The position numbers and the translations under genes were made by a program. Under the pieces are notes generated by a model, which had not been told where the DNA came from, made no database searches, and was given only the letters and a program-made list of their open reading frames with translations. Below are positions 1-64,000 of a DNA stretch of 64,000 bases, in pieces. Positions within the stretch are counted from its first letter, which is position 1. Every line of letters starts with the position of its first letter. Source of the stretch: Candidatus Zhuqueibacterota bacterium (GTDB lineage: Bacteria; SM23-31); contig JBHPLC010000001.1 of assembly GCA_042564455.1 (NCBI GenBank), positions 23,172 to 87,171 on the forward strand. Reading direction: 5' to 3'.

Positions 1-1
1 T

Positions 2-376
2 GATCTTAATAAACTGCAGGATGTCGAAAGTCTTGCAGAGAAAGTGGCGGATCAGGCAGGATTATCAGATGAAAATAAAGATAACCTTGCAATAGCAGTT
101 ACCGAGGCAGTTAATAATGCTATCATCCACGGAAATAATAGTGATAAGAATAAAAAAGTGTCGATCGATTTTCAGATAGCAAAAAATGATATAAAAGTTA
201 TAATTAAAGATGAAGGAAACGGTTTTAATCCGAAGAATCTCAACAATCCTACAACTCCGGAGAACCTTTATAAGGAAAGCGGAAGAGGAATATTTATATT
301 AAGAACAATTATGAAAAAAGTAGATTTCGATTTTTCTTCTAAAGGGACTGTAATTATAATGACCATGAAAATATAA
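2..376 (+). CDS. Anti-sigma regulatory factor / serine-protein kinase (RsbW/SpoIIAB-like GHKL ATPase), 5' end outside window
   Basis: Frame is open from the window edge (no stop between 2 and the GTG at 44). It has the N-box 'AVTEAVNNAIIHGN', G1 box 'IKDEGNGF' and G2 box 'GRGIFIL', and ends in TAA. Confidence 0.7.
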   Translation, partial: DLNKLQDVESLAEKVADQAGLSDENKDNLAIAVTEAVNNAIIHGNNSDKNKKVSIDFQIAKNDIKVIIKDEGNGFNPKNLNNPTTPENLYKESGRGIFILRTIMKKVDFDFSSKGTVIIMTMKI

Positions 377-390
377 TGTTATCAGTTATA

Positions 391-430
391 AAAATAAAAA
401 ACCCCGGTTTATTAAACCGGGGTTTTTTTG
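391..430. terminator. Bidirectional intrinsic terminator between convergent genes
   Basis: A-run 391-400, then stem ACCCCGGTTT (401-410) / AAACCGGGGT (414-423), then T-run 423-429. It sits between the rsbW-like stop and the groEL stop. Confidence 0.7.
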
Positions 431-444
431 TTTGGGGAACTTTA

Positions 445-2088
<1,644 letters not shown>

Positions 2089-2109
2089 CTAAATGATCAA
2101 TTTATTAAA

Positions 2110-2397
2110 CTATCCTAAAATCGCGAGAAGCTCGCTTTCTCTAATGATTAAATACTCTTCACCATCAACGGTTACTTCAGTTCCGCCATATTTGGAATAC
2201 AGAACTTTGTCACCGACTTTGACTTCGGGTTTGATCAGGCTTCCGGAATCCGAATACTTACCGGGACCAACAGCCTTAATAATACCTTCCTGCGGTTTTT
2301 CTTTAGCAGTATCAGGTAAATAAATACCGCCTTTGGTCTTATCAATCGGGTCAACAGATTTAACTACGATCCGATCAGCAAGTGGCTTGATCTTCAT
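2110..2397 (-). CDS. groES: Co-chaperonin GroES (Cpn10)
   Basis: Sequence is 'MKIKPLADRIVVK...GDKVLYSKYGGTEV'. The track start at 2415 was trimmed to the ATG at 2397 because AGGAGG (complement of 2405-2410) lies 7 nt upstream of it. Confidence 0.93.
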   Translation of the reverse strand: MKIKPLADRIVVKSVDPIDKTKGGIYLPDTAKEKPQEGIIKAVGPGKYSDSGSLIKPEVKVGDKVLYSKYGGTEVTVDGEEYLIIRESELLAILG

Positions 2398-2485
2398 ATT
2401 AAAACCTCCTACCAAAAATAATTTAGTGTTAAAAGTGAATTTTAATTTTATTTAAACTCAGATACATGCTTAAACATGATTATTA

Positions 2486-2512
2486 TTAGCACTCTCTTAT
2501 AGTGAGTGCTAA
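2486..2512 (-). promoter_or_regulatory. CIRCE operator (HrcA binding site)
   Basis: Exact match to the consensus TTAGCACTC-N9-GAGTGCTAA: TTAGCACTC 2486-2494, 9-nt spacer, GAGTGCTAA 2504-2512. It sits directly upstream of groES. Confidence 0.9.
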
Positions 2513-2541
2513 ATAATACATTAATATTACGTAAAAGTCAA
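2513..2541 (-). promoter_or_regulatory. Putative sigma70-type groESL promoter
   Basis: On the minus strand, TTGACT (2541-2536), a 17-nt spacer and TATTAT (2518-2513) abut the CIRCE element. Confidence 0.55.
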
Positions 2542-2596
2542 GTGAAATTTTAATAAATTATTGTGCTTAAAAAGAGAGTTTGCGTGCTGGATGTCT

Positions 2597-3376
2597 CTAT
2601 ACGTATGTCTCGTATATTTTTTTAGCCTGAGGTCCGATCATTCCGATGATCTCGCGTGTTTTGCAGGAATAATCCATACCCATAACAGGGACATGTTTTG
2701 GAGGTTTTGTATCAAAAAGTGTCTCTATGAAAGGAAATTGTAATATAATTGATTCAGGTAAATAGATCTGACCGCTTACGGCGGATTTGCCGATACCCCT
2801 GGACGTTAATGCCGGTTTACCTGAAATTGATGTATATGGGTATTCATTTTTCGGATGATCCATTAAGTTGACATCTCCAAAATCAAGACCAAAACCGATC
2901 TTCCATGAATCATCATGATAAAATTCCCAATTTCTGTTGAGCTTATTTAAAATATATCTCATTCTTAAAGCTGCTATAATTGAATTTTTTATGGCTTCAA
3001 TAGGACTCCTTGTAATTGTATATGCATAGGAAGCGCCGTTACCGGTAAATCTGTCAATAACACCATCTTCTGAGGTTATAATATCGGTGAATACAGAGAC
3101 AAGGTGGTTCAGGCATTTTCCGAATTTTTCCTGTTCGTTCTTCATTCTCAGGATAATGCGGTCTAAATTTTTTATTGCAAAAAATCCTACTGCTGCTGTT
3201 TCAGTATGCCCTGAAGTGACTTTTTCTAAAGCCAGTTTAGTAACTGACGGCATAGAACCGTCCTGCTCAGATTCATCGATCTGTTTTCTTGTATAAGAAG
3301 GGAATGAAAATTTACTGTATCCTTTTTTGGATATTTTTGATTTGTGGATCTTTATTTTCATGTCAGCCATATTCAA
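2597..3376 (-). CDS. Hypothetical protein with a degenerate class III nucleotidyl-cyclase-like domain
   Basis: 259-aa ORF. By-eye resemblance to the cyclase homology domain: 'AAVGFFAIKNLDRI' vs the F-x-D-I-x-G-F-T strand, 'DRFTGNGASYAY' vs K-x-x-GD, 'KIGFGLDFGDV' vs RIGIHTG. Both metal-binding Asp positions appear substituted. Confidence 0.4.
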   Translation of the reverse strand: MNMADMKIKIHKSKISKKGYSKFSFPSYTRKQIDESEQDGSMPSVTKLALEKVTSGHTETAAVGFFAIKNLDRIILRMKNEQEKFGKCLNHLVSVFTDIITSEDGVIDRFTGNGASYAYTITRSPIEAIKNSIIAALRMRYILNKLNRNWEFYHDDSWKIGFGLDFGDVNLMDHPKNEYPYTSISGKPALTSRGIGKSAVSGQIYLPESIILQFPFIETLFDTKPPKHVPVMGMDYSCKTREIIGMIGPQAKKIYETYV

Positions 3377-3475
3377 TTCCCGCTTTTTGAGATATTTGTT
3401 CGTGAGACTATTATATAATTTAAAGGATGGTGATAGAAGTATAATAAAGATGAAAACAATATTTTACCCTGATTT

Positions 3476-3955
3476 TTATGGATAAATAAAATCTTTCCCT
3501 GTAATTTTGTATTTAATCCTGAAAACCTTATCTGCTTTGGTTGTGGCAATAATATTAAATGTTCCGGTTTTTCCTGCATCAAGCGTGCTTGTGCTTATTT
3601 GTCTGTCCAGAAATATTTGCCGTCTACCCTGTATGTAGGAATTTACTGTTTCCAATACTTGTCCTTCGTGGTCAAGAAGAGTGAACTCAATCTTAATAAA
3701 GTGTATCGGAACCTTTTCCTTATTTATTACTTTTCCGATAAAACGTTTTCTCCCGAAATAGTCCTGGGTCTCTTCTAATTCGCCGGATATTTCAAGTTTC
3801 GGATTTTTTATCTGTTCCCTTTCTTTGACCTGAGCAAATACACTGTTATCCGGGATGAATATAATACAGGTCATAACGGTTATCAGTATGACTATTAATA
3901 AATATTTAACAATATTTTTATTGTTCATTTTACCGGGAATTTGTTTTACTATCAC
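3476..3955 (-). CDS. Hypothetical membrane-anchored/secreted protein
   Basis: 159-aa ORF with an N-terminal hydrophobic anchor (YLLIVILITVMTCIIFI). 'IEFTLLDHEGQV' weakly resembles the FxLYD-type motif. No confident family assignment. Confidence 0.5.
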   Translation of the reverse strand: MIVKQIPGKMNNKNIVKYLLIVILITVMTCIIFIPDNSVFAQVKEREQIKNPKLEISGELEETQDYFGRKRFIGKVINKEKVPIHFIKIEFTLLDHEGQVLETVNSYIQGRRQIFLDRQISTSTLDAGKTGTFNIIATTKADKVFRIKYKITGKDFIYP

Positions 3956-4063
3956 ACTATATTTTCATCTTAATTGTTCCCAAACTTTAATATAGAGGCT
4001 TGTTTTTTAGATCCGGACACCCTATAATTCGGAAATATTTATGCAAAATATGTGTATTTTTTG

Positions 4064-4092
4064 TTGACAAGTGAACATAAGTTCATTATATT
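4064..4092 (+). promoter_or_regulatory. lexA promoter with embedded SOS (Cheo-type) box
   Basis: TTGACA 4064-4069, a 17-nt spacer and TATATT 4087-4092. The perfect palindrome TGAAC-ATAA-GTTCA at 4072-4085 (GAAC-N4-GTTC core) lies in the spacer. Confidence 0.65.
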
Positions 4093-4235
4093 ATTGTACG
4101 TATATCAAACAGTATATATGAACAAACTGTATTATTAGAACTGAACATATATTAACTAGAAATGTCGTATCAGTAAATAATATATAATATAATAATTTTG
4201 TCTCGATAACCAAGATTAAAAAGCGAGGTTAGGTT

Positions 4236-4895
4236 ATGACGATCGGCCTTACAAAACGCCAGAAGGAAATATTGGAATTTATCCAATGGAAGTTAACCGA
4301 CCAGGGTTATCCTCCGAGTTTCAGAGAGGTTGCCGCCCATTTTGGTATAAGATCGACAAACGGAGTAAAAGTCCACTATGATGCGCTGGAGAAAAAAGGA
4401 TATATTCGAAGAAATCCCCGTCTTGCAAGAGGTATTGAGCTGACTGAACTTGCCGGAGCACCGTCTCCGGCCGATACTGCCCCGGGATTATACAGTATTC
4501 CTCCCTCAGATGTCAGCCACGTCCCGGTAATAGGCAGGGTTGCTGCCGGAGCACCGATACTTGCTGAAGAAAATCTTGACGGATATGTAGTTGTTGATAA
4601 TTCATTTATTCATGGTGACGGTGTATTTGCTCTTGTTGTTAAGGGTGAAAGTATGAAGGATGCAGGGATTTTTCACAGTGATTATGTGCTTGGTAAGCCC
4701 GCCTCTACCTATTTTCCCGGTGATATTGTTGTTGCAATAATAGGAGATGAAGCCACGGTAAAGCGTTATTATCCCGAAGGAGGACGTGTAAGGCTGGAAC
4801 CTGCAAACCAGGCTTACGGACCAATAATTGTTGAAGAAAATATGGCGGACTTCCGTATTGCGGGAAAAGTTATCGGCGTTATGCGCCGGATGTGA
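4236..4895 (+). CDS. lexA: LexA repressor (S24 peptidase)
   Basis: N-terminal winged HTH 'LTKRQKEILEFI...GYPPSFREVA', cleavage-site region 'VAAGAP', catalytic 'GESM' serine and a 'VKRY' lysine context. Ends in TGA. Confidence 0.93.
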   Translation: MTIGLTKRQKEILEFIQWKLTDQGYPPSFREVAAHFGIRSTNGVKVHYDALEKKGYIRRNPRLARGIELTELAGAPSPADTAPGLYSIPPSDVSHVPVIGRVAAGAPILAEENLDGYVVVDNSFIHGDGVFALVVKGESMKDAGIFHSDYVLGKPASTYFPGDIVVAIIGDEATVKRYYPEGGRVRLEPANQAYGPIIVEENMADFRIAGKVIGVMRRM

Positions 4896-4947
4896 TGTTT
4901 TTTCGGTATGAGCAGGTTTTATCTGTGTTGATTATGGAGCAGTTTCT

Positions 4948-5202
4948 ATGATGTACGAAGACATATTTCAAACAGTAGACGTAATTTCGCTTTTTCAGCA
5001 TGGTAAGTTAATTCCCCTGAGATTTAAGTGGAATGAGCGTGCTTATAAAATTTCAAAAATTAACGGTGGATGGGTTAGTGATGAGGGCACCAATCGATAT
5101 TACCATTTCTCAGTAATGGCTGATGGTCCCGATTGTTATGAATTGACATTTGATCTGCGTAACATGACATGGGAGCTTTCCCGTGTCTGTATGGATGGAT
5201 AA
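4948..5202 (+). CDS. Small hypothetical protein (84 aa) between lexA and dinB
   Basis: ORF with GGAG about 10 nt upstream. It is tightly packed between lexA and dinB on the same strand. I recognise no family. Confidence 0.5.
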   Translation: MMYEDIFQTVDVISLFQHGKLIPLRFKWNERAYKISKINGGWVSDEGTNRYYHFSVMADGPDCYELTFDLRNMTWELSRVCMDG

Positions 5203-5217
5203 AAAAATGAGAAAAAA

Positions 5218-6486
5218 ATGAGCTGGCACCCGCCCGAAGAGGTAAAAAATAGTCTCCCGGCAAGAAGAATCCCGAATATAGACGACAGAAAAAGAACAAA
5301 GCAGACAGACAGAAGAATAGCGCATATAGATATGGATGCATTCTTTGCAGCTGTAGAACAGCGGGATAATCCGGCTTTGAGAGGCAAACCTGTTATAGTG
5401 GGAGGAAAAGCAGGAGAAAGAGGAGTCGTATCAACCTGCTCATATGAAGCAAGAGAATACGGCGTTAGATCAGGAATGTCGTTAACAGAAGCACAAAGAT
5501 TATGTCCTCACGGTGAATATGTACGAACTCACGGAAAAAAATATACATATACAGCAGTTCAGCTGATTGGAATATATCATAAATATACTCCGGTAGTCGA
5601 ACCGGTTAGTATCGATGAGGCATACCTGGATATTACAGGCTGCAGCAAAATATATGAGTCGGAAGAGAAATTTGGAAAAACAATTAAAAAAGAGATTGAA
5701 AACAGGACAGGTCTGACCGGAACTGTCGGGATAGCACATAATAGAATATACGCAAAGCTGGCTACAGGAATGGAAAAACCTGACGGGCTGACTATAATAA
5801 ATAAAAGGAAAATTCCAGATAGAGTATATCCTTTACCGGTTGAAAAATTATGGGGAATAGGAGCGAGTACTCAAAAAACTTTAAATAAATTAAAAATAAT
5901 TACGATAGGAGACCTTGCAAACTGCCCGGTAAACATCCTGAAAAAATATTTTGGAATAAACGGGGAGCATTTATCTCTGGTTGCAAAAGGAGAAAGCAGT
6001 TCGGAAATAATAAACAATGATAACAGAGAAGATGAAAAATCAGTGGGAAATGAGAGGACCTTTGCCGTAGATGAGACAAATATTGATATAATAATGAAGT
6101 GGCTGATGAAATTATCTCAAAAGGTCGGCAGAAGACTCAGGAAAGCCGGATTCGGAGGAAAAACCGTTACTTTCAAGCTTAGATATTCCGATTTTGAAAC
6201 TCTTACTCACAGGGAGACATTTCCAGGTCTGATGTGGGATGACAAAGAAATATATAATGCAGGGAAGATGCTTTTTGAACAGGTCTACAAAACAGGAAGA
6301 CCGGTAAGATTGATCGGAATATCTGTTTCAAAATTAATCAGGCTGGTTTTCAGCGATAATAATTTAATTCATCAGGGGGATCTTTTTGAATCAGAAAATA
6401 AAAAGCGGAAGGTTACTCCGGTTATGGATAAATTGAGAGATAAATACGGTGAGAAGATCATATCGAGATTCAGTGGTTTGACCTGA
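5218..6486 (+). CDS. dinB: DNA polymerase IV (Y-family)
   Basis: 'IAHIDMDAFFAAVEQRDNPALRGKPVIVGG', 'SIDEAYLDIT' and the little-finger region. The only in-frame ATG gives a ~30-aa N-terminal extension before the conserved start motif. Ends in TGA. Confidence 0.9.
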   Translation: MSWHPPEEVKNSLPARRIPNIDDRKRTKQTDRRIAHIDMDAFFAAVEQRDNPALRGKPVIVGGKAGERGVVSTCSYEAREYGVRSGMSLTEAQRLCPHGEYVRTHGKKYTYTAVQLIGIYHKYTPVVEPVSIDEAYLDITGCSKIYESEEKFGKTIKKEIENRTGLTGTVGIAHNRIYAKLATGMEKPDGLTIINKRKIPDRVYPLPVEKLWGIGASTQKTLNKLKIITIGDLANCPVNILKKYFGINGEHLSLVAKGESSSEIINNDNREDEKSVGNERTFAVDETNIDIIMKWLMKLSQKVGRRLRKAGFGGKTVTFKLRYSDFETLTHRETFPGLMWDDKEIYNAGKMLFEQVYKTGRPVRLIGISVSKLIRLVFSDNNLIHQGDLFESENKKRKVTPVMDKLRDKYGEKIISRFSGLT

Positions 6487-6491
6487 TCTTC

Positions 6492-7865
6492 TCATATCCA
6501 GGGGAATATTCCTGAAACCCCATACTCTTTTCTTCCGATCAGCTTTTTCATATCCCCTGATATTTGTTTTTTGATCGTCAGGAAATCCAGTTCATTATAA
6601 AATTCCCACCTGTCTATCAGTTCACCGACAAGTACGCTTAATAGGATATACCAGTAATATTCTCCGCTTGTGATCTGCATTGTCAATATTGGAATAAAAA
6701 AGCCGAATATTATTCTTATTGCGCTTACTGCTATCCTGCCTTTTTTCTTATTTTTGTAATTGAAACTTCTACGGAAAGTATATAGAAAAAGCCTGATAAA
6801 ACCGAACCAACCGATTATTATCCACTGCTCTGTAAAAATTCCGATAAGATATAATCCTGATAAGATTGCCGATGCGCTGTGGATCTTTGTTACAGCTATC
6901 CTGGTTTTTATTTTATATACTTTATCGATCGAAAACAGCGTCAATATCCCAAGACTTGCTGCTGTCCAGCCGATTACTGTTTCGTGAAATATCAGATATA
7001 TTAATGAGATAGTAAAGAATAAGTTTGTTAATAGTATTTCTCTGCTTATCCATGATCTTTTTATATTTATTATCGCATTGACAGATCTTTCCGGTTTTCC
7101 AAGATGAAATGTACTTATTAATAATCCAGTGACTGCAATCGGGAAAAATGATAGAATATGAATCGAATAGTCAGAGATAAGACTTCCTGTTAAATAGGCT
7201 GTTAGAAACGACATTATCAGCGTAAATATTAACAGCGGCCATTCCTGCGTTATCGATACTTTTTTATCGTTATTTGTCTTAATTCCATTATATTTTTCTC
7301 TTCTGTCTTTATCTTCACCAGACAATTTGGGAAATACATTGTTTTTCCTTAAATGCTTTATTTCTATAACCGGTCTGATCCCGATCTCCGGAAAACCCGG
7401 GTATTCAATTTTCTTTTTAAAATCACTGATATCTACAGTTTCCAGTGCTCCTGTCGGGCAACCGGTTACACATGCCGGCTTGAATCCGTTTTCTTTCCGA
7501 TGATCGCAGAACGTACACTTCTGCATTACTTTTGCTTTGGTGTCATATTTTGGTGCATCATAAGGGCAGACCCAGGAGCAGTATCTGCATCCGATACATT
7601 TCTCAGGATCGATTATTACGTTTCCGGAATCTTTATTCTTTGAAATAGCCCATGCCGGACAATTTTTCAGGCAGACGGGTTTTTCACAGTGGTTGCAGGA
7701 GACTGAATAGTAAAATACAGGTATCCCTGGGACATTCGCTTCATTGAACGTTTCAACAATACGCCAGCTGTTTCCCCAGCCAAGATCGTTTTCGATCTCA
7801 CAGGCTAACTGACAGGCCTGACAGCCTGTACATTTATTCAGATCTATTTTAAAACCTATCTGCAT
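6492..7865 (-). CDS. Four-cluster [4Fe-4S] ferredoxin subunit (DmsB-like) fused to a polytopic membrane anchor (DmsC/NrfD-like)
   Basis: The N-terminal ~190 aa contain four Cys clusters (CTGCQACQLAC, CNHCEKPVCLKNCP, CIGCRYCSWVCP, CTFC...CVTGCP). The C-terminal ~260 aa consist of multiple hydrophobic helices. The start was taken at ATG 7865 (MQIGFKIDLNKC), 1 nt after the upstream gene's TGA. Confidence 0.8.
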   Translation of the reverse strand: MQIGFKIDLNKCTGCQACQLACEIENDLGWGNSWRIVETFNEANVPGIPVFYYSVSCNHCEKPVCLKNCPAWAISKNKDSGNVIIDPEKCIGCRYCSWVCPYDAPKYDTKAKVMQKCTFCDHRKENGFKPACVTGCPTGALETVDISDFKKKIEYPGFPEIGIRPVIEIKHLRKNNVFPKLSGEDKDRREKYNGIKTNNDKKVSITQEWPLLIFTLIMSFLTAYLTGSLISDYSIHILSFFPIAVTGLLISTFHLGKPERSVNAIINIKRSWISREILLTNLFFTISLIYLIFHETVIGWTAASLGILTLFSIDKVYKIKTRIAVTKIHSASAILSGLYLIGIFTEQWIIIGWFGFIRLFLYTFRRSFNYKNKKKGRIAVSAIRIIFGFFIPILTMQITSGEYYWYILLSVLVGELIDRWEFYNELDFLTIKKQISGDMKKLIGRKEYGVSGIFPWI

Positions 7866-7866
7866 A

Positions 7867-9921
7867 TCAGATCTTTTTAATTTCGACAAGATTATCATGA
7901 AAAGCTGCACCGTAACCCATATCTGTTTCTCTTTCTTTAGATAAGTAGTTAACGGTTCCGTTTTCCGTTATCCACCAGCCATTTGTAACGGCAACGCATC
8001 CGGCTTTAATTCCATGATCTATTTTAGAATTTATTTTTAGTCTGCCTCTATCGTTAAAAATTTCAATCAGGTCACCATTTTCTATATTACGGTTTTCCGC
8101 GTCCTTTGGATTTATTGAGATATAAGGTTTTTCGCTGACATTCTTTATCATCTGAAGATTGTTGAACTGAGAATGAATTCTGTTTTTTGTATTAGGTGTC
8201 AGGAAATATAAAGGATATTTATCCGATAATTCTTTATTCGATACAGTTGATTCTTCAGACTCCTTAAAATCTGGTAAAACATTTGTTTCCCAGAGCTCAG
8301 AGGCTTGTTCAGATAATAATTCTATTTTACCTGACGGTGTGCTGAACTTTAGATCAGACCATGCGGTTTCTACATGATACGGTGAAAGAACAGGCCCTTC
8401 TTTTAGTTTTTCTAATGAAAGTTCCGGAAAAGGTTTTAAAAAACGTTCCAGATAATTCTGAATATCATCCTCAGAAGGTGCCGGTATATAGCGGTCGATA
8501 TCTTCCTTAGAAAAACCGAGTCGTTTTGCCAAATGATGATATATCTCCGTTTCAGGTTTTACTGATCCCGGTGGATCTAAAATCTTCTGTTTAAGCTGAA
8601 TATAAGTATGCCAGTATGCATTGATAATATCAGTCTGCTCGAACATAGTTTTTGCGGGTAAAATGATGTCGGCTTCCCTGGCTGTATCGGTTAAGAACTG
8701 ATCCACAACAACACGCAGTTCGAGTGAACGTAAAGCTTCAAGAGTTTTGGGGGTTTCGGGATTGGTTGTAACCGGATTAGCGCGTTCAACCCAGATCATT
8801 TTTACAGGTGGATCTTTTTGTTCTATTATCCCGCTGCCGAGTTTTGCAACTGAGATCGATTTTCTTATAATTCCGTCACCTGTTGCTGGAGGATATGATG
8901 CAACCGGATCTTTTATATCATCAAAGATGTGACTCTGGAGGTTTGCATACAGCCAACCACTGCCGGATTTGCCGATATTGCCTGTTATAGCATTAAGAGC
9001 AAGGATAGACCGCATCGTCTGTCCGCTGTTTGTATATCTCTGCATACCGAACCCGGCAGAAATAGTCATTGGTTTTATCGTGCCGATGTATTCGGTCAGC
9101 CGTTTAATATAATTCTCAGGGATATCTGTGATCTCAGAGACTTTATCCGGAGTAAATTCTTCGATATTTTTTGAAAATTCTTCATAACCTTTTACATGTT
9201 TACTTATGAATTCCCTGTCTGCATAGTTGTTTTTGATCAGCTGATTCGCAATACCTAAAGCTAAAGCGCCGTCAGTTCCCGGTCTCGGCTGGATCAATAA
9301 TTCGGCTCTTTCTGATGATGGAGTTCTTCTCGGATCAATAATTATCAATTTTGCACCGTTTTCCAGTGCATTGTCTATAAAGGACATCTGGTGAATATTT
9401 GTCTCAGCAGGGTTTTTACCCCATATAATTATTAATTTGGCTTTCTCGATGTCCCATGGAGCACTGTTCTTATTTTCACCAAGAGTAAGACGGGTTGCTT
9501 CCAATCCGGACTGCCAGCAAAGATCTCCGTATGTAGTAGTATATCCTCCGTAAAGTCTCCAGAAATTTGAAGATACCGAGTTCAAAAGTCCTTTAGTACC
9601 GCTGGCGGAATAAAATAAAACGCTCTGCGGTCCATATTCCTTTTTGAAGTATTGCAGCTTTTCAGACATGATATCTAAAACTGAATCCCATGAAATATCT
9701 TCAAATTCACCTGTCTTATTGTTTTTTATGAGTGGACAAAGAATTCTTTCCGGAGAATAAACACGCTCAATATAACTTAGTCCCTTTAAACAGACACCCT
9801 GTGAAGTGGCTTTATTTTGAGGATGGCCTTCAATATTTTTGATCTTTCCATTATCTACATAAACGGTCATACTGCAGGTACTGTAGCAGTTTCTCGGGCA
9901 GGCAGTTAAAAATGTTTTCAT
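7867..9921 (-). CDS. Molybdopterin (bis-MGD) oxidoreductase catalytic subunit, DMSO-reductase superfamily, no Tat signal
   Basis: 684 aa with an N-terminal FeS motif 'CPRNCYSTCS...GVCLKG'. Length and organisation are typical of MopB enzymes. There is no RRxFLK leader. Substrate not inferable. Confidence 0.8.
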   Translation of the reverse strand: MKTFLTACPRNCYSTCSMTVYVDNGKIKNIEGHPQNKATSQGVCLKGLSYIERVYSPERILCPLIKNNKTGEFEDISWDSVLDIMSEKLQYFKKEYGPQSVLFYSASGTKGLLNSVSSNFWRLYGGYTTTYGDLCWQSGLEATRLTLGENKNSAPWDIEKAKLIIIWGKNPAETNIHQMSFIDNALENGAKLIIIDPRRTPSSERAELLIQPRPGTDGALALGIANQLIKNNYADREFISKHVKGYEEFSKNIEEFTPDKVSEITDIPENYIKRLTEYIGTIKPMTISAGFGMQRYTNSGQTMRSILALNAITGNIGKSGSGWLYANLQSHIFDDIKDPVASYPPATGDGIIRKSISVAKLGSGIIEQKDPPVKMIWVERANPVTTNPETPKTLEALRSLELRVVVDQFLTDTAREADIILPAKTMFEQTDIINAYWHTYIQLKQKILDPPGSVKPETEIYHHLAKRLGFSKEDIDRYIPAPSEDDIQNYLERFLKPFPELSLEKLKEGPVLSPYHVETAWSDLKFSTPSGKIELLSEQASELWETNVLPDFKESEESTVSNKELSDKYPLYFLTPNTKNRIHSQFNNLQMIKNVSEKPYISINPKDAENRNIENGDLIEIFNDRGRLKINSKIDHGIKAGCVAVTNGWWITENGTVNYLSKERETDMGYGAAFHDNLVEIKKI

Positions 9922-10089
9922 ATTTTATTGAATTTTTGAATTGAACCTGAAATATAACAATATTGATACGAAAAAAAAACAGTTTTCCCCGTTTTCGGTT
10001 GATTTTTAGCTATCTGCTTTTTACCTTGAAAAGTTAATATAAGTACGCTGCCGTTCGAGAAATTCAGGTATTGGTGATAGAGGATTTAA

Positions 10090-10488
10090 ATGAATAAAAT
10101 ACTAATTATCGAAGATTCTCAACCTTTAATCTCCTTTCTTACAAAAAATATTCTTTTGAATGGTATGGATTGTGATTTCATCTTTCAGACCGGTGATCTG
10201 TCGCGTGAAGAGATAACAAACAGAATATTCAGTATTTCTCCCGATTTGATCATTCTTGATCTGAAAATGCCGGGTGCGGGTGGGATTGCAATACTTGAAG
10301 AGCTTAGATTTAAAGAGAAAGAAAAATCCAAAGAGCATATTCCTGTAATAATCCTGACAGCTTTGGATGCTGATCCGGAAGAGAAAGAATATTTAAAAAA
10401 GTATGCTGATATAGTAGAGTATGTTCAAAAACCTATAAATAACATACCTGATTTTATTAATATTGTAAAAAAACACTCCGGTAAATAA
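10090..10488 (+). CDS. Stand-alone response-regulator receiver domain protein
   Basis: 'ILIIEDS', 'DLIILDLKMPG' (phospho-acceptor Asp context) and 'VIILTA'. No output domain. Confidence 0.85.
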   Translation: MNKILIIEDSQPLISFLTKNILLNGMDCDFIFQTGDLSREEITNRIFSISPDLIILDLKMPGAGGIAILEELRFKEKEKSKEHIPVIILTALDADPEEKEYLKKYADIVEYVQKPINNIPDFINIVKKHSGK

Positions 10489-10545
10489 TATAACCGGACA
10501 TCATCTATTTATTCCAATAATTTTATATAATTTATGAGGGAAATT

Positions 10546-12660
10546 ATGAAAAAGCTTAGGTCTATGCAAAAATCCTTTATTTCAAGATTAGTGTTACTAA
10601 CCGTCAGCAGTATTTTAGTTTTTGGTTCTCTCGCGTTATACCAAGACAGATGTCTGATCCCTGCTGACATACGGGAAGCCGTATTAAATGAAATATCCGG
10701 CGAGGAACAATTAAGAACAGTAGAAATGCTGGGTATGAACAGAAACCGTCAGGCCGAGGAATATTCAGGTGATCTGTTTGAGACGGAATATATAACTAAA
10801 ATGGCTAAACAGTACGGTTATTCGGATGTGAACGTTGATTATTTCCCATCCGGAGATACCTGGGATGCAGAAGAAGCTGACCTATGGCTGATAGAACCGG
10901 TCAGAAAAAAGATCGCCAGCTTAGAAATGGTGCCTGCGGCTCTTGCATCAGGAAGTAAGTCTGCTGATGTAGAGACTGAAGTAGTATATATCGGCAGAGG
11001 CAGACCACAGGATCTTGCCGGAAAAAATCTTAGTGGGAAGATAGTAATGGGAAGTTCCTCTGTCAGCGGCGCTTTCAATACCGGTGTCCAGCAGGGGGCT
11101 GTCGGAGCATTGGGTACAGGCAGTTCAGGAGTAAATGCTAATACTCCGGGTTATACTCTCGACCAGTTGGGCTGGCAGTCCGTATCTGTCAGGGATGGAC
11201 AGGAAGGATTCGGATTTGTGCTTTCCAAACGCCAGTTTGATGAAATAAGAGGATATCTGGATTCCGGCAGAAGAGTTGTAATGAAAGCCCATGTTAAAAC
11301 CCGGACTTATCCTTACAGAATGAATGTAATGTCTGCCAGGATCCCAGGGACTGATCCGAATGCCAAAGAGCTGGTTTTTGTAGCCCACGCATTTGAAAGG
11401 ATAGCAACGCCCGGAGCAAATGATAACTGCTCAGGTGTAGCATCTACCCTTGAGGCGGGCAGGGCGATAATAAAGCTTATAAACAACGGTGACCTTCCAA
11501 GGCCGAAACGATCTATAAGGTTTTTGTGGGTTCCCGAGATATCAGGTACAAGAAATTATTATTATAAATATCCCGATCTTATGGACAAGATATTAGTCGC
11601 TATGAACTATGATATGTCAGGTCAGGATCTTGAATTGACAGATACTTACCTCAGGATGAAAATGACCCCGGATTCAAGGCCGAGTTACCTTAATGATCTT
11701 ATTGCCGATCTCCTGCGTTATGTTGATCAGACCGATATCAGGACACAATGGGGGAATAACGCTCCGTTCAATTACCGTCTTGTACCTTTTATCAGCGCCA
11801 GTGATCATACTGTATTTTTGAACGGCGGTGTTGCAGCGATGCAGTTCAATCACTGGGCGGATAATTTTTATCACAGCAGTGAGGACAGGGCAAAATACTC
11901 CGATCCTACAGAACTGAAAAGGACTTCTTTTATCGGAGCAGCTGCATTTTACTATCTTGCGAATGCCGGAGAAGAAGAAGCAATGAACTTAGCATGGGAG
12001 TGTGCTGCTAATGGTGACGCATGGATAGCTGAGAGAACTCGGCAGAGCGTAAGGCTTCTGGATACAGATGTTGATAATATCCATGAAAGATATAAAGCTG
12101 CACAAAATAAAGCATACTGGGCGGCTCAGAGAGTAAAAAATACTGTAAAATCTGTTCTTAATATCTCTAATGCTGATAAAGTTGAGTCAATAGTTGATGA
12201 TCTTTCAAATACTGTTGATGAAACACTTTCAGCGAATGAATCAAGGCTGCAGATAGCATATAACAACAAATGTGAAGAATTAGGAGTGAGGCCTCAGAAA
12301 ATTGAACTTAGTGACCGGGAGGAAGAACTCTCAAAAATGGTACCGAGATATTTATATAAATATTATTCACAGGATTACCGTACGAGAAGCGGAAGCGTGA
12401 ATTCAAATATTCCGCAGGGAAGTCCAAGATTGCGCGGATTATCATCATCGGAAGTTCCGAATTTTATTGACGGTGAAAATAGCATTCTTGATATATATAA
12501 CGCTGTAAGAGCCGAATATGGGAATGTCACTACGAATAACAGCGAATGGAAATTCGCCTATGTTGTAACTCCTGAAACAGCAGATATCGAACTTGACGCG
12601 GTAGTCAATTATATTAATGCTTTGGAACAGGCCGGATTGATTGAGATATTAAACAAATAA
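10546..12660 (+). CDS. M28-family zinc peptidase-like protein with PA domain and long C-terminal extension
   Basis: 'GANDNCSGVAS' (M28 GxDDxxSG-like), 'SASDHTVF', a PA-like 'LSGKIVMGSS' and an N-terminal hydrophobic anchor. The start was moved to ATG 10546, which has AGGGAA just upstream. Confidence 0.65.
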   Translation: MKKLRSMQKSFISRLVLLTVSSILVFGSLALYQDRCLIPADIREAVLNEISGEEQLRTVEMLGMNRNRQAEEYSGDLFETEYITKMAKQYGYSDVNVDYFPSGDTWDAEEADLWLIEPVRKKIASLEMVPAALASGSKSADVETEVVYIGRGRPQDLAGKNLSGKIVMGSSSVSGAFNTGVQQGAVGALGTGSSGVNANTPGYTLDQLGWQSVSVRDGQEGFGFVLSKRQFDEIRGYLDSGRRVVMKAHVKTRTYPYRMNVMSARIPGTDPNAKELVFVAHAFERIATPGANDNCSGVASTLEAGRAIIKLINNGDLPRPKRSIRFLWVPEISGTRNYYYKYPDLMDKILVAMNYDMSGQDLELTDTYLRMKMTPDSRPSYLNDLIADLLRYVDQTDIRTQWGNNAPFNYRLVPFISASDHTVFLNGGVAAMQFNHWADNFYHSSEDRAKYSDPTELKRTSFIGAAAFYYLANAGEEEAMNLAWECAANGDAWIAERTRQSVRLLDTDVDNIHERYKAAQNKAYWAAQRVKNTVKSVLNISNADKVESIVDDLSNTVDETLSANESRLQIAYNNKCEELGVRPQKIELSDREEELSKMVPRYLYKYYSQDYRTRSGSVNSNIPQGSPRLRGLSSSEVPNFIDGENSILDIYNAVRAEYGNVTTNNSEWKFAYVVTPETADIELDAVVNYINALEQAGLIEILNK

Positions 12661-12725
12661 TATTTATTAACCGGAATTTTCAGGCTGATTGAACTTTATA
12701 TTATCATAAGCAGGTCAGAATATTC

Positions 12726-12757
12726 AAAAAATGCACTCAAAACGAGTGCATTTTTTA
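12726..12757 (+). terminator. Intrinsic terminator
   Basis: Stem TGCACTC (12732-12738) / GAGTGCA (12744-12750) is flanked by an A-run and followed by TTTTTT (12751-12756). Confidence 0.75.
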
Positions 12758-12857
12758 TTTGCCCTAAAAATAAAAATTAACAGAAACGGAAACTATTTGA
12801 ATTTAGATTAGTATATTAAATAAATAGTACATCATACTTATTTGTTAGGGGAGCAAT

Positions 12858-13970
12858 ATGAGAAAAAGCTATTTTCCGGTCTGCTTTATATTCCTTTCTA
12901 TAATTTTATTTTCCTGTGCTGCTGAAAAAGTTGTTATTGAACAGGATATTCACTTAACAACGGTTGAGCAAAAAACAGACTTTCCGGGTAATGCAAACAA
13001 AATTTGGTTTTCAGAAGCGGATCCAAAAATATTTTATACTGATCCGCATAATGGAAGTTTTTATATTTCAAATAATGAAGGAAGAACCTGGACGAGAAAA
13101 ACTACATCGAAAAAGTTATTTAGAGTTAAAGGAGATGTTAGTAATCCCAAAGTTTTTTACGCTTATGAAAATGGTTGAAAAAATTCTTTTCTCTATAAAT
13201 CCACAGATAGTGGATCAAATTGGACTAATATAAGAGAAGTATGTAAAATTAGAGGCTTGTATTCAGATTATAACACAGTTATTGTCTTTTTTAAAGATAA
13301 GAATGGGTATCTTGAATTATCAAAAAGTATAAATGGAGGTTTGTCATGGGAAGAGAATACATTAGCCGGCAGAAAGGGGGATATTACAAAAATAGTTATA
13401 GATCCTCTTAATAAAACCAATATTTATATATTAGGCTCTTATTCAATAGGATCCAGAAATATCCCAATTATTTATAAAAGTACTGACAAGGGTGAAATAT
13501 GGCATTCAATCCTTGATATAAATACTGAAAGGAAACTTAAAGCATTGAATTTTGCAGATAATGTCTATTTCCGTAATGATTTTCTTGTAATTCAAGAAAA
13601 GAAGACTGAAAATGAACTGTCATTAAGAAATTTTTGTATATTTGATATGGTATTTGATCCGAGTGACAATAAGTCTATTTATGTATCAACATCAGCCGGT
13701 CTAATAAAATCCGCAGATTCAGGGAAGACCTGGCATGCAGTTAACAATTTGCCATTCACAAAGCTGTTTTTATCAGACAAAAAAGTTTTATATGGAGTAC
13801 ATAGCAGAGAAGTAAAAAAATCATACGATTATGGAAAAAACTGGGTAGTGGTTTTTTCTGGTGAAAACACAAGGCTCTTCAGCATTAAATCTTTATCAGG
13901 AAATAACATAACAAACAAACTGTATATATCTACAAGCAATGGATTGAAAATAATTGATTTTGAAAAATGA
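12858..13970 (+). CDS. BNR/Asp-box beta-propeller lipoprotein, single in-frame TGA at 13176-13178 (recoding candidate or pseudogene)
   Basis: Lipobox 'ILFSC'. Track ORFs 12858..13178 and 13257..13970 are in the same frame with only one TGA between them. The intervening codons encode 'KNSFLYKSTDSGSNWTNI' (Asp-box SxDxGxxW). Further Asp boxes follow: KSTDKGEIW, KSADSGKTW, KSYDYGKNW. Confidence 0.6.
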
Positions 13971-13990
13971 AAATCTTCACAGGGGGCAAA

Positions 13991-15088
13991 ATGAAGAATA
14001 AGACTTATGTGTTGTTATGCCTTATGATGACTGTTTTTATTTTTAACTGCAGTACATCAAAGGAATTTGTGGCAAAAGAACTTGATACCGGACAGTGGTT
14101 AAACATTAATGGTCCGATATGGATATTATCGACTTCGGCTGAAAATCCTGAAGTAATGTATGCCTGCAGCGGTAAAAATATTTGCAGATCCGATAATAGG
14201 GGTTTGGATTGGACAAAATTTACAGCTCCAAAAACTTTTGTTGTAATGAGTACAGATATAAAAAACCCTAATGTTGTTTTTGCCGCCCCAGGCGGTTGAG
14301 GCAACACTGATGTTTATAAAACCACAGATGGTGGTTCAGCATGGAAAGCAGTAAAAAGTCTGTGTTATATCAGAGATATCGCTTCTGCCGGTAATAAAGT
14401 GTATGTGGCCTACAGGAATAAAGACAACTCTTTCCCGGCGATAGCGACCAGCAAAGACGGGGGACAATCCTGGAAAGATATAATAATTGGAAAAGCAACG
14501 GGTAATCCGGCTGCGATATACCTTGATCCCAAAAATTCAGAAAATGTATTTGTTGCTGGAAACATCAGGAAGAGCGGCAGAAATGTCGGAGTAATCTACA
14601 AGAGCACCGATGGTGGATTGAATTGGAGAGAAGTATATATTAATGAACTTGATAATGACCAGAGTATAAGTGATCAGTTTCAGTATGGTGATCCGATCAG
14701 AAATATTGTTAATGGACAGTCAGGTGTGGTGTTTTTAAGAACCTTGCCTGTGTCAACCGTACATTATTTTGTTGACATCTGCGTTAATCCGAAAAAACCT
14801 AGTGAAATCTATGCGGCAGCAGGAAACGGATTGTTCATATCAGAGGATTTTGGTGATAACTGGAAAAAGTTTCGCGCTGGAAAGTTCTCAAAAGTATGTG
14901 TATCCGAAGAGGGAGAAGTTTTTGGTTTAATGGACAATAGTGTGATTTACCTGGATAATTCAGGAAGTGAATGGAGAAAAATAAATACCATTAAATCATC
15001 AAATCAATATACAGATTTTATAGTTGATTCAGAGAACAGGAAATTAATTTTAGGTTCCTACGGAGGAATTCAGACAATAAATTATTAA
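13991..15088 (+). CDS. BNR/Asp-box beta-propeller lipoprotein paralog, single in-frame TGA at 14297-14299 (recoding candidate or pseudogene)
   Basis: Lipobox 'IFNCS', with AGGGGG upstream of ATG 13991. Track ORFs 13967..14299 and 14399..15088 share a frame. The intervening codons encode 'GNTDVYKTTDGGSAWKAV'. Further Asp boxes follow: TSKDGGQSW, KSTDGGLNW, ISEDFGDNW. Confidence 0.6.
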
Positions 15089-15099
15089 CCTTCCTTAAA

Positions 15100-15136
15100 A
15101 CCGGTATCTTAAACGGATTTTGTTTAAGATACCGGT
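15100..15136 (+). terminator. Long perfect hairpin (probable terminator) after the BNR gene pair
   Basis: ACCGGTATCTTAAAC (15100-15114) pairs perfectly with GTTTAAGATACCGGT (15122-15136) across a 7-nt loop. The T-run is weak. Confidence 0.55.
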
Positions 15137-15259
15137 CTGCAATCTTTACATTTTTACCAGTCTGAGTGCATTATATTTAAATAAGAGTATTCCCTTGATA
15201 AAATTATTAATTATTGATATATTTTGAATCTAAATATCAGAACGATCAGAAATACTATA

Positions 15260-16552
15260 ATGACAGATATCCAGACATTTAAAAACAGTTATTTTAAGCT
15301 TTTTCCTGCAGAAAAACATACACTGAATAATGGTTTAAAAGTAATACTTATGGAAAACCATGATCTGCCTGTTATAAGTATGTACACTTTTTTTAAGGTA
15401 GGATCACGTAATGAAAGACCGGGAATAACAGGTATTTCTCATCTGTTCGAACACATGATGTTTAACGGTTCACGGAAATATGGACCAAAAGAGTTTGACA
15501 GTATACTTGAATCCGGCGGAGGTCATTCAAATGCATATACTTCCAGGGATGTTACTGTATATTACGAAGATTTTTCATCCAATTTACTCGAAACAGTATT
15601 AGATCTTGAATCTGACAGGATGGGATGGCTGGATCTGACAGTGAAAAATTTAGATCCGGAACGGGAAGTGGTAAAGGAAGAGCGGCGGCTGCGCACTGAT
15701 AATTCAATTATGGGAAGACTGGACGAGGAGTTATATGCTGCGAGTTTCCAGTGCCATCCTTACCGATGGCCAATTATAGGGTGGATGCCGGATATAGAGA
15801 ACATAACTGCTAAAGATTGCAGGGATTATCATAAGAAGTACTACGCTCCCGGAAATGCCGTTCTGGTTTTATCAGGGGATTTTAAGCCGGAGCAGGTTAT
15901 AAAACTAATAGAAAAATATTATGGACAGATCCCGGCAAGAAAGACAACCGAACCACCGAACACCTATGAGCCGGTACAAAAGGGTGAAAAGCGTCTGAGG
16001 TATAAGAAAAATTCCGAACTTGACAACCTTATTATAGGCTATCATGTTCCGGGGATAGGTCATGAAGACCTATGTGCGTTAGATGTACTTCAGACAATCT
16101 TAACAGATGGTGAAAGCTCAGTTTTACATAAATCATTAGTTAGAAAAAAAGCTGCTGTTTTAAGTATATTTTGCGAATTTACCTGGCATATTGATCCGGG
16201 ACTGTTTGAGTTCTATCTTCAAATGAAACCGGGTTTTACATATAAAGACGGTGAAGCATTACTCGAAACTGAATTGAGATTTATTGCAGAGCGGAAAATA
16301 AGTAAGAATACAATGGAAAAGGCAAAAAACATCCTTATAGCTGATTTTATAAAAGCAATGCAGACGAATCATGGACGTGCACATAGATTAGGATTAAACG
16401 AAGTCATTCTGGATGGTTATGAGAAACTGTTTGATCCTTATTTAGAATATTTGAAAGTAGATCAGGATCAGGTTAAAGAAGTTATTAGAAAATATATTCA
16501 TAATGATAATAAAACAATTGTATGGCTTGAGAATGAAAACAACCATTCTTAA
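15260..16552 (+). CDS. M16 (pitrilysin/insulinase) family zinc peptidase, catalytic subunit
   Basis: Inverted zinc motif 'HLFEHMMFNGS' (HxxEH) and the downstream 'EREVVKEE' glutamate region. The start could be TTG 15224 or ATG 15260. Confidence 0.85.
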   Translation: MTDIQTFKNSYFKLFPAEKHTLNNGLKVILMENHDLPVISMYTFFKVGSRNERPGITGISHLFEHMMFNGSRKYGPKEFDSILESGGGHSNAYTSRDVTVYYEDFSSNLLETVLDLESDRMGWLDLTVKNLDPEREVVKEERRLRTDNSIMGRLDEELYAASFQCHPYRWPIIGWMPDIENITAKDCRDYHKKYYAPGNAVLVLSGDFKPEQVIKLIEKYYGQIPARKTTEPPNTYEPVQKGEKRLRYKKNSELDNLIIGYHVPGIGHEDLCALDVLQTILTDGESSVLHKSLVRKKAAVLSIFCEFTWHIDPGLFEFYLQMKPGFTYKDGEALLETELRFIAERKISKNTMEKAKNILIADFIKAMQTNHGRAHRLGLNEVILDGYEKLFDPYLEYLKVDQDQVKEVIRKYIHNDNKTIVWLENENNHS

Positions 16553-16563
16553 CTAATATCGGA

Positions 16564-17871
16564 ATGATACATTTGAAAATACCGGTTTATAAAAAATACG
16601 AGCTCAATGATCAATTGGATGTGGTTCTGTTGGAGGACAGTAAGGTCCCTCTCTTTCATTTTCGTTTGGTTATTTGCTGTGGTTCTGTGCTTGATCCGGA
16701 AGGTAAAGAAGGATTAACAAGAGCAGCTGCAGGTATTATGAAACGGGGAGCAGGAAAATATTCTGCCAATAAATTCTTTGAGGCAGTTGAATTCACAGGA
16801 GGAAGCATCAATGTTCAGACCGGTTATGAAGATGTTATCATATCAGGAGATTTTTTATCCAAAGATATAGAATTCTGTTTAGAGCTGCTGGCTACAATGC
16901 TTTTTGAACCAAAATTCCTGAATTCAGAGATTAATTATTATAAGAAAAGAACAATCAGTCAAATCCAGTCTTTAAAGGATAATCCGTCAGGTTTCTGTAA
17001 TATTGTTCACAAGAAAAATCTGTTTCAGGATAATCCCTATGGAAGACCCATCATAGGTTATGAGAAAACAGTCAGGAATATTAACAGAAAAAATATTACA
17101 GACATGCATCAGAATGTTCTGTTAAAATCAAAATTTATTTTGACATTAGCTGGAGATTTTGAAAATGATAAAATCCTGAGAACTTTAAATTCACTATTTA
17201 CTGCAAAATATGTTACACCTACTGTAAAAATTGATAAATTCAGACCTCCCAAATTATCAGAAAGGAAAATATACATTTTTGACAAACCTGATCAATCTCA
17301 GTCCCAGATAAGGATAGGTAACCTGGGTTTGATAAGAAACTCTCCCAATTTTCATAAATTACAGGTTACTAATACAATATTCGGAGGAAGTTTTACTTCC
17401 AGGCTGATGACAGAAGTGAGAGTAAAGAAAGGTCTGACATACGGAATAAGAAGTCTGGTCAACTCATACAAAAATACAGGTTCAATAAACATATCAACAT
17501 TTACAAAAAACGAAACAGTATCAGAAACTGTCAATATCATATTTAAAGAAATAGAGAAATTGCAAAATAAAAATGTAACTAAAAAAGAGTTGTCAGGAGT
17601 CCAGAAATATATGACCGGACTTTTCCCTCTGTCAATTGAAACGCTAAAAGGTATTTCCGGTCAATTATCTAATATTTATTTTTATGGTCTGCCTAAGAAC
17701 TCTATAGAAAAATACACGGAAAATATCTATTCTGTTACTGATTCAAATGTAAATGATATGGCCGGTAAATATTATTCATCGAAAAATAGTGTAATTACAG
17801 TATTAGGCAGAAAAGATGATATTATAAAAAACCTGGAAAAGATAGGTGATGTTTCAGTAATTGATCAATAG
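16564..17871 (+). CDS. M16 family peptidase-like protein, non-catalytic partner
   Basis: Same fold and length as the upstream gene and 12 nt downstream of it, but no HxxEH motif is visible. Confidence 0.75.
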   Translation: MIHLKIPVYKKYELNDQLDVVLLEDSKVPLFHFRLVICCGSVLDPEGKEGLTRAAAGIMKRGAGKYSANKFFEAVEFTGGSINVQTGYEDVIISGDFLSKDIEFCLELLATMLFEPKFLNSEINYYKKRTISQIQSLKDNPSGFCNIVHKKNLFQDNPYGRPIIGYEKTVRNINRKNITDMHQNVLLKSKFILTLAGDFENDKILRTLNSLFTAKYVTPTVKIDKFRPPKLSERKIYIFDKPDQSQSQIRIGNLGLIRNSPNFHKLQVTNTIFGGSFTSRLMTEVRVKKGLTYGIRSLVNSYKNTGSINISTFTKNETVSETVNIIFKEIEKLQNKNVTKKELSGVQKYMTGLFPLSIETLKGISGQLSNIYFYGLPKNSIEKYTENIYSVTDSNVNDMAGKYYSSKNSVITVLGRKDDIIKNLEKIGDVSVIDQ

Positions 17872-17882
17872 GCTGAATTATT

Positions 17883-18590
17883 ATGAAAACTAATGAAAAT
17901 ATATTGGTGTTATTTGATATTGACGGAACAATATTATCTCCGGGAGCAGGAGCCAGACGGTCTCTTTCACAGGCACTGTTTGAAGTTATCGGGACGGAAA
18001 CAAAAATAAAAGCAGGCGATTGTGCGGGTAAAACCGATCCCGTTATAATATCAAATGTATTAAAAATAGATGGAAATGTTACCGGTGATTTTGAATCGAT
18101 ATTATTTAGAACAAAGTCGAGATACCTGGAATTGCTTGAACAGAATTATAATAAAGATGGAGATGCATTTTTATATACAGGTGTAATGGAGATAATTGAG
18201 AAACTTAATGAAATGAGCGGTGTTTATCTGGCTTTATTGACGGGAAATTTTGAAGAAGGCGCCAGAATAAAACTGTCTCCTTTCGGCTTGAATGAATTGT
18301 TCCCGACAGGAGCTTTTGGCAGTGACGGATTTTTGAGAACAGAACTTACTCCGGTTGCTGTGAAAAGGTCTGAAGAATTATTTAATGTGAAATTTGCACC
18401 GAATAACATAGTTGTAATTGGGGACACTGCTTCGGATATTGAATGTGGAAAAGTAATTAATGCAAGAACTATTGGAATTTCACAGCATTTGAGGAATGAA
18501 GATACTCTGAAAGCTGCGGATCCTGATTTTGTTTTCAGAGGATTTGAAAATACTGATGATGTCTTAAAAGCGATCTTGAATTCAAATTAA
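17883..18590 (+). CDS. HAD-superfamily hydrolase (phosphoglycolate phosphatase-like)
   Basis: Motif I 'VLFDIDGTIL', motif II 'LLTGN' and motif IV 'VVIGDTASDI'. Confidence 0.75.
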   Translation: MKTNENILVLFDIDGTILSPGAGARRSLSQALFEVIGTETKIKAGDCAGKTDPVIISNVLKIDGNVTGDFESILFRTKSRYLELLEQNYNKDGDAFLYTGVMEIIEKLNEMSGVYLALLTGNFEEGARIKLSPFGLNELFPTGAFGSDGFLRTELTPVAVKRSEELFNVKFAPNNIVVIGDTASDIECGKVINARTIGISQHLRNEDTLKAADPDFVFRGFENTDDVLKAILNSN

Positions 18591-18610
18591 AACGGCAGGG
18601 TAAAATCTTT

Positions 18611-20665
18611 ATGATTATTAAGGGGATTAAATTCGGATTTTTTGTAATAACTATTCTTTTATTAAATGTCCATGTTGTTTTTGGACAGTCTAAGTACATA
18701 TGGCCTCTTGCAGATCATGATAAATATGGAAAGTATCTTACTTCTGTGTTTGCTGAGTACAGGGCAGACAGGTTTCATGCCGGAATAGATATAAAAACCA
18801 TACTCGGAAAAGGACACGAAGTAGTTGCTGTAGCTGACGGATTCTTATACCGTGTTCTTGTTTCGCCCTTTGGATACGGAAAAGCCGTATATTTGAAATT
18901 AAATGACGGAAAAATTGTTGTATATGGACACCTGAGAGGTTTTTCTCCGAAAATCCAAAAATTAGTAGAAGAAGAGCAATTATCAAGACAATCATATTCT
19001 ATTGATATCTGGTATAACAAAAATGAAGTTCCGGTTAAACAGGGTGAAATTGTAGGTGTTACCGGACGAACAGGTACCAAACTCCAGCATTTGCATTTTG
19101 AAATAAGAGATAAAAATAATCAGCCGATGAATCCGATACAGTTGGGATTTGAGGCTGTAGATAATTCTCCGCCCCGCCCAACAAAACTTAGTATTCGTCC
19201 AATGAATATCGATTCCAATGTGAATGGTGACTGGAAACCCCAAATTATATACCTGAACAAAGCAGTGGGGAATGTTTTTATTATTGATGATCCGATAGAT
19301 ATCTGGGGTGAAATCGGCTTAAGTATTGATATCTATGACAGAAATGAAAAATACCTTAACAATTACGGTATTAGTAGCCTGAAACTGATTGTAGATGAGA
19401 AAGAAATATTTGCCTCCTTTTACAATTCATACAATTACGATAATAATAAAGAGATTAACCTTGACAGAGATTACAGGCTATTGCGCAGAGATATCGGGAA
19501 ATTCCAGAAATTATTTGTTGATTTCGGAAATACACTGCCATTTTATGGAGACTACAAAACTAATGATGGTATAATTACTACTTCTGTATTTGAAAAAAAT
19601 AGGATACCGTTTGAAATTAATATCACAGATTTTTTTAATAATACTTCAATTGTCAAAGGGAATTTTAATATAAAAAGTTACCAGCAGCAGGTAATTTTTG
19701 AAAGCACAAAAACAGGTATTCAGGAAAAAGATAATATTAACACATCCGGTTTTGTATATTCTGAGGATTATCAGGATGATTATCTAAGGATCAGGTTCAA
19801 TTCTAATACTGACCTTGTACAACTGCCTGAAGTATATTCCATAGATGAGAACAGTACCAAAAGGAACTATATTGTCCATGCAGAAGACTTTAGAAATTTT
19901 GTTACTGCTGCTCCTCTGGATGAAATAGACGATGGATCAACATTTATTAATATGGAAGGATTTTCTTCGAAAGAGAGATTTTCAAATAGAATTCCTGTTC
20001 ACCTTTATAGAATTCCACCTGAAGGGAATAATGTTGTCATATCGGATAATGCGGGAACTGTCTCATTCAGAAAAAACGATGTTTATGAAGACATATGGTT
20101 AAGGATTGCAAAAGAAAAGCCACAAAACGGCAGGGATATTGATGGAATAGTAAGTGATATATTTTACCTGGAACCGAAAGAGGTATTTTTGAGATCAGAT
20201 ATCCTTTTAACCTTGAATTATCCTTCAGAAACCATTAATCCATATAAATTAGGGATTTACGCTCAGGATGATAAAGGGAAATGGCATTTTATTGGAAATG
20301 ATCTGAATCTGAGAGATAATTCTGTCCGGACAGAGATCAGCAGTCTGGAAAAGGTTGCTGTAATAAAAGACACGGAAATACCGGTGATCATGAGATATTC
20401 CCCGGCGGATAATGCTGTATTAACAACAGACAGTCCGGAAATTACCGTATGGTTCGACGATGATCTGGCAGGGATAGAAAATGAAGAGGATATCGAGTTA
20501 TATATTGATGGAATAAAGATGATCGCAGAGTGGGATCCTATTATGAAATTGATAAGATATAAACCAAAGAATGGATTCGAAACAGGCATCCATAGGATTA
20601 GGTTCAGGGTTAGTGACAGGGTGGATAATGTTGCTGAAAAAGAGTGGATGTTTACTGTAAGATAG
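18611..20665 (+). CDS. M23 (LytM) family metallopeptidase with large C-terminal Ig-like region
   Basis: 'FHAGIDIKT', 'YGHL' and 'HLHFEIRDKNNQPMNP'. N-terminal signal/anchor present. Confidence 0.8.
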   Translation: MIIKGIKFGFFVITILLLNVHVVFGQSKYIWPLADHDKYGKYLTSVFAEYRADRFHAGIDIKTILGKGHEVVAVADGFLYRVLVSPFGYGKAVYLKLNDGKIVVYGHLRGFSPKIQKLVEEEQLSRQSYSIDIWYNKNEVPVKQGEIVGVTGRTGTKLQHLHFEIRDKNNQPMNPIQLGFEAVDNSPPRPTKLSIRPMNIDSNVNGDWKPQIIYLNKAVGNVFIIDDPIDIWGEIGLSIDIYDRNEKYLNNYGISSLKLIVDEKEIFASFYNSYNYDNNKEINLDRDYRLLRRDIGKFQKLFVDFGNTLPFYGDYKTNDGIITTSVFEKNRIPFEINITDFFNNTSIVKGNFNIKSYQQQVIFESTKTGIQEKDNINTSGFVYSEDYQDDYLRIRFNSNTDLVQLPEVYSIDENSTKRNYIVHAEDFRNFVTAAPLDEIDDGSTFINMEGFSSKERFSNRIPVHLYRIPPEGNNVVISDNAGTVSFRKNDVYEDIWLRIAKEKPQNGRDIDGIVSDIFYLEPKEVFLRSDILLTLNYPSETINPYKLGIYAQDDKGKWHFIGNDLNLRDNSVRTEISSLEKVAVIKDTEIPVIMRYSPADNAVLTTDSPEITVWFDDDLAGIENEEDIELYIDGIKMIAEWDPIMKLIRYKPKNGFETGIHRIRFRVSDRVDNVAEKEWMFTVR

Positions 20666-20742
20666 AATGAATATAACAATAAAAAACATATAAATATAAC
20701 TTGATATTCTGGAAATATAATATTACCTTTATTACTCTATAT

Positions 20743-20816
<74 letters not shown>

Positions 20817-20827
20817 CAACAATAAAA

Positions 20828-20866
20828 ACAAGGACTTAGAGCTTGAATCTGAGTCCTTGTTGTTTT
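20828..20866 (+). terminator. tRNA terminator hairpin; copy A of a 3-copy conserved element
   Basis: ACAAGGACT (20828-20836) / AGTCCTTGT (20852-20860) with a 15-nt loop TAGAGCTTGAATCTG, followed by a T-rich tract. Related copies occur at 48817 and 58915. Confidence 0.6.
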
Positions 20867-21026
20867 ATATATCATAAATTCCACTGCTATTCCCACCATA
20901 AATGCTTTTTATATGTAGTATTTGGAATATATATAGAATAATTATCAAAAGTATTCTGATTTAAACGGTAAAATATTTCAATCTAAATCATTTTCAATCA
21001 TTGTCAGGTAATAATATACTAACTGC

Positions 21027-21069
21027 TTGACATTATAATTGTATTTTGCTATATATGTGTACGTTAACA
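21027..21069 (+). promoter_or_regulatory. Putative promoter of the LacI-family regulator with candidate LacI-type operator
   Basis: TTGACA 21027-21032, a 17-nt spacer and TATATA 21050-21055. This is followed by the imperfect palindrome TGTGTACGTTAACA (21056-21069), which has a central CG as in LacI-family operators. Confidence 0.4.
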
Positions 21070-21121
21070 GTTTCATTTTTCCATCTCCTTTCTTGTCACC
21101 GATTTTTTGTGAGATCCCTCA

Positions 21122-22156
21122 ATGGTAACAATAAAAAACATAGCCGAAAAGGCCGGTGTATCAATTGGTACAGTAGATCGGGTTTTACATAACAGGGGGA
21201 ATGTATCAAAGAGAAATGCAAAAAAAATTCAAGATGCGATTGAAGAACTAAAATACCGGCCGAATATTTTTGCCCGAAATTTAAAACTCTCAAGAGATTT
21301 TTCCTTCGGTGTATTAATGCCTGAAGTATCTCAGGACAGCAGCTACTGGCAGTTTCCTGAGAACGGTATTAAGAGAGCAGCCAATGAACTGAGTAAACAG
21401 CGCATTAATGTCTCGTTTTTCCATTACGACAGATATTCGCAATTATCGTTCTCTCAGGCATGTCATAAGATTCTGGAGTCAAATCTTGACGGTCTGCTTA
21501 TTGCTCCGGTTCTGTCACACATTGCCAAAGAGTTTTTAGAGAATATTCCAGAAAACCTTCCTTATGTGTTTTTTGATTCTGTAATACCCAAAACACCTTG
21601 TCTATCGTATATAATTCAGGATTCGTATTTAAGCGGAAGACTGTCAGCTAAGTTAATAAAGATGATAATCAAAGAACCGGGAACAATCGCTGCAATTCGT
21701 GTACTCCCGGAAGACTTCCATATTAATGAACGTATAAATGGATTCCAGTCCTTTATTTCTGAGAATAATTCATTGAATCTGGTTATTTATGATGCATTTC
21801 GTGAAGATGATGTTTCTGTCTTTCATGAACTTACCGAAAAGATAATTTCAGAAACAAAGGACCTGAAAGGCATATTTGTGTCCAATGCACTTACCTGGTG
21901 TGTTGCCAGATATTTTGAATCTGTTAAAATGAAAAACAGAATTCGAATAATCGGTTATGATCTCATTGAAGAAAACAGGAATTATCTTAAAAACGGATAT
22001 ATAGATTTTCTGATCAGTCAACAGCCGGAAATGCAGGGATATCAGGGTATCTATGCATTGTACAGGCATGTTGTGCTGAGTGAAAAAATCTCTGAAAAAA
22101 TTATGATGCCCCTGGATATCATAACAGAAGAAAACATAGATTATTACGCACATTAA
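21122..22156 (+). CDS. LacI-family transcriptional regulator
   Basis: N-terminal HTH 'VTIKNIAEKAGVSIGTVDRVLHNRGNVS' and a periplasmic-binding-protein-like C-terminal domain. Confidence 0.9.
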   Translation: MVTIKNIAEKAGVSIGTVDRVLHNRGNVSKRNAKKIQDAIEELKYRPNIFARNLKLSRDFSFGVLMPEVSQDSSYWQFPENGIKRAANELSKQRINVSFFHYDRYSQLSFSQACHKILESNLDGLLIAPVLSHIAKEFLENIPENLPYVFFDSVIPKTPCLSYIIQDSYLSGRLSAKLIKMIIKEPGTIAAIRVLPEDFHINERINGFQSFISENNSLNLVIYDAFREDDVSVFHELTEKIISETKDLKGIFVSNALTWCVARYFESVKMKNRIRIIGYDLIEENRNYLKNGYIDFLISQQPEMQGYQGIYALYRHVVLSEKISEKIMMPLDIITEENIDYYAH

Positions 22157-22175
22157 ACTTATCAGGAATATTACA

Positions 22176-23867
22176 ATGGGAGATCAACCATATGTTATCG
22201 GTGTCGATTTCGGGACCGATTCCGTCCGGTCAATTATTGTCGACACGTCGAATGGTCACGAAATAGCTTCATCGGTAAAGATGTTCACCCGGTGGAACAG
22301 AGGAGAATTTTGTGAACCGGAAAAGAACCAATTCAGACAGCATCCGCTTGATTACATTGAAGGCCTTGAAGATTCCATTAAAGAAGCACTCTCACAGTCA
22401 CCAAAGGGCATGAATGAAAAAATAGCCGGAATTTCGGTGGATACAACAGGTTCAACTCCATGTGCAGTTGACGAGAAAGGAATACCGCTCGCTTTGACCG
22501 GAGGATTTGAAGATAATCCAAATGCTATGTTTGTCTTATGGAAAGACCACACGGCTGTTGAAGAAGCTGAAAGAATTAACCATACTGCCAGATCATGGGG
22601 CGGGATCGATTATACTAAATATGTTGGAGGTGTTTATTCTTCCGAATGGTTCTGGGCAAAGATCCTGCATATTGTCAAAGAGGATGAAAAAGTAAGGGAA
22701 AAAGCATTTTCGTGGGTAGAACACTGTGACTGGATACCGGCACTCCTGACCGGGATAACCGATCCGCTGATCTTGAAGAGAAGCCGCTGTGCGGCAGGGC
22801 ACAAGGCAATGTGGCATGAATCATTCAATGGACTTCCATCCGAGGAGTTTCTGACTGCAGTAGATCCGCTGATTGGTGGACTTAGGGATAGACTCTATAA
22901 GGATACATGGACATGTGATGTCCAGGCAGGAAGGTTGTCTGATGAATGGATAAAACGACTGGGATTGCCGGAGAATGTTTCTGTCGGAATCGGCTCATAT
23001 GATGCTCATCTTGGTGCAGTAGGTGCTCAGATCGAACCGTATATCCTGTGTAAAGTAATAGGGACTTCCACTTGTGACATGCTGACAGCTCCCACTGCAG
23101 ATATAGGGGATAAATTAGTCAGGGGAATATGCGGACAGGTAGACGGTTCGATCATTCCCGGAATGCTGGGAATGGAAGCCGGACAGTCCGGTTTCGGGGA
23201 CGTCTATGCGTGGTTCAGGGATCTTCTGATGTATCCGGTCGAAAAAATCCTTTCAAAAAATCCATTTCTGGAATCATCTGTAAAACAGAAGATCGAGGAA
23301 GATTTTACAGAAAAGATAATTCCTGAGCTATCCCGGGAAGCAGAAAACATTCCCATTGGTGAATCAGGTATAGTAGCGCTGGACTGGATGAACGGAAGAA
23401 GGACACCTTATGCCAATCAGCGCTTAAAAGGAGCAGTAACCGGAATAAATCTGGGTACGGATGCACCAAAAATATTCAGATCGCTTGTCGAAGCGACTGC
23501 TTTCGGAGCTAAGAAGATAGTTGACAGATTTACAAAAGAAGGAATTGACATAAAAGGTATTATTGCACTGGGGGGTATACCGAAAAAATCCCCGTTTATT
23601 ATGCAGGTGCTTTGTGATGTTCTGAATATTCCGATCAGGATCGCAAAATCTGAGCAGACATGTGCTCTCGGAGCAGCAATGGCAGCTGCAGTATGCTCCG
23701 GAATATACTCGACCATTGAAGATGCACAAAAAACGATGGGGAACGGTTTCGAAAAGGAATATATACCGGACCCTGAAAAGGCTCATCAATATGGCATCCT
23801 CTACGAAAGCTATTCAAAACTTGCTGATTTTATTGAAAATGAATTCACGAGGACAGAGAATGAGTAA
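22176..23867 (+). CDS. araB: Ribulokinase (FGGY family)
   Basis: 563 aa with 'YVIGVDFGTDSVRS' and FGGY C-terminal motifs. Followed by araD with an 8-nt overlap. Confidence 0.88.
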   Translation: MGDQPYVIGVDFGTDSVRSIIVDTSNGHEIASSVKMFTRWNRGEFCEPEKNQFRQHPLDYIEGLEDSIKEALSQSPKGMNEKIAGISVDTTGSTPCAVDEKGIPLALTGGFEDNPNAMFVLWKDHTAVEEAERINHTARSWGGIDYTKYVGGVYSSEWFWAKILHIVKEDEKVREKAFSWVEHCDWIPALLTGITDPLILKRSRCAAGHKAMWHESFNGLPSEEFLTAVDPLIGGLRDRLYKDTWTCDVQAGRLSDEWIKRLGLPENVSVGIGSYDAHLGAVGAQIEPYILCKVIGTSTCDMLTAPTADIGDKLVRGICGQVDGSIIPGMLGMEAGQSGFGDVYAWFRDLLMYPVEKILSKNPFLESSVKQKIEEDFTEKIIPELSREAENIPIGESGIVALDWMNGRRTPYANQRLKGAVTGINLGTDAPKIFRSLVEATAFGAKKIVDRFTKEGIDIKGIIALGGIPKKSPFIMQVLCDVLNIPIRIAKSEQTCALGAAMAAAVCSGIYSTIEDAQKTMGNGFEKEYIPDPEKAHQYGILYESYSKLADFIENEFTRTENE

Positions 23868-24561
23868 ATACAAAGAATTGAAAGAAAAAGCCTGGAAATG
23901 TAATCTTGATCTTCATGAAAAAGGAGTTGTGATCTATACTTTCGGTAATGTTAGTGCATTCGATAAAAACGAGAAGGTGTTTGCGATAAAACCGAGCGGA
24001 ATTCCCTATGATAAGTTGAGACCTGAAGATATGGTTGTCGTGGATCTGAAGAATACAATAATAGACGGGGATCTGCGTCCCTCATCAGATACGAAGATCC
24101 ACAGCGTGCTGTACAGAAATTTTCCTGAAATAGGGGGGGTTACACACACTCATTCAACGTATGCGGTTGCCTGGGCGCAGGCGATGAAACCCGTTCCAGT
24201 GCTTGGGACAACACATGCTGACCATCTCAGCAGGGATATTCCCTGTACTCAGATGATGAGTGATGATGCAATAAGCGGAGACTATGAGGAAGAAACCGGT
24301 TTGTTAATTGTTGACACCTTCAGGGATATTGATCACAAAGAGACAGAAATGGTACTTGTTGCCGGACACGGTCCTTTTACATGGGGAGAAACACCCGAAG
24401 AGGCTGTTTATAACAGTGTTATGCTTGAAGAGCTGGCTAAGATGGCTGCACTTACTTACAATATAAATCCTGATACTCCCCGGTTAAAAGATACATTGAT
24501 CGATAAACATTACCGGCGCAAGCATGGTAAAGATGCATACTACGGCCAGGAAGGAAAGTAA
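23860..24561 (+). CDS. araD: L-ribulose-5-phosphate 4-epimerase (class II aldolase fold)
   Basis: Start taken at ATG 23860 (MSKYKELKEKAWKCNLDL...). 'IKPSGIPYD' and 'VTHTHSTYA' match AraD. The track ORF from 23662 has a spurious N-terminal extension overlapping araB. Confidence 0.88.
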   Translation: MSKYKELKEKAWKCNLDLHEKGVVIYTFGNVSAFDKNEKVFAIKPSGIPYDKLRPEDMVVVDLKNTIIDGDLRPSSDTKIHSVLYRNFPEIGGVTHTHSTYAVAWAQAMKPVPVLGTTHADHLSRDIPCTQMMSDDAISGDYEEETGLLIVDTFRDIDHKETEMVLVAGHGPFTWGETPEEAVYNSVMLEELAKMAALTYNINPDTPRLKDTLIDKHYRRKHGKDAYYGQEGK

Positions 24562-24611
24562 TCTTATTCAGGAAATACATTCTTTGAAAGTGATAAAACA
24601 GGAGAAACTTG

Positions 24612-26090
24612 ATGAATAACATAGCAGATATTATTACAGGCATTATTGCTGTGAGCCGTGATTGTTTTCCGATCGAACTGTCACGGGAAAGAAGGAAAAA
24701 AGTTACTGAAGCCTGTGTGAAAAAAGGTGTGCCGATTGTTGAAATTCAGACGATCATCGAGAACGAGAATGATATCGAAAAAGCATTAAAAGAAATATAT
24801 GAGAATAATATAAACTCTCTTGTGATATATCTGGGGAATTTTGGACCGGAAGGACCCACGACGATTCTTGCAGAGCAGTTTGACGGTCCTGTCATGATTG
24901 CTGCGGCTGCCGAAGAAACGGGAGAAAATCTTATTAACGGACGTGGTGATGCATACTGCGGGATGCTGAATACTTCATATAATGTTGGCCTAAGAAAACT
25001 TCTGCCTTTTATACCTGAATATCCTGTAGGAATTCCTGATGAAGTGGCGGCAATGATTGAAGATTTTATTCCTGCAGCCAGAATAGCAAGCAGTATCAGG
25101 GATCTCAAAATATTCTCATTCGGTCCCAGGCCGCAGGATTTTCTTGCATGTAACGCTCCGATAAAACCTTTATATGATATTGGTGTGGAGATCATGGAAA
25201 ACAGCGAGCTGGATTTGCTTGACATATATCAATCTGCTGAAGGAAGTTCGCAGATAGAGTCGGTTGCGAAGGAAATGGCTCAGGAGTTAGGGACCGGTAA
25301 TACTTATCCGGATATCCTGAAAAAGCTCGCTCAGTACGAAATTGCATTGACAACCTTTATGGAAGATAATCTTGGTTTGTCAAAGTTCGGGATATTTGCG
25401 AACAAATGCTGGCCGTCTTTTGAAAAGTTTTTTTCCTTTGTTCCGTGTTTTGTAAATTCCCGTCTGGCATCCCGTGGTATTCCGGTTGCCTGTGAAGTTG
25501 ATATTTATGGAGCGCTCAGCGAGTATATGGCTTCTTGTGCGACCCTGCTGCCGGCAACACTTCTGGATATCAACAATTCCGTACCCGGTGATATGGTGGA
25601 AGAAAAACAATCTCTGCTCAGTGATTATAAATCTACGGATCTGTTTATGGGATTCCACTGCGGGAATACAGCCTCGAGCTGCATGCTTTCATGCTCTATG
25701 AAACATCAGCTTATCATGCACCGGCTTATGGAACCGGATAGAGATCCGGATATAACCAGGGGGACTCTTGAAGGAAGAATTAAACCGGGTGATATCTCAA
25801 TTTTCCGGCTCCAGTCTACGAGTGAAACAGACTTAAAGGCTTATGTCGCTGAGGGTGAAGTTCTGGATATTGATCCAAAATCATTCGGGTGCATAGGTGT
25901 ATTCGCTGTCCGTGAAATGGGCAGGTTCTACAGGCATATCCTGATAGAAGAACGGTTCCCTCATCATACAGCTGTTGCTTTTAAACATGCGGGGAAAGTT
26001 CTTTTTAATGCTGTAAAGTTATTGGGTATTGAAGACATATCATTCAATTATCCTTCAAACAAAATGTATAAAACAGAAAATCCGTTTTAA
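24612..26090 (+). CDS. L-fucose/L-arabinose isomerase-family sugar isomerase (likely the arabinose isomerase of this cluster)
   Basis: ~490 aa that resembles the FucI-like isomerase family (COG2407-type) rather than canonical AraA (no MxxxxxxEVWFVxGSQxLYG start). Sits between araD and a sugar symporter. AGGAG lies upstream of ATG 24612. Confidence 0.65.
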   Translation: MNNIADIITGIIAVSRDCFPIELSRERRKKVTEACVKKGVPIVEIQTIIENENDIEKALKEIYENNINSLVIYLGNFGPEGPTTILAEQFDGPVMIAAAAEETGENLINGRGDAYCGMLNTSYNVGLRKLLPFIPEYPVGIPDEVAAMIEDFIPAARIASSIRDLKIFSFGPRPQDFLACNAPIKPLYDIGVEIMENSELDLLDIYQSAEGSSQIESVAKEMAQELGTGNTYPDILKKLAQYEIALTTFMEDNLGLSKFGIFANKCWPSFEKFFSFVPCFVNSRLASRGIPVACEVDIYGALSEYMASCATLLPATLLDINNSVPGDMVEEKQSLLSDYKSTDLFMGFHCGNTASSCMLSCSMKHQLIMHRLMEPDRDPDITRGTLEGRIKPGDISIFRLQSTSETDLKAYVAEGEVLDIDPKSFGCIGVFAVREMGRFYRHILIEERFPHHTAVAFKHAGKVLFNAVKLLGIEDISFNYPSNKMYKTENPF

Positions 26091-26124
26091 GGCAAATAAA
26101 ACTTTTTGAGTGGAGAAAACTATA

Positions 26125-27771
26125 ATGACTGAATCAGCGCTTTCTGTATTCGGGATATTGGACTGGCTGACATTGGGATTATTCCTGCTCGGATTAGTCG
26201 GAATAGTCTGGTGGGTACTGCGTCAAAAAGAAGATACTACCACAGATTACTTTCTTGCCGGAAGAGATGTCGGCTGGATAGCTATAGGTGCTTCGATTTT
26301 CGCATCGAATATAGGTTCGGAACATCTTGTCGGTCTTGCCGGTGCAGGAGCGGAAAGTGGATTAGCAATGTCACATTGGGAAATTCAGGCTTGGTTGATT
26401 CTTGTTCTGGGTTGGGTTTTTGTCCCGTTTTATTCCAGAAGCAAAGTATTTACCATGCCTGAATTTTTGGAGAAACGATTTTGTTCTTCAGCCAGAACCT
26501 TTTTATCGGTAATATCTCTGATCAGCTATGTCCTTACTAAAGTAGCGGTAACGGTCTTTGCCGGAGGACTTGTCTTCAAAACGGTTTTTGGCGTCGATCA
26601 GATAATGGGGATTGATGTTTTTTGGATCGGCGTTGTCGTATTAGTCACCTTGACCGGACTATTTACGATCTTCGGGGGAATGAAATCAGTACTGTATACA
26701 TCGGTGCTGCAGACACCTGTACTTGTTATCGGTTCGCTCATGATACTGATAGTTGGTTTGGTCAAGATAGGTGGGTGGAGCGAATTTATGGCAATTACCG
26801 GAGATAAAATGCATATTATCCGCCCAGCTGATGACCCTGAATTTCCATGGACCGGTGTACTTCTTGGTTCAGCAATAATTGGATTCTGGTATTGGTGTAC
26901 AGACCAGTATATTGTGCAGAGAACGCTGTCGGCGCGAAACCAGACTCAAGCACGCAGAGGCGCTATATTTGCCGGATACTTGAAACTGCTGCCTGTTTTT
27001 ATATTTATGATCCCCGGAATGATCGCCTTTGCTCTAAAAGAGAAAGGGCTGCTTGCTCTTGAAAGTTCTGATGCGGCGTTTCCCGCCCTGGTTACAGCTC
27101 TCCTGCCTATAGGTTTCAAAGGAATTGTTGTTGGCGGCCTTATAGCGGCTTTAATGAGTTCTCTTGCGTCATTGTTTAACTCTACTGCAACACTGTTCAC
27201 TGTCGATTTTTATAAACGTTATAAACCGGATTCAACAGAGAAACACCTTGTATTTGTGGGACGCGTAGCGACCGCGGTTGTGGTTCTGCTGGGAATCTTA
27301 TGGATACCGTTAATTAAGCTTGTTGCCGATGTACTCTATGAATATCTGCAGAATGTTCAGTCGTTAATAGCTCCGTCTATTGCCGCAGTTTTTGTAATGG
27401 GCGTTTTTTCAAAGCGCGTAACTCCCGCAGGAGGCCTTTGGGGAATGGTGGTGGGATTCATATTCGGAATGCTGCGGTTGGTACTGATGATTTTTCAGGA
27501 ATACCTGAATCCGGATGGATTACTTTATTACATAGTTGATATCAATTGGCTTCATTACTGTATCTACCTGTTCTTTCTATCTATCGCGGTCATTGTTGGT
27601 GTAAGCATATTCACAAAGAAAGCGGATGATGACCAAATCAGGGGATTAACTTATGGTTCCGCCACTCCCGAACAAATTGCCGAGACCCGCTCGAGCTGGG
27701 ACAAGTGGGATGTGATACATTCAGGCATAATAATCGGTATTGTTGTCGCATTTTATATATATTTCTGGTAA
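26125..27771 (+). CDS. Sodium:solute symporter (SSS/SGLT family)
   Basis: ~550 aa with ~14 hydrophobic segments. 'DYFLAGR', 'GSEHLVG' and 'WYWCTDQYIVQR' are typical of the SSS family. Start could be GTG 26110 or ATG 26125. Confidence 0.85.
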   Translation: MTESALSVFGILDWLTLGLFLLGLVGIVWWVLRQKEDTTTDYFLAGRDVGWIAIGASIFASNIGSEHLVGLAGAGAESGLAMSHWEIQAWLILVLGWVFVPFYSRSKVFTMPEFLEKRFCSSARTFLSVISLISYVLTKVAVTVFAGGLVFKTVFGVDQIMGIDVFWIGVVVLVTLTGLFTIFGGMKSVLYTSVLQTPVLVIGSLMILIVGLVKIGGWSEFMAITGDKMHIIRPADDPEFPWTGVLLGSAIIGFWYWCTDQYIVQRTLSARNQTQARRGAIFAGYLKLLPVFIFMIPGMIAFALKEKGLLALESSDAAFPALVTALLPIGFKGIVVGGLIAALMSSLASLFNSTATLFTVDFYKRYKPDSTEKHLVFVGRVATAVVVLLGILWIPLIKLVADVLYEYLQNVQSLIAPSIAAVFVMGVFSKRVTPAGGLWGMVVGFIFGMLRLVLMIFQEYLNPDGLLYYIVDINWLHYCIYLFFLSIAVIVGVSIFTKKADDDQIRGLTYGSATPEQIAETRSSWDKWDVIHSGIIIGIVVAFYIYFW

Positions 27772-27787
27772 TGAATATTAAAATACT

Positions 27788-28366
27788 ATGATTCCACTAT
27801 ATCCGGTAACAAAAGGACTGATTTTTGACTGTGACGGAACACTTGTCGATTCCATGCCGATCCATATGGAGGCCTGGAAAAAGGCATTTGCTGAATTTGG
27901 TGAAAACTGTTCAGATGAATTCCTGAATCCTTTAAAAGGGATGCATGAAGAGGAAATCGTAGATTTGTACAATAAACGATATCAGAAAAACATAAACAGC
28001 AGGAAGCTTGTTGATCAGAAACATTTATACTTTAGGGAGAAAGTTGATACTGTACAACCGATAAAACCGGTTGTTGCATTAGCAGAAAGCTGCCGCAATA
28101 AAATACCGATGGCAGTTGTTTCCGGCGGAAGAGAAAAAAATGTTATCCGTTCACTGGAAATTATTGGAATAAATGACCTGTTTCAGGTAATTCTAACCGC
28201 TGATGATCCGATAAAACCCAAACCGGCTCCTGATATTTTTCTGGAGGCTGCCCGGCGAATTGGAGTTGAACCAAGACTCTGTCAGGTATTTGAGGACGGT
28301 GATATCGGGCTTGAGGCTGCTCGTACAGCAGGAATGGAAGTGACGGATATCAGACAATATATATAA
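27788..28366 (+). CDS. HAD-superfamily hydrolase (beta-phosphoglucomutase-like subfamily IA)
   Basis: 'LIFDCDGTLVDS', 'VVSGG' and 'VFEDGDIGLEAA'. Confidence 0.75.
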   Translation: MIPLYPVTKGLIFDCDGTLVDSMPIHMEAWKKAFAEFGENCSDEFLNPLKGMHEEEIVDLYNKRYQKNINSRKLVDQKHLYFREKVDTVQPIKPVVALAESCRNKIPMAVVSGGREKNVIRSLEIIGINDLFQVILTADDPIKPKPAPDIFLEAARRIGVEPRLCQVFEDGDIGLEAARTAGMEVTDIRQYI

Positions 28367-28397
28367 AAATTATAGAATATTTTGAAGGGGAAAAACA

Positions 28398-30812
28398 ATG
28401 AATAAAATGAGAAAAGTTGTGGTTTTCGGGATCCTGCTGCTCCTGTTTTTCGGGTGTGCAGGCCCCAAAAGCAAAGATTATCCGATACAGCCAATATCAT
28501 TCACGCAAGTACATTTGAATGATGTTTTCTGGGCACCGCGCCTTGAAACAAACCGCACAGTAACTATTCCATTCGTATTTGAAAAATGTGAAGAGGTTGG
28601 GCGAATTGATAATTTTGCGGTTGCGGGAGGATTAAAAGAGGGAGAACAGAGAGGGAGTTATCCATTTGATGATACTGATGTCTACAAGAATATTGAAGCT
28701 GCATCTTATTCCATGATGGTGCATCCTGATCCTGAACTGGATAAATATCTCGATGATTTGATAAGTATTATCGCAGCTGCACAGGAAGATGACGGATATC
28801 TTTATACAGCGAGGACAAATAATACGGAGCGTTTGCGCCGCAGATGGTTCAGAGATGAACGTTATGAAAATCTTACTGAGAGTCATGAATTATATAATCC
28901 GGGGCATCTTTATGAAGCTGCCGTTGCTCATTTTCAGGCCACCGGAAAACGCAATCTGCTGGATATAGCTATAAAAAATGCAGATCTGATCGACAGCGAA
29001 TTTGGACCGGGTAAGCTGCAGAAACCTCCGGGACATCAGGTGATCGAAATGGGCCTTGTAAAATTGTTCAGAGCAACAGGTGATGAAAGATACCTGGATC
29101 TTGCAAAATATTTCCTTGATGTTCGTGGAAAACCGCTTGATGACCGAAGACTTCGGGGAACTTATAATCAGGACCATATGCCTGTCGTTGATCAGGATAA
29201 AGGCGTTGGACATGCGGTTCGTGCTGCATACATGTATGCCGGGATGGCGGATGTTGCCGCACTGACCGGGGATGAATCATATATAAGAGCAATTGATAAA
29301 ATATGGAATAATGTTGTTGGTACAAGATTATATATAACCGGTGGTATCGGTTCTTCCGGTTCCGGTGAGGGTTTCTCCCGGGATTATGATCTTCCGAATA
29401 TGAGTGCATACAATGAAACCTGTGCATCCATCGGAAATGTGTATTGGAATCACAGGATGTTCCTGCTGCATGGTGATGCGAAATATATCGATGTTATGGA
29501 ACGTACACTCTATAATGCATTGATCGATGGCATTTCACTTGATGGTGGTCTCTTTTTCTATCCCAATCCGCTCGAATCTGTTGGGCAGCACCAGAGAAGC
29601 CCATGGTTCAGTTGTGCCTGCTGTACCGGTAATGTAACACGTTTTATAGCGTCTGTTCCGGGTTATGTCTATGCCGTCAAAAACAGCGATCTTTATGTGA
29701 ATCTCTATGCTGGCGGTGAGGTAACAGCCAATATAAAAGACCGGCCGGTCAAGGTAATGCAGGAAACACGATATCCGTGGGATGGAGCTGTATCAATTAC
29801 GGTACAGCCTGAAAGTGGAAAGGAAAAATTCGCACTTATGCTCCGGATACCGGGTTGGGCACAAAATGAACCAATACCGAGTGACCTGTATCATTTTATG
29901 GATACTAATAATGAAAATGTAACTCTGAAAGTGAACAATGAGCCGGTAAAACTGGAAATAAAAGATGGTTATGCAAGGATTAATCGTTCATGGGAGACCG
30001 GAGACCTCGTAGAATTAAATCTTCCCATGCCGATCCGCCGTGTAGCAGCTATCGACAGTGTGGAAGCAGACAGAGGGAAAGTGGCACTGCAGAGGGGGCC
30101 GATAGTCTTCTGTGCTGAGTGGCCTGATAATAAAGACGGATATGTCAGAAACCTTCTGCTGACCGATGAAACTACTCTTCAGACAGAATTCAGATCTGAC
30201 CTTTTGAACGGAGTTCAGGTAATAACCGGAAAAATTTCAGGAGTGAAAGTTGCAGATGATCATAGGTCGCTGGAAACTTCCGAACAGGATTTTACTGCGA
30301 TTCCGTATCATGTCTGGGCGCATCGAGGCAGGGGTGAAATGTCAGTCTGGCTGGCGAGGGAAGAAACGGCTGCAAATCCTCTGATGAGCCCGACAATTGC
30401 TTCGACAAGCAGAGTCAGGGTATCCTTTGGCCCGAATCCAAATGCTCTGAACGATCAGCTTGAACCGAACAGTTCCGGTGACCATGAAGTACCTTTCTAT
30501 CACTGGTGGCCTCATAAAGGAACAACAGAATGGGTGCAGTTAAGTTTTGATGATACAAAGGAAGTATCGACCGTTGAGGTGTACTGGTTTGATGACACCG
30601 GAAGAGGTGAATGCCGTCTTCCGAAATCCTGGAGGATCCTGTACCGTGACGGCAGGGAATGGAAACCTGTTACTGCAAAAGGAGAATATGAGGTGGAAAT
30701 TGATACTTTTAATAAAGTTGAGTTTGAACCAATTGAGGTTCGGTCACTGCGCATCGAGATAGATTCACAGGAAAGATGGGCAGGCGGTATACATGAACTG
30801 CGTATCAGGTAA
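28398..30812 (+). CDS. GH127-type beta-L-arabinofuranosidase (DUF1680) lipoprotein with C-terminal discoidin/F5-8-like domain
   Basis: Lipobox 'FFGCA'. 'YNETCASIG' and 'SCACCTGNVTRF' correspond to the Glu-x-Cys and Cys-Cys zinc/nucleophile motifs of characterised GH127. The C-terminal part ('VQLSFDD...VEVYWFDD...LRIEI') looks like a carbohydrate-binding domain. Confidence 0.8.
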   Translation: MNKMRKVVVFGILLLLFFGCAGPKSKDYPIQPISFTQVHLNDVFWAPRLETNRTVTIPFVFEKCEEVGRIDNFAVAGGLKEGEQRGSYPFDDTDVYKNIEAASYSMMVHPDPELDKYLDDLISIIAAAQEDDGYLYTARTNNTERLRRRWFRDERYENLTESHELYNPGHLYEAAVAHFQATGKRNLLDIAIKNADLIDSEFGPGKLQKPPGHQVIEMGLVKLFRATGDERYLDLAKYFLDVRGKPLDDRRLRGTYNQDHMPVVDQDKGVGHAVRAAYMYAGMADVAALTGDESYIRAIDKIWNNVVGTRLYITGGIGSSGSGEGFSRDYDLPNMSAYNETCASIGNVYWNHRMFLLHGDAKYIDVMERTLYNALIDGISLDGGLFFYPNPLESVGQHQRSPWFSCACCTGNVTRFIASVPGYVYAVKNSDLYVNLYAGGEVTANIKDRPVKVMQETRYPWDGAVSITVQPESGKEKFALMLRIPGWAQNEPIPSDLYHFMDTNNENVTLKVNNEPVKLEIKDGYARINRSWETGDLVELNLPMPIRRVAAIDSVEADRGKVALQRGPIVFCAEWPDNKDGYVRNLLLTDETTLQTEFRSDLLNGVQVITGKISGVKVADDHRSLETSEQDFTAIPYHVWAHRGRGEMSVWLAREETAANPLMSPTIASTSRVRVSFGPNPNALNDQLEPNSSGDHEVPFYHWWPHKGTTEWVQLSFDDTKEVSTVEVYWFDDTGRGECRLPKSWRILYRDGREWKPVTAKGEYEVEIDTFNKVEFEPIEVRSLRIEIDSQERWAGGIHELRIR

Positions 30813-30854
30813 AGCTGCAGGAACAAATTATTTACCTTTAAACGGGAATAATAT

Positions 30855-31739
30855 ATGAAACGAATATTACTTTGTTCGCTAATTCTGATTTACGCTTACA
30901 CGGCTGCCGCACAGGGAGTCGTCCGGGATGACGCGATAATAAAGGATTATTACAGTGCTTCAATAACTGCACCGCCTGAATCCTTAGGATTCGATCCGTA
31001 CTATAAGAAATATACGGACGCTAACGGCATACCGATACTGAGCTCTGAAAAAGTGCCGGATACAGCGCTGCTTGTGGCACGCGATATAATTAATTATATG
31101 CTTTTGGAGCGTCCTGACCTGCGAGCCGCCCTGATCGGGCGGAACATGCGCATCGGTGTCATGGCGCTTTCTGAAACTACAACCGATATCCCCGAACACC
31201 GGAACATGAAGAAACCGGGACCGGACGACCGCCGCCTTACGGAAGGCGAGAAAAGTAATTATGCCCGGATCGCTGCAATGACAGATAAGGAATACTGGGA
31301 TCGGCGTGCAAGGGGAATGGGGGGGAATCCCACGACCTGTGCCGAAGAGAACCTGCTGGGTTACCCCGGGACACGGTACTATGGTGAAAATATTCTGGTG
31401 CATGAATTTGCTCACGCGATCATGGGGAACGGTATACGGCGTGTCGATCCCGATATGTATAATGAGATTAGAACGGCCTATGAAGAAGCCATGGTGAAAG
31501 GATTGTTTAAGGGGCACTATGGTGCGACTAATGCCAATGAATACTGGGCGGAAGGCACGCAGTTCTGGTTCTGGTCGAATTATGAATACAAGGAAGGGGA
31601 TACGATCGTTTATTCGCCGGATGACCTGAAACGATACGATCCAAAACTTTATGAACTGCTCAGCCGCGTATATCCCGCAGACCACCATAATCCGATGGAC
31701 GTTTACTATAATTTCAAAGGGCAGGGCAGGAAAAGATGA
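30855..31739 (+). CDS. Secreted putative zinc metallopeptidase (HExxH)
   Basis: Signal peptide, 'LVHEFAHAIMGNG' and a downstream 'NEYWAEG'. Family not recognised. Confidence 0.5.
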   Translation: MKRILLCSLILIYAYTAAAQGVVRDDAIIKDYYSASITAPPESLGFDPYYKKYTDANGIPILSSEKVPDTALLVARDIINYMLLERPDLRAALIGRNMRIGVMALSETTTDIPEHRNMKKPGPDDRRLTEGEKSNYARIAAMTDKEYWDRRARGMGGNPTTCAEENLLGYPGTRYYGENILVHEFAHAIMGNGIRRVDPDMYNEIRTAYEEAMVKGLFKGHYGATNANEYWAEGTQFWFWSNYEYKEGDTIVYSPDDLKRYDPKLYELLSRVYPADHHNPMDVYYNFKGQGRKR

Positions 31740-31823
31740 GCCAATATATTTTTCCGGGAGCACTGGTTATATTCAGATTATGCTGAAACAAATAGTTTTG
31801 AATAATAATAAAGTGGTGTTCAT

Positions 31824-33380
31824 ATGAAAAAATGGATGTATATCAGGATAAATGCAGTATTCTATATGGCTTTATTTGCCGTATTGCTGCTTGTCGGTTG
31901 TGCGTCTCAGGAACTCGCTCCGATCGTTTATACTGTTTCATTTTCCGCTCCGGAAACACAATACGCGGAAGTAGAGGCTGTCATACCGGTTTCAGATACA
32001 GCGGAGTTTGAACTGATGATGCCGGTATGGTCACCGGGGTATTACCGAGTTGAAAACTACGCACGCCGAATTGAGGATTTTTCCGCCGCAACACTAGACG
32101 GTACAACGCTTAATGTAGAACATCCCAAAGATAACCGATGGCAAATTGGGCAAGTTGAAAGTAAGGAAGTTGTCGTTACCTACCGTCTTCTGTGCAACGG
32201 CCGTTCGGTTACGACCAACTGGATCGGGGAGGATTATGCTGTCTTGAACGGTGCAGCGGCGTTCATTACACTGGCTGAAGAGGATTCCCGCCCGCATGAA
32301 ATCATAATTGAACTCCCGCAAGGGTGGAGTCATGTGATGACCGGGCTTGATGAAGTACCTGACGGAATGCCAAATCATTTCAGGGCTGACGATTACGAAA
32401 TACTTGTCGATTCACCGATCCTTGCAGGTAACCTGACAATCAATGAATTCGAAGTGAACGGTATTCCCCACTATGTCGTTGACGCGGGAGATGTCGGTCA
32501 GTGGGACAGCCGGAGCAATACGGAAGATATTGAGAAGATTGTAGATGAAACAGTTAAGTTCTGGGGAGATATTCCTTATAAGAAATATGTCTTTATGAAC
32601 GTATTCCGACGGGGAGGAGGAGGTCTTGAGCATTCGAATTCCACATTGCTGACGGCAAGTTCCGGACGATCGAGCCTTTCATGGTTAATGTTCGTCAGCC
32701 ATGAGTTCTTTCATACTTACAACGTCAAGAATCTGCGCCCAATAGAGCTTGGCCCGTTCGACTATGAGGATCCTCCGAACACAAGCGGCCTCTGGATAGC
32801 AGAAGGATTTACCTCCTATTACGGCGACCTGATGGTGGTACGCAGCGGGTTGTGCACGATGGAAGAGTATCTGTCGCGTCTATCTTCTGCTATTGGGCGG
32901 CTTCAGAACACCCCCGGACGGCTAGTTCAGACTCTCGAGCGGTCATCGCTTGATGTATGGTCTATCGGAATGATGGGCGGGGACAATGCCACAACAATCA
33001 GCTATTACATTAAGGGTCAGGTCGCAGGATTCCTGCTCGATGCAGAGATACAGCAGGCGACCGGTGGTGAGAAAAGTCTGGACGATGTCATGAGACTTGC
33101 ATACAAGCGATATGGAGGTGAACGCGGATTTACAGCGGATGAATTCCGGGAGACCTGTGAAGAAATTGCCGGTATGGATATGAAGGAGTGGTTCAGGAAG
33201 ACGGTTTCATCAACTGAAGAGCTTGAATATGATGAAGCGCTCGAATGGTTCGGCCTGCGGTTTGCGGGATCAGATGAACAGGATCCTGTTCAGAAATGGA
33301 ATTTTGAAATACGTGAAGCTGCCGCTGAATCGCAGAAAAACAGGATGAAGAAATGGTTAATGAGTAGAGGCAGCCATTAA
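31824..33380 (+). CDS. M61 (glycyl aminopeptidase) family metallopeptidase lipoprotein
   Basis: Lipobox 'LVGCA'. 'SHEFFHTYNVKNLRPIELGPFDYE' and 'LWIAEGFTSYYGDL' are diagnostic of M61. Confidence 0.8.
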   Translation: MKKWMYIRINAVFYMALFAVLLLVGCASQELAPIVYTVSFSAPETQYAEVEAVIPVSDTAEFELMMPVWSPGYYRVENYARRIEDFSAATLDGTTLNVEHPKDNRWQIGQVESKEVVVTYRLLCNGRSVTTNWIGEDYAVLNGAAAFITLAEEDSRPHEIIIELPQGWSHVMTGLDEVPDGMPNHFRADDYEILVDSPILAGNLTINEFEVNGIPHYVVDAGDVGQWDSRSNTEDIEKIVDETVKFWGDIPYKKYVFMNVFRRGGGGLEHSNSTLLTASSGRSSLSWLMFVSHEFFHTYNVKNLRPIELGPFDYEDPPNTSGLWIAEGFTSYYGDLMVVRSGLCTMEEYLSRLSSAIGRLQNTPGRLVQTLERSSLDVWSIGMMGGDNATTISYYIKGQVAGFLLDAEIQQATGGEKSLDDVMRLAYKRYGGERGFTADEFRETCEEIAGMDMKEWFRKTVSSTEELEYDEALEWFGLRFAGSDEQDPVQKWNFEIREAAAESQKNRMKKWLMSRGSH

Positions 33381-33461
33381 GATATTCAAAGATAAAAGCT
33401 GTAAAATAGAGAGGTTAACTTATACAATAATAATTTTAACTATGTAATGGGGATTATTATC

Positions 33462-35312
33462 ATGAAAAAATTTCTAATCTTTTTTGTAGTCACTTTGTTA
33501 TTGAGTGCCTGTGCAAAGGAAGTAGCGGAACAGCTGTCAATGGATTTTGAGGCGAATCCGTTCCCGCTGTCCAGAGTGACACTGTTTGACAGCCCGTTCA
33601 CGGAAGCGATGGAACGTACAAACAGCTACCTGAGTTTTCTCGATGCCGACCGGATGCTGTACACTTTTCGTGAGAACTACGGCCTTCCTACGCTGGATGC
33701 TGAACCGGTACGGGGATGGGATGCACCTGACGGTAAACTGCGGGGTCATTCTATGGGACATTTTATCGTTGCACTTTCACAGGCGTATGCCAGCACCGGG
33801 GATGAGCAGTACAAGGCAAAGGCAGATTATATCGTTGCGGAATTGGCAAAATGCCAGGCACTCGCAGAGGAGCAAGGGTATAAATCCGGTTACCTGAGTG
33901 CATATGGGGAATACCAGTTCGACGAACTCGAGCAGCTGCAGACCTATCCGAATATCTGGGCCCCCTATTATACGCAGCATAAGATCGTATCCGGTATGAT
34001 AGCAGCGTATTACCATACGGGCAATCTTGAGGCCCTGGAGGTCGCTAAAAAAATGGGGGAATGGACGCATGAACGACTGAGTAAAGTCGAGCAGGATCGG
34101 CTTCAGAAGATGTGGGATATCTATATTGCCGGGGAGTTTGGAGGTTCAAATGAAGTGATGGCGGAACTAAGTGCGATAACCGGTGATCCGAAGTATCTTG
34201 CAGCCGCAAAGTTCTTCGATCATGACAAGATATTTATCCCAACTGCGGCAAATGAGAATAAATTGGAAGGGAATCATGTCAACCAGACGATCCCGAAAAT
34301 CACCGGTGCCCTGCGTATTTTTGACCAGACAAAAGAGCAGAAATATTATGATATAGCGGAAAATTTCTGGCATATGGTTACCGGGCATCACATGTATATC
34401 ATCGGCGGTGTCAGTCATGGTGAGATGTTCAGGGAACCGGACGGTATAGGTGAGTACCTGGACGGGAAAACCTGCGAGACCTGCTGTACCTATAACATGC
34501 TGAAACTTACGAAACAGCTTTTCATGCATGATCCTCAGGCGGAGTACATGGACTATTACGAGCGGGGGTTGTACAACCATATTCTCGCATCGCAGGATCC
34601 GCGCTCGGAGCATGGATTTGTGACCTATGGTGTTCCCATGCTGCCAGGCGGCTCTAAAGGGTACAGCAACGATTACAATTCATTTTCCTGCTGTCATGGT
34701 ACAGGAATGGAAAACCATACCAAGTACGGGGAAAGCATCTACTTTCACAATGACGACGTCCTTTGGATAAACCTGTTTATACCTTCCGAACTGGACTGGA
34801 AAGAGGAAGGTATCAGGATCCGCCAGGAAACATCATTTCCGGAAGAGCAAGGGATCACAATATTAATTAAGGGCAGCAGTGATTTTGCACTTAAGATCAG
34901 AAGGCCATTCTGGGCGGAAGAAGGTTTTACCGTGAAAATTAATGGTGAGGAACAGCAGATATCAGCAGAGCCGGGCAGTTACCTTTCTCTTGACAGATCA
35001 TGGAAAAATGGGGATAAAGTTACGGTAGACATGCCGTTTAAGATTCGTGTCGAATACACACCGGACGTACCAGATCTCGGTGGATTCATGTATGGGCCGG
35101 TACTTCTTGGAGCGGAAAATATTAAAGAAATGCTAACCTTGAGGATCAATGGTAATGATCCGGCACGTTCATTCAGACCTGATCCGCGTGATCCGCTGCT
35201 TATGTATTCAAATAATATTTCTTTTAAACCATTTTACGAAATTCACGGCACATCATACGGTGTTTATTTCAAGACCGATACTACATCAGTCCGGGGGCGT
35301 AGAAGAAGATAG
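33462..35312 (+). CDS. DUF1680-family glycoside hydrolase (GH127/GH146-like beta-L-arabinofuranosidase) lipoprotein
   Basis: Lipobox 'LLSAC'. 'KTCETCCTYNMLKL' (Glu-x-Cys) and 'SFSCCHGTGMENH' (Cys-Cys) motifs. Start taken at ATG 33462 (MKKFLIFF). Confidence 0.75.
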   Translation: MKKFLIFFVVTLLLSACAKEVAEQLSMDFEANPFPLSRVTLFDSPFTEAMERTNSYLSFLDADRMLYTFRENYGLPTLDAEPVRGWDAPDGKLRGHSMGHFIVALSQAYASTGDEQYKAKADYIVAELAKCQALAEEQGYKSGYLSAYGEYQFDELEQLQTYPNIWAPYYTQHKIVSGMIAAYYHTGNLEALEVAKKMGEWTHERLSKVEQDRLQKMWDIYIAGEFGGSNEVMAELSAITGDPKYLAAAKFFDHDKIFIPTAANENKLEGNHVNQTIPKITGALRIFDQTKEQKYYDIAENFWHMVTGHHMYIIGGVSHGEMFREPDGIGEYLDGKTCETCCTYNMLKLTKQLFMHDPQAEYMDYYERGLYNHILASQDPRSEHGFVTYGVPMLPGGSKGYSNDYNSFSCCHGTGMENHTKYGESIYFHNDDVLWINLFIPSELDWKEEGIRIRQETSFPEEQGITILIKGSSDFALKIRRPFWAEEGFTVKINGEEQQISAEPGSYLSLDRSWKNGDKVTVDMPFKIRVEYTPDVPDLGGFMYGPVLLGAENIKEMLTLRINGNDPARSFRPDPRDPLLMYSNNISFKPFYEIHGTSYGVYFKTDTTSVRGRRRR

Positions 35313-35406
35313 GGCAAAAATAATTGCACAACATACAAACGGGACAGGAATATAAGCTGATGAAATGTTATAATCTGTAAATTTCTGTTCCAGAACTGGG
35401 GGAGTT

Positions 35407-37926
35407 ATGAAACGACCGGTTTTTTTCTATTCTTTTCTTTGTTTGATTTCAATTGTATTGATAACACCTTTTTCTGCTGCAGCTCAGCAGATCTGGCCGC
35501 ATCCTGTACCGTGCAGGGTACAGGACAGTGTCAATCCGGACCTGTTTATCATGACACTCGGAAATGTCAGCACGTCCCTTGCAGATGGTATGTTCGATCC
35601 GGTGCGGGATGAAGTGCGGTTGAATAACGGGATTGTTCTGAGGAATTACTTTCGGGATTCTCTCAGAGTGGAGTATTATGAGCCCATTGATAAGTCGATC
35701 TTCCCGCTCCCTCCGTCCGGATGGTGCTCGTGGTATTTTTATTACTATGACCTCGATGAAAACGAGGTTATGCTGAATGCACGGTGGATCAACGAAAACC
35801 TCAAAGATTACGGCGCCCTCTATGTACAGATCGACGACGGCTGGCAGAGAGGCGAAACGGTTGGGACACGCGACTGGACGCATCTCCATGATTATTTCAA
35901 GAGTGGAATGGACGTTCTGGCTGACAATATCAAATCGCAGGGTTTGATCCCTGGTATATGGCTGGCACCTCACGGCCAATCGAACGAAACGCTTGTTAAA
36001 AACACTCCGAATGTTTTCATGTTCAGACCGGACGGGACATCTGCTTCCGATACATGGGAGGGTAAATTTCTTGTTGATCCGACAACACCGGAGACTCATC
36101 AGTACTTGACCGACCTGTTTACTAAATTCAGGGAATACGGATATGAATATTACAAGATCGATGGACAGCCGATCGTAGCGAGGGAATACAGAGGAAAACA
36201 GGAATTCATGAAAGATCAATCCGGTGATGGAAACGAGCTGTATCGAAAAACCCTGGAAACTATAAAAGATGCGATAGGGCCTGAAAGTTTCCTGCTCGGG
36301 TGCTGGGGCATCCCCGTTGAAGGTGCCGGGATAATGGACGGATCACGAACAGGAGGCGATGTCGATATCAGCTGGAGCGGATTTATGGGCGCTCTCAGTG
36401 CGACTATGAGATATTATTACCAGCATAATATAATGTGGTATACTGATCCGGATGTCATGCTGCTTCGGTATCCGCTGACAACGGACCAGGCACGGACGTG
36501 GGCTACCCTGCAGGGCCTGACAGGGCAGGGGCTTCTGACCAGCGACCGGCTTCCGGATCTGGGGGAAGAGCGAGTTGAAATGCTGAAATCTGTGTATCCT
36601 GCGGTCGATATACGGCCTCTGGACCTGTTCCCTGCAAGGGGAAATAAACGGATCTGGGATTTAAAGATCAATCATCTGGACCGGAATTATGATGTTGTTG
36701 GTGTTTTTAATTTTGATTCAAATCAAAAGGACCGTATCTATTTATGCTGGAAGGATCTGGGTTTGTCTGAAACCACTCCCATGCATGTTTTTGATTTCTG
36801 GAATAAGGAATATATGGGTGTTTGGGAAGCCGGTATGATCGTAGATCTTGCACCGACAAGCTGCCGTGTATTGTCACTTGTGCCGGATAATGGAGAAATT
36901 CAGGTCGTTTCCACGAACCGCCACATTACTCAGGGATGGGTCGATCTTATATCAATGAATTATGACAAGAACATCACTTCCATGGAAGGTAGAAGCAATA
37001 TTATAAAGAATGATCCTTACGAAATTCGTTTTGCATTCCCGAAGGGACAGAATTTCAGAGTAAGACAAGTAACCGCAAGTACAGCTTTAGGTTCTGTTCC
37101 TGTTTCCTTTACAAATCATCAGTTCTGGGCATCGGTACAGATTACTTCTCCCCAGACAACTGAAGTGACATGGGAAGTAGGCTTTGAACCGGCTGATCAT
37201 TATCATTATGCTGTCAAGGATCCGACAGGACTGCGTGTCCGGCGGGAAGGATTTGAAGGTGCAGAGATCAGCTGGAGCTCACAGTATTATCTCAATGTCG
37301 GGTATCAGGTCTATCTTAACGGTAAACTGTTGGGGTACACTCCGACAACGAGTTTTCCTCTTCGTGGATTGGATCCAAATAAGAGACATGTCGTTGGAGT
37401 AAGGACGGTCTGGGAAGACGGCGCACTCAGCGAAGGTACGGCAGAGCAGGAATTCTCATTGTATGATATGATACCGGCAGAGGTATACCTTACCGACCTG
37501 GAACCAGTGCCTGTAAGTAGCGGCAGAGGAGGTTTTGGGATGGGGCGAGACGTCACAACGGGAACAATTTCAATCGATGGAAATCTTTTCGAACGGGGAA
37601 TAAGAATAGGAGCGAACACAGTGACAGCATTCGATCTGAATGAAATATTTTCCTCTATGGAGGCTCGTTTTGGCGTTGATGATGCAGCAACTGCAGGTGC
37701 TGATACGGTTAACTTTATAATTGTCGGTGACGAGAAAGAACTGTGGCGAAGCGGCACTATGACCAAGTCCGATGGCATACAATCAGTTCAGGTGGATATT
37801 AGAAACGTACGAAGATTAACACTTCAAGTTACCGGAAGCCGGCAGGGCGGACAACGCGGAGGTCAGCGTGGGCGCCAGCGGAGCAGTACCACGGTCAATG
37901 TGGTAGGAGGGAAAGTTATAAAGTAA
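35407..37926 (+). CDS. GH27/GH36-clan alpha-galactosidase-like (or beta-L-arabinopyranosidase-like) enzyme with C-terminal NPCBM-like module
   Basis: 'GWCSWYFYYYDLDE...YVQIDDGWQ', 'YYKIDGQ' (nucleophile context), 'SRTGGDVDISW' and 'YTDPDVMLL'. The C-terminal part ('VYLTDLEPV...ISIDGNLFERGIRIGANT') is NPCBM-like. Confidence 0.7.
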   Translation: MKRPVFFYSFLCLISIVLITPFSAAAQQIWPHPVPCRVQDSVNPDLFIMTLGNVSTSLADGMFDPVRDEVRLNNGIVLRNYFRDSLRVEYYEPIDKSIFPLPPSGWCSWYFYYYDLDENEVMLNARWINENLKDYGALYVQIDDGWQRGETVGTRDWTHLHDYFKSGMDVLADNIKSQGLIPGIWLAPHGQSNETLVKNTPNVFMFRPDGTSASDTWEGKFLVDPTTPETHQYLTDLFTKFREYGYEYYKIDGQPIVAREYRGKQEFMKDQSGDGNELYRKTLETIKDAIGPESFLLGCWGIPVEGAGIMDGSRTGGDVDISWSGFMGALSATMRYYYQHNIMWYTDPDVMLLRYPLTTDQARTWATLQGLTGQGLLTSDRLPDLGEERVEMLKSVYPAVDIRPLDLFPARGNKRIWDLKINHLDRNYDVVGVFNFDSNQKDRIYLCWKDLGLSETTPMHVFDFWNKEYMGVWEAGMIVDLAPTSCRVLSLVPDNGEIQVVSTNRHITQGWVDLISMNYDKNITSMEGRSNIIKNDPYEIRFAFPKGQNFRVRQVTASTALGSVPVSFTNHQFWASVQITSPQTTEVTWEVGFEPADHYHYAVKDPTGLRVRREGFEGAEISWSSQYYLNVGYQVYLNGKLLGYTPTTSFPLRGLDPNKRHVVGVRTVWEDGALSEGTAEQEFSLYDMIPAEVYLTDLEPVPVSSGRGGFGMGRDVTTGTISIDGNLFERGIRIGANTVTAFDLNEIFSSMEARFGVDDAATAGADTVNFIIVGDEKELWRSGTMTKSDGIQSVQVDIRNVRRLTLQVTGSRQGGQRGGQRGRQRSSTTVNVVGGKVIK

Positions 37927-37954
37927 AAGGTAGTGGTACAAATAATCTGAAAGT

Positions 37955-39862
37955 ATGTATTATATGAAAGTTTATAATCAATTTAAGAAAAAACACTCAT
38001 TACATAAATCAGTAATTCGATGTTTACTATATATTGGTACTGCCGTATTATCATTTGTTATTTTACCGGGTACCCATTCCGGTATTAATACTTCAACCGG
38101 CGGTAAAAGCATCTCATGGGGGATAACCACCGTTACCATACAAAATGCAGCTGCATATGATGTGTCGCCGATGCTTGCCTCACTGGCGGGAATCCCTGGA
38201 GAGGAGGAAACGGTATGGAACATATCTGCAACTGGAGAGGCAGACATACCGGCAGCCCCGATTACCTTGCCCTCATCTGAATCAGTGGAACAAACAGAAC
38301 ACGGAACAAAGCTTCCTCCGGAGATCGTAGCGAGTTTCGACGGGCTCGGAGAAGGTTTTGAAGGTCCGCAGGGTACGGCAAGGTTCCGTAATCCGTCCGA
38401 CAACTCGCTTGCGGTAGGGCCGGATCACATCGTCCAGACCGTGAACTCCCGGATGGCGGTCTTCACAAAAAAGGGGGGAAAATACGACACGACCGGACAG
38501 GTGCTCTATGGGCCGGTTCCGACAAATAACGTATTCAGAGGTTTTGGAGATCCCGGTGAGATCAATAACGGAGACGCCGTTGTACGTTATGACCAGCTCG
38601 CTGACAGGTGGCTGATCGTTATGCCTATATTCAGGCGTGTTCCGCCCCGTGAGAACGAACCGGAAGTGCCCCGATCAGGAGAATCTGCACATCTGAGTCA
38701 GGAAGGCGTACCGGGACAACCCGGCCCAGCCGAACAGCTCTTCCAGCCGCCACCGCCAGCCCCGGTTGATGAAGCAGCCGCAGCGGCGGTACGAGGTCAG
38801 AGAAGAACCCGGGGGCAAAGGCAGAGTCCGCAGGGTTCGTACGCAATGTGCTACGCAGTCAGCACGAGCCCTGATCCGCTCGGATCCTATTACCGATACG
38901 AGTTTCTTCGACCGCTGTTTCCCGACTACCCCCGTCCGGCGGTCTGGCCTGACGGTTACTATGTTCCGACCAGCACTGGAGATGATATTATCCAGAAACA
39001 CGCGTATGTGGTAGACCGGAAGAAAATGCTCAGGGGCGAGCCCGCGACCGAGCAGGGATTCATTGTCGACGGTGTGAATTTCCTGAACAACGCTGACCTC
39101 GATGGAAAGCAGCTTCCTCCAACGGGAGCCCCGAACATCATGATGGCTGCCGGTGGGTCGCAATTGAATGAGATTTTGGCAGACAGTGTCATCTATGTCT
39201 GGAAGTTTTTCGTGAACTGGGAAGATCCGTCTAAATCGAGGCTGGAAGGTCCGGAGAATATCCCCGTTGCGCCCTATGAATATCTGGGCGGCGGCCAGTT
39301 AACGAGTACGGTACCGCAGCCGGGAACAGACCGTCGCCTTGATTCACAGGGTGATAAGATCATGGCGCGCCTCGTCTACCGGCGGATCGGCGACCGGGAG
39401 TCGATCGTCGCCGTGCATTCGGTGAACACCTCTGCGGGCGGTGGCGGTGTCCGATGGTATGAATTCCGACTGGATGTAAATCGAGACGTGAAACTCTACC
39501 AGCAGGGTACGTATGCCCCCGGCGGATTTTACCGGTGGATGGCAAGTCCGGCTATTGATGCCATGGGCAACATCGGAATCGGGTATTCTTTCGGTGGAAC
39601 ACCGTATTTTGCCGGACAGCGTTTCGCAGGGAGACACACGGACGATCCACTCGGCATCCTGACACTGCATGAAGCGGTACTCGTTGAAGGTGAAGCAGCG
39701 CAGACTAATACCCTGCGATGGGAGGACTATACACAGACAGCGATAGACCCGGACGATGACCTCACTATCTGGTACGTAGGCGATTACCTCAAGTCAGGCG
39801 CAGCAAATTACTCGACACGTATCGGCGCTTTTCGCCTGACCGGAGGGACACAGCGTCACTGA
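37955..39862 (+). CDS. Hypothetical secreted protein with Pro/Ala/Arg-rich low-complexity insert
   Basis: 635-aa ORF in the GC-rich block with an N-terminal hydrophobic segment. No family recognised. The insert is 'PGQPGPAEQLFQPPPPAPVDEAAAAAVRGQRRTRGQRQ'. Confidence 0.6.
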   Translation: MYYMKVYNQFKKKHSLHKSVIRCLLYIGTAVLSFVILPGTHSGINTSTGGKSISWGITTVTIQNAAAYDVSPMLASLAGIPGEEETVWNISATGEADIPAAPITLPSSESVEQTEHGTKLPPEIVASFDGLGEGFEGPQGTARFRNPSDNSLAVGPDHIVQTVNSRMAVFTKKGGKYDTTGQVLYGPVPTNNVFRGFGDPGEINNGDAVVRYDQLADRWLIVMPIFRRVPPRENEPEVPRSGESAHLSQEGVPGQPGPAEQLFQPPPPAPVDEAAAAAVRGQRRTRGQRQSPQGSYAMCYAVSTSPDPLGSYYRYEFLRPLFPDYPRPAVWPDGYYVPTSTGDDIIQKHAYVVDRKKMLRGEPATEQGFIVDGVNFLNNADLDGKQLPPTGAPNIMMAAGGSQLNEILADSVIYVWKFFVNWEDPSKSRLEGPENIPVAPYEYLGGGQLTSTVPQPGTDRRLDSQGDKIMARLVYRRIGDRESIVAVHSVNTSAGGGGVRWYEFRLDVNRDVKLYQQGTYAPGGFYRWMASPAIDAMGNIGIGYSFGGTPYFAGQRFAGRHTDDPLGILTLHEAVLVEGEAAQTNTLRWEDYTQTAIDPDDDLTIWYVGDYLKSGAANYSTRIGAFRLTGGTQRH

Positions 39863-39954
39863 TAGTTCTGCTAAGCCTGAACAAGATCAATTGTGGAATA
39901 TGAAAAGGTATATAATTCTACATAAATATATTAATAAAACGGAAGGAATATATT

Positions 39955-42702
39955 ATGAATATCCGAAATATATTCACACCGTTATTCATTTTGGTTTTTA
40001 CACTATTCCCGCTTTTTGATTCAATTTCACAGGTACGGTTTAACGAAGATATTCTAAAGGGATTTTCATACCGAAATTTAGGGCCATACAGGTTGGGTGC
40101 CAGGATCTCAGACATTGCTGTGCCTGATTTTCCTTCCGGGGATCATCTATATACTTACTATGTAGGCACATGGTCCGGCGGATTGTGGAAAACAACCAAT
40201 AACGGTACCACATTCGAGCCGCTCTTTGATGAACAGCCTAATCTGAATATCGGAGATGTCGCCCTTGCACCTTCAGATCCCGACGTTGTCTGGGTAGGGA
40301 CAGGGGATGCATTCAATTCACGGACTTCATACAGCGGGGACGGTGTTTACAGATCAACCGATGCAGGAAGTACCTGGGAAAATATGGGATTGAGAGATTC
40401 CCATCATATCGCCAGGATCGTTATCCATCCTGAAAATCCGGACATTGTTTATGCTGCTGCAATGGGGCATCTGTATTCGGACAATGAAGAACGGGGAGTT
40501 TTTAAGACCACTGACGGAGGGAAAACATGGGAAAAATCACTTTATATAAGTGAGAAAGTCGGGGTAACCGACCTCGTAATGAATCAGGATGATCCTGCCA
40601 TTCTTTATGCTGCTGCCTATGAAAAGCAGCGGCTGCCCTGGGTATATGTCAATAACGGTCCCGGAAGCGGTATCTACATGACTGAAGATGCCGGCAATAC
40701 CTGGACAAGACTGGCTGGAGGGCTGCCGGACGGAAAAATAGGCCGTATCGGAATCGATATCTATTTGAGAAATCCGGATATCCTGTATGCGGTTATAGAG
40801 AATGCCAATACGCGTCCGCCAACCGAACAGGAAATTGAACAGGACAGACAACGAGGCCGGGAATCACAGGAAAGAGTTGTCGGAGGAGAGGTATACCGTA
40901 CGGATAATGCCGGAAAATCGTGGACAAAAATGAATTCCGCTGAAGATAACATCGGTTCAAAAAGTCCCTATTATTTTAACCAGCTCAGAATAGATCCCAA
41001 TAACGATCAGAACATTTTTGTAACAGGTGTTTCCCTGAGCAGTTCGACTGATGGCGGTCGTTCGTGGTATGATATTGACTGGCCGCCCAGAAGACTCTTC
41101 TCCAGTATGTTCGGTGATGTCCGGACATTATGGATTGACCCTGAGAACTCCAATCGGATTATCATGGGGAGTGACGGAGGTATATATGTTTCCTATGACG
41201 GCGGAAGGACATGTGATCATCGTGATAATCTGCCGCTCGGAGAATTTTATGCGATAGGTGTTGACATGGAAGATCCCTACAATATTTACGGCGGCATGCA
41301 GGATCATGAAATGTGGAAGAGCCCGAGCAACGGACCAGGCGGGGATATCACTCAGTTTGACTGGACAGCGCTCGGCGGCGGTGACGGTATGTATACTCTC
41401 GTCGATCCTGAAGACAGCCGCTGGCTATACACTACACGCCAGCACGGAAGTCACTATCGTGTCGATCAGAAACTGGGATATCAGGTCAGTATAAGGCCTC
41501 AGCCGGCGGAAGGAAAACCACCTTATCGTTTTATATGGTGTACACCCCTGCATATTTCTCCACATAACAGCCGGATCATATATGCCGGTGCACAGGTTCT
41601 GCTACGTTCTGTTGACCGTGGAGATCACTGGCAGGAGATCAGCCCCGACCTAAGTACTAATGACACGGCTAAAATGATTTCGGGAACACAGGGAGGTATC
41701 CCATGGTTTGCGATTTCGACTATTTCAGAATCACCGATAACTCCCGGGATTATCTGGGTTGGTACCTGCGACGGAAAGGTACATGTCACGAAAAACGGCG
41801 GTACTGAATGGACAAACCTGACCAAAAATATCGCTGCTGAGGGATGTCCGGAAAACTATTATGTCAGCCGGATTTTTGCATCCAATTATAATGAAGGCAC
41901 CGCCTATATAACAAAATCGGGATATGATCGTGATGATTTCGGAACATTCCTGTATAAGACTGAAGATTTTGGTGAGACATGGACTTCGCTGGAAGGGGAT
42001 CTCCCGGAATCACCGGTAAATGTAATTATTGAAGACAGTAAAAATCCCGATCTGCTGTTCCTCGGAAATGATAAAGGAGTTTTTGTTTCTATTGACCGAG
42101 GAAAACACTGGGTGAATATGAATAACCGCATACCGGTTGTTCCTGTTCGTGACCTTATCGTTCATCCCCGGGAGAATGACCTTGTAGTAGCAACATACGG
42201 CAGAGGATTGTTTGTCACCGATGTATCGGTGCTGCAGGGAATGAGCGAAAATGTTCTGGATGAGAAAGTCTATCTCTTCGAAATAGAACCGAAAGCACAG
42301 CGGATAACGCACTCATTTGGGGCAAATGATTATCTCTTCGGGGACAATCATCTCCGGACGCGAAATGAATCCGGCAGCCTTATTATAAATTTTTATCTCA
42401 AAGATGAGTTCACAGATAATGTAAAGATAACCATTACCGATGCTTTCGGGGAAGAGAAAGCTGTTTTTGAAAGGCAGGCGAATGCCGGGATGAACAGTTT
42501 GACATGGAACATGAGATCCCGGACTGTCGGACAGCGCGGCGGAAGAGGTTCGCAACCAAGCGATCCCGCTGCACGTTTGGCACCCCCGGGAGAGTACATA
42601 GTTACTCTGGAAGCAGCAGGTGAGGAATTGACTCGTAGAGCCCGGGTAACAAAAACGACCGGCTGGTCGGTTGGCCCATTTCCGGTAATTATAAGAAAAT
42701 AA
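39955..42702 (+). CDS. Sortilin/VPS10-like BNR-repeat double-propeller protein
   Basis: 915 aa with a signal peptide. 'GGLWKTTNNGTTFEP', 'YRSTDAGSTWENMG' and 'FKTTDGGKTWEK' repeats, plus a C-terminal beta-sandwich ending with an RGG-rich segment. Confidence 0.75.
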   Translation: MNIRNIFTPLFILVFTLFPLFDSISQVRFNEDILKGFSYRNLGPYRLGARISDIAVPDFPSGDHLYTYYVGTWSGGLWKTTNNGTTFEPLFDEQPNLNIGDVALAPSDPDVVWVGTGDAFNSRTSYSGDGVYRSTDAGSTWENMGLRDSHHIARIVIHPENPDIVYAAAMGHLYSDNEERGVFKTTDGGKTWEKSLYISEKVGVTDLVMNQDDPAILYAAAYEKQRLPWVYVNNGPGSGIYMTEDAGNTWTRLAGGLPDGKIGRIGIDIYLRNPDILYAVIENANTRPPTEQEIEQDRQRGRESQERVVGGEVYRTDNAGKSWTKMNSAEDNIGSKSPYYFNQLRIDPNNDQNIFVTGVSLSSSTDGGRSWYDIDWPPRRLFSSMFGDVRTLWIDPENSNRIIMGSDGGIYVSYDGGRTCDHRDNLPLGEFYAIGVDMEDPYNIYGGMQDHEMWKSPSNGPGGDITQFDWTALGGGDGMYTLVDPEDSRWLYTTRQHGSHYRVDQKLGYQVSIRPQPAEGKPPYRFIWCTPLHISPHNSRIIYAGAQVLLRSVDRGDHWQEISPDLSTNDTAKMISGTQGGIPWFAISTISESPITPGIIWVGTCDGKVHVTKNGGTEWTNLTKNIAAEGCPENYYVSRIFASNYNEGTAYITKSGYDRDDFGTFLYKTEDFGETWTSLEGDLPESPVNVIIEDSKNPDLLFLGNDKGVFVSIDRGKHWVNMNNRIPVVPVRDLIVHPRENDLVVATYGRGLFVTDVSVLQGMSENVLDEKVYLFEIEPKAQRITHSFGANDYLFGDNHLRTRNESGSLIINFYLKDEFTDNVKITITDAFGEEKAVFERQANAGMNSLTWNMRSRTVGQRGGRGSQPSDPAARLAPPGEYIVTLEAAGEELTRRARVTKTTGWSVGPFPVIIRK

Positions 42703-42774
42703 AAAGCTGTAAGATTAATTGTCAATAACAGGAAAATTCAGACTTATAATTCATTTTCATAAAAAAATTTAAAT

Positions 42775-45438
42775 ATGGAGACCAAATATATGTCTGCCCG
42801 AAAAAAAGTATGCATAATATTATTTCTAATGGTTTTTTTATTCCTTCCGGGAATAGTGCAAAGTCAGGTACAGTTGACTGAAGATGATCTGAAAAGTCTT
42901 CAGTACAGAAATCTTGGACCATTCAGGGCAGGTGGATGGATCACTGATATCGCTGTACCGGAGTTTCCTGAAAAAGCACACCTTTATACATTTTATGCTG
43001 CAACAAGAAACGGGGGTGTCTGGAAAACTACCAACAACGGGACCACATTTGAGCCGATTTTTGATGACCAGGAAGTTCTTTCAATAGGAGATGTGACACT
43101 TTCTCCTTCTAATCCGGATATCGTATGGGTTGGGACTGGGGAGGCGGCAAATGCCCGCAGTTCTTACTGGGGAGACGGGGTGTATAAATCGACCGATGCA
43201 GGTCAAACATGGCAGAACATGGGATTAACCGATTCACATCATATTGCACGGATCGTTATACATCCTGAAAATCCCGATATTGTTTATGTTGCAGCAATGG
43301 GACATCTGTATTCATTCAATGAAGAGCGGGGAGTGTTTAAGACGGTCAACGGCGGAAGAACATGGGAGAAAGTACTGTATATAAATGAGAAAGTCGGAGT
43401 GATCGATCTGGTAATGAACAGAAAAAATCCGAATATCCTTTATGCTGCTGCCTATGAAAAATACAGGTACCCATGGCATTTCGAAGAGGGCGGACCTGAG
43501 AGCGGCATTTACAAAACTACTGACGCAGGTGAACATTGGACAAAACTCGGAGGCGGCCTTCCGGAAGGAAAGATCGGGAGAATTGGGTTCGACATATATC
43601 AAAAGAATCCGGATATCCTGTATGCGGTGGTTGAGAACGCCAATGTACGTCCTCCAACCGCACAGGAAGCAGAGCAGGACCAACGAAGAGGAAGGGGATC
43701 ACAGGAGAGAATTTTCGGTGGAGAAGTGTACCGTTCAGAAAATGCCGGAGTTACCTGGATAAAGACTAATACTATCGAGGACAACGTTGGAGGAAAAGCT
43801 GCGTATTCGTTCAATCAGATCCGTGTTGATCCGAATAACGAAATGAATGTCTTTGTCACCAGTGTAGCCATAGCAAGTTCTAACGACGGCGGAAAAACAT
43901 GGTTTGACATCGACTGGCCTCCACGGCGAATGTTTTCGCGTAGTTTCGGTGATGTACGCTGCTTCTGGATAGATCCTCAAAATTCTGACCGGATGATAAT
44001 GGGAAGTGATGGCGGTGTGCATATTACATATGATGGAGGAAAAACATGTGACCATTATACAAACCTGCCTCTTGGTGAGATTTACGCTATTGGTGTCGAT
44101 ATGGATTATCCTTATAACGTCTATGCCGGACTGCAGGACCACGAATCCTGGAAAGGCCCGAGCAACAGCTGGTCGGGATCGATAACACTTGATGACTGGG
44201 TGACTGTCGGTACCGGAGACGGGATGTACAATCAGGTTGATCCGAACGACAGCCGATGGCTTTATAATACCAGTCAGTTTGGTGACCATTATCGTTTGGA
44301 TCAGAAACTGGGAATCCGTGAAAGCATTGTCCCGAGAAGAGGACGGGATCAGGAATCGTACCGATTTAACTGGAATACACCAATTCATATATCACCGCAT
44401 AACAGTGAGATCATCTATACGGGAACGCAAGGTCTGCTACGCTCGATGCACCGTGGAGACAAATGGCAGGAAATTAGCCCGGACCTGACGGAAAACGATC
44501 CGGTAAAGATCGCGGGAAGAGGACATATACAGTATTGTACGATAACAACTATCTCAGAATCACCGGTCACTCCGGGTATAATATGGGTGGGGACAGATGA
44601 CGGAAAAGTGTGGATCACTCAGAATCATGGTACTGTCTGGACAGAGTGTACAACAGCTATAACTGAAACCGGAGGACCTGCAAATTACTGGGTAAGCCGG
44701 GTATTCGCATCAAATTTCAGTGATGGAACTGCATACATTACAAAGACCGGATACAGGAGAGATGATTTCCTGACATTTGTTTTTATGACCGACGATTTCG
44801 GTGAATCATGGACCTCGATTTCCGGTAATATAGAGAATAAACCGGTTAATGTAATTGTTGAAGATAGAGTTAACCCAGACCTGTTATTTCTGGGGACTGA
44901 TAGAGGCATATATGTTTCTATTAACGGTGGGAGCAACTGGATAAGATTGAAAAACAACATGCCGACTGTTCCGGTTCATGACCTTGTTATCCATCCGCGG
45001 GAAAAGGACCTTGTAGCCGGAACGTATGGCAGAAGTCTTTTTATTACCGATATTACTCCCCTGCAGGAATTAAATGAGGATGTTCTCTCAGAAAATGTTC
45101 ATTTGTTTTCAGTTGCACCGAAGATCCCTCAACGGGGTCGAGCAATGGGTAATTATAACCTGTATGGCCACAGGTATGTCACCACACGCAATGAGCCTAA
45201 TGCCCTTGAGATCTATTATTTCCTCAAAGAATCTGTAAACAATGACATTACTATTACTGTTTCAGAACCATCCGGTGAAATTATTCGTACACTGAGAGGC
45301 ACGCAGGACAGGGGAATAAACAAGGTATTGTGGAATATTGGCAGAGTATCTCCGGGAGAGTATCTTGTAACTCTTGAATCAGGTAGTATTCGTTTATCGC
45401 AGAAAGCTCTTGTCAAATCATCTGCTGATTCTAAGTAA
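42775..45438 (+). CDS. Sortilin/VPS10-like BNR-repeat protein (paralog)
   Basis: 887 aa, collinear with the upstream gene (GGVWKTTNNGTTFEP, YKSTDAGQTWQNMG, FKTVNGGRTWEK). Confidence 0.75.
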   Translation: METKYMSARKKVCIILFLMVFLFLPGIVQSQVQLTEDDLKSLQYRNLGPFRAGGWITDIAVPEFPEKAHLYTFYAATRNGGVWKTTNNGTTFEPIFDDQEVLSIGDVTLSPSNPDIVWVGTGEAANARSSYWGDGVYKSTDAGQTWQNMGLTDSHHIARIVIHPENPDIVYVAAMGHLYSFNEERGVFKTVNGGRTWEKVLYINEKVGVIDLVMNRKNPNILYAAAYEKYRYPWHFEEGGPESGIYKTTDAGEHWTKLGGGLPEGKIGRIGFDIYQKNPDILYAVVENANVRPPTAQEAEQDQRRGRGSQERIFGGEVYRSENAGVTWIKTNTIEDNVGGKAAYSFNQIRVDPNNEMNVFVTSVAIASSNDGGKTWFDIDWPPRRMFSRSFGDVRCFWIDPQNSDRMIMGSDGGVHITYDGGKTCDHYTNLPLGEIYAIGVDMDYPYNVYAGLQDHESWKGPSNSWSGSITLDDWVTVGTGDGMYNQVDPNDSRWLYNTSQFGDHYRLDQKLGIRESIVPRRGRDQESYRFNWNTPIHISPHNSEIIYTGTQGLLRSMHRGDKWQEISPDLTENDPVKIAGRGHIQYCTITTISESPVTPGIIWVGTDDGKVWITQNHGTVWTECTTAITETGGPANYWVSRVFASNFSDGTAYITKTGYRRDDFLTFVFMTDDFGESWTSISGNIENKPVNVIVEDRVNPDLLFLGTDRGIYVSINGGSNWIRLKNNMPTVPVHDLVIHPREKDLVAGTYGRSLFITDITPLQELNEDVLSENVHLFSVAPKIPQRGRAMGNYNLYGHRYVTTRNEPNALEIYYFLKESVNNDITITVSEPSGEIIRTLRGTQDRGINKVLWNIGRVSPGEYLVTLESGSIRLSQKALVKSSADSK

Positions 45439-45460
45439 AACTATATAGACGGGGAAAACT

Positions 45461-47839
45461 ATGAATATTCTTCCTTTTAAAAGAAAAATACACTATATGA
45501 TTCTATTGATATCATTGACTGTATTAATGATATCATGTTCTAAAAATGGACAAATGGATGCCGGTAGGATCCCGAATACATCATTTGAAGAAATGGATGA
45601 AAATAAACCGGCCGGCTGGTCGGAATACCGTTTTGGCGGAAGGCCGCAGTTGGTTTATGCTGACAGCGGAAAAACAGGGACAAAAAGTGTGATGATTTCT
45701 TCTGAGCGGGGTGCTGATGGAGCATGGGGTGTAATTATTCCGGTGAAACCGTATTCAAATTACCGGCTATCAGGCTGGATAAAGACTGAGGATGTTGAAG
45801 TAAACCGTGGAGGAAGAGGAGCTTTATTCAATTTGCATACCGTCAGCAACGCTCAGACTGAGGCACTGACCGGAACAAATGACTGGACACAAGTGGAGAT
45901 GGAATTCAATACTGACAGGATTGATGCTGTCCAGATAAACTGTCTATTTGGCGGATGGGGACGTGCAACAGGTAAAGCCTGGTTCGATGATGTTGAGTTA
46001 GAACTTATTTCAACAAAAGAACTGAATCCGACTGTGACAATTAATACTGATCTGACAAAAGAACCTATTTCCAAATATATTTACGGGCAGTTTATTGAAC
46101 ATCTCGGCAGATGTATTTACGGCGGTATCTGGGCAGAAATGATCGAAGACAGGAAATTCTATTACGGTTTCAGCAATTCACAGACACCATGGGAAATTAT
46201 TGGTGATTCTCTTAATATTACATTGAATTCGGAAAACTCATTTGTCGGTGACCAGACTCCGCAAATAATATTGAAGGGTGATGGATCGGTTTCCGGATTA
46301 TACCAGGAGAATCTGGGTATTATTAAGGATATGGGATACGATGGAAGGATCGTTCTCAGCGGAGATGCTGAGGCTGCAACAGTCGAGGTCAGTCTCGTAT
46401 GGGGGAGTAATGAAAATGACAGGGAAACTGTTATTATAAAAGATTTGACTGAAGATTATAGAACAGTTCCGCTTCGTTTTACTGCTAAAAAGTCAACGGA
46501 TCAGGGAGGGATAGAAATAATCAGCCGCGGTAAGGGCAGTTTTAACATCGGTACGATTTCTCTGATGCCCGAAAACAATATTGAAGGAATCCGGCCAGAC
46601 GTTCTTGAGCTGCTCAAAGAACTTGATGCGCCTGTTTACCGCTGGCCGGGTGGTAATTTTGTCAGCGGGTATGACTGGAAGGACGGCATCGGTGATCCTG
46701 ATAAACGGCCGCCGAGAAAAAATCCTGCATGGAGAGGGGTCGAGCATAATGATGTGGGCGTTCATGAGTTTATAAGACTGTGCAGATTGATAGATACCGA
46801 ACCGTATGTTACAGTGAACACAGGACTGGGTACGATTGAAATGGCCGTTGAAGAACTCGAATATTGTAACGGCTCATCAGAAACTCCGATGGGCAGGCTT
46901 CGTGCCGAAAACGGTCATCCTGAACCATTTGATGTCACATGGTGGGCGATAGGGAATGAAATGTATGGAAACTGGCAGCTCGGCAATATGCCTGTAGAAG
47001 AATATGTCCGGAAACATAACAGGGTGGTTGACGCAATGCGGGCAATTGATCCGGATATCATAGTGGTAGGAGTCGGTTCGGTCGGCAGGTGGGACAGAGC
47101 GGTTTTAGGCGGAAGTTCGGATCATATGGATTATATAAGCGAACATTTTTACTGTCAGGAACGTCCCGGAATCATGGCACATGTGGCTCAGGCGCCGGGG
47201 CATGTGAAGCGAATATCCAATGCTGTACGGGAGTACCATGATTCCATACCGGAACTTTCCGGAAAAGAGGTTCGTATTGCCATGGATGAATGGAACTACT
47301 GGTATGGGCCGCATATTTACGGTGAACTCGGCACAAGGTACTTCCTGAAGGATGCTTTAGGCATAGCATCAGGATTTCACGAGTTTTTCAGAAACAGTGA
47401 TATTGTCTATATGGCTAATTATGCTCAGACTGTTAATGTTATTGGATGCATCAAAACAACAAAAACAGAAGCTGCATTTGCTACGACAGGCCTGGTGCTG
47501 AAACTCTACAGGCAACATTACGGTACAATACCAGTTGAGATCGGCGGAACTCCTGAACCGTTAGATGTAGTCGCAGCGTGGACGGAAGATAAAACAAGAC
47601 TGATAGTTGGGATCGTCAATCCGACCAATGAAAAATATGAATTGCCCATTGCTGTTTCCGGAACATCGTTTGCAGATGAAGGGATTATAAGGCTTATTAC
47701 AGGAGATGCAATGGATTATAATGAGCCCGGGAAAAAACCGGTGGTGACCATTCAGGAAAAGTCGGTTAAGCTGTCTTCCGGAAAGTTAAAGGTGCCTCCG
47801 GTCAGCATATCATTGTATGAATTTCCTGTGATAAAATAG
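45461..47839 (+). CDS. GH51 alpha-L-arabinofuranosidase lipoprotein with N-terminal CBM4/9-like module
   Basis: Lipobox 'MISCS' and a CBM-like 'AWFDDVEL'. 'YRWPGGNFVSGYDWKDGIG', 'WAIGNEMYGNW' (acid/base Glu) and 'IAMDEWNYW' (nucleophile Glu). Confidence 0.8.
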   Translation: MNILPFKRKIHYMILLISLTVLMISCSKNGQMDAGRIPNTSFEEMDENKPAGWSEYRFGGRPQLVYADSGKTGTKSVMISSERGADGAWGVIIPVKPYSNYRLSGWIKTEDVEVNRGGRGALFNLHTVSNAQTEALTGTNDWTQVEMEFNTDRIDAVQINCLFGGWGRATGKAWFDDVELELISTKELNPTVTINTDLTKEPISKYIYGQFIEHLGRCIYGGIWAEMIEDRKFYYGFSNSQTPWEIIGDSLNITLNSENSFVGDQTPQIILKGDGSVSGLYQENLGIIKDMGYDGRIVLSGDAEAATVEVSLVWGSNENDRETVIIKDLTEDYRTVPLRFTAKKSTDQGGIEIISRGKGSFNIGTISLMPENNIEGIRPDVLELLKELDAPVYRWPGGNFVSGYDWKDGIGDPDKRPPRKNPAWRGVEHNDVGVHEFIRLCRLIDTEPYVTVNTGLGTIEMAVEELEYCNGSSETPMGRLRAENGHPEPFDVTWWAIGNEMYGNWQLGNMPVEEYVRKHNRVVDAMRAIDPDIIVVGVGSVGRWDRAVLGGSSDHMDYISEHFYCQERPGIMAHVAQAPGHVKRISNAVREYHDSIPELSGKEVRIAMDEWNYWYGPHIYGELGTRYFLKDALGIASGFHEFFRNSDIVYMANYAQTVNVIGCIKTTKTEAAFATTGLVLKLYRQHYGTIPVEIGGTPEPLDVVAAWTEDKTRLIVGIVNPTNEKYELPIAVSGTSFADEGIIRLITGDAMDYNEPGKKPVVTIQEKSVKLSSGKLKVPPVSISLYEFPVIK

Positions 47840-47887
47840 AAGTCTATTAAATAGAATTCGATTATTCACATAGAAGCGGAGAAATTA

Positions 47888-48754
47888 TTGAAGTCTGATC
47901 TTGAATGCCTGGTCTGCCTGATGAAGCAGGCACTGAATACTGTAAGGATTGCCTCAGATGATATGAATATTCAACGTATGGTACTTGACCGTGTTGCAGG
48001 TGAAATACAGAAATCAGACCTGTTCCGGTCACCTGCAGATATTTCAACTATAGTTTACAGAATAGTTTCTGAAGTAACAGGAATAGCTGATCCATATCAC
48101 GAGATCAAAAAACGGACAAACAAAGAAGCCCTCCAAATGCTTCCTTTTCTCAAAGAAGTCGTGTCCAATGCGGATGATACGCTTGACGCTGCGCTGCACA
48201 TTGCTGTGGCTGGTAATATTATAGATGTTGGGATCGGCCATGCCTATGATTTAAAGAATGATGTTGCCGATATTCTTAAAACAGAATTTGTCGTAAATGA
48301 TATTGATGCATTTAGAAAGGAATTGCATCCGGGAAGGAAACTGCTGTTTCTGGGAGATAACTCGGGTGAAATAGTTTTCGACAGAATACTAATAGAAGAA
48401 TTGCTGAATTACGATGTTGATATTACTTTTGTTGTCAAGTCAGGACCCATCATAAATGATGCTATGATGGAAGATGCTGAAGAGGCAGGTACTAAAGATC
48501 TGGTCCCTGTTATCGAGACCGGCTCCAATGACATAGGTGTTAATTTCGAAAATGTATCAGATCAATTTAGAGAAGCCTTAAGTGAATCGGAAGTCATTAT
48601 TGCCAAGGGGCATGGTAATTTTGAAACATGTTCGGATAAACCTGGTAATTTCTACTTTCTCCTGAAAGCAAAATGTAATGTTGTTGCAAATGAACTGAGC
48701 ATCAGTAAAAACGATATTGCTTTTAAGCATCACTTAGTGTTATTTGATGAATAA
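47888..48754 (+). CDS. DUF89 (ARMT1-like damage-control phosphatase) family protein
   Basis: 'CLVCLMKQAL' N-terminus, 'LGDNSGEIVFD' and 'AKGHGNFE'. The track start is TTG, so the exact start is uncertain. Confidence 0.7.
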   Translation: MKSDLECLVCLMKQALNTVRIASDDMNIQRMVLDRVAGEIQKSDLFRSPADISTIVYRIVSEVTGIADPYHEIKKRTNKEALQMLPFLKEVVSNADDTLDAALHIAVAGNIIDVGIGHAYDLKNDVADILKTEFVVNDIDAFRKELHPGRKLLFLGDNSGEIVFDRILIEELLNYDVDITFVVKSGPIINDAMMEDAEEAGTKDLVPVIETGSNDIGVNFENVSDQFREALSESEVIIAKGHGNFETCSDKPGNFYFLLKAKCNVVANELSISKNDIAFKHHLVLFDE

Positions 48755-48759
48755 ATACG

Positions 48760-48805
48760 TGGAATCATAATCCAGGTGTCGGGGATTCGAATCCCTGCTC
48801 CGCTA
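48760..48805 (+). pseudogene. Decayed 3' fragment of a tRNA(CAU) gene (anticodon arm to discriminator)
   Basis: TGGA-ATCATAA-TCCA (CAT at 48766-48768), a T-loop TTCGAAT with an imperfect stem, and acceptor 3' strand CTCCGCT+A (tRNA at 20743 has CCCCGCT+A). No 5' half is present: the fragment starts 5 nt after the DUF89 stop codon. Confidence 0.6.
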
Positions 48806-48816
48806 CTAAAGTATAA

Positions 48817-48850
48817 ACAAGGACTTAGAGCTTAAATTTGAATCCTTTTT
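48817..48850 (+). repeat. Copy B of the tRNA-terminator element
   Basis: ACAAGGACTTAGAGCTTAAATTTGAATCCTTTTT aligns with 20828-20866 with few differences. Flanking similarity continues (TTCCAC..ATTC.CACCAT.TAA). Confidence 0.65.
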
Positions 48851-49184
48851 ATTTTGTACAATTAAATGTTTCCACCATTATTCACACCATTTAACACCAA
48901 TATTGACGAAAATTGGCAGAATGGTTGTTTCAACAAATCATCATTCACGTATTCTGGCTTAGAAGCATACAATTCAGTGACACATTTCCTGTGATTCCAA
49001 ATCATATGATATATTTGACATTCCAGTAAGAATTAGATATATTTCAACACAACTTTTTCTTTTCTATAATAGGACAGTTACAAATGTGAAGTGGTGCTTC
49101 TATGAGATATCTAACTATAATCGTCCTTTAATTCTCTTTGTCAGTAATTAACAAATTCACAGGATATTTAAATTCTTTTCTAAT

Positions 49185-49220
49185 GAAAAAAGGGCGGATG
49201 GAATTTTATCCAGCCGCCCT
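49185..49220 (-). terminator. Intrinsic terminator of the 49244..52225 gene
   Basis: Stem GGGCGGATGGA / TCCAGCCGCCC (49192-49219). On the minus strand it is followed by TTTTTT (complement of the A-run 49186-49191). Confidence 0.8.
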
Positions 49221-49243
49221 TATTGTTTATTGCTAAATTTAGA

Positions 49244-52225
49244 TTATCTTCCGCTTACTAACGGATCTGCGCGAATAGTTAACTTGTTAGTGAATGACTG
49301 ACCGAATACTGTCATTGTAACACCGTATTCACCAACACCCGCTCTGGAGCCGCCGCGTCCGCGTCCACCACGTCCGCCGCCGCCCATTATTTCCCTCTGT
49401 TTCGCCTGGAATTCATTATATCTGCGAAGGTCTGTTCCTACATTTCTGGCATCATTGAGCAGCTGCTGAAGTTGTGAGCGCTGTGCACCTGTAGCCTGCT
49501 GAATCTGTTGTTCGATCTGTTGTTGTGCCTGAGCTATAGTCTGTTCTATCTGCCGGGCTGATGGATCGAACGCCATATCCCACGTAAGCCTGTTAATACC
49601 GGCTTCACCTGAAATAGTAAACGTACGTTTATTTGTGCCTGTAACGTCGGTTATCACTATATCTACCGGAGCTGGAGATCTTAAATAATAGCTGATTACA
49701 GGATTGTTCGGTGGATTCTCACCATAGAAACGGAATGTGCCGTATCTTGTTCCGGCAGTTTGATTCATCCATTGTGTTGAAGTTCTGCTTTCAAATAACT
49801 GGGCATCAGTTCCCAGTACCTCTTCGGTTGCCTGCTGTAAAGAAGTAATGTCATCCAGTATCCAGATACCTCGGCCGTGTGTCGCAGCAATAAGGTCGCC
49901 ATCACGCGGATGGATCAACAGATCATGTATGGCAACAGTAGGCAGATATCCGTTGTCCTTATCCTGCAAGTTGAGTTTTGACCATGTTTGTCCTTTATTC
50001 AAGGAGAAAAAGCAGAAAAACTCGCTTCCGGCAAATAGGAGGTTCGGATTCTTAAGATCTTCTTTGATGACATACATACAGTTCCCGAATTCAATTCCGT
50101 TTGTTATTTTCGTCCATGACTGACCGTAATCGGTAGTCATGAATACCCAAACGTCAAAATTGTCGCTTCTGTGGCCGTCAAAAGTCACATAACATGTGCC
50201 CTCATCGAAATGAGATGTCTCAACGCGGCTTACCCATATACCATCAGGAACTTCCGGAATTCTACTTCTGACATTCGTCCACATTTTCCCGCCGTTGCGT
50301 GTTATCTGCACGTTCCCGTCATCTGTTCCGGCCCAGATAAGAGCAGGATTGATAGAAGATTGAGAAATAGTGATAATGTTGCAGTGGTTTTCAGCGCCGG
50401 TAGCATCTCTTGTGATGCCTCCTGTATTTCTGTCTGTCTTTACCGGATCATTTGTCGTCAGGTCCGGGCTGATTATTTCCCAGTGATCGCCCCGGTCAAC
50501 GGATTTAAAAAGATAATTGCCTCCGAAGAAAATCGTATGCGGATTGTGCGGAGATAAAACTATCGGTGCGCTCCAGTTGAACCGGAAAGGATTTCTTCCT
50601 CCTCCTCGGCCGCCTCTCTGTCCCTGTTGAGCTCTTAGCTCTGCCGGCGGTGCAGGAGCTTCCTGTATGTAATCGCTGTAATTGGTGATATTATTCCGGC
50701 TCGGGCGAATACCTGAACTTTGGCGTGTTTCAACATTTACACGTGAAACCGAACCACCCTGGCTTTCCACATACCATGTGCGCCAGTCCAAAGGATCAGC
50801 CTGTGCATGGAATCCGTCGCCGCCGCCGATACTGTACCACTCACTGGTGAATATAGCGCTGTTCCGGCTTTTTGATGGACCGATCCATGTACCGTTATCC
50901 TGCAATCCGCCGGCAACATAATATGGATCGCGCATATCCGCACCGACTGCATAGAATTGACTGATCACGTAATTGTCAAAAAAGGTATAGTTTTGATGAT
51001 CATGAGTGATCGAAACACCGCCGTCACTACCTATATAATATCTATCGGGATTGGTCGGATCAAGCCACAAGGCGTGATAGTCGCCGTGATGGCCGCCGGG
51101 GCCATTGATCAGTGTTTTCCCTCCGTCCAATGATATCTGGTGGCCTTGCGCAAGTAAATACACTTTTTTGTCATCAGATGGATTGATGTAAATATGACTG
51201 TAATAGAACGGCCTGTTCTGGTAGCGGTTCATGAGTGTCCAGTTGTTACCGCCATCCTCAGAACGATAAACACCTGATCCCAGCCTGGACAAGTCATTGT
51301 ATTCCGGATTAGGAACTTGTGTTCCGTCTGCATTCCTGATCTGCCGAGAAGGTTGAAAAGTATGCTCAAGGAAAGCCATGACGACTTTTGGATTGCTTGC
51401 GGCAATTGCAAGGCCAATTTTTCCTGTCTGGCCTTCGGGAAGTCCCTTGGTAAGTTTCTTCCAGGAGTTTCCGCCGTTCGTTGTTTTATAGATACCTCCG
51501 TTTCCTTCACCGCCGTTGGGTCCGCCGGAGTCAAAACGCCAGGGTGTGCGGAGTCTTTCCCACATCGAAACAAAGAGTTCATTCTTGTTCTTTGGATTGA
51601 TGATCAGGTCTATCGCTCCTGTCTTGCCGTCATCAGGAAGGCCGTTGGTAAGCTTTTCCCAGGTTTGACCGCCGTCTGTTGTTTTGTAGAGACCTCGGTC
51701 ACCTGAATAACCCCATAGGTGTCCCGGTGCGGCAACCCAGACGATATCCGGGTTGTCAGGATGTATGATGATTCTGCCGATAGCATGGGTGTCTTCGAGT
51801 CCCACTATATTGAACGTTCTGCCGCCGTCAGTTGATTTGTATACACCGTTACCCCAGGCGATACTGTTACGCGGATTTCTCTCGCCTGTACCTACCCAGA
51901 TGATATCGGGATTTTTCTGACTGATTGCAATGTCACCAATGGATGCGGCGCCGTATTTATCAAATATCGGCTCGAATGTCGTTCCCGCATTTGTCGATTT
52001 CCACACACCGCCGGAAGCCGAAGCGACCAGTACGTGAGTAAAATCATCATTTAGCGCCTCAATATCCGAAATGCGGCCGGACATATTAGCTGGCCCGATA
52101 TTACGCCACTGCAGATCCTTAATATAGTTTTCCTGAGCAGTCTGCGCAAATGCCAGACCGGCAAAAAGAATTAGACATAATACTGCAGCTATTTTGATGC
52201 TGATACGGATGTTATGATTATACAT
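49244..52225 (-). CDS. Sortilin/VPS10-like BNR-repeat protein (third paralog) with Gln-rich and RGG-rich C-terminal segments
   Basis: 993 aa with a signal peptide. 'GGVWKSTNAGTTFEP', 'YKSTDGGRTFN' and 'YKTTDGGQTWEK'. Low-complexity segments 'QQQIEQQIQQATGAQRSQLQQLL' and 'GGGGRGGRGRGGSRAG'. Confidence 0.75.
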   Translation of the reverse strand: MYNHNIRISIKIAAVLCLILFAGLAFAQTAQENYIKDLQWRNIGPANMSGRISDIEALNDDFTHVLVASASGGVWKSTNAGTTFEPIFDKYGAASIGDIAISQKNPDIIWVGTGERNPRNSIAWGNGVYKSTDGGRTFNIVGLEDTHAIGRIIIHPDNPDIVWVAAPGHLWGYSGDRGLYKTTDGGQTWEKLTNGLPDDGKTGAIDLIINPKNKNELFVSMWERLRTPWRFDSGGPNGGEGNGGIYKTTNGGNSWKKLTKGLPEGQTGKIGLAIAASNPKVVMAFLEHTFQPSRQIRNADGTQVPNPEYNDLSRLGSGVYRSEDGGNNWTLMNRYQNRPFYYSHIYINPSDDKKVYLLAQGHQISLDGGKTLINGPGGHHGDYHALWLDPTNPDRYYIGSDGGVSITHDHQNYTFFDNYVISQFYAVGADMRDPYYVAGGLQDNGTWIGPSKSRNSAIFTSEWYSIGGGDGFHAQADPLDWRTWYVESQGGSVSRVNVETRQSSGIRPSRNNITNYSDYIQEAPAPPAELRAQQGQRGGRGGGRNPFRFNWSAPIVLSPHNPHTIFFGGNYLFKSVDRGDHWEIISPDLTTNDPVKTDRNTGGITRDATGAENHCNIITISQSSINPALIWAGTDDGNVQITRNGGKMWTNVRSRIPEVPDGIWVSRVETSHFDEGTCYVTFDGHRSDNFDVWVFMTTDYGQSWTKITNGIEFGNCMYVIKEDLKNPNLLFAGSEFFCFFSLNKGQTWSKLNLQDKDNGYLPTVAIHDLLIHPRDGDLIAATHGRGIWILDDITSLQQATEEVLGTDAQLFESRTSTQWMNQTAGTRYGTFRFYGENPPNNPVISYYLRSPAPVDIVITDVTGTNKRTFTISGEAGINRLTWDMAFDPSARQIEQTIAQAQQQIEQQIQQATGAQRSQLQQLLNDARNVGTDLRRYNEFQAKQREIMGGGGRGGRGRGGSRAGVGEYGVTMTVFGQSFTNKLTIRADPLVSGR

Positions 52226-52517
52226 ATCATACCCTCCCTCATGTTAAGATGAGTTATTTGTTGGTTTGTTATGATTATTTGGACTTTACAAACTAAACTT
52301 AATTGAATTGTGTTCAAACAAGAATTATAAATAGACCGGGTATATTACTGTTATGCCATTATATACAATACTGTAGAATAATGGTTTTTATTCAAAAATC
52401 AAGGTTTTTCTGATTGGCACTGCTTAAAATTTACCATTACTAATTCAACAATATCCTTGATAATTCTTTCTAAAAATTAATACGAGGAATAACTTTTATC
52501 TCCTGAAAGAAGGCAAA

Positions 52518-52870
52518 TTGAAAATTGACATAAACCACGTTTCCGTCTGCGGGTATTACTGCGGGGACTGCCACTTTCTGAACAGGCAATGCAAAAGGAT
52601 GTACATGTACGGGGGGAAAACCGTTCTGGTCCGACGATATCCCTGGAGGACTCTGCCTGATTTATAACTGCTGTGTCAACGAGAAAGAACTCGAGCACTG
52701 CGGTCTCAGTGAGGAACTTGTCTGGCAAGATATTCCTCGGTCTTAGCGATCCTAATATGAGTGATTTGATGTTTCAGAAATTTCTCAACGACATACAGGG
52801 AGTGCTAAAACGCCGTGCAAGGATCGATACTCAGCAGTGGCTTGTCAAACTCGCTGACAGGCTGAAATAG
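52518..52870 (+). pseudogene. DUF3795-like Cys-rich protein gene disrupted by two frameshifts
   Basis: Three consecutive frames together read 'KIDINHVSVCGYYCGDCHFLNRQCK|GCTCTGGKPFWSDDIPGGLCLIYNCCVNEKELEHCGL...|GKIFLGLSDPNMSDLMFQKFLNDIQGVLKRRARIDTQQWL'. This matches the CGxxCxxC...CxGC...CxIxxCC...CxxC layout I associate with DUF3795. The shifts are near the A-run 52593-52596 and near 52715-52725. Confidence 0.45.
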
Positions 52871-53004
52871 TACCTGCCGGAATCTATCTTTTTCCCGTTT
52901 TGTCCGGCACGGCTTGCCAGGGCCCATACTTCCATTATTTTTAACCGTTATACTGGATACATTTCTCTCTCTGATGACAAAATCCGTATTTGGGAACATT
53001 TCTT

Positions 53005-53135
53005 ATGCAATTTAAGGGAGTATTCACTGCATTTCTTGTATTATTCACCGTAGAAGTGTAGAAGTGACAAGTTATACGTGAAGATAATCCGAAATAAGGA
53101 GGCAAATAATAATCACTTGCATAGTTTTAATGTAT
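53005..53135 (+). repeat. Intergenic conserved element R1 (~130 nt), contains tandem GTAGAAGT-GTAGAAGT
   Basis: Aligns with 56391-56517 through the blocks ATGCAATT, AGG.GTATTC, TTATTCACC..AGAAGTGTAGAAGTG, GTGAAG, GAAATA, CACTT and AATGTAT. Confidence 0.7.
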
Positions 53136-53216
53136 CTATTATCTTCTAAACTTGTTGCCTAACTAAGCTCTGACAATGTACAGAGACATATTTTCCACTA
53201 TTTAAAAGGAATTAAA

Positions 53217-54497
53217 ATGAAAAAATCAGTGCAGTTGATCACCATGGTTGCATGTTTAGTAATTCTGATCAATATAAATATTGTATCTGCTCAGAACTGG
53301 CCTCAGTGGAGAGGTCCATTAATGACAGGTGCAGCCCCGGATGGAAATCCTCCGACCGAGTGGAGCGAACAGCAGAATATCAAATGGAAGATCCCTCTTC
53401 CCGGAAAAGGTTTCGCTACACCGGCAGTCTGGGGAAACAGCATATATATAACGGCGGGTATTCCATCTGAATCCGGATCATCATCCCGTAATAGAACACC
53501 TGTAAAATATGTGGTACTGGCTGTAGACCGCGAGACCGGCAGGATCAAATGGGAAAACACGGCAAAGGAGGAAATCCCGCACGAAGGACAGCATCAGACC
53601 TCCACCTGGGCCACCGCTTCTCCGATCACGGATGGAGAGCGTGTATATGCCTATTATGGATCCCGCGGTCTTTATTGCTACAATGTCGAGGGAAAACTGC
53701 TGTGGGAAAAAGACTTTGGTGACATGAGAAAACATAATGAGTTCGGTGAGGGCAGCTCTCCAGCATTGTATAAAAACCGCCTTGTTGTAAACTGGGATCA
53801 CGAAGGACAATCCTTTATAGTGGCGCTTGATGCAGCCACCGGTGAGGAAATCTGGAGGAAGTCACGGGATGAGGGCACTTCCTGGATGACTCCGCTGGTA
53901 GTCGAAGTAGCCGGCCAACCTCAGGTGATCACCAGTGCCACAAGCAAACTGCGCAGCTACGACCTGGCTTCTGGAGAGCTTATTTGGGAGGATGACGGTC
54001 TTGGATCTAACGTAATTCCTTCACCTGTAACAGCTGACGGAGTAGTTTATGTTATGAGCGGGCATCGGAATCCAGCTATGCGAGCAATCTGCCTTGAAGA
54101 AGCCAAGGGGAATATCAGCGGTTCTCCTGCTATACTCTGGTCATATAATCAGGATACGCCGTACACACCATCACCCCTGCTTCTCGGTGGAAAGTTGTAT
54201 TTTCTGAAGAGCAATAACGGAATTCTGACCTGTCTGAATGCGGATAACGGTCAGCAGTATTATTCAAATCAGCGGCTTGACGGCATCAGCGGTGTATATT
54301 CCTCCCCCGTGGGTGTTCAGGACAGGGTGTATGTTTTAGGCAGGGATGGAGTTACACTTGTACTGAGTAATGGCAGTGAATACAATGTTATTGGAACAAA
54401 CACGCTCGATGATAAATTTGACTCTTCACCAGCGATTGCCGGAGACGAGATATTTCTGCGGGGATATCAATTCCTATATTGCATCGCAAAACAATAG
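53217..54497 (+). CDS. PQQ-like/BamB-like beta-propeller repeat protein, secreted
   Basis: Signal peptide, an 'NWPQWRGP' start typical of this family, and repeated 'G.(V/I)Y(V/A)' blades. Confidence 0.7.
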   Translation: MKKSVQLITMVACLVILININIVSAQNWPQWRGPLMTGAAPDGNPPTEWSEQQNIKWKIPLPGKGFATPAVWGNSIYITAGIPSESGSSSRNRTPVKYVVLAVDRETGRIKWENTAKEEIPHEGQHQTSTWATASPITDGERVYAYYGSRGLYCYNVEGKLLWEKDFGDMRKHNEFGEGSSPALYKNRLVVNWDHEGQSFIVALDAATGEEIWRKSRDEGTSWMTPLVVEVAGQPQVITSATSKLRSYDLASGELIWEDDGLGSNVIPSPVTADGVVYVMSGHRNPAMRAICLEEAKGNISGSPAILWSYNQDTPYTPSPLLLGGKLYFLKSNNGILTCLNADNGQQYYSNQRLDGISGVYSSPVGVQDRVYVLGRDGVTLVLSNGSEYNVIGTNTLDDKFDSSPAIAGDEIFLRGYQFLYCIAKQ

Positions 54498-54633
54498 AAA
54501 ATCCCAAGTTTACATGCTTTTGGAGGTGTTTGCTGAAGGTGCGATCATTTACTCCCAAGATTAGGTGCTAAGAGTGAATTCCAGTATACATGGAGAGGTG
54601 TATTAAGGTTGAATTAATTGAAACAAAGTGCGA

Positions 54634-54846
54634 TTATAGTCTAAAATCCTCTTTAGTCTTTTTTTCAAGTTGCTTAATATAGTTTTCAATTCTTTTCCTC
54701 TTCGCCGGATTTTTAATCTCGGTGACATAACCTCTCTCAAGGTGACTGATAATACTAATTGACAATCCTGTTTCCAAAGCAATTTCGTCGAGAGTGATTT
54801 CATTCATTATGCGAAGTTTTCTGAGTTTTGTGAATTGCATAGTCAA
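54634..54846 (-). CDS. XRE-family helix-turn-helix protein
   Basis: 70 aa with 'ITLDEIALETGLSISIISHLERG', an HTH_3-like pattern. Confidence 0.7.
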   Translation of the reverse strand: MTMQFTKLRKLRIMNEITLDEIALETGLSISIISHLERGYVTEIKNPAKRKRIENYIKQLEKKTKEDFRL

Positions 54847-54906
54847 GACCTTTTTATTCTTGGAGATATATTCTTCATGTTTATTAATATCTAAATATAT
54901 ACAGCA

Positions 54907-55803
54907 TTAACCATCTTTTTTCAATCGATGTATTATTTCAGCTATTCGCATATCCGCCGTTTCCGGATCAAGCTGGCATGTACCCGCACCGCGAAGACCA
55001 CCTCCGCCATATCTTTTAAGCAGTTTCCCAATATTGGTATTGGAATCTCTCTTAAATATTGAATGGCCTACGGCACATATTATTTTACGCTTGCCTTTCC
55101 CCCAAAATAATCTTACTGAGATATTCCCTTCAGGGAAAAGAATATATTCATAAAACCGGTTACCAATTGGAACTAAATTCATATTGCGAAAGTCTATCAC
55201 AATCACATTTTCATCAATAGTTGTATTTTCTTGGAGAACATTTTTATAGTTTTCTAAGTCTGATAAAACATATTCACATCTAAGCTGCACCTCTATTTCT
55301 TCCAAAATCTCTTCTAAAGATAACTTTTTGATCCACTCGACCAATTCTTTAAAATAATTTTCATAATTACCGAGTGATGCCCTGGGATCGAGGCTTGTCA
55401 TCAACAGCATCCAACCTTTGGGATCTGTAATATCAGTCACATCCAATTGTGCGCTGTCTAATTTATCAACAGCTAACAAAAAATCTTCGAACTTCTTTAA
55501 TTTAATATCATTATAGTATTCATAGACTAATCGTGCAGCACTGGGTGCCATTCCGAATTTTCCTTTAAACTTTTTTGCCTTAACATTTTTGTCTCGGGTT
55601 TCTTCTGATATATGGTGGTCAAACCACATATAGCAATCCGGATGATAAGGCAAATTACATATTATATCACCCCTTCTAACATCAACTCTACCATCCTGCA
55701 TTTCCTTGGGATTTGCAAAAACAATTGAATCAACTTTTTCCATCATCGTTATGAAAACAGCACATCCCAAACCATCGGCATCACCTCTTGTTATAAGACG
55801 CAT
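54907..55803 (-). CDS. DHH/DHHA1-family phosphoesterase (NrnA-like)
   Basis: 'GDADGLGCAV' (motifs I/II), 'WFDHHISE' (DHH motif) and a C-terminal 'YGGGGLRGAGT' resembling DHHA1 GGGH..AAG with His replaced. Confidence 0.65.
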   Translation of the reverse strand: MRLITRGDADGLGCAVFITMMEKVDSIVFANPKEMQDGRVDVRRGDIICNLPYHPDCYMWFDHHISEETRDKNVKAKKFKGKFGMAPSAARLVYEYYNDIKLKKFEDFLLAVDKLDSAQLDVTDITDPKGWMLLMTSLDPRASLGNYENYFKELVEWIKKLSLEEILEEIEVQLRCEYVLSDLENYKNVLQENTTIDENVIVIDFRNMNLVPIGNRFYEYILFPEGNISVRLFWGKGKRKIICAVGHSIFKRDSNTNIGKLLKRYGGGGLRGAGTCQLDPETADMRIAEIIHRLKKDG

Positions 55804-55827
55804 CGTGATCCTCCTGTCGAAAAATTA

Positions 55828-56196
55828 TTAATCACTATCAAAAGCTTTTTTAACTGTTTTAACTAAATCAGACAGGAGTACGGGTTTGAATAAATAATCG
55901 TTGAATCCGATTTCTAGAAAATGTTCTTTGCTGAAATCTTTGTGATACCCTGTAACAGCAATGATAACCGTACTTTTATCTTTCTTTCTTATATTCCAAC
56001 ATAACTCGTCTCCTGTCATTCCAGGCATCTTCAAATCCGACAGAATAACTTTAAATTGACGTTTGGAGAGAATTTCAAGAGCTTCTTCACCCGAGCAAGC
56101 AGTTGTAACATCATAACCGACGCCTGCTAAAATCTCTTTGAAGATTTCAGTAATTTCCGTCTCATCATCAATTACTAAAATTGACTTTTCACTCAT
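55828..56196 (-). CDS. Stand-alone response-regulator receiver domain protein
   Basis: 'ILVIDDE', 'VILSDLKMPGMTG' and 'IIAVTG...KP'. Confidence 0.85.
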   Translation of the reverse strand: MSEKSILVIDDETEITEIFKEILAGVGYDVTTACSGEEALEILSKRQFKVILSDLKMPGMTGDELCWNIRKKDKSTVIIAVTGYHKDFSKEHFLEIGFNDYLFKPVLLSDLVKTVKKAFDSD

Positions 56197-56390
56197 GAAT
56201 GGTTATTCTCCATATCAGTTATTAAAAAGTTGGGATATTGTTTTCTTAGATTCTGACATCAATTTAATAAATGACCGTGTCAATCGCAAATATAATACCG
56301 AATTATTGAAGCCATATTTCTAACAACGGTTTTTATTAGTTTTGTAGACCTTGTGCTCAGATAAATTTAATTATTTACATAGCATTTATC

Positions 56391-56517
56391 ATGCAATTCA
56401 GGAGGTATTCTTTTTATTTATTATTTTATTCACCACAGAAGTGTAGAAGTGCAGTGTGAAGGTATGAAATATCCTGAAATAGAATTGATAAATTACACTT
56501 TCACTAAAAGAATGTAT
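56391..56517 (+). repeat. Intergenic conserved element R2 (copy of R1)
   Basis: See R1. It shares TTATTCACCACAGAAGTGTAGAAGTG and the flanking blocks, in the same orientation. Confidence 0.7.
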
Positions 56518-57009
56518 GCCTCAACTTTTTAAACCAATGACTTCAACTTGTTCTGACGAGTTCAATATGCAAAGCCATATTTCAGCGTATTTTATTATTT
56601 TACACAATAATGAAAATTAATTTGACTTCTCTTATAAAAAAAACATGACAATTGTTTTTGTGAATATTATACTATTTATCAGTCAGAATGATGTCTGTGT
56701 GTGGGGTATAAGGCGGACTCTGGCTAACTTCAATAAATGTTCTAATATCAAAGTATTTCTGCTAAAATATTATTCTGAAACATTTTTGAGCTGGCCTGAC
56801 AGTAATATATTAATTAAGTATGAATTTCGATTATTTTTCTGTTCTTCATTAAGTAATATTATGAGGATATAGGGAATATCTAACAGTATATTGCACCAGT
56901 GTTAATATATCATTAGTATCATAAAAAATATTCAATATTCTATGGAACAAAATCTATTTTTATTTGTAACAATGATATAACCATTAATAAATAGTCCATT
57001 GATCTGGTA

Positions 57010-58557
57010 GTGAATATGAATTCTGCTGGTTTAAAAATATATTTTTGCTGTTGTTGGTTTCTTTTTACACTGCTTATATCCGTATACTCATGCAAAAAAT
57101 CACCAACCGAGCCTGTTAACTCAAAATCGGTAATTAGGAGTATTTCTGCCGATCCATCCTATTTAGACTATCTTTACTCGGACACATCAGCTTATTCACT
57201 TATAACTGTTTCCGCATATGATCCAGATGGTGATAAACTTACTTTCAGCTTTTCAGCATCAAAAGGTGAAATACGTGATGTGTCGGACAGCACTGCAAAG
57301 TACTTTCCTGAAGAATTCACTGGTATGGCAGAAGTCACCTGCAGTGTGAGTGATGGGGAATTGACCATTGAGGATGAAGTAGGTATTTTCGTAAATTACA
57401 AGGAGAATATTCCGCCTAGAATAAAAGGATATTTCAGGCATCCGCATAATACGTTCATTGATGAATTTGGAGTAGTTAATCCGGTTGTATTGGAGGTAAT
57501 CGCAGAGGATTCTAATAATGATAAGTTGACTTTTACATTCGAGGCAGAACAGGGAATTTTATCTGAGCAAGACAGCAATACAGTAGAATATACCGCACCG
57601 GCAGGAGTTGGAGATTATCTAATAAACTGTATTGTGACTGACTGATTTGATTCTGATTCAGGGAATTTAACAGTAAATGTATCAGAATTATCGTACCATC
57701 TTCAGCATTACACAAGGATAGCATTTGCTTCCGACAGGTCAGGGAATTATGAAATATATACTATGCGTCCTGACGGATCGGACCTTAAGAGATTAACTAC
57801 CAGTCCAGGTTCAGATACTGAGCCTGACTGGTCTCCTGATGGATCAAAGATCGTTTTTACATCGACACGCAGCGGAAGCAGTGATATATGGTTAATGGAT
57901 GCGGACGGATCTAATCAGACTCAAATTACAGATATTATTCATTCAGAATTTTATCCTCGTTGGTCACCTGACGGATCGAAAATAATGTTTACAGTTGATA
58001 GTTTTCTTGCGATAGATTTACATTTAGTAAATCCTGATGGTTCAAATATAGAATTTACTCAGTTCAGAAGATATCCATATGCAACAAGATTTGGGGATTG
58101 GTCTCCTGATGAATTAAATGTTGTATTTTCATCACGCGTTTATAGTGAGTTTAATTTATTCAAATCCAATATTAATGGTAATACATGGATCCAAGTGACT
58201 TTTGATGATAAAAGAGAATACTACCCTTCCTGGTCACCTTTATGAGATGAGATCGTATTCAGATCGGAAAGAACAGAGGGTTATTCTACAAGGGATATAT
58301 TTAAGATAAATACAGACGGAAGCGGATTGGTAAATTTATCTAATACCGAAGTTCATGATGATCATCCTGCCTGGTCACCGGATGGACAGATGATAGTTTT
58401 CGATTCAATGAGGGACTGGCCACCGGGATATGTAGATCCTCACGTTATTATATACACGGAAATATATATGATGAAATCAGACGGGACTCAACAAACGAGG
58501 CTGACTTTTGTTAAATCCCGGAATATAACACCTGCCTGGTCACCGATAATTAAATAG
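57010..58557 (+). CDS. Lipoprotein with two Ig-like domains and a TolB-like WD40 propeller; two in-frame TGAs (57643-57645, 58243-58245)
   Basis: Lipobox 'VYSCK'. Track ORFs 57010..57645, 57763..58245 and 58327..58557 are all in one frame and are separated only by single TGAs. The codons after each TGA continue the repeats ('IAFASDRSGNYEIYTMRPDGS', 'DEIVFRSERTEG...INTDGSG'). WSPDG repeats run throughout. Confidence 0.6.
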
Positions 58558-58611
58558 CAGTAAAACCATCATTAACTGATTTTCTTCACAAAAAGGGATG
58601 GAACGCCTCAG

Positions 58612-58655
58612 AAACCGGGATAGCTTAAGTATTATGGTTATCCCGGTTTTACTTT
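58612..58655 (+). terminator. Intrinsic terminator
   Basis: AAACCGGGATA (58612-58622) / TATCCCGGTTT (58639-58649) followed by T-rich sequence. Confidence 0.7.
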
Positions 58656-58914
58656 TATGCTGGAAGTAAACTTATTTCAAGCGAGAATGCATATGACACT
58701 TCCAATCCTGGAGTATTATATTCCAATAAAATACCTGATTTTACAAGAAAGGCGGCCCTTAACGAGTCGCCTTTTTCATGTGAGTTAAGTAATAATCTGG
58801 GATTTCTTACTTTCCTTAGGCGGAGAAAAGTACTTCTTAATAACCTTCTTCTCAAGTTTGCCTGCCTGTGACATGGCCTAGGCGGACAAATCCAGTCAAA
58901 GCTATAAATCAATT

Positions 58915-58950
58915 ACAAGGACTCAGAGCTTAAATCGGAATCCTTTTTTT
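58915..58950 (+). repeat. Copy C of the tRNA-terminator element
   Basis: ACAAGGACTCAGAGCTTAAATCGGAATCCTTTTTTT. The upstream 'AAATCCAGTCAAAGCTATAA' resembles the copy-B flank (AATCCAGGTGTC...AAAGTATAA) with the T-arm/acceptor segment deleted. Confidence 0.55.
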
Positions 58951-59176
58951 ATGGCATAAATAGCCATTAACTATCATAGTTTTTGGTGAAATTATACCAG
59001 AATTATGTTGCTTTATTTTTGTTGTATATGCCAAATGAAGTTTAATTAAGAATTTTTCCATATATTATTGAAAATGGCAATGAAATATATTATATTGTGC
59101 AATTCGATGTGAATTACATCGCTAACAAGAGTAATCTTGCCTTAAACATATATCTTTTCAAGTAAAGGAGATATGA

Positions 59177-59701
59177 ATGGAAAATGTGCTTGTATCAGAT
59201 ATAATGATTTATCTTGATGAGTATCCTGCAATTGCAAGTACTGCAACTATACGTGAAGCCATGGATATGATGGAGAATTTTCAGATAAGTGTTCATGAGC
59301 ATAAATCTCGACCAAGAGTAATCCTTGTTCTGGATAAAGACGACAGACTTATAGGATTTGTACGGAGAAGGGATATCCTCAGGGGACTGGAACCCTCTTT
59401 TCTTCAGAGCAGAATGCTGAAATACCAGAAAAAACTTTTTAATATAAAGATTGATCCGGAATTGTCCGAATTTTCGTTTGAAAATCTGTTCAGGAATCTG
59501 AAAACCAATTCTGAGAAACCGGTCAAGGAAATTATGATAACGGATGTTTTCACCATTAATTATGACGAACATCTGATAAAAGCAATTAGCTTGCTTGTAG
59601 AGAATGATATTACGTTTCTTCCGGTTTTGAATAAAGGAAAAGTTGTTGGTGTTATCAGATCGATCGAGGTCTTTCGTGAAATAGCAAAATATATCAAATA
59701 A
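59177..59701 (+). CDS. CBS-domain pair protein
   Basis: 174 aa with two CBS-like units ('VSDIM...ATIREAMDMM', 'VKEIMITDVFTINYDEHLIKAISLLVENDITFLPVL'). AAGGAG RBS present. Confidence 0.7.
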   Translation: MENVLVSDIMIYLDEYPAIASTATIREAMDMMENFQISVHEHKSRPRVILVLDKDDRLIGFVRRRDILRGLEPSFLQSRMLKYQKKLFNIKIDPELSEFSFENLFRNLKTNSEKPVKEIMITDVFTINYDEHLIKAISLLVENDITFLPVLNKGKVVGVIRSIEVFREIAKYIK

Positions 59702-59764
59702 ATTGAAGGTTTGTTCCAGAAAATTTGCAGTTAAACCAGATATCGTTTAAAACGGAATGTTCAT

Positions 59765-61282
59765 ATGGCAAATCATGTTAAATCACCTAAAGTTAAGAGA
59801 TCTACTAGTATTGACAAAAAGCGATTGTCCTTTATTTTTCTGGGACTATTCTTGTTCTTAATTGTTTATTTTTCACCGCCATTTCCCGATGCAATAGATC
59901 CATCAGATCCATCAGGTAATATAATTGTATTGAGTGAAAACGGTAAAATTGGCATAGGGCTGTTTCTGCTTGCTGCAACATGGTGGGTGTTTGAGGTAAT
60001 ACCAATTGGAGTTACGGCAATTCTGATAGCGGTCGTTCAGTCAATTTTTGCTATCCGTGCTAATAATCCCGCTGATCCTCCACCACCAGCCAATATCGAG
60101 TTTATGAATTTTATGGATCCTAATGTATGGTTCATTTTTGGTTCAATTGTATTCGGACTGGTGTTCACGAAAACAGGATTGGCAAAAAGAATGGCATATA
60201 AGATGCTGATCCTTGTCGGAGAAAAAACAAGCATGATCTATTTAGGCAGCTTCGTAATGACGGCTTTGCTGACACTTATAATGGCTCATACTGCTGTTGC
60301 AGCGACACTTTTTCCGCTGTTTATGGCTATCTATTCACTTTACAACTCAAGTGATAAACCTACGAAATTCGGTAAAGGTCTATTCATAGGAATGGCATTT
60401 ACAGCCGGGGCGGGCAGTATAATTACGTTGCTGGGTGCTGCAAGAGGCGCAGTAGCGATCGGCTTTTTCAAGGATATTGTCGGAAGAGAAATAACATTTT
60501 TTGAGGTGACTAAGTATATGTTTCCCCTGGGTTTCATAATGGTATTTGTCCTGTGGGGATACATGATGGTCGTTTTTAAACCTGAGCAAAAGACCATCCC
60601 GGGTCTGCGCTCAAGAGCGGAATCCCTTTATAAAAGACTTGGTTCAATAACTAAGAATGAGCTGTTAGCCGTGGCAATTGTTCTAACATCTATTATAATC
60701 CTGAGTCTTAAATCTTTTGTTCCTGCCCTTGGTTTCCTGAATAAAAGCGCAGTTATTCTTACTACGACTGTACTGTTCTTCCTCTTTAATATTCTGTCCA
60801 TAAAGGACCTCGAAGAAATTCCGTGGAATATAATCCTGCTTTTCGGAGGGGCAATGAGTATAGGTTTCTGCTTATATGAAACAGGCGCTGCAGAGTGGAT
60901 GGCTATTCATTGGCTTTCAATGTTCCGGGAAGCCCACTGGTTTATATTTGCCATGGGTATTACATTTTTTATTCTCATATTAACAAACCTTATAATGAAT
61001 GTAGCAGCTATATCGATTTCACTGCCTGTTGCTCTGATAATCGCAGAGAACATGGGAGTAGCGCCGGAGATAATCCTCTTTCTCGCCCTTGCAGCTGCAG
61101 GTATGCCGTTTCTGTTCCTTGTAGGAGCCGCACCAAATGCAATAGCATATAACAGCGGGCAGTTCACTACAGGAGAATTTTTTAAGGTGGGTATTCCGGC
61201 AAGCCTTATACTAATGGTTGTGTTGGCAATTTTTACTTGTCTGATCTGGCCGCTAATGGGTATGCCGATATTACTGAATTGA
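59765..61282 (+). CDS. DASS/SLC13-type (ArsB/NhaD superfamily) anion transporter
   Basis: 505 aa, polytopic. Two repeated halves with hairpin-like 'AGAGSIITLLGAARG' and 'VGAAPNAIAY' segments typical of DASS permeases. Confidence 0.6.
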   Translation: MANHVKSPKVKRSTSIDKKRLSFIFLGLFLFLIVYFSPPFPDAIDPSDPSGNIIVLSENGKIGIGLFLLAATWWVFEVIPIGVTAILIAVVQSIFAIRANNPADPPPPANIEFMNFMDPNVWFIFGSIVFGLVFTKTGLAKRMAYKMLILVGEKTSMIYLGSFVMTALLTLIMAHTAVAATLFPLFMAIYSLYNSSDKPTKFGKGLFIGMAFTAGAGSIITLLGAARGAVAIGFFKDIVGREITFFEVTKYMFPLGFIMVFVLWGYMMVVFKPEQKTIPGLRSRAESLYKRLGSITKNELLAVAIVLTSIIILSLKSFVPALGFLNKSAVILTTTVLFFLFNILSIKDLEEIPWNIILLFGGAMSIGFCLYETGAAEWMAIHWLSMFREAHWFIFAMGITFFILILTNLIMNVAAISISLPVALIIAENMGVAPEIILFLALAAAGMPFLFLVGAAPNAIAYNSGQFTTGEFFKVGIPASLILMVVLAIFTCLIWPLMGMPILLN

Positions 61283-61505
61283 AAAATACATAAACAAGTT
61301 AGATATTATTTGTTTATTACTCGCAGGATAAACCCTGCTTAAAAGTATGAATACAATTAGTACAATTTGTTTATGATAAAATCTTCTAAGAAAATTCTTT
61401 TGCTTTCCATCGGTTAGTTTGAAATTAGTCCCATAATCCTGCCAAGCGGAATGCCAGAGGCAGATCCGTCTCGGGCAGATAGATATTGAAGTTGTCTTAA
61501 ATATT

Positions 61506-61533
61506 GCCTGATAAAGAATTATTAGGCTTTTTT
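61506..61533 (+). terminator. Intrinsic terminator in the spacer upstream of ygeY-like gene
   Basis: GCCTGATAA (61506-61514) / TTATTAGGC (61519-61527) with a 4-nt loop, followed by TTTTTT (61528-61533). Confidence 0.6.
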
Positions 61534-61712
61534 ATTGATTTTCTTTTATCTTTAACATAAATTCTTTTTTGTACTCTTAATCTCAATATAATATTTGAAT
61601 AACAGTACAGATATAGTATTAATCAATTCAAGTATTCGTTTTATCTCCTTCACATCTTTTAAGAATATATTTAATTGAATTATCTCAGTTGAATGCAAAA
61701 TCCGAGTATTTT

Positions 61713-62903
61713 ATGAAGAATAAGATAATTGATATTGCGGATACCCACACCAATGATATTATAAAATTCCTTCGTGAAATAACAGCAATACCATCTTTTA
61801 GCGGAGAAGAAGGTCAGGTTATTGATAGAATCAAATCTGAAATGGAAAAGATCGGCTTTGATGATATTTTTGTTGATCCTTTGGGTAATCTGTTGGGACG
61901 TTTAGGTTCTGGTGAGAAGATCCTTGCGTTTGACGGTCATTGTGATACTGTCGGGATCGGAAATCAGGACCTATGGACTTGTGATCCGTTTAAAGGCGGA
62001 TTTGAGAAAGGTTTGATTTTCGGAAGAGGATGCTGTGATCAAAAAGGTGGCATAGCATCTATGATCTATGCAGCAAAGATATTAAAGGAGATCGGAATTC
62101 CTGAAAACAAAACAATATGGTTTGTCGTTTCGGTTCTTGAAGAAGAATTTGAGGGTTTGAACTGGAAATATATTATCGAAGAGGACAAAATTATCCCGAA
62201 TGCGGTTATATTGACCGAACCCTCAAATTTACAGATAAGAACGGGGCATAAGGGAAGGATAGATATAAAGATCAGGACGGAGGGAATATCCTGTCATGGA
62301 TCTACTCCGGAACTTGGGGAAAATGCGATATATAAAATGGTTCCTATTGTCACTGAAATTGAACAGCTGAATATTAACCTTCCTGAAAAACCGGTTTTCG
62401 GAAAAGGAAGTGTTGCTGTTACTGAGATCAAATCTACTGCTCCGGCAATAAATGCTGTTGCAGACAGCGCAGAGATCCATTTGGACAGAAGATTGACTTC
62501 GGGAGAAACTTTGGAAAGCTCTATAAAGGAACTTGAAGAACTTCCGTCGTTCAAAAATGGTAAGGCTAAGATCAAAATTCCGGCATTTGAAGTAAAAAGC
62601 TACACAGGTCTCAGGTATAATGCCGAGGCTTTTTATGCAACATGGGATATGCAGAAGGACCATCCGCTTGTAAAATCCGCAATTAAAACATATCAGGATA
62701 TTTTTAAGGTTGCAGCTGAGACCGGAATTTGGAATTTCTCAACAAACGGTGTGGCTACAAAAGGCATTTTTGATATCCCGACAATAGGTTTTGGGCCTGG
62801 TGACGATAAATATGCGCATACTCCTGACGAACAGATCCCTGTTGACCATTTGAGCATAGCGGCCGGTTTTTATACACTTTTGGTTCATAATTGTGAAATT
62901 TGA
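61713..62903 (+). CDS. ygeY: M20-family metallohydrolase, YgeY-like (selenium-metabolism-linked hydrolase family)
   Basis: Collinear by recall with E. coli YgeY: 'FLREITAIPSFSGEE', 'MEKIGFDDIFVDPLGN', 'FDGHCDTVGIGN', 'GRGCCDQKGG', 'ISCHGSTPELGENAIYKM', 'WNFSTNG' and 'GFGPGDDKYAHTPDE'. Start taken at ATG 61713; the track uses TTG 61689. Confidence 0.65.
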   Translation: MKNKIIDIADTHTNDIIKFLREITAIPSFSGEEGQVIDRIKSEMEKIGFDDIFVDPLGNLLGRLGSGEKILAFDGHCDTVGIGNQDLWTCDPFKGGFEKGLIFGRGCCDQKGGIASMIYAAKILKEIGIPENKTIWFVVSVLEEEFEGLNWKYIIEEDKIIPNAVILTEPSNLQIRTGHKGRIDIKIRTEGISCHGSTPELGENAIYKMVPIVTEIEQLNINLPEKPVFGKGSVAVTEIKSTAPAINAVADSAEIHLDRRLTSGETLESSIKELEELPSFKNGKAKIKIPAFEVKSYTGLRYNAEAFYATWDMQKDHPLVKSAIKTYQDIFKVAAETGIWNFSTNGVATKGIFDIPTIGFGPGDDKYAHTPDEQIPVDHLSIAAGFYTLLVHNCEI

Positions 62904-62978
62904 TTTTTACATGTAATTAAAAATAATTTAAGTTATGTAATTTATTTTGTTTAAGATTTCGAACTTTTAGGAGAAAAA

Positions 62979-64000
62979 ATGGATTTTAAAGATCTTTCGT
63001 TTTCTGATGCACCTAACATAAAAACTTCTCCTCCGGGACCGATATCAAAAGAATATCTGACTTACCAGTCAGCTAATGAAGGGAATGCCGTTTCATATCC
63101 GAAAGGAATGCCGATGGCTCTTAAGCGGGCTAAAGGTGCGACCGTTGAGGATGTTGACGGTAATATCTATATAGACTTTTTTGGAGGTGCCGGAGTAATA
63201 AACATTGGCCATGGAAATCCGGAAGTCTTAAAAGTAGCACATGAACAGATTGATGAGTTAACTCATTGCCTTGATTTTTCGAATCCCGGTAAAAAGACAA
63301 TGGTCGAAACACTGCTTCAGATCCTTCCTGATGAAATTGACCGGGTGTTTTTTGGTGCGCCGACCGGATCAGATGCAGTGGAAAGTGCTATTAAACTGGC
63401 AAAATATAATACGAAAAAGGTGCCTGTAATTGCTTTTGAGGGCTCATATCACGGTATGACTGCATACGCACTTTCCCTTTGCAGCGGAGATGCATTTAAG
63501 GAAGATTTTCTTCCTCTTATGCCCGAAATTCATTTTGCTCCTTATTCATATTGCTACAGGTGTCCTTTCAAAAAAGAAAGAGATAAATGTGAGATAGAAT
63601 GTGCTCAATATTTTGAACATATTATTGAGGATCCCCATTCGGGAGTGTCACACCCGGCAGCAATTATCGTTGAGCCTATTCAGGGAGAGGGAGGTTCAAT
63701 AGTGCCTCATGAAGGATTCATTCCAAAACTGCGTGAAATTTGTGACAAATATAATGTACTGATGATCCATGATGAAATTCAGGCAGGTTTTTGCCGTACC
63801 GGTAAAATGTTTTCTTTTGAACATACTAAAACCGTACCTGATATAATCACTCTGAGCAAAGCACTGGGCGGTATCGGATTTCCCATATCTGCAATAGCTT
63901 ATAAAAAAAAGCTTGACACATGGCCCCCGGGTAAACATATCGGGACTTTCAGAGGTAATGTTGTCGCATACTCATGCGGTGCAGCCGGTATTTCTTTCAT
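62979..64000 (+). CDS. Class III pyridoxal-phosphate aminotransferase (GABA/ornithine aminotransferase family), 3' end outside window
   Basis: Not in the ORF track because there is no stop in the window. AGGAG lies upstream of ATG 62979. My translation gives 'DVDGNIYIDFFGGAGVINIGHGNP', 'EPIQGEGG', 'LMIHDEIQAGFCRTGKMF' and 'DIITLSKALGG' (PLP lysine). Confidence 0.8.
   Translation, partial: MDFKDLSFSDAPNIKTSPPGPISKEYLTYQSANEGNAVSYPKGMPMALKRAKGATVEDVDGNIYIDFFGGAGVINIGHGNPEVLKVAHEQIDELTHCLDFSNPGKKTMVETLLQILPDEIDRVFFGAPTGSDAVESAIKLAKYNTKKVPVIAFEGSYHGMTAYALSLCSGDAFKEDFLPLMPEIHFAPYSYCYRCPFKKERDKCEIECAQYFEHIIEDPHSGVSHPAAIIVEPIQGEGGSIVPHEGFIPKLREICDKYNVLMIHDEIQAGFCRTGKMFSFEHTKTVPDIITLSKALGGIGFPISAIAYKKKLDTWPPGKHIGTFRGNVVAYSCGAAGISF

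What the first reader, a model, noticed from the sequence alone, without database searches (positions are those of the whole stretch)
12858..15088. Two tandem, diverged BNR-propeller lipoprotein paralogs each carry one in-frame TGA at the same alignment column
Each gene is a single continuous frame except for one TGA (13176-13178 and 14297-14299). The ORF-track fragments on either side share a frame. The codons between the TGA and the track's downstream start encode a canonical Asp-box blade (...VFYAYENG*KNSFLYKSTDSGSNWTNIREVCKIR... and ...VVFAAPGG*GNTDVYKTTDGGSAWKAVKSLCYIR...). The two proteins are clearly diverged, with many substitutions in my by-eye alignment. Even so, the TGA is at the identical column, and the ~230 downstream codons contain no further stop or frameshift in either copy. 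A gene killed by a nonsense mutation before or after duplication would not be expected to keep that. Only the N-terminal pieces carry lipoprotein signals (LFSC, IFNC), so independent expression of the C-terminal pieces makes little sense for a secreted propeller. TGA is a bona fide terminator elsewhere in the window: lexA and dinB end at their conserved C-termini, and the Mo-oxidoreductase TGA is followed 1 nt later by the partner's ATG. This therefore looks like site-specific UGA read-through or recoding (selenocysteine, suppressor tRNA or near-cognate decoding), not a genome-wide code change. In later blades of the same proteins the equivalent column is Arg encoded by AGA (GSRNIPIIYKSTD, SGRNVGVIYKSTD).
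Basis: partly seen in the sequence, partly recalled or inferred. Interest (0 to 1): 0.85.

Follow-up and report, generated by a model that had tools for sequence, protein, structure and literature searches.

The report
Shared in-frame TGA, two propeller lipoproteins
Two very diverged neighbouring lipoprotein genes of an uncultured KSB1 bacterium each carry a single stop codon (TGA) at exactly the same position, followed by the same small RNA hairpin, which most likely marks a new selenocysteine-containing protein family, though this could not be proven from the window alone.

Summary
BNR1 (12858-13970) and BNR2 (13991-15088) are tandem Ycf48/BNR-type beta-propeller lipoprotein genes. They are only 26% identical. 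Each is one continuous frame broken by one TGA (13176, 14297) at the same alignment column, in the middle of blade 2.

TGA is a genuine terminator here: LexA, DinB, DmsA-like, DASS and YgeY all end on TGA at the end of their family profiles. No long gene carries an internal TGA, so a code change is excluded.

New findings:
- A 17-nt hairpin (6 bp, loop AGAUR) starts 20 nt after the TGA in both genes, with one compensatory pair. It fits the loose bacterial SECIS geometry and is stronger than synonymous-codon resampling predicts (p=0.008 and 0.06).
- A Cys at +22 is conserved.
- KSB1 genomes commonly carry selA/B/D.
- A third lipoprotein gene (57010-58557, PD40/TolB-like) has two more in-frame TGAs. 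These have no hairpin and sit at Arg and Gly columns of relatives.
- No orthologue of BNR1/2 exists in any collection searched, so there is no Cys/Sec test.

Best reading: Sec-type recoding of the BNR pair (about 0.45). Rivals are Sec-independent leaky UGA and parallel nonsense mutations.

The parts
12858..13970 (+). BNR1: conceptual full-length lipoprotein gene (370 codons). Ycf48/BNR/Sortilin-type beta-propeller with about 6 Asp-box blades. Ends on a terminal TGA at 13968-13970.
   Evidence: NCBI annotates it as two proteins, MFC1553024.1 (N-terminal, 106 aa) and P0244 (C-terminal, 237 aa).
12858..12917 (+). BNR1 lipoprotein signal peptide, with lipobox LFSC (Cys20).
   Evidence: and the translation.
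13176..13178 (+). In-frame TGA of BNR1 (codon 107, context GGT TGA AAA), in the loop between the second and third strand of blade 2.
13199..13215 (+). 17-nt hairpin AUCCAC-AGAUA-GUGGAU, beginning 20 nt after the TGA (26 nt to the apical loop). Candidate SECIS-like recoding element. It overlaps the codons for KSTDSGS.
   Evidence: Energy -6.4 kcal/mol, in the top ~5% of 17,202 coding positions. Resampling synonymous codons gives p=0.008. Consensus fold with BNR2.
13242..13244 (+). Cys129 (TGT), 22 residues after the TGA. It is the only Cys of mature BNR1 that is conserved in BNR2.
   Evidence: Absent from distant homologues.
13991..15088 (+). BNR2: conceptual full-length lipoprotein gene (365 codons), 26% identical to BNR1. 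Lipobox IFNC (Cys19 at 14045-14047).
   Evidence: NCBI fragments are MFC1553026.1 (102 aa) and MFC1553027.1 (227 aa).
14297..14299 (+). In-frame TGA of BNR2 (codon 103, context GGT TGA GGC), at the same alignment column as in BNR1.
14320..14336 (+). 17-nt hairpin AACCAC-AGAUG-GUGGUU, at the same distance from the TGA as in BNR1. The second base pair is changed on both sides (U-A in BNR1, A-U here).
   Evidence: Energy -5.9 kcal/mol. Resampling p=0.06. One compensatory pair out of 6.
14363..14365 (+). Cys125 (TGT) of BNR2, 22 residues after the TGA, aligned with Cys129 of BNR1.
57010..58557 (+). Third lipoprotein gene (lipobox VYSC): two Ig-like (Big_9/cadherin-like) domains followed by a PD40/TolB-type propeller. 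One frame with two internal TGAs. Relevant as a comparison case and probably a different phenomenon.
57643..57645 (+). In-frame TGA (CIVTD*FDSDSG). The column is Arg in the 63%-identical paralogue from the same MAG, and Gly in the gene's own first Ig repeat. No SECIS-like hairpin.
58243..58245 (+). In-frame TGA (SWSPL*DEIVF). The column is the Gly of the WSPDG motif in 6 of 8 homologues and in the gene's own repeats. No hairpin.

Best explanation
BNR1 and BNR2 form a two-gene operon. Each encodes one full-length, exported, lipid-anchored Ycf48/BNR-type beta-propeller. Their single UGA is not a terminator in situ but a recoded sense codon that has been kept by selection since before the two genes diverged.

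The most likely mechanism is bacterial selenocysteine insertion. When the ribosome reaches the UGA, the 17-nt hairpin 20 nt downstream (apical loop AGAUR, 26 nt from the UGA) would recruit SelB carrying Sec-tRNA(Sec). SelB would outcompete RF2 and place Sec in the loop between strands B and C of blade 2. By general propeller geometry this loop lies on the same ('top') face as the D-to-A linker, which carries the conserved Cys 22 residues later. A Sec/Cys pair (selenylsulfide or metal site) is therefore conceivable.

Shown here: the conserved TGA column, coding conservation on both sides of it, the conserved hairpin, and the status of TGA as a true stop elsewhere in the window.

Inferred only: that the inserted residue is Sec, that the hairpin is a SECIS, that this genome has the Sec machinery, and that Sec and Cys+22 are close in space.

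The two TGAs in the PD40 gene are best treated separately, as recent nonsense changes (CGA or AGA to TGA, and GGA to TGA) in a redundant paralogue.
For: 1. The TGA sits at the same column in paralogues only 26% identical, inside the best-conserved block of the alignment. Only a codon that cannot be replaced, or a selected stop, should survive that much divergence.
2. The TGA cuts blade 2 in half. The 27-34 codons between it and the next possible start encode the conserved Asp-box YK[ST]TD.GS.W. Translation must therefore pass through it, and only the N-terminal pieces have export signals.
3. A 6-bp/5-nt-loop hairpin lies at an identical distance in both genes, with one compensatory U-A/A-U pair.
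   - It is in the top ~5% of 17,202 coding positions.
   - It is stronger than 99.2% and 93.9% of synonymous recodings of the same peptides.
   - Only 3 of 38 other Asp-box motifs in the window form a hairpin this strong.
4. The geometry fits three of the four criteria of the published bSECIS model: loop of 3-9 nt, stem of 4-16 bp, G in the first two loop positions, and 16-37 nt spacing (PMC13188914).
5. The phylum uses Sec. selA/selB/selD are predicted in KSB1 MAGs of all clades but one (PMC9012183). Sec-containing hydrogenases are predicted in KSB1 (PMC13582414). The window itself carries a YgeY selenium-metabolism-linked hydrolase.
6. Exported and lipoprotein selenoproteins have precedent in the SAO system (bioRxiv 10.1101/2022.07.06.499078).
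7. A Cys at +22 is conserved in both paralogues and absent from distant homologues.
Against: - No Cys-containing homologue exists at the column. In fact there is no close homologue at all, whereas nearly all known selenoproteins have Cys forms.
- The position is a variable surface loop of a non-redox fold.
- The hairpin alone (-6.4 and -5.9 kcal/mol) misses the -7.5 kcal/mol criterion. Its loop (AGAUR) lacks the usual G[G/U]. Generic folding tests are weak (z = -0.75 and -0.39; p = 0.05-0.25).
- Part of the stem complementarity comes from the Thr (ACN) and Gly (GGU) codons of the Asp-box.
- The excess of identical codons near the TGA drops to p=0.06 after correcting for codon bias.
- The same window holds two more in-frame TGAs in another lipoprotein gene, with no hairpin and at Arg and Gly columns. 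Some Sec-independent source of in-frame TGA therefore exists in this genome.
- The Sec machinery of this particular MAG could not be examined.
Confidence: 0.45

Rival explanations
1. Sec-independent UGA read-through or suppression. UGA would be decoded at some efficiency by a near-cognate tRNA (Trp, Arg or Cys) or by a dedicated suppressor tRNA, in competition with RF2. All four in-frame TGAs (BNR1, BNR2, and two in PD40) would then be tolerated, or used to throttle expression of non-essential surface lipoproteins.
For: - One mechanism covers all four TGAs in three lipoprotein genes.
- All four stops are TGA, the leakiest stop, with no TAA, TAG or frameshift.
- The columns correspond to single-step neighbours of TGA in relatives: Arg, Gly, and Arg(AGA) in later BNR blades when counted without gaps.
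- Three of the four in-frame TGAs are followed by a purine, whereas 5 of 9 true TGA stops are followed by T.
Against: - It does not explain why TGA persists at the same column in paralogues 26% identical. It also does not explain why both carry the same hairpin, unless the hairpin is itself a read-through stimulator.
- TGA-terminated genes show no excess of nearby back-up stops.
- No tRNA with a UCA anticodon is in the window.
- Programmed read-through is rare in bacteria.
Confidence: 0.2
2. Gene inactivation. The TGAs are ordinary nonsense mutations in dispensable, fast-turning-over surface lipoprotein genes (for example, loss-of-function alleles fixed under phage or predator pressure). The shared column in BNR1 and BNR2 would be a coincidence or a local mutational hotspot (GGT-NGA to GGT-TGA).
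For: - The PD40 gene has two stops, as pseudogenes do, at columns that are Arg and Gly in functional relatives.
- Its paralogue from the same MAG (P0126, not labelled partial) ends where the conserved Trp of WSPD is expected.
- Both BNR sites share the hexamer GGTTGA.
- No orthologue shows that the TGA is old.
Against: - The chance that a second single nonsense TGA falls on the homologous codon is about 1 in 45 to 1 in 370.
- Four of four stops being TGA has a probability of about 0.01 under a neutral nonsense spectrum.
- There are no frameshifts, and motifs downstream are intact.
- The conserved hairpin is unexplained.
- GGTCGA is not depleted relative to GGTTGA, so there is no sign of a deamination hotspot.
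Confidence: 0.2
3. Assembly or sequencing error. The true codons are sense codons (for example GGA, CGA or TGG), miscalled in the MAG consensus.
For: The source is a metagenome-assembled genome. Only one contig in about 15 billion catalogued proteins carries these sequences, so there is no independent assembly to confirm them.
Against: - Four substitution errors would all have to create TGA, two of them at homologous codons of dissimilar DNA.
- No shared sequence motif surrounds the four sites.
- All other genes in 64 kb are intact, with no frameshifts.
Confidence: 0.05
4. Genome-wide reassignment of UGA (code 25, UGA=Gly, or code 4, UGA=Trp).
For: One or two of the four TGAs align with Gly.
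Against: - At least five genes end on TGA exactly at the end of their family profiles.
- There are only 4 internal TGAs in about 18,000 codons, and none in the largest genes.
- The organism is a KSB1 bacterium with large catabolic gene clusters, not a reduced candidate-phyla-radiation lineage.
Confidence: 0.02

Closest known systems
Bacterial selenoprotein genes decoded by SelB and an intragenic SECIS hairpin (for example fdhF). The discovery logic is the Sec/Sec or Sec/Cys pair flanked by conserved coding sequence.
   Same: In-frame UGA with protein conservation on both sides. The UGA is conserved between diverged homologues. A small hairpin lies 16-37 nt downstream with a G early in the loop. 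The host phylum carries selA/B/D.
   Different: No Cys-form homologues. The site is a variable loop of a non-redox beta-propeller rather than a CxxU-type active site. The hairpin is weaker than the usual threshold and lacks the common G[G/U] loop motif. The Sec machinery of this genome was not seen.
Extracytoplasmic and lipoprotein selenoproteins of the SAO system (SaoB, SaoC and SaoX variants; Haft, bioRxiv 10.1101/2022.07.06.499078).
   Same: Signal-peptide or lipoprotein-anchored proteins that are annotated as two tandem fragments, because the upstream one ends on a TGA. Sec lies outside the cytoplasm, possibly for binding rather than catalysis.
   Different: Those proteins are ABC substrate-binding folds with CU or CC motifs and abundant Cys homologues. 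Here the fold is a Ycf48-like propeller with a lone Cys 22 residues away.
Ycf48/HCF136 photosystem II assembly lipoprotein and BNR/Sortilin-Vps10 propellers.
   Same: Best solved-structure match (8am5_S Ycf48, E=6.6e-6). Same Pfam and NCBIfam families. N-terminal lipid anchor and Asp-box blades.
   Different: Only about 20-25% identity. No photosynthesis context. None of these families is known to contain an in-frame UGA.
Genetic code 25 (UGA=Gly) of Absconditabacteria and Gracilibacteria.
   Same: Some of the in-frame UGAs sit at Gly columns.
   Different: UGA is still a terminator here, and internal UGAs are extremely rare (4 in about 18,000 codons).
Low-level natural UGA read-through by tRNA-Trp in bacteria (Bacillus subtilis, E. 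coli; from my own knowledge).
   Same: It is UGA-specific, needs no special machinery, and would tolerate nonsense changes in low-demand genes.
   Different: It is not known to be conserved at a fixed column across ancient paralogues, or to be paired with a conserved downstream hairpin.

Membership tests
Bacterial selenoprotein gene (SelB/SECIS-dependent UGA=Sec) | In-frame UGA flanked on both sides by conserved coding sequence, and conserved at the same column in homologues (Sec/Sec pair). | tested here: met
   BNR1 and BNR2 are 26% identical. The TGA lies in a gap-free conserved block, with 263 and 262 clean codons downstream.
Bacterial selenoprotein gene (SelB/SECIS-dependent UGA=Sec) | bSECIS element: apical loop of 3-9 nt, upper stem of 4-16 bp, G in the first two loop positions, 16-37 nt from the UGA to the loop, and MFE <= -7.5 kcal/mol (PMC13188914). 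| tested here: inconclusive
   Loop of 5 nt (AGAUA, AGAUG), stem of 6 bp, spacing of 26 nt: all met. The hairpin alone gives -6.4 and -5.9 kcal/mol. With a lower stem it gives -8.3 to -13.6. The loop lacks G[G/U]. The specific-hairpin tests give p=0.008 and 0.06, but generic MFE tests are not significant.
Bacterial selenoprotein gene (SelB/SECIS-dependent UGA=Sec) | Homologues with Cys at the Sec column. | tested here: not met
   None of 24 distant homologues has Cys there. The column is a variable loop. No closer homologue was found among 5.8 billion clusters, 1.84 billion representatives, GTDB genomes or JGI contigs.
Bacterial selenoprotein gene (SelB/SECIS-dependent UGA=Sec) | selA, selB, selD and tRNA-Sec in the same genome. 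| not testable with these tools
   Only 64 kb is available, and the MAG is not in the contig collections. The only tRNA in the window is tRNA-Met. Indirect support: KSB1 MAGs mostly have selA/B/D, KSB1 Sec-hydrogenases are predicted, and YgeY is in the window.
Bacterial selenoprotein gene (SelB/SECIS-dependent UGA=Sec) | The same criteria applied to the PD40 gene TGAs (57643, 58243). | tested here: not met
   The paralogue has Arg at the first column. Homologues have Gly at the second. There is no qualifying hairpin.
Reassigned genetic code (code 25 UGA=Gly, or code 4 UGA=Trp) | UGA is no longer used as a terminator. | tested here: not met
   LexA, DinB, DmsA-like, DASS and YgeY end on TGA at the end of their profiles. 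11 of 40 ORFs end in TGA.
Reassigned genetic code (code 25 UGA=Gly, or code 4 UGA=Trp) | Internal UGA is scattered through most genes at columns of one amino acid. | tested here: not met
   There are four internal TGAs in three genes and none in the other ~40 genes, including those of 700-1000 codons. The columns are Arg, Gly or undetermined.
Nonsense-inactivated pseudogene | The lesion is lineage-specific (not shared with paralogues), often multiple, with decay downstream. | tested here: inconclusive
   BNR pair: the lesion is shared at one column, is single, and the downstream Asp-boxes are intact, so the feature is not met. PD40 gene: two lesions not shared with the paralogue, so the feature is met.
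Ycf48/BNR/Sortilin-Vps10 beta-propeller | Repeated Asp-box (S-x-D-x-G-x-x-W) blades that match the family profiles. | tested here: met
   PF15902 at 1e-13 and 2e-14, PF14870 and PF02012. Six and five Asp-box motifs. Ycf48 is the best PDB match. Scores are below the equivalog cut-offs, so this is membership of the superfamily, not of Ycf48 itself.

The most novel reading that the evidence does not exclude
UGA is an ambiguous codon in this KSB1 bacterium. It would terminate most genes, yet be decoded as a standard amino acid by a Sec-independent route (a suppressor tRNA, or efficient near-cognate decoding) at several sites in surface lipoprotein genes. That would be a living intermediate stage of stop-codon reassignment, or a programmed read-through system that sets the dosage of exported propeller proteins.
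Probability: 0.12. Interest if true: 0.85.

Novelty: new member of a known kind. Interest (0 to 1): 0.55.

Why it matters
If the BNR pair is decoded with selenocysteine, it would be a new selenoprotein family with three unusual traits:
- an exported, lipid-anchored, non-redox beta-propeller fold;
- no cysteine-form relatives;
- a minimal 17-nt insertion signal.

Methods that find selenoproteins through Cys/Sec pairs would miss such a family entirely. Annotation pipelines currently split it into four 'hypothetical' fragments.

If the UGAs are instead read through without selenium, the locus would be a rare bacterial example of conserved programmed read-through, or of ambiguous stop-codon decoding.

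Either way, the genome (locus-tag prefix ACFL7D) is a good test case. One look at its sel genes, tRNAs and genome-wide count of in-frame TGAs would separate the hypotheses.

Tried and rejected
- **Source contig beyond the window.** Exact-protein look-ups for GroEL, YgeY, P0001 and P0126 were all 'not on record'. The MAG is not among the GTDB representatives.
- **Orthologue searches.** These covered BNR2 against 5.8 billion clusters, a post-TGA profile against 1.84 billion representatives and JGI metagenome contigs. Only the window's own fragments and relatives of 30% identity or less were found, so no Cys/Sec or TGA-conservation test was possible.
- **Downstream fragment of the PD40 paralogue P0126.** It was not found. 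Its stop codon and its Arg codon are therefore unknown.
- **Structure prediction of the full-length protein with Cys or Gly at the TGA.** The Sec-to-Cys+22 distance could not be measured.
- **Rfam.** No match except tRNA-Met.
- **Frameshifting.** Rejected because the frame is the same on both sides of the TGA.
- **Peptidyl-tRNA hopping over the stop.** Rejected because only BNR2 has a Gly landing codon (GGU UGA GGC). BNR1 has AAA.
- **Termination followed by reinitiation, or a split two-chain propeller.** Rejected for three reasons. No start codon lies between the TGA and the conserved Asp-box. The TTG overlapping GGTTGA is out of frame. The C-terminal pieces have no export signal.
- **Horizontal transfer from a code-25 donor.** Not supported. 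The GC content of the three genes (0.30-0.38) lies within the spread of the window (0.30-0.54).
- **5-methylcytosine hotspot at GGTCGA.** No depletion relative to GGTTGA.
- **Back-up stops after TGA terminators.** No enrichment.
- **Excess of identical synonymous codons near the TGA.** p=0.02 on a naive test, but only 0.06 after correcting for codon bias. I do not rely on it.
Full report
**Source and setting**

The window comes from a 112,764-bp contig of an NCBI metagenome-assembled genome named 'candidate division KSB1 bacterium'. The gene fragments discussed here are exact NCBI proteins: MFC1553024.1 (ACFL7D_00170), MFC1553026.1 (ACFL7D_00180), MFC1553027.1 and MFC1553028.1. The window is 41% G+C.

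The genes around the finding include:
- groES and groEL;
- lexA, dinB, and a DmsA/FdhA-like molybdopterin oxidoreductase with its FeS partner;
- an M28 peptidase and a pair of M16 peptidases flanking the finding;
- an arabinose and arabinan-utilisation cluster;
- three ~900-residue Sortilin/BNR proteins;
- a DASS transporter and a YgeY 'selenium metabolism-linked' hydrolase.

**The observation**

Translating 12858-13970 and 13991-15088 gives two proteins of 370 and 365 residues. Each is interrupted by one TGA, at 13176-13178 and 14297-14299, and both sides are in the same frame. Both proteins begin with lipoprotein signal peptides (LFSC, IFNC). Both match the Sortilin-Vps10, BNR and Ycf48 propeller families. 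The best solved-structure relative is the lipoprotein Ycf48, though the match is weak.

The two proteins are only 26% identical. The TGA nevertheless falls at the same column of a gap-free block, which is the best-conserved part of the alignment. That column lies in the loop between the 'vYAg' strand and the 'GvfkStDGG' strand of blade 2. The stop therefore cuts a blade in half.

The next possible in-frame start is 27 codons downstream in BNR1 and 34 in BNR2. Those intervening codons encode the conserved Asp-box.

**Is TGA a stop in this organism?**

Yes. Eleven of 40 ORFs end on TGA. LexA, DinB, the DmsA-like protein, the DASS transporter and YgeY reach the last positions of their NCBIfam profiles just before it.

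I rescanned all six frames treating only TAA and TAG as stops. No gene other than three contains an internal TGA, and this includes eight genes of 700-1000 codons. A genome-wide code change (code 25 or code 4) is therefore excluded.

The gene at 57010-58557 is a lipoprotein (VYSC). It has two Ig-like domains and a PD40/TolB propeller, and it carries two internal TGAs (57643, 58243) in one frame.

- The first TGA aligns with Arg in a 63%-identical paralogue from the same MAG (P0126 = MFC1553490.1, on another contig). It aligns with Gly in the gene's own first Ig repeat.
- The second TGA aligns with the Gly of the WSPDG motif in 6 of 8 homologues and in the gene's own repeats.
- The paralogue is not labelled partial, yet it ends exactly where the Trp of WSPD is expected. 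I could not obtain its DNA.

These sites are not conserved between paralogues and have no downstream hairpin. They look like single-step changes from CGA or AGA and from GGA. They argue against Sec for that gene. They also show that this genome has some Sec-independent source of in-frame TGA.

**A conserved hairpin after the BNR TGAs**

In both BNR genes a 17-nt hairpin starts 20 nt after the TGA, which puts the apical loop 26 nt from it. The sequences are AUCCAC-AGAUA-GUGGAU at 13199-13215 and AACCAC-AGAUG-GUGGUU at 14320-14336.

RNAalifold returns this hairpin as the only consensus structure. One of its six pairs is changed on both sides, U-A versus A-U.

Statistical support is as follows:
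- The energies (-6.4 and -5.9 kcal/mol) fall in the top ~5% of 17,202 in-frame positions of the window, scored with the same SECIS-like rule.
- When the same peptides are recoded with each gene's own codon usage, a hairpin this strong appears in 0.8% (BNR1) and 6.1% (BNR2) of trials.
- Among 38 other Asp-box motifs in the window, only 3 have a comparable hairpin of any geometry.

There are caveats:
- The stem partly reflects the complementarity of ACN (Thr) and GGU (Gly) codons.
- Generic MFE tests are not significant.
- The hairpin alone misses the -7.5 kcal/mol criterion of the published bSECIS model, and its loop lacks the usual G[G/U]. It does meet the loop-size, stem-length, early-G and 16-37-nt spacing criteria.
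- The excess of identical synonymous codons near the TGA falls to p=0.06 once codon bias is modelled.

**Other evidence bearing on Sec**

- KSB1 MAGs of all clades but one are reported to carry selA, selB and selD (PMC9012183).
- KSB1 is among the phyla with predicted Sec-containing hydrogenases (PMC13582414).
- The window contains a YgeY selenium-linked hydrolase.
- Exported and lipoprotein selenoproteins have precedent, and they too are annotated as split tandem fragments.
- A Cys 22 residues after the TGA is the only Cys of mature BNR1 conserved in BNR2, and distant homologues lack it.
- From general propeller geometry (my inference, not computed), the B-C loop and the D-to-A linker lie on the same face, so a Sec/Cys pair is conceivable.

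Against this, no Cys-form homologue exists. Indeed there is no close homologue of any kind in 5.8 billion clusters, 1.84 billion representatives, GTDB genomes or JGI contigs. The site is also a variable loop of a non-redox fold.

**Weighing the hypotheses**

A stop that arose before the duplication and killed the gene cannot explain 26%-identical copies with intact motifs.

Independent nonsense hits on the same codon have a chance of roughly 1 in 45 to 1 in 370. That model leaves the shared hairpin unexplained.

A general leaky-UGA or suppressor model explains the PD40 TGAs economically. It does not explain why TGA, rather than a sense codon one step away, survives at one column in both BNR genes.

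Sec insertion explains the retention, because Sec can only be written as UGA. It also explains the hairpin and the phylum context. It does need the PD40 TGAs to be a separate event, a young pseudogene with two TGA hits, and it lacks the Cys-homologue signature.

My estimates are:

| Hypothesis | Probability |
|---|---|
| Sec-type recoding of the BNR pair | 0.45 |
| Sec-independent read-through or suppression | 0.20 |
| Parallel inactivation | 0.20 |
| Sequence error | 0.05 |
| Code change | 0.02 |
| Something not considered | remainder |

**Verdict**

The finding is real, non-trivial and currently mis-annotated as four fragments. It is most likely a new member of a known kind: a new selenoprotein family decoded by the known bacterial mechanism. 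The decisive evidence lies outside the window and outside the collections available here. It consists of the sel genes and tRNA-Sec of this genome, the genome-wide inventory of in-frame TGAs, read support, and protein chemistry.

Noticed in passing
57010-58557 (+); TGAs at 57643-57645 and 58243-58245: A third lipoprotein gene (two Ig-like domains plus a PD40/TolB propeller) has two in-frame TGAs in a single frame. The columns are Arg in a 63%-identical paralogue from the same MAG (MFC1553490.1) and Gly of the WSPDG motif in homologues. There is no downstream hairpin. NCBI annotates it as separate 'TolB family protein' fragments.
   Followed up: partly
outside the window: protein P0126 = MFC1553490.1, 64,329-bp contig of the same MAG: The paralogue of the PD40 gene is not labelled partial, yet it ends at residue 368, exactly where the conserved Trp of 'GDWSPD' is expected. 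This may be another in-frame stop at a Trp (TGG) column. The DNA was not obtainable and no downstream fragment was found.
   Followed up: partly
61689-62903 (+): YgeY-family 'selenium metabolism-linked' M20 hydrolase (NF009555, E=2e-148). It is followed by a class-III aminotransferase-like ORF that runs off the window end (62904-64000). This indicates selenium-dependent metabolism in the organism.
   Followed up: no
21122-47839 (+) and 49244-52225 (-): A large plant-polysaccharide (arabinan/arabinose) utilisation cluster. It contains a LacI-type regulator, ribulokinase, AraD, an isomerase-like protein, an SSS transporter, two GH127 beta-L-arabinofuranosidase lipoproteins, an alpha-L-arabinofuranosidase, a melibiase/NPCBM protein, an M61 peptidase and three ~900-aa Sortilin/BNR proteins. 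None of these has an internal TGA.
   Followed up: no
22176-23867 and 23662-24561 (+): The mechanical AraD ORF overlaps the ribulokinase gene by about 200 nt. The AraD profile match starts at residue 70, so the true start is probably an internal ATG near 23870.
   Followed up: no
4236-6486 (+): lexA and dinB lie adjacent, with a small unannotated ORF of about 85 codons between them (4896-5217, MMYEDIFQ...). This looks like an SOS cassette arrangement.
   Followed up: no
window-wide; TGA contexts at 4893, 6484, 6494, 7869, 13968, 31737, 39860, 61280 and 62901 compared with 13176, 14297, 57643 and 58243: Five of nine genuine TGA terminators are followed by T. Three of the four in-frame TGAs are followed by a purine (A, G, G). 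The numbers are too small for significance.
   Followed up: partly
12858-13970, 13991-15088, 57010-58557: None of the three TGA-containing genes uses the Arg codon CGA. This is also the rarest Arg codon in the window (45 of 717). It is compatible with CGA-to-TGA changes, but only about 1 CGA per gene would be expected anyway.
   Followed up: partly

What the first reader, a model, noticed from the sequence alone, without database searches (positions are those of the whole stretch)
57010..58557. A third secreted propeller gene (Ig-like domains plus TolB-like WD40) has two in-frame TGAs, both falling on Gly columns of its own internal repeats
57010..57645, 57763..58245 and 58327..58557 are one frame interrupted only by TGAs at 57643-57645 and 58243-58245. 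The sequence after each TGA continues the domain. After the first, 'FDSDSGNLTVNV...IAFASDRSGNYEIYTMRPDGSDLKRLT' finishes the second Ig-like domain and opens a canonical TolB blade. After the second, 'DEIVFRSERTEGYSTRDIFKINTDGSGLVNLS' continues another blade. Internal repeats give a direct read-out of the expected residue. 'AEVTCSVSDGELTIEDEVGIFV' aligns with 'YLINCIVTD*FDSDSGNLTVNV' (star = Gly). The blade motif WSPDG(S/Q)(K/M)I(V/M)F aligns with 'WSPL*DEIVF' (star = Gly in 3 of 4 sister blades). All four premature stops in the window are therefore TGA, none is TAA or TAG, there are no frameshifts, and all lie in low-GC genes for exported beta-propeller lipoproteins. Random pseudogenisation in an AT-rich genome would be expected to give a mix of stop types. 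Alternative explanations are UGA=Gly decoding as in code-25 lineages (for example genes imported from such a donor), leaky read-through, or four independent first-position mutations of GGA/AGA to TGA.
Basis: partly seen in the sequence, partly recalled or inferred. Interest (0 to 1): 0.8.

Follow-up and report, generated by a model that had tools for sequence, protein, structure and literature searches.

The report
Opal-interrupted propeller lipoprotein gene, KSB1 bacterium
One gene for an exported TolB-like propeller lipoprotein is broken only by two TGA codons sitting exactly where its relatives have glycine. The pattern is too orderly for random decay, yet the genome otherwise uses TGA as a normal stop, so this points to read-through of TGA or very recent inactivation, not a different genetic code.

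Summary
Window 57016-58557 (+) is one 513-codon frame with two in-frame stops, both TGA, and no frameshift.

It encodes a lipoprotein with two Ig-like domains and a six-bladed PD40/TolB propeller. Both TGAs fall inside domains, at glycine columns. Site 2 is at least 90% Gly in 50 homologs, and the sister blades use GGA there.

The window belongs to an NCBI 'candidate division KSB1' MAG that annotates the pieces as separate proteins.

The code-25 reading fails at genome level. TGA ends 8 of 36 intact genes at the expected C-termini, and none of their 17,353 codons is TGA. The homologs are not from Patescibacteria, and codon usage matches the neighbours.

Chance decay also fits badly:
- All four in-frame stops in the window are TGA (p about 0.009).
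- Both stops in this gene arise from GGA-type columns (joint p about 4e-4).
- The two other interrupted genes, 26%-identical paralogs, carry TGA at the same column (p about 0.003).

Best reading (about 0.4): GGA-to-TGA changes tolerated because UGA is partly read through, possibly as Gly. Plain recent pseudogenes come next (about 0.3). The reads, the tRNA set and orthologs could not be obtained, so this stays unresolved.

The parts
57016..58557 (+). Whole reading frame of the lipoprotein gene (513 codons plus TAG); GTG at 57010 is an alternative start
   Evidence: a single frame with two internal TGAs; the public annotation starts the first piece at 57016 (MFC1553054.1).
57016..57093 (+). Signal peptide with lipobox-like LLISVYS-C; Cys26 is codon 57091-57093
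   Evidence: Read directly from the sequence. The stretch LLISVYSCKKSPTE is identical in paralog P0003. No signal-peptide predictor was available.
57127..57399 (+). Ig-like repeat 1 (residues about 38-128), containing VSD-G(GGG)-ELT
   Evidence: Pfam Big_9 residues 60-115 and Cadherin_5 residues 66-120; codons.
57400..57690 (+). Ig-like repeat 2 (residues about 129-225), interrupted before its last strands
   Evidence: Internal repeat alignment with repeat 1 and with P0003.
57643..57645 (+). In-frame TGA 1 (codon 210), at the Gly of the V(S/T)DG motif; Arg in paralog P0003
57709..58554 (+). Six-bladed PD40/TolB-like beta-propeller (residues about 232-513). WSP motifs at residues 272, 316, 362, 406, 453 and 508; the last closes the ring with the N-terminal strand
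   Evidence: Pfam PD40 E=3e-31; TolB structures, e.g. 4r40, E=7e-20; 132-141 nt DNA repeat family D1.
58243..58245 (+). In-frame TGA 2 (codon 410), at the Gly of WSPDG in blade 4
   Evidence: Column at least 90% Gly in 50 homologs; sister blades use GGA three times and GAA once.
58555..58557 (+). Terminal TAG
12858..13970 (+). Gene A: BNR/Sortilin-like propeller lipoprotein with in-frame TGA at 13176-13178. It ends in TGA 13968-13970, overlapping gene B's ATG
13967..15088 (+). Gene B: paralog of A (26% identity) with in-frame TGA at 14297-14299, at the same alignment column as in A
13199..13215 (+). 6-bp hairpin AUCCAC-AGAUA-GUGGAU starting 20 nt after gene A's TGA
   Evidence: It is formed by Asp-box codons. 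Synonymous-resampling p=0.04.
14320..14336 (+). Matching hairpin AACCAC-AGAUG-GUGGUU after gene B's TGA, with one compensatory pair (U-A to A-U)
   Evidence: Synonymous-resampling p=0.08.

Best explanation
What is shown: 57016-58557 is a single gene of a standard-code 'candidate division KSB1' bacterium. It encodes an exported lipoprotein with two Ig-like domains and a six-bladed TolB/PD40 propeller. The two interruptions are real opal codons in the deposited assembly. Each is one G-to-T step from GGA, the glycine codon that the family and the gene's own sister blades use at that column.

What is inferred: these are GGA-to-TGA substitutions that persist because UGA is partly read through in this organism. 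The cause would be an opal suppressor tRNA (anticodon UCA, most simply a glycine tRNA, which would restore the original residue) or unusually leaky termination. A reduced amount of full-length protein would then still be made. The same would apply to genes A and B. Genome-wide, UGA remains a stop.
For: - One continuous frame, no frameshift, and intact blade motifs through to the C-terminal closing strand.
- Truncation at either TGA would cut a domain: Ig repeat 2 before its last strands, or the propeller after 3.5 of 6 blades. The fragments are therefore not natural products. Homologs are continuous at both points.
- All four gene-internal stops in 64 kb are TGA. P is about 0.009 under any tested mutation bias.
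- Both stops in this gene fall on Gly columns whose sisters use GGA. GGA makes up only 21% of the one-step precursors of TGA. The joint probability is about 4e-4.
- Genes A and B are only 26% identical but carry their single TGA at the same column. P is about 0.003 if the mutations were independent. The identical nucleotide runs around the site are too short for gene conversion.
- No simple mutational bias yields TGA only. GAA, AAA, CAA and TCA are abundant, so TAA should dominate. Selection must therefore be distinguishing TGA from TAA and TAG, and read-through would do that.
- Suppressor tRNAs are reported in 0.3% of standard-code bacterial genomes, and tRNA-Trp variants that read UGA are widespread (PMC13092985).
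Against: - No suppressor tRNA, RF2 gene or sel gene could be examined. The window holds only tRNA-Met, and the rest of the MAG could not be fetched.
- No ortholog DNA was found, so conservation of the TGAs across genomes is untested.
- The other 36 genes, including three large intact BNR propeller genes, contain no TGA. Any suppression must be weak or tolerated only in a few genes.
- The internal TGA-AAA of gene A has the same downstream context as its terminal TGA-AAA, so context does not separate read-through from termination.
- No read-through-promoting RNA structure follows either TGA of this gene.
- Paralog P0003 has Arg, not Gly, at site 1. It ends prematurely just before a conserved Trp, which hints that this family does decay.
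- The probabilities are post hoc.
Confidence: 0.4

Rival explanations
1. Plain pseudogenes: recent, independent nonsense mutations have inactivated three dispensable secreted-propeller genes, or the sampled population carries null alleles. Nothing reads the TGAs. The TGA-only, Gly-column and same-column patterns are coincidence.
For: - This is the simplest reading. The deposited annotation already splits the genes into fragments (MFC1553024/25/27/54/55).
- The gene families are redundant. A 63% paralog exists in the same MAG and three intact BNR propeller genes lie in the window.
- Paralog P0003 also looks truncated: it ends before the Trp of a WSP motif, and no downstream fragment is annotated.
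- There is no recoding signal after the TGAs of this gene.
- TGA is a working stop elsewhere in the window.
Against: - The joint probability of all-TGA, both gene-C stops from GGA, and the same column in A and B is about 1e-6 under uniform mutation. No tested bias raises P(TGA) above 0.32 per event.
- Four nonsense lesions and no frameshift is itself an atypical spectrum.
- Three interrupted genes among about 43 is a high density.
- No further decay is visible in 1,256 codons.
Confidence: 0.3
2. Foreign genes from a donor that reads UGA as glycine (code 25: Absconditabacterales/BD1-5). They were acquired by the KSB1 bacterium and are dead or poorly expressed on arrival.
For: - The TGAs fall on Gly columns. 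Four TGAs against 84 GGN codons in the three genes is a plausible code-25 usage.
- The carriers are at the low-GC3 end of the window.
- Gene C is flanked by 813-nt and 620-nt AT-rich spacers.
- TGA is restricted to these genes, while 36 others have none.
Against: - No Patescibacteria relatives were found. The best hits are 35-44% identical and, where named, come from Acidobacteriota, Chloroflexota, Gemmatimonadota and Bacteroidota. The closest relative is a paralog in the same MAG.
- Gene A terminates in TGA with an ATGA start overlap, a standard-code arrangement.
- A and B sit in a same-strand peptidase cluster (M28, A, B, M16, M16) with short spacers.
- GC3 matches the neighbours.
- No mobile-element marks or flanking repeats were found.
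Confidence: 0.08
3. Sequencing, assembly or consensus error: the true codons are GGA (or another NGA codon).
For: The sequence comes from a MAG. The reads could not be inspected. Genes A and B share the local context GGT-TGA.
Against: - The rest of the window is clean. Long ORFs up to 993 codons are intact and AT-rich homopolymer tracts cause no frameshifts.
- The four contexts share no motif beyond TGA.
- From my own knowledge, G-to-T transversions are not the usual systematic consensus error of current platforms.
- Errors would not pick out Gly columns of three particular genes.
Confidence: 0.07
4. Selenocysteine insertion: the UGAs are Sec codons served by downstream SECIS hairpins. This is at best relevant to genes A and B.
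For: - A and B conserve the TGA.
- A 6-bp hairpin with a G-containing 5-nt loop follows about 20 nt downstream, with one compensatory pair. It is found only at that Asp-box.
- Third-position identity peaks just after the TGA, 0.67 against a mean of 0.41.
- A Cys 22 residues downstream is conserved in both genes.
- Selenoproteins are reported from KSB1 MAGs (PMC13582414).
Against: - No homolog has Cys at any of the four columns. Gene C's columns are Gly or Arg.
- The hairpins are weak: p=0.04 and 0.08 for A and B, 0.18 and 0.64 for gene C. They are formed by Asp-box codons.
- There are no sel genes in the window.
Confidence: 0.04

Closest known systems
TolB / PD40 beta-propeller proteins (Pfam PF07676; e.g. 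PDB 4r40 TolB)
   Same: Six WSPDG-type blades with N/C-terminal closure. Pfam PD40 E=3e-31; TolB structures E=7e-20.
   Different: A lipoprotein with two N-terminal Ig-like (Big_9/cadherin-like) domains in place of the TolB N-domain. It is not next to tol-pal genes. Two in-frame TGAs.
Genetic code 25 (UGA = Gly) of Absconditabacterales/BD1-5 (Patescibacteriota class JAEDAM01)
   Same: In-frame TGA at conserved glycine columns of otherwise intact genes. This is the same kind of evidence that first revealed code 25.
   Different: Here TGA is also the working terminator of about 22% of genes and is absent from 17,353 codons of 36 other genes. The phylum is KSB1. The tRNA-Gly(UCA) and RF2 status are unknown. 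In the sources read here, code 25 is tied to that one class (gTranslate preprint).
Opal suppression in standard-code bacteria: suppressor tRNAs (Eggertsson and Soll 1988, as cited in PMC13092985), glyT-derived UGA suppressors (my own knowledge), and 4-bp-anticodon-stem tRNA-Trp
   Same: UGA stays a stop, but individual in-frame UGAs are translated at partial efficiency. Suppressor tRNAs are reported in 0.3% of standard-code genomes.
   Different: No suppressor has been seen here. The TGAs are concentrated in three lipoprotein genes, and one site is shared by two ancient paralogs, which looks maintained rather than accidental.
Bacterial selenoprotein genes (UGA plus SECIS)
   Same: An in-frame UGA in a standard-code genome. 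A and B have a small hairpin at a compatible distance.
   Different: The columns are Gly/Arg, not Cys. There is no significant structure after gene C's TGAs.
Nonsense pseudogenes in MAGs
   Same: ORFs split relative to homologs and annotated as fragments.
   Different: Only one stop type, no indels, non-random columns.

Membership tests
PD40/TolB-like beta-propeller | Repeated PD40 blades that match the Pfam model and solved TolB propellers | tested here: met
   PF07676 scores 107 bits against a cutoff of 20.9. 13 TolB chains match at E<=3e-17. There are five WSP-motif DNA repeats spaced 132-141 nt apart, plus a sixth WSP at the C-terminal end.
Bacterial lipoprotein | Signal peptide ending in a lipobox with an invariant Cys | not testable with these tools
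   A hydrophobic N-terminus and ...LLISVYS-C26 are visible and conserved in P0003. No SignalP/LipoP-type predictor was available.
Code 25 genome (UGA = Gly) | In-frame UGA at conserved Gly columns | tested here: met
   Both sites of this gene qualify. The sites in A and B are indeterminate.
Code 25 genome (UGA = Gly) | UGA not used as a terminator, and in-frame UGA spread across genes | tested here: not met
   8 of 36 intact genes end in TGA at the expected C-termini. Gene A ends in TGA (ATGA overlap). There are 0 TGAs in 17,353 codons of the intact genes.
Code 25 genome (UGA = Gly) | tRNA-Gly(UCA) present and RF2 (prfB) lost | not testable with these tools
   The window has only tRNA-Met. The rest of the MAG is unreachable.
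Code 25 genome (UGA = Gly) | Placement in Patescibacteriota class JAEDAM01 | tested here: not met
   The proteins are deposited as 'candidate division KSB1 bacterium'. The window encodes a large-genome repertoire: GroEL, LexA/DinB and a GH127/arabinofuranosidase cluster.
Selenoprotein gene | UGA aligned with Cys in homologs | tested here: not met
   The columns are Gly or Arg.
Selenoprotein gene | SECIS stem-loop shortly downstream of the UGA | tested here: inconclusive
   Gene C: no structure beyond synonymous-codon controls (p=0.18 and 0.64). A and B: a small shared hairpin (p=0.04 and 0.08).
Nonsense pseudogene | ORF disrupted relative to intact homologs | tested here: met
   P0003 and 50 homologs are continuous at the two sites.
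Nonsense pseudogene | Neutral lesion spectrum (mixed stop types, indels, random columns) | tested here: not met
   Four of four stops are TGA, there are no indels, the sites are Gly columns, and A and B share a column.
Opal-suppressed gene | A full-length product is made; a suppressor tRNA or leaky termination is present | not testable with these tools
   This needs the full tRNA set, proteomics or ribosome profiling.

The most novel reading that the evidence does not exclude
UGA has a dual meaning in this KSB1 bacterium. It is the normal terminator for most genes, but it is decoded as glycine in a small set of exported propeller lipoprotein genes. At least one site has been maintained in two paralogs since an ancient duplication. 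That would be a gene-restricted or incipient code-25-like reassignment outside Patescibacteriota, possibly used to throttle expression.
Probability: 0.2. Interest if true: 0.85.

Novelty: new variant of a known kind. Interest (0 to 1): 0.55.

Why it matters
Every known bacterial UGA reassignment is genome-wide and goes with loss of RF2, in small, reduced genomes. If UGA is translated here, this would be a free-living-type, standard-code bacterium that keeps UGA as a stop yet translates it, apparently as glycine, in a few genes. That would be a candidate for the ambiguous-intermediate stage of codon reassignment. It is directly testable, because the MAG, its reads and possibly metaproteomes exist.

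There is also a practical point. Annotation pipelines split such genes into 'hypothetical protein' fragments, as happened here, so the pattern would go unnoticed.

If the genes are only pseudogenes, the finding is ordinary, apart from an odd lesion spectrum.

Tried and rejected
- Ortholog DNA: scans of genome contigs, metagenome contigs and viral contigs found only relatives at 24-42% identity and none with the sites. tblastn of A, B and C against all fetched loci showed no informative in-frame stops. L004, the best N-terminal match, is an unrelated 209-aa lipoprotein.
- Reaching the MAG itself: exact-product look-ups for P0003, P0121, GroEL and the symporter all returned 'not on record'. Neither the paralog's stop codon nor the genome's tRNAs could be checked.
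- Protein searches: all three word-index searches and the full HMMER representative search gave no close ortholog of A, B or C beyond same-MAG sequences.
- RNA signals: Rfam found only tRNA-Met. Folding downstream of each TGA gave z-scores of -0.75 to +0.32. Synonymous-codon resampling was not significant for gene C.
- Programmed frameshifting was rejected. The downstream homology continues in the zero frame, and no RF2-like slippery site is present.
- Gene conversion between A and B was rejected. The identical runs around the TGA are at most about 8 nt.
- Mutational-bias explanations were rejected. Transition bias and GC-to-AT bias leave P(TGA) at 0.30-0.32 per nonsense event. By my own reasoning from the codon counts, a pure G-to-T bias would still favour TAA through GAA and TCA.
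- Decayed gene remnants in the intergenic spacers: none found by tblastn with 316 collected proteins.
- Flanking repeats or mobile-element marks around gene C: none convincing.
The blade count therefore rests on motifs and DNA repeats.

Full report
**Observation**

Window 57010-58557 (+) translates as one frame of 516 codons. It has two internal stops, TGA at 57643-57645 and TGA at 58243-58245, and a terminal TAG. The ATG at 57016 gives a 513-codon gene and is the start used in the public annotation.

I scanned all six frames for long open segments joined by one stop. Four such stops lie on gene strands (13176, 14297, 57643, 58243) and all are TGA. The rest lie antisense to genes or between genes.

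**What the gene is**

- The N-terminus is hydrophobic and ends in LLISVYS-C26, a lipobox-like motif (read from the sequence).
- Two Ig-like repeats follow (Pfam Big_9 and Cadherin_5).
- Residues about 232-513 form PD40 blades (PF07676, E=3e-31). The closest solved structures are TolB propellers (E=7e-20).
- WSP motifs occur at residues 272, 316, 362, 406, 453 and 508, and show up as a DNA repeat with 132-141 nt spacing. This is a six-bladed ring, closed by the C-terminal strand.
- TGA 1 (codon 210) cuts Ig repeat 2 before its last strands. TGA 2 (codon 410) cuts blade 4. Neither truncated product could fold as a domain.
- Relatives are continuous at both points, so the gene is not normally split.

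**Expected residues at the two sites**

Site 2 is the Gly of WSPDG. The sister blades read GAT GGA, GAC GGA, GAT GGA and GAT GAA. The column is at least 90% Gly in an alignment with 50 homologs.

Site 1 is the Gly of the V(S/T)DG motif. It is GGG in the gene's own repeat 1 and Gly in most Ig-like homologs on other contigs. The closest relative, P0003, has Arg there in both of its repeats. Gly and Arg are the two amino acids with NGA codons, so TGA is one first-position change away from either.

**Source organism**

The middle fragment is identical to NCBI protein MFC1553055.1, and the N-terminal fragment to MFC1553054.1. Both are from a 'candidate division KSB1 bacterium' MAG, on a contig of 112,764 bp. 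Fragments of genes A and B are MFC1553024, MFC1553025 and MFC1553027. The depositors' pipeline therefore annotated the pieces as separate proteins.

P0003 (MFC1553490.1, 63% identical, on a contig of 64,329 bp) has an accession only 435 away, so I take it to be a paralog in the same MAG. It ends at '...YGD', exactly before the Trp of a WSP motif, and is not labelled partial. No downstream fragment of it was found. Its DNA could not be obtained, so its stop codon is unknown.

**The genome is not code 25**

- Of 36 intact genes, 8 end in TGA.
- In LexA, the molybdopterin oxidoreductase, the Na/sulfate symporter and the M20 peptidase, the TGA comes 4-9 residues after a complete C-terminal Pfam domain.
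- One gene ends in TGA followed directly by a second stop.
- Gene A itself ends in TGA, overlapping gene B's ATG (ATGA).
- The intact genes contain 17,353 codons, 1,416 of them Gly, and no TGA. If TGA had the share of Gly codons seen in A, B and C (4 of 88), about 64 would be expected.

**No sign of import from a code-25 donor**

- Non-self homologs are 35-44% identical for gene C and at most about 40% for gene B. Where they carry names, they come from Acidobacteriota, Chloroflexota, Gemmatimonadota, Bacteroidota and similar groups.
- GC3 of A, B and C (0.23, 0.34, 0.30) lies within a continuum with the intact neighbours (0.27-0.35).
- A and B lie inside a same-strand peptidase cluster (M28, A, B, M16, M16) with spacers of 135-197 nt.

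**Random decay also fits poorly**

- Given the codon content of A, B and C, a random nonsense change yields TGA 30-32% of the time under every bias tried. Four of four therefore has p of about 0.009.
- GGA makes up 21% of the one-step precursors of TGA. All-TGA together with both gene-C stops arising from GGA has p of about 4e-4.
- A and B are 26% identical, yet their single TGAs fall at the same alignment column...ENG*KNSFLYKSTDSG and ...PGG*GNTDVYKTTDGG. For independent hits, p is about 0.003.
- There are no frameshifts and no further lesions in 1,256 codons.
- These figures are post hoc. Even so, their product is about 1e-6, far below what selecting from many scanned windows would explain.
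- No mutational bias gives TGA only. Some selection must therefore spare TGA relative to TAA and TAG. That is what partial read-through of UGA would do.

**Which residue would be inserted**

Gly would restore both sites of gene C. For A and B the column lies in a variable loop with no consensus across 35 Asp-box repeats. In both genes the analogous position of blade 4 is AGA (Arg).

Selenocysteine is unlikely. No homolog has Cys at any of the columns, and no structure beyond synonymous-codon controls follows gene C's TGAs (p=0.18 and 0.64).

A and B do share a small hairpin starting 20 nt after the TGA. It has one compensatory pair, occurs only at that Asp-box, and coincides with raised third-position identity. 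The statistics are weak (p=0.04 and 0.08).

**Verdict**

The anomaly is real and non-random, and the code-25 and import readings are not supported. I rank the explanations as follows:
- about 0.4: GGA-to-TGA changes tolerated through opal suppression or leaky termination in a standard-code genome;
- about 0.3: ordinary recent pseudogenes;
- smaller weights: import, sequencing or assembly error, and selenocysteine.

Suppressor tRNAs are reported in 0.3% of standard-code genomes, and UGA-reading tRNA-Trp variants are widespread (PMC13092985). The mechanism therefore has precedent. The gene-restricted pattern, and the possibly conserved site in A and B, would be the new element.

The decisive data could not be reached with these tools: the reads, the MAG's tRNA, prfB and sel genes, a genome-wide stop census, orthologs and peptides.

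Noticed in passing
window 13176-13178 and 14297-14299 (genes A 12858-13970, B 13967-15088): Two tandem BNR/Sortilin-like lipoprotein paralogs, only 26% identical, each carry their single in-frame TGA at the same alignment column. In both, GGT precedes the TGA. Both also conserve a Cys 22 residues downstream that their distant homologs lack.
   Followed up: partly
window 13199-13215 and 14320-14336: A matching 6-bp hairpin (loops AGAUA and AGAUG) starts 20 nt after the TGA in both A and B, with one compensatory U-A to A-U pair. None of the other 10 Asp-boxes in these genes forms it. Third-position identity between A and B peaks here (0.67 against a mean of 0.41). Significance is weak (p=0.04 and 0.08).
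   Followed up: partly
window 13967-13970: Gene A's terminal stop is itself TGA, in an ATGA overlap with gene B's start. One gene therefore holds both an internal and a terminal TGA, each followed by AAA.
   Followed up: no
protein P0003 (MFC1553490.1), another contig of the same MAG: This 63%-identical paralog of the gene ends after 368 residues, exactly before the conserved Trp of a WSP blade motif. It is not marked partial, and no downstream fragment is annotated. It may be a further interrupted member of the family; its stop codon is unknown.
   Followed up: partly
window 21122-47839: A sugar-utilisation cluster of higher GC (0.42-0.54, against 0.30-0.39 in the flanks). It holds a LacI regulator, an FGGY kinase, a class II aldolase, an isomerase, an SSF transporter, two GH127 beta-L-arabinofuranosidases, a melibiase/NPCBM protein, an alpha-L-arabinofuranosidase, an M61 peptidase and two roughly 900-aa Sortilin/BNR propeller proteins. 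All are intact.
   Followed up: partly
window 56197-57009 and 58558-59176: The gene is flanked by long AT-rich spacers (813 nt at about 29% GC, and 620 nt). They give no Pfam, Rfam or homolog signal and no terminator-like site. A 75-aa ORF at 56645-56872 has no family match.
   Followed up: partly
window 6492-9921 (-): A molybdopterin oxidoreductase (683 aa) is followed by a fused 4Fe-4S/DmsC-like anchor protein. The two overlap by 44 nt and both end in TGA. The oxidoreductase has no in-frame TGA, so nothing here suggests selenocysteine.
   Followed up: no
window 4236-6486: An adjacent LexA and DinB (impB/mucB family) pair forms an SOS-type module. Both genes end in TGA.
   Followed up: no
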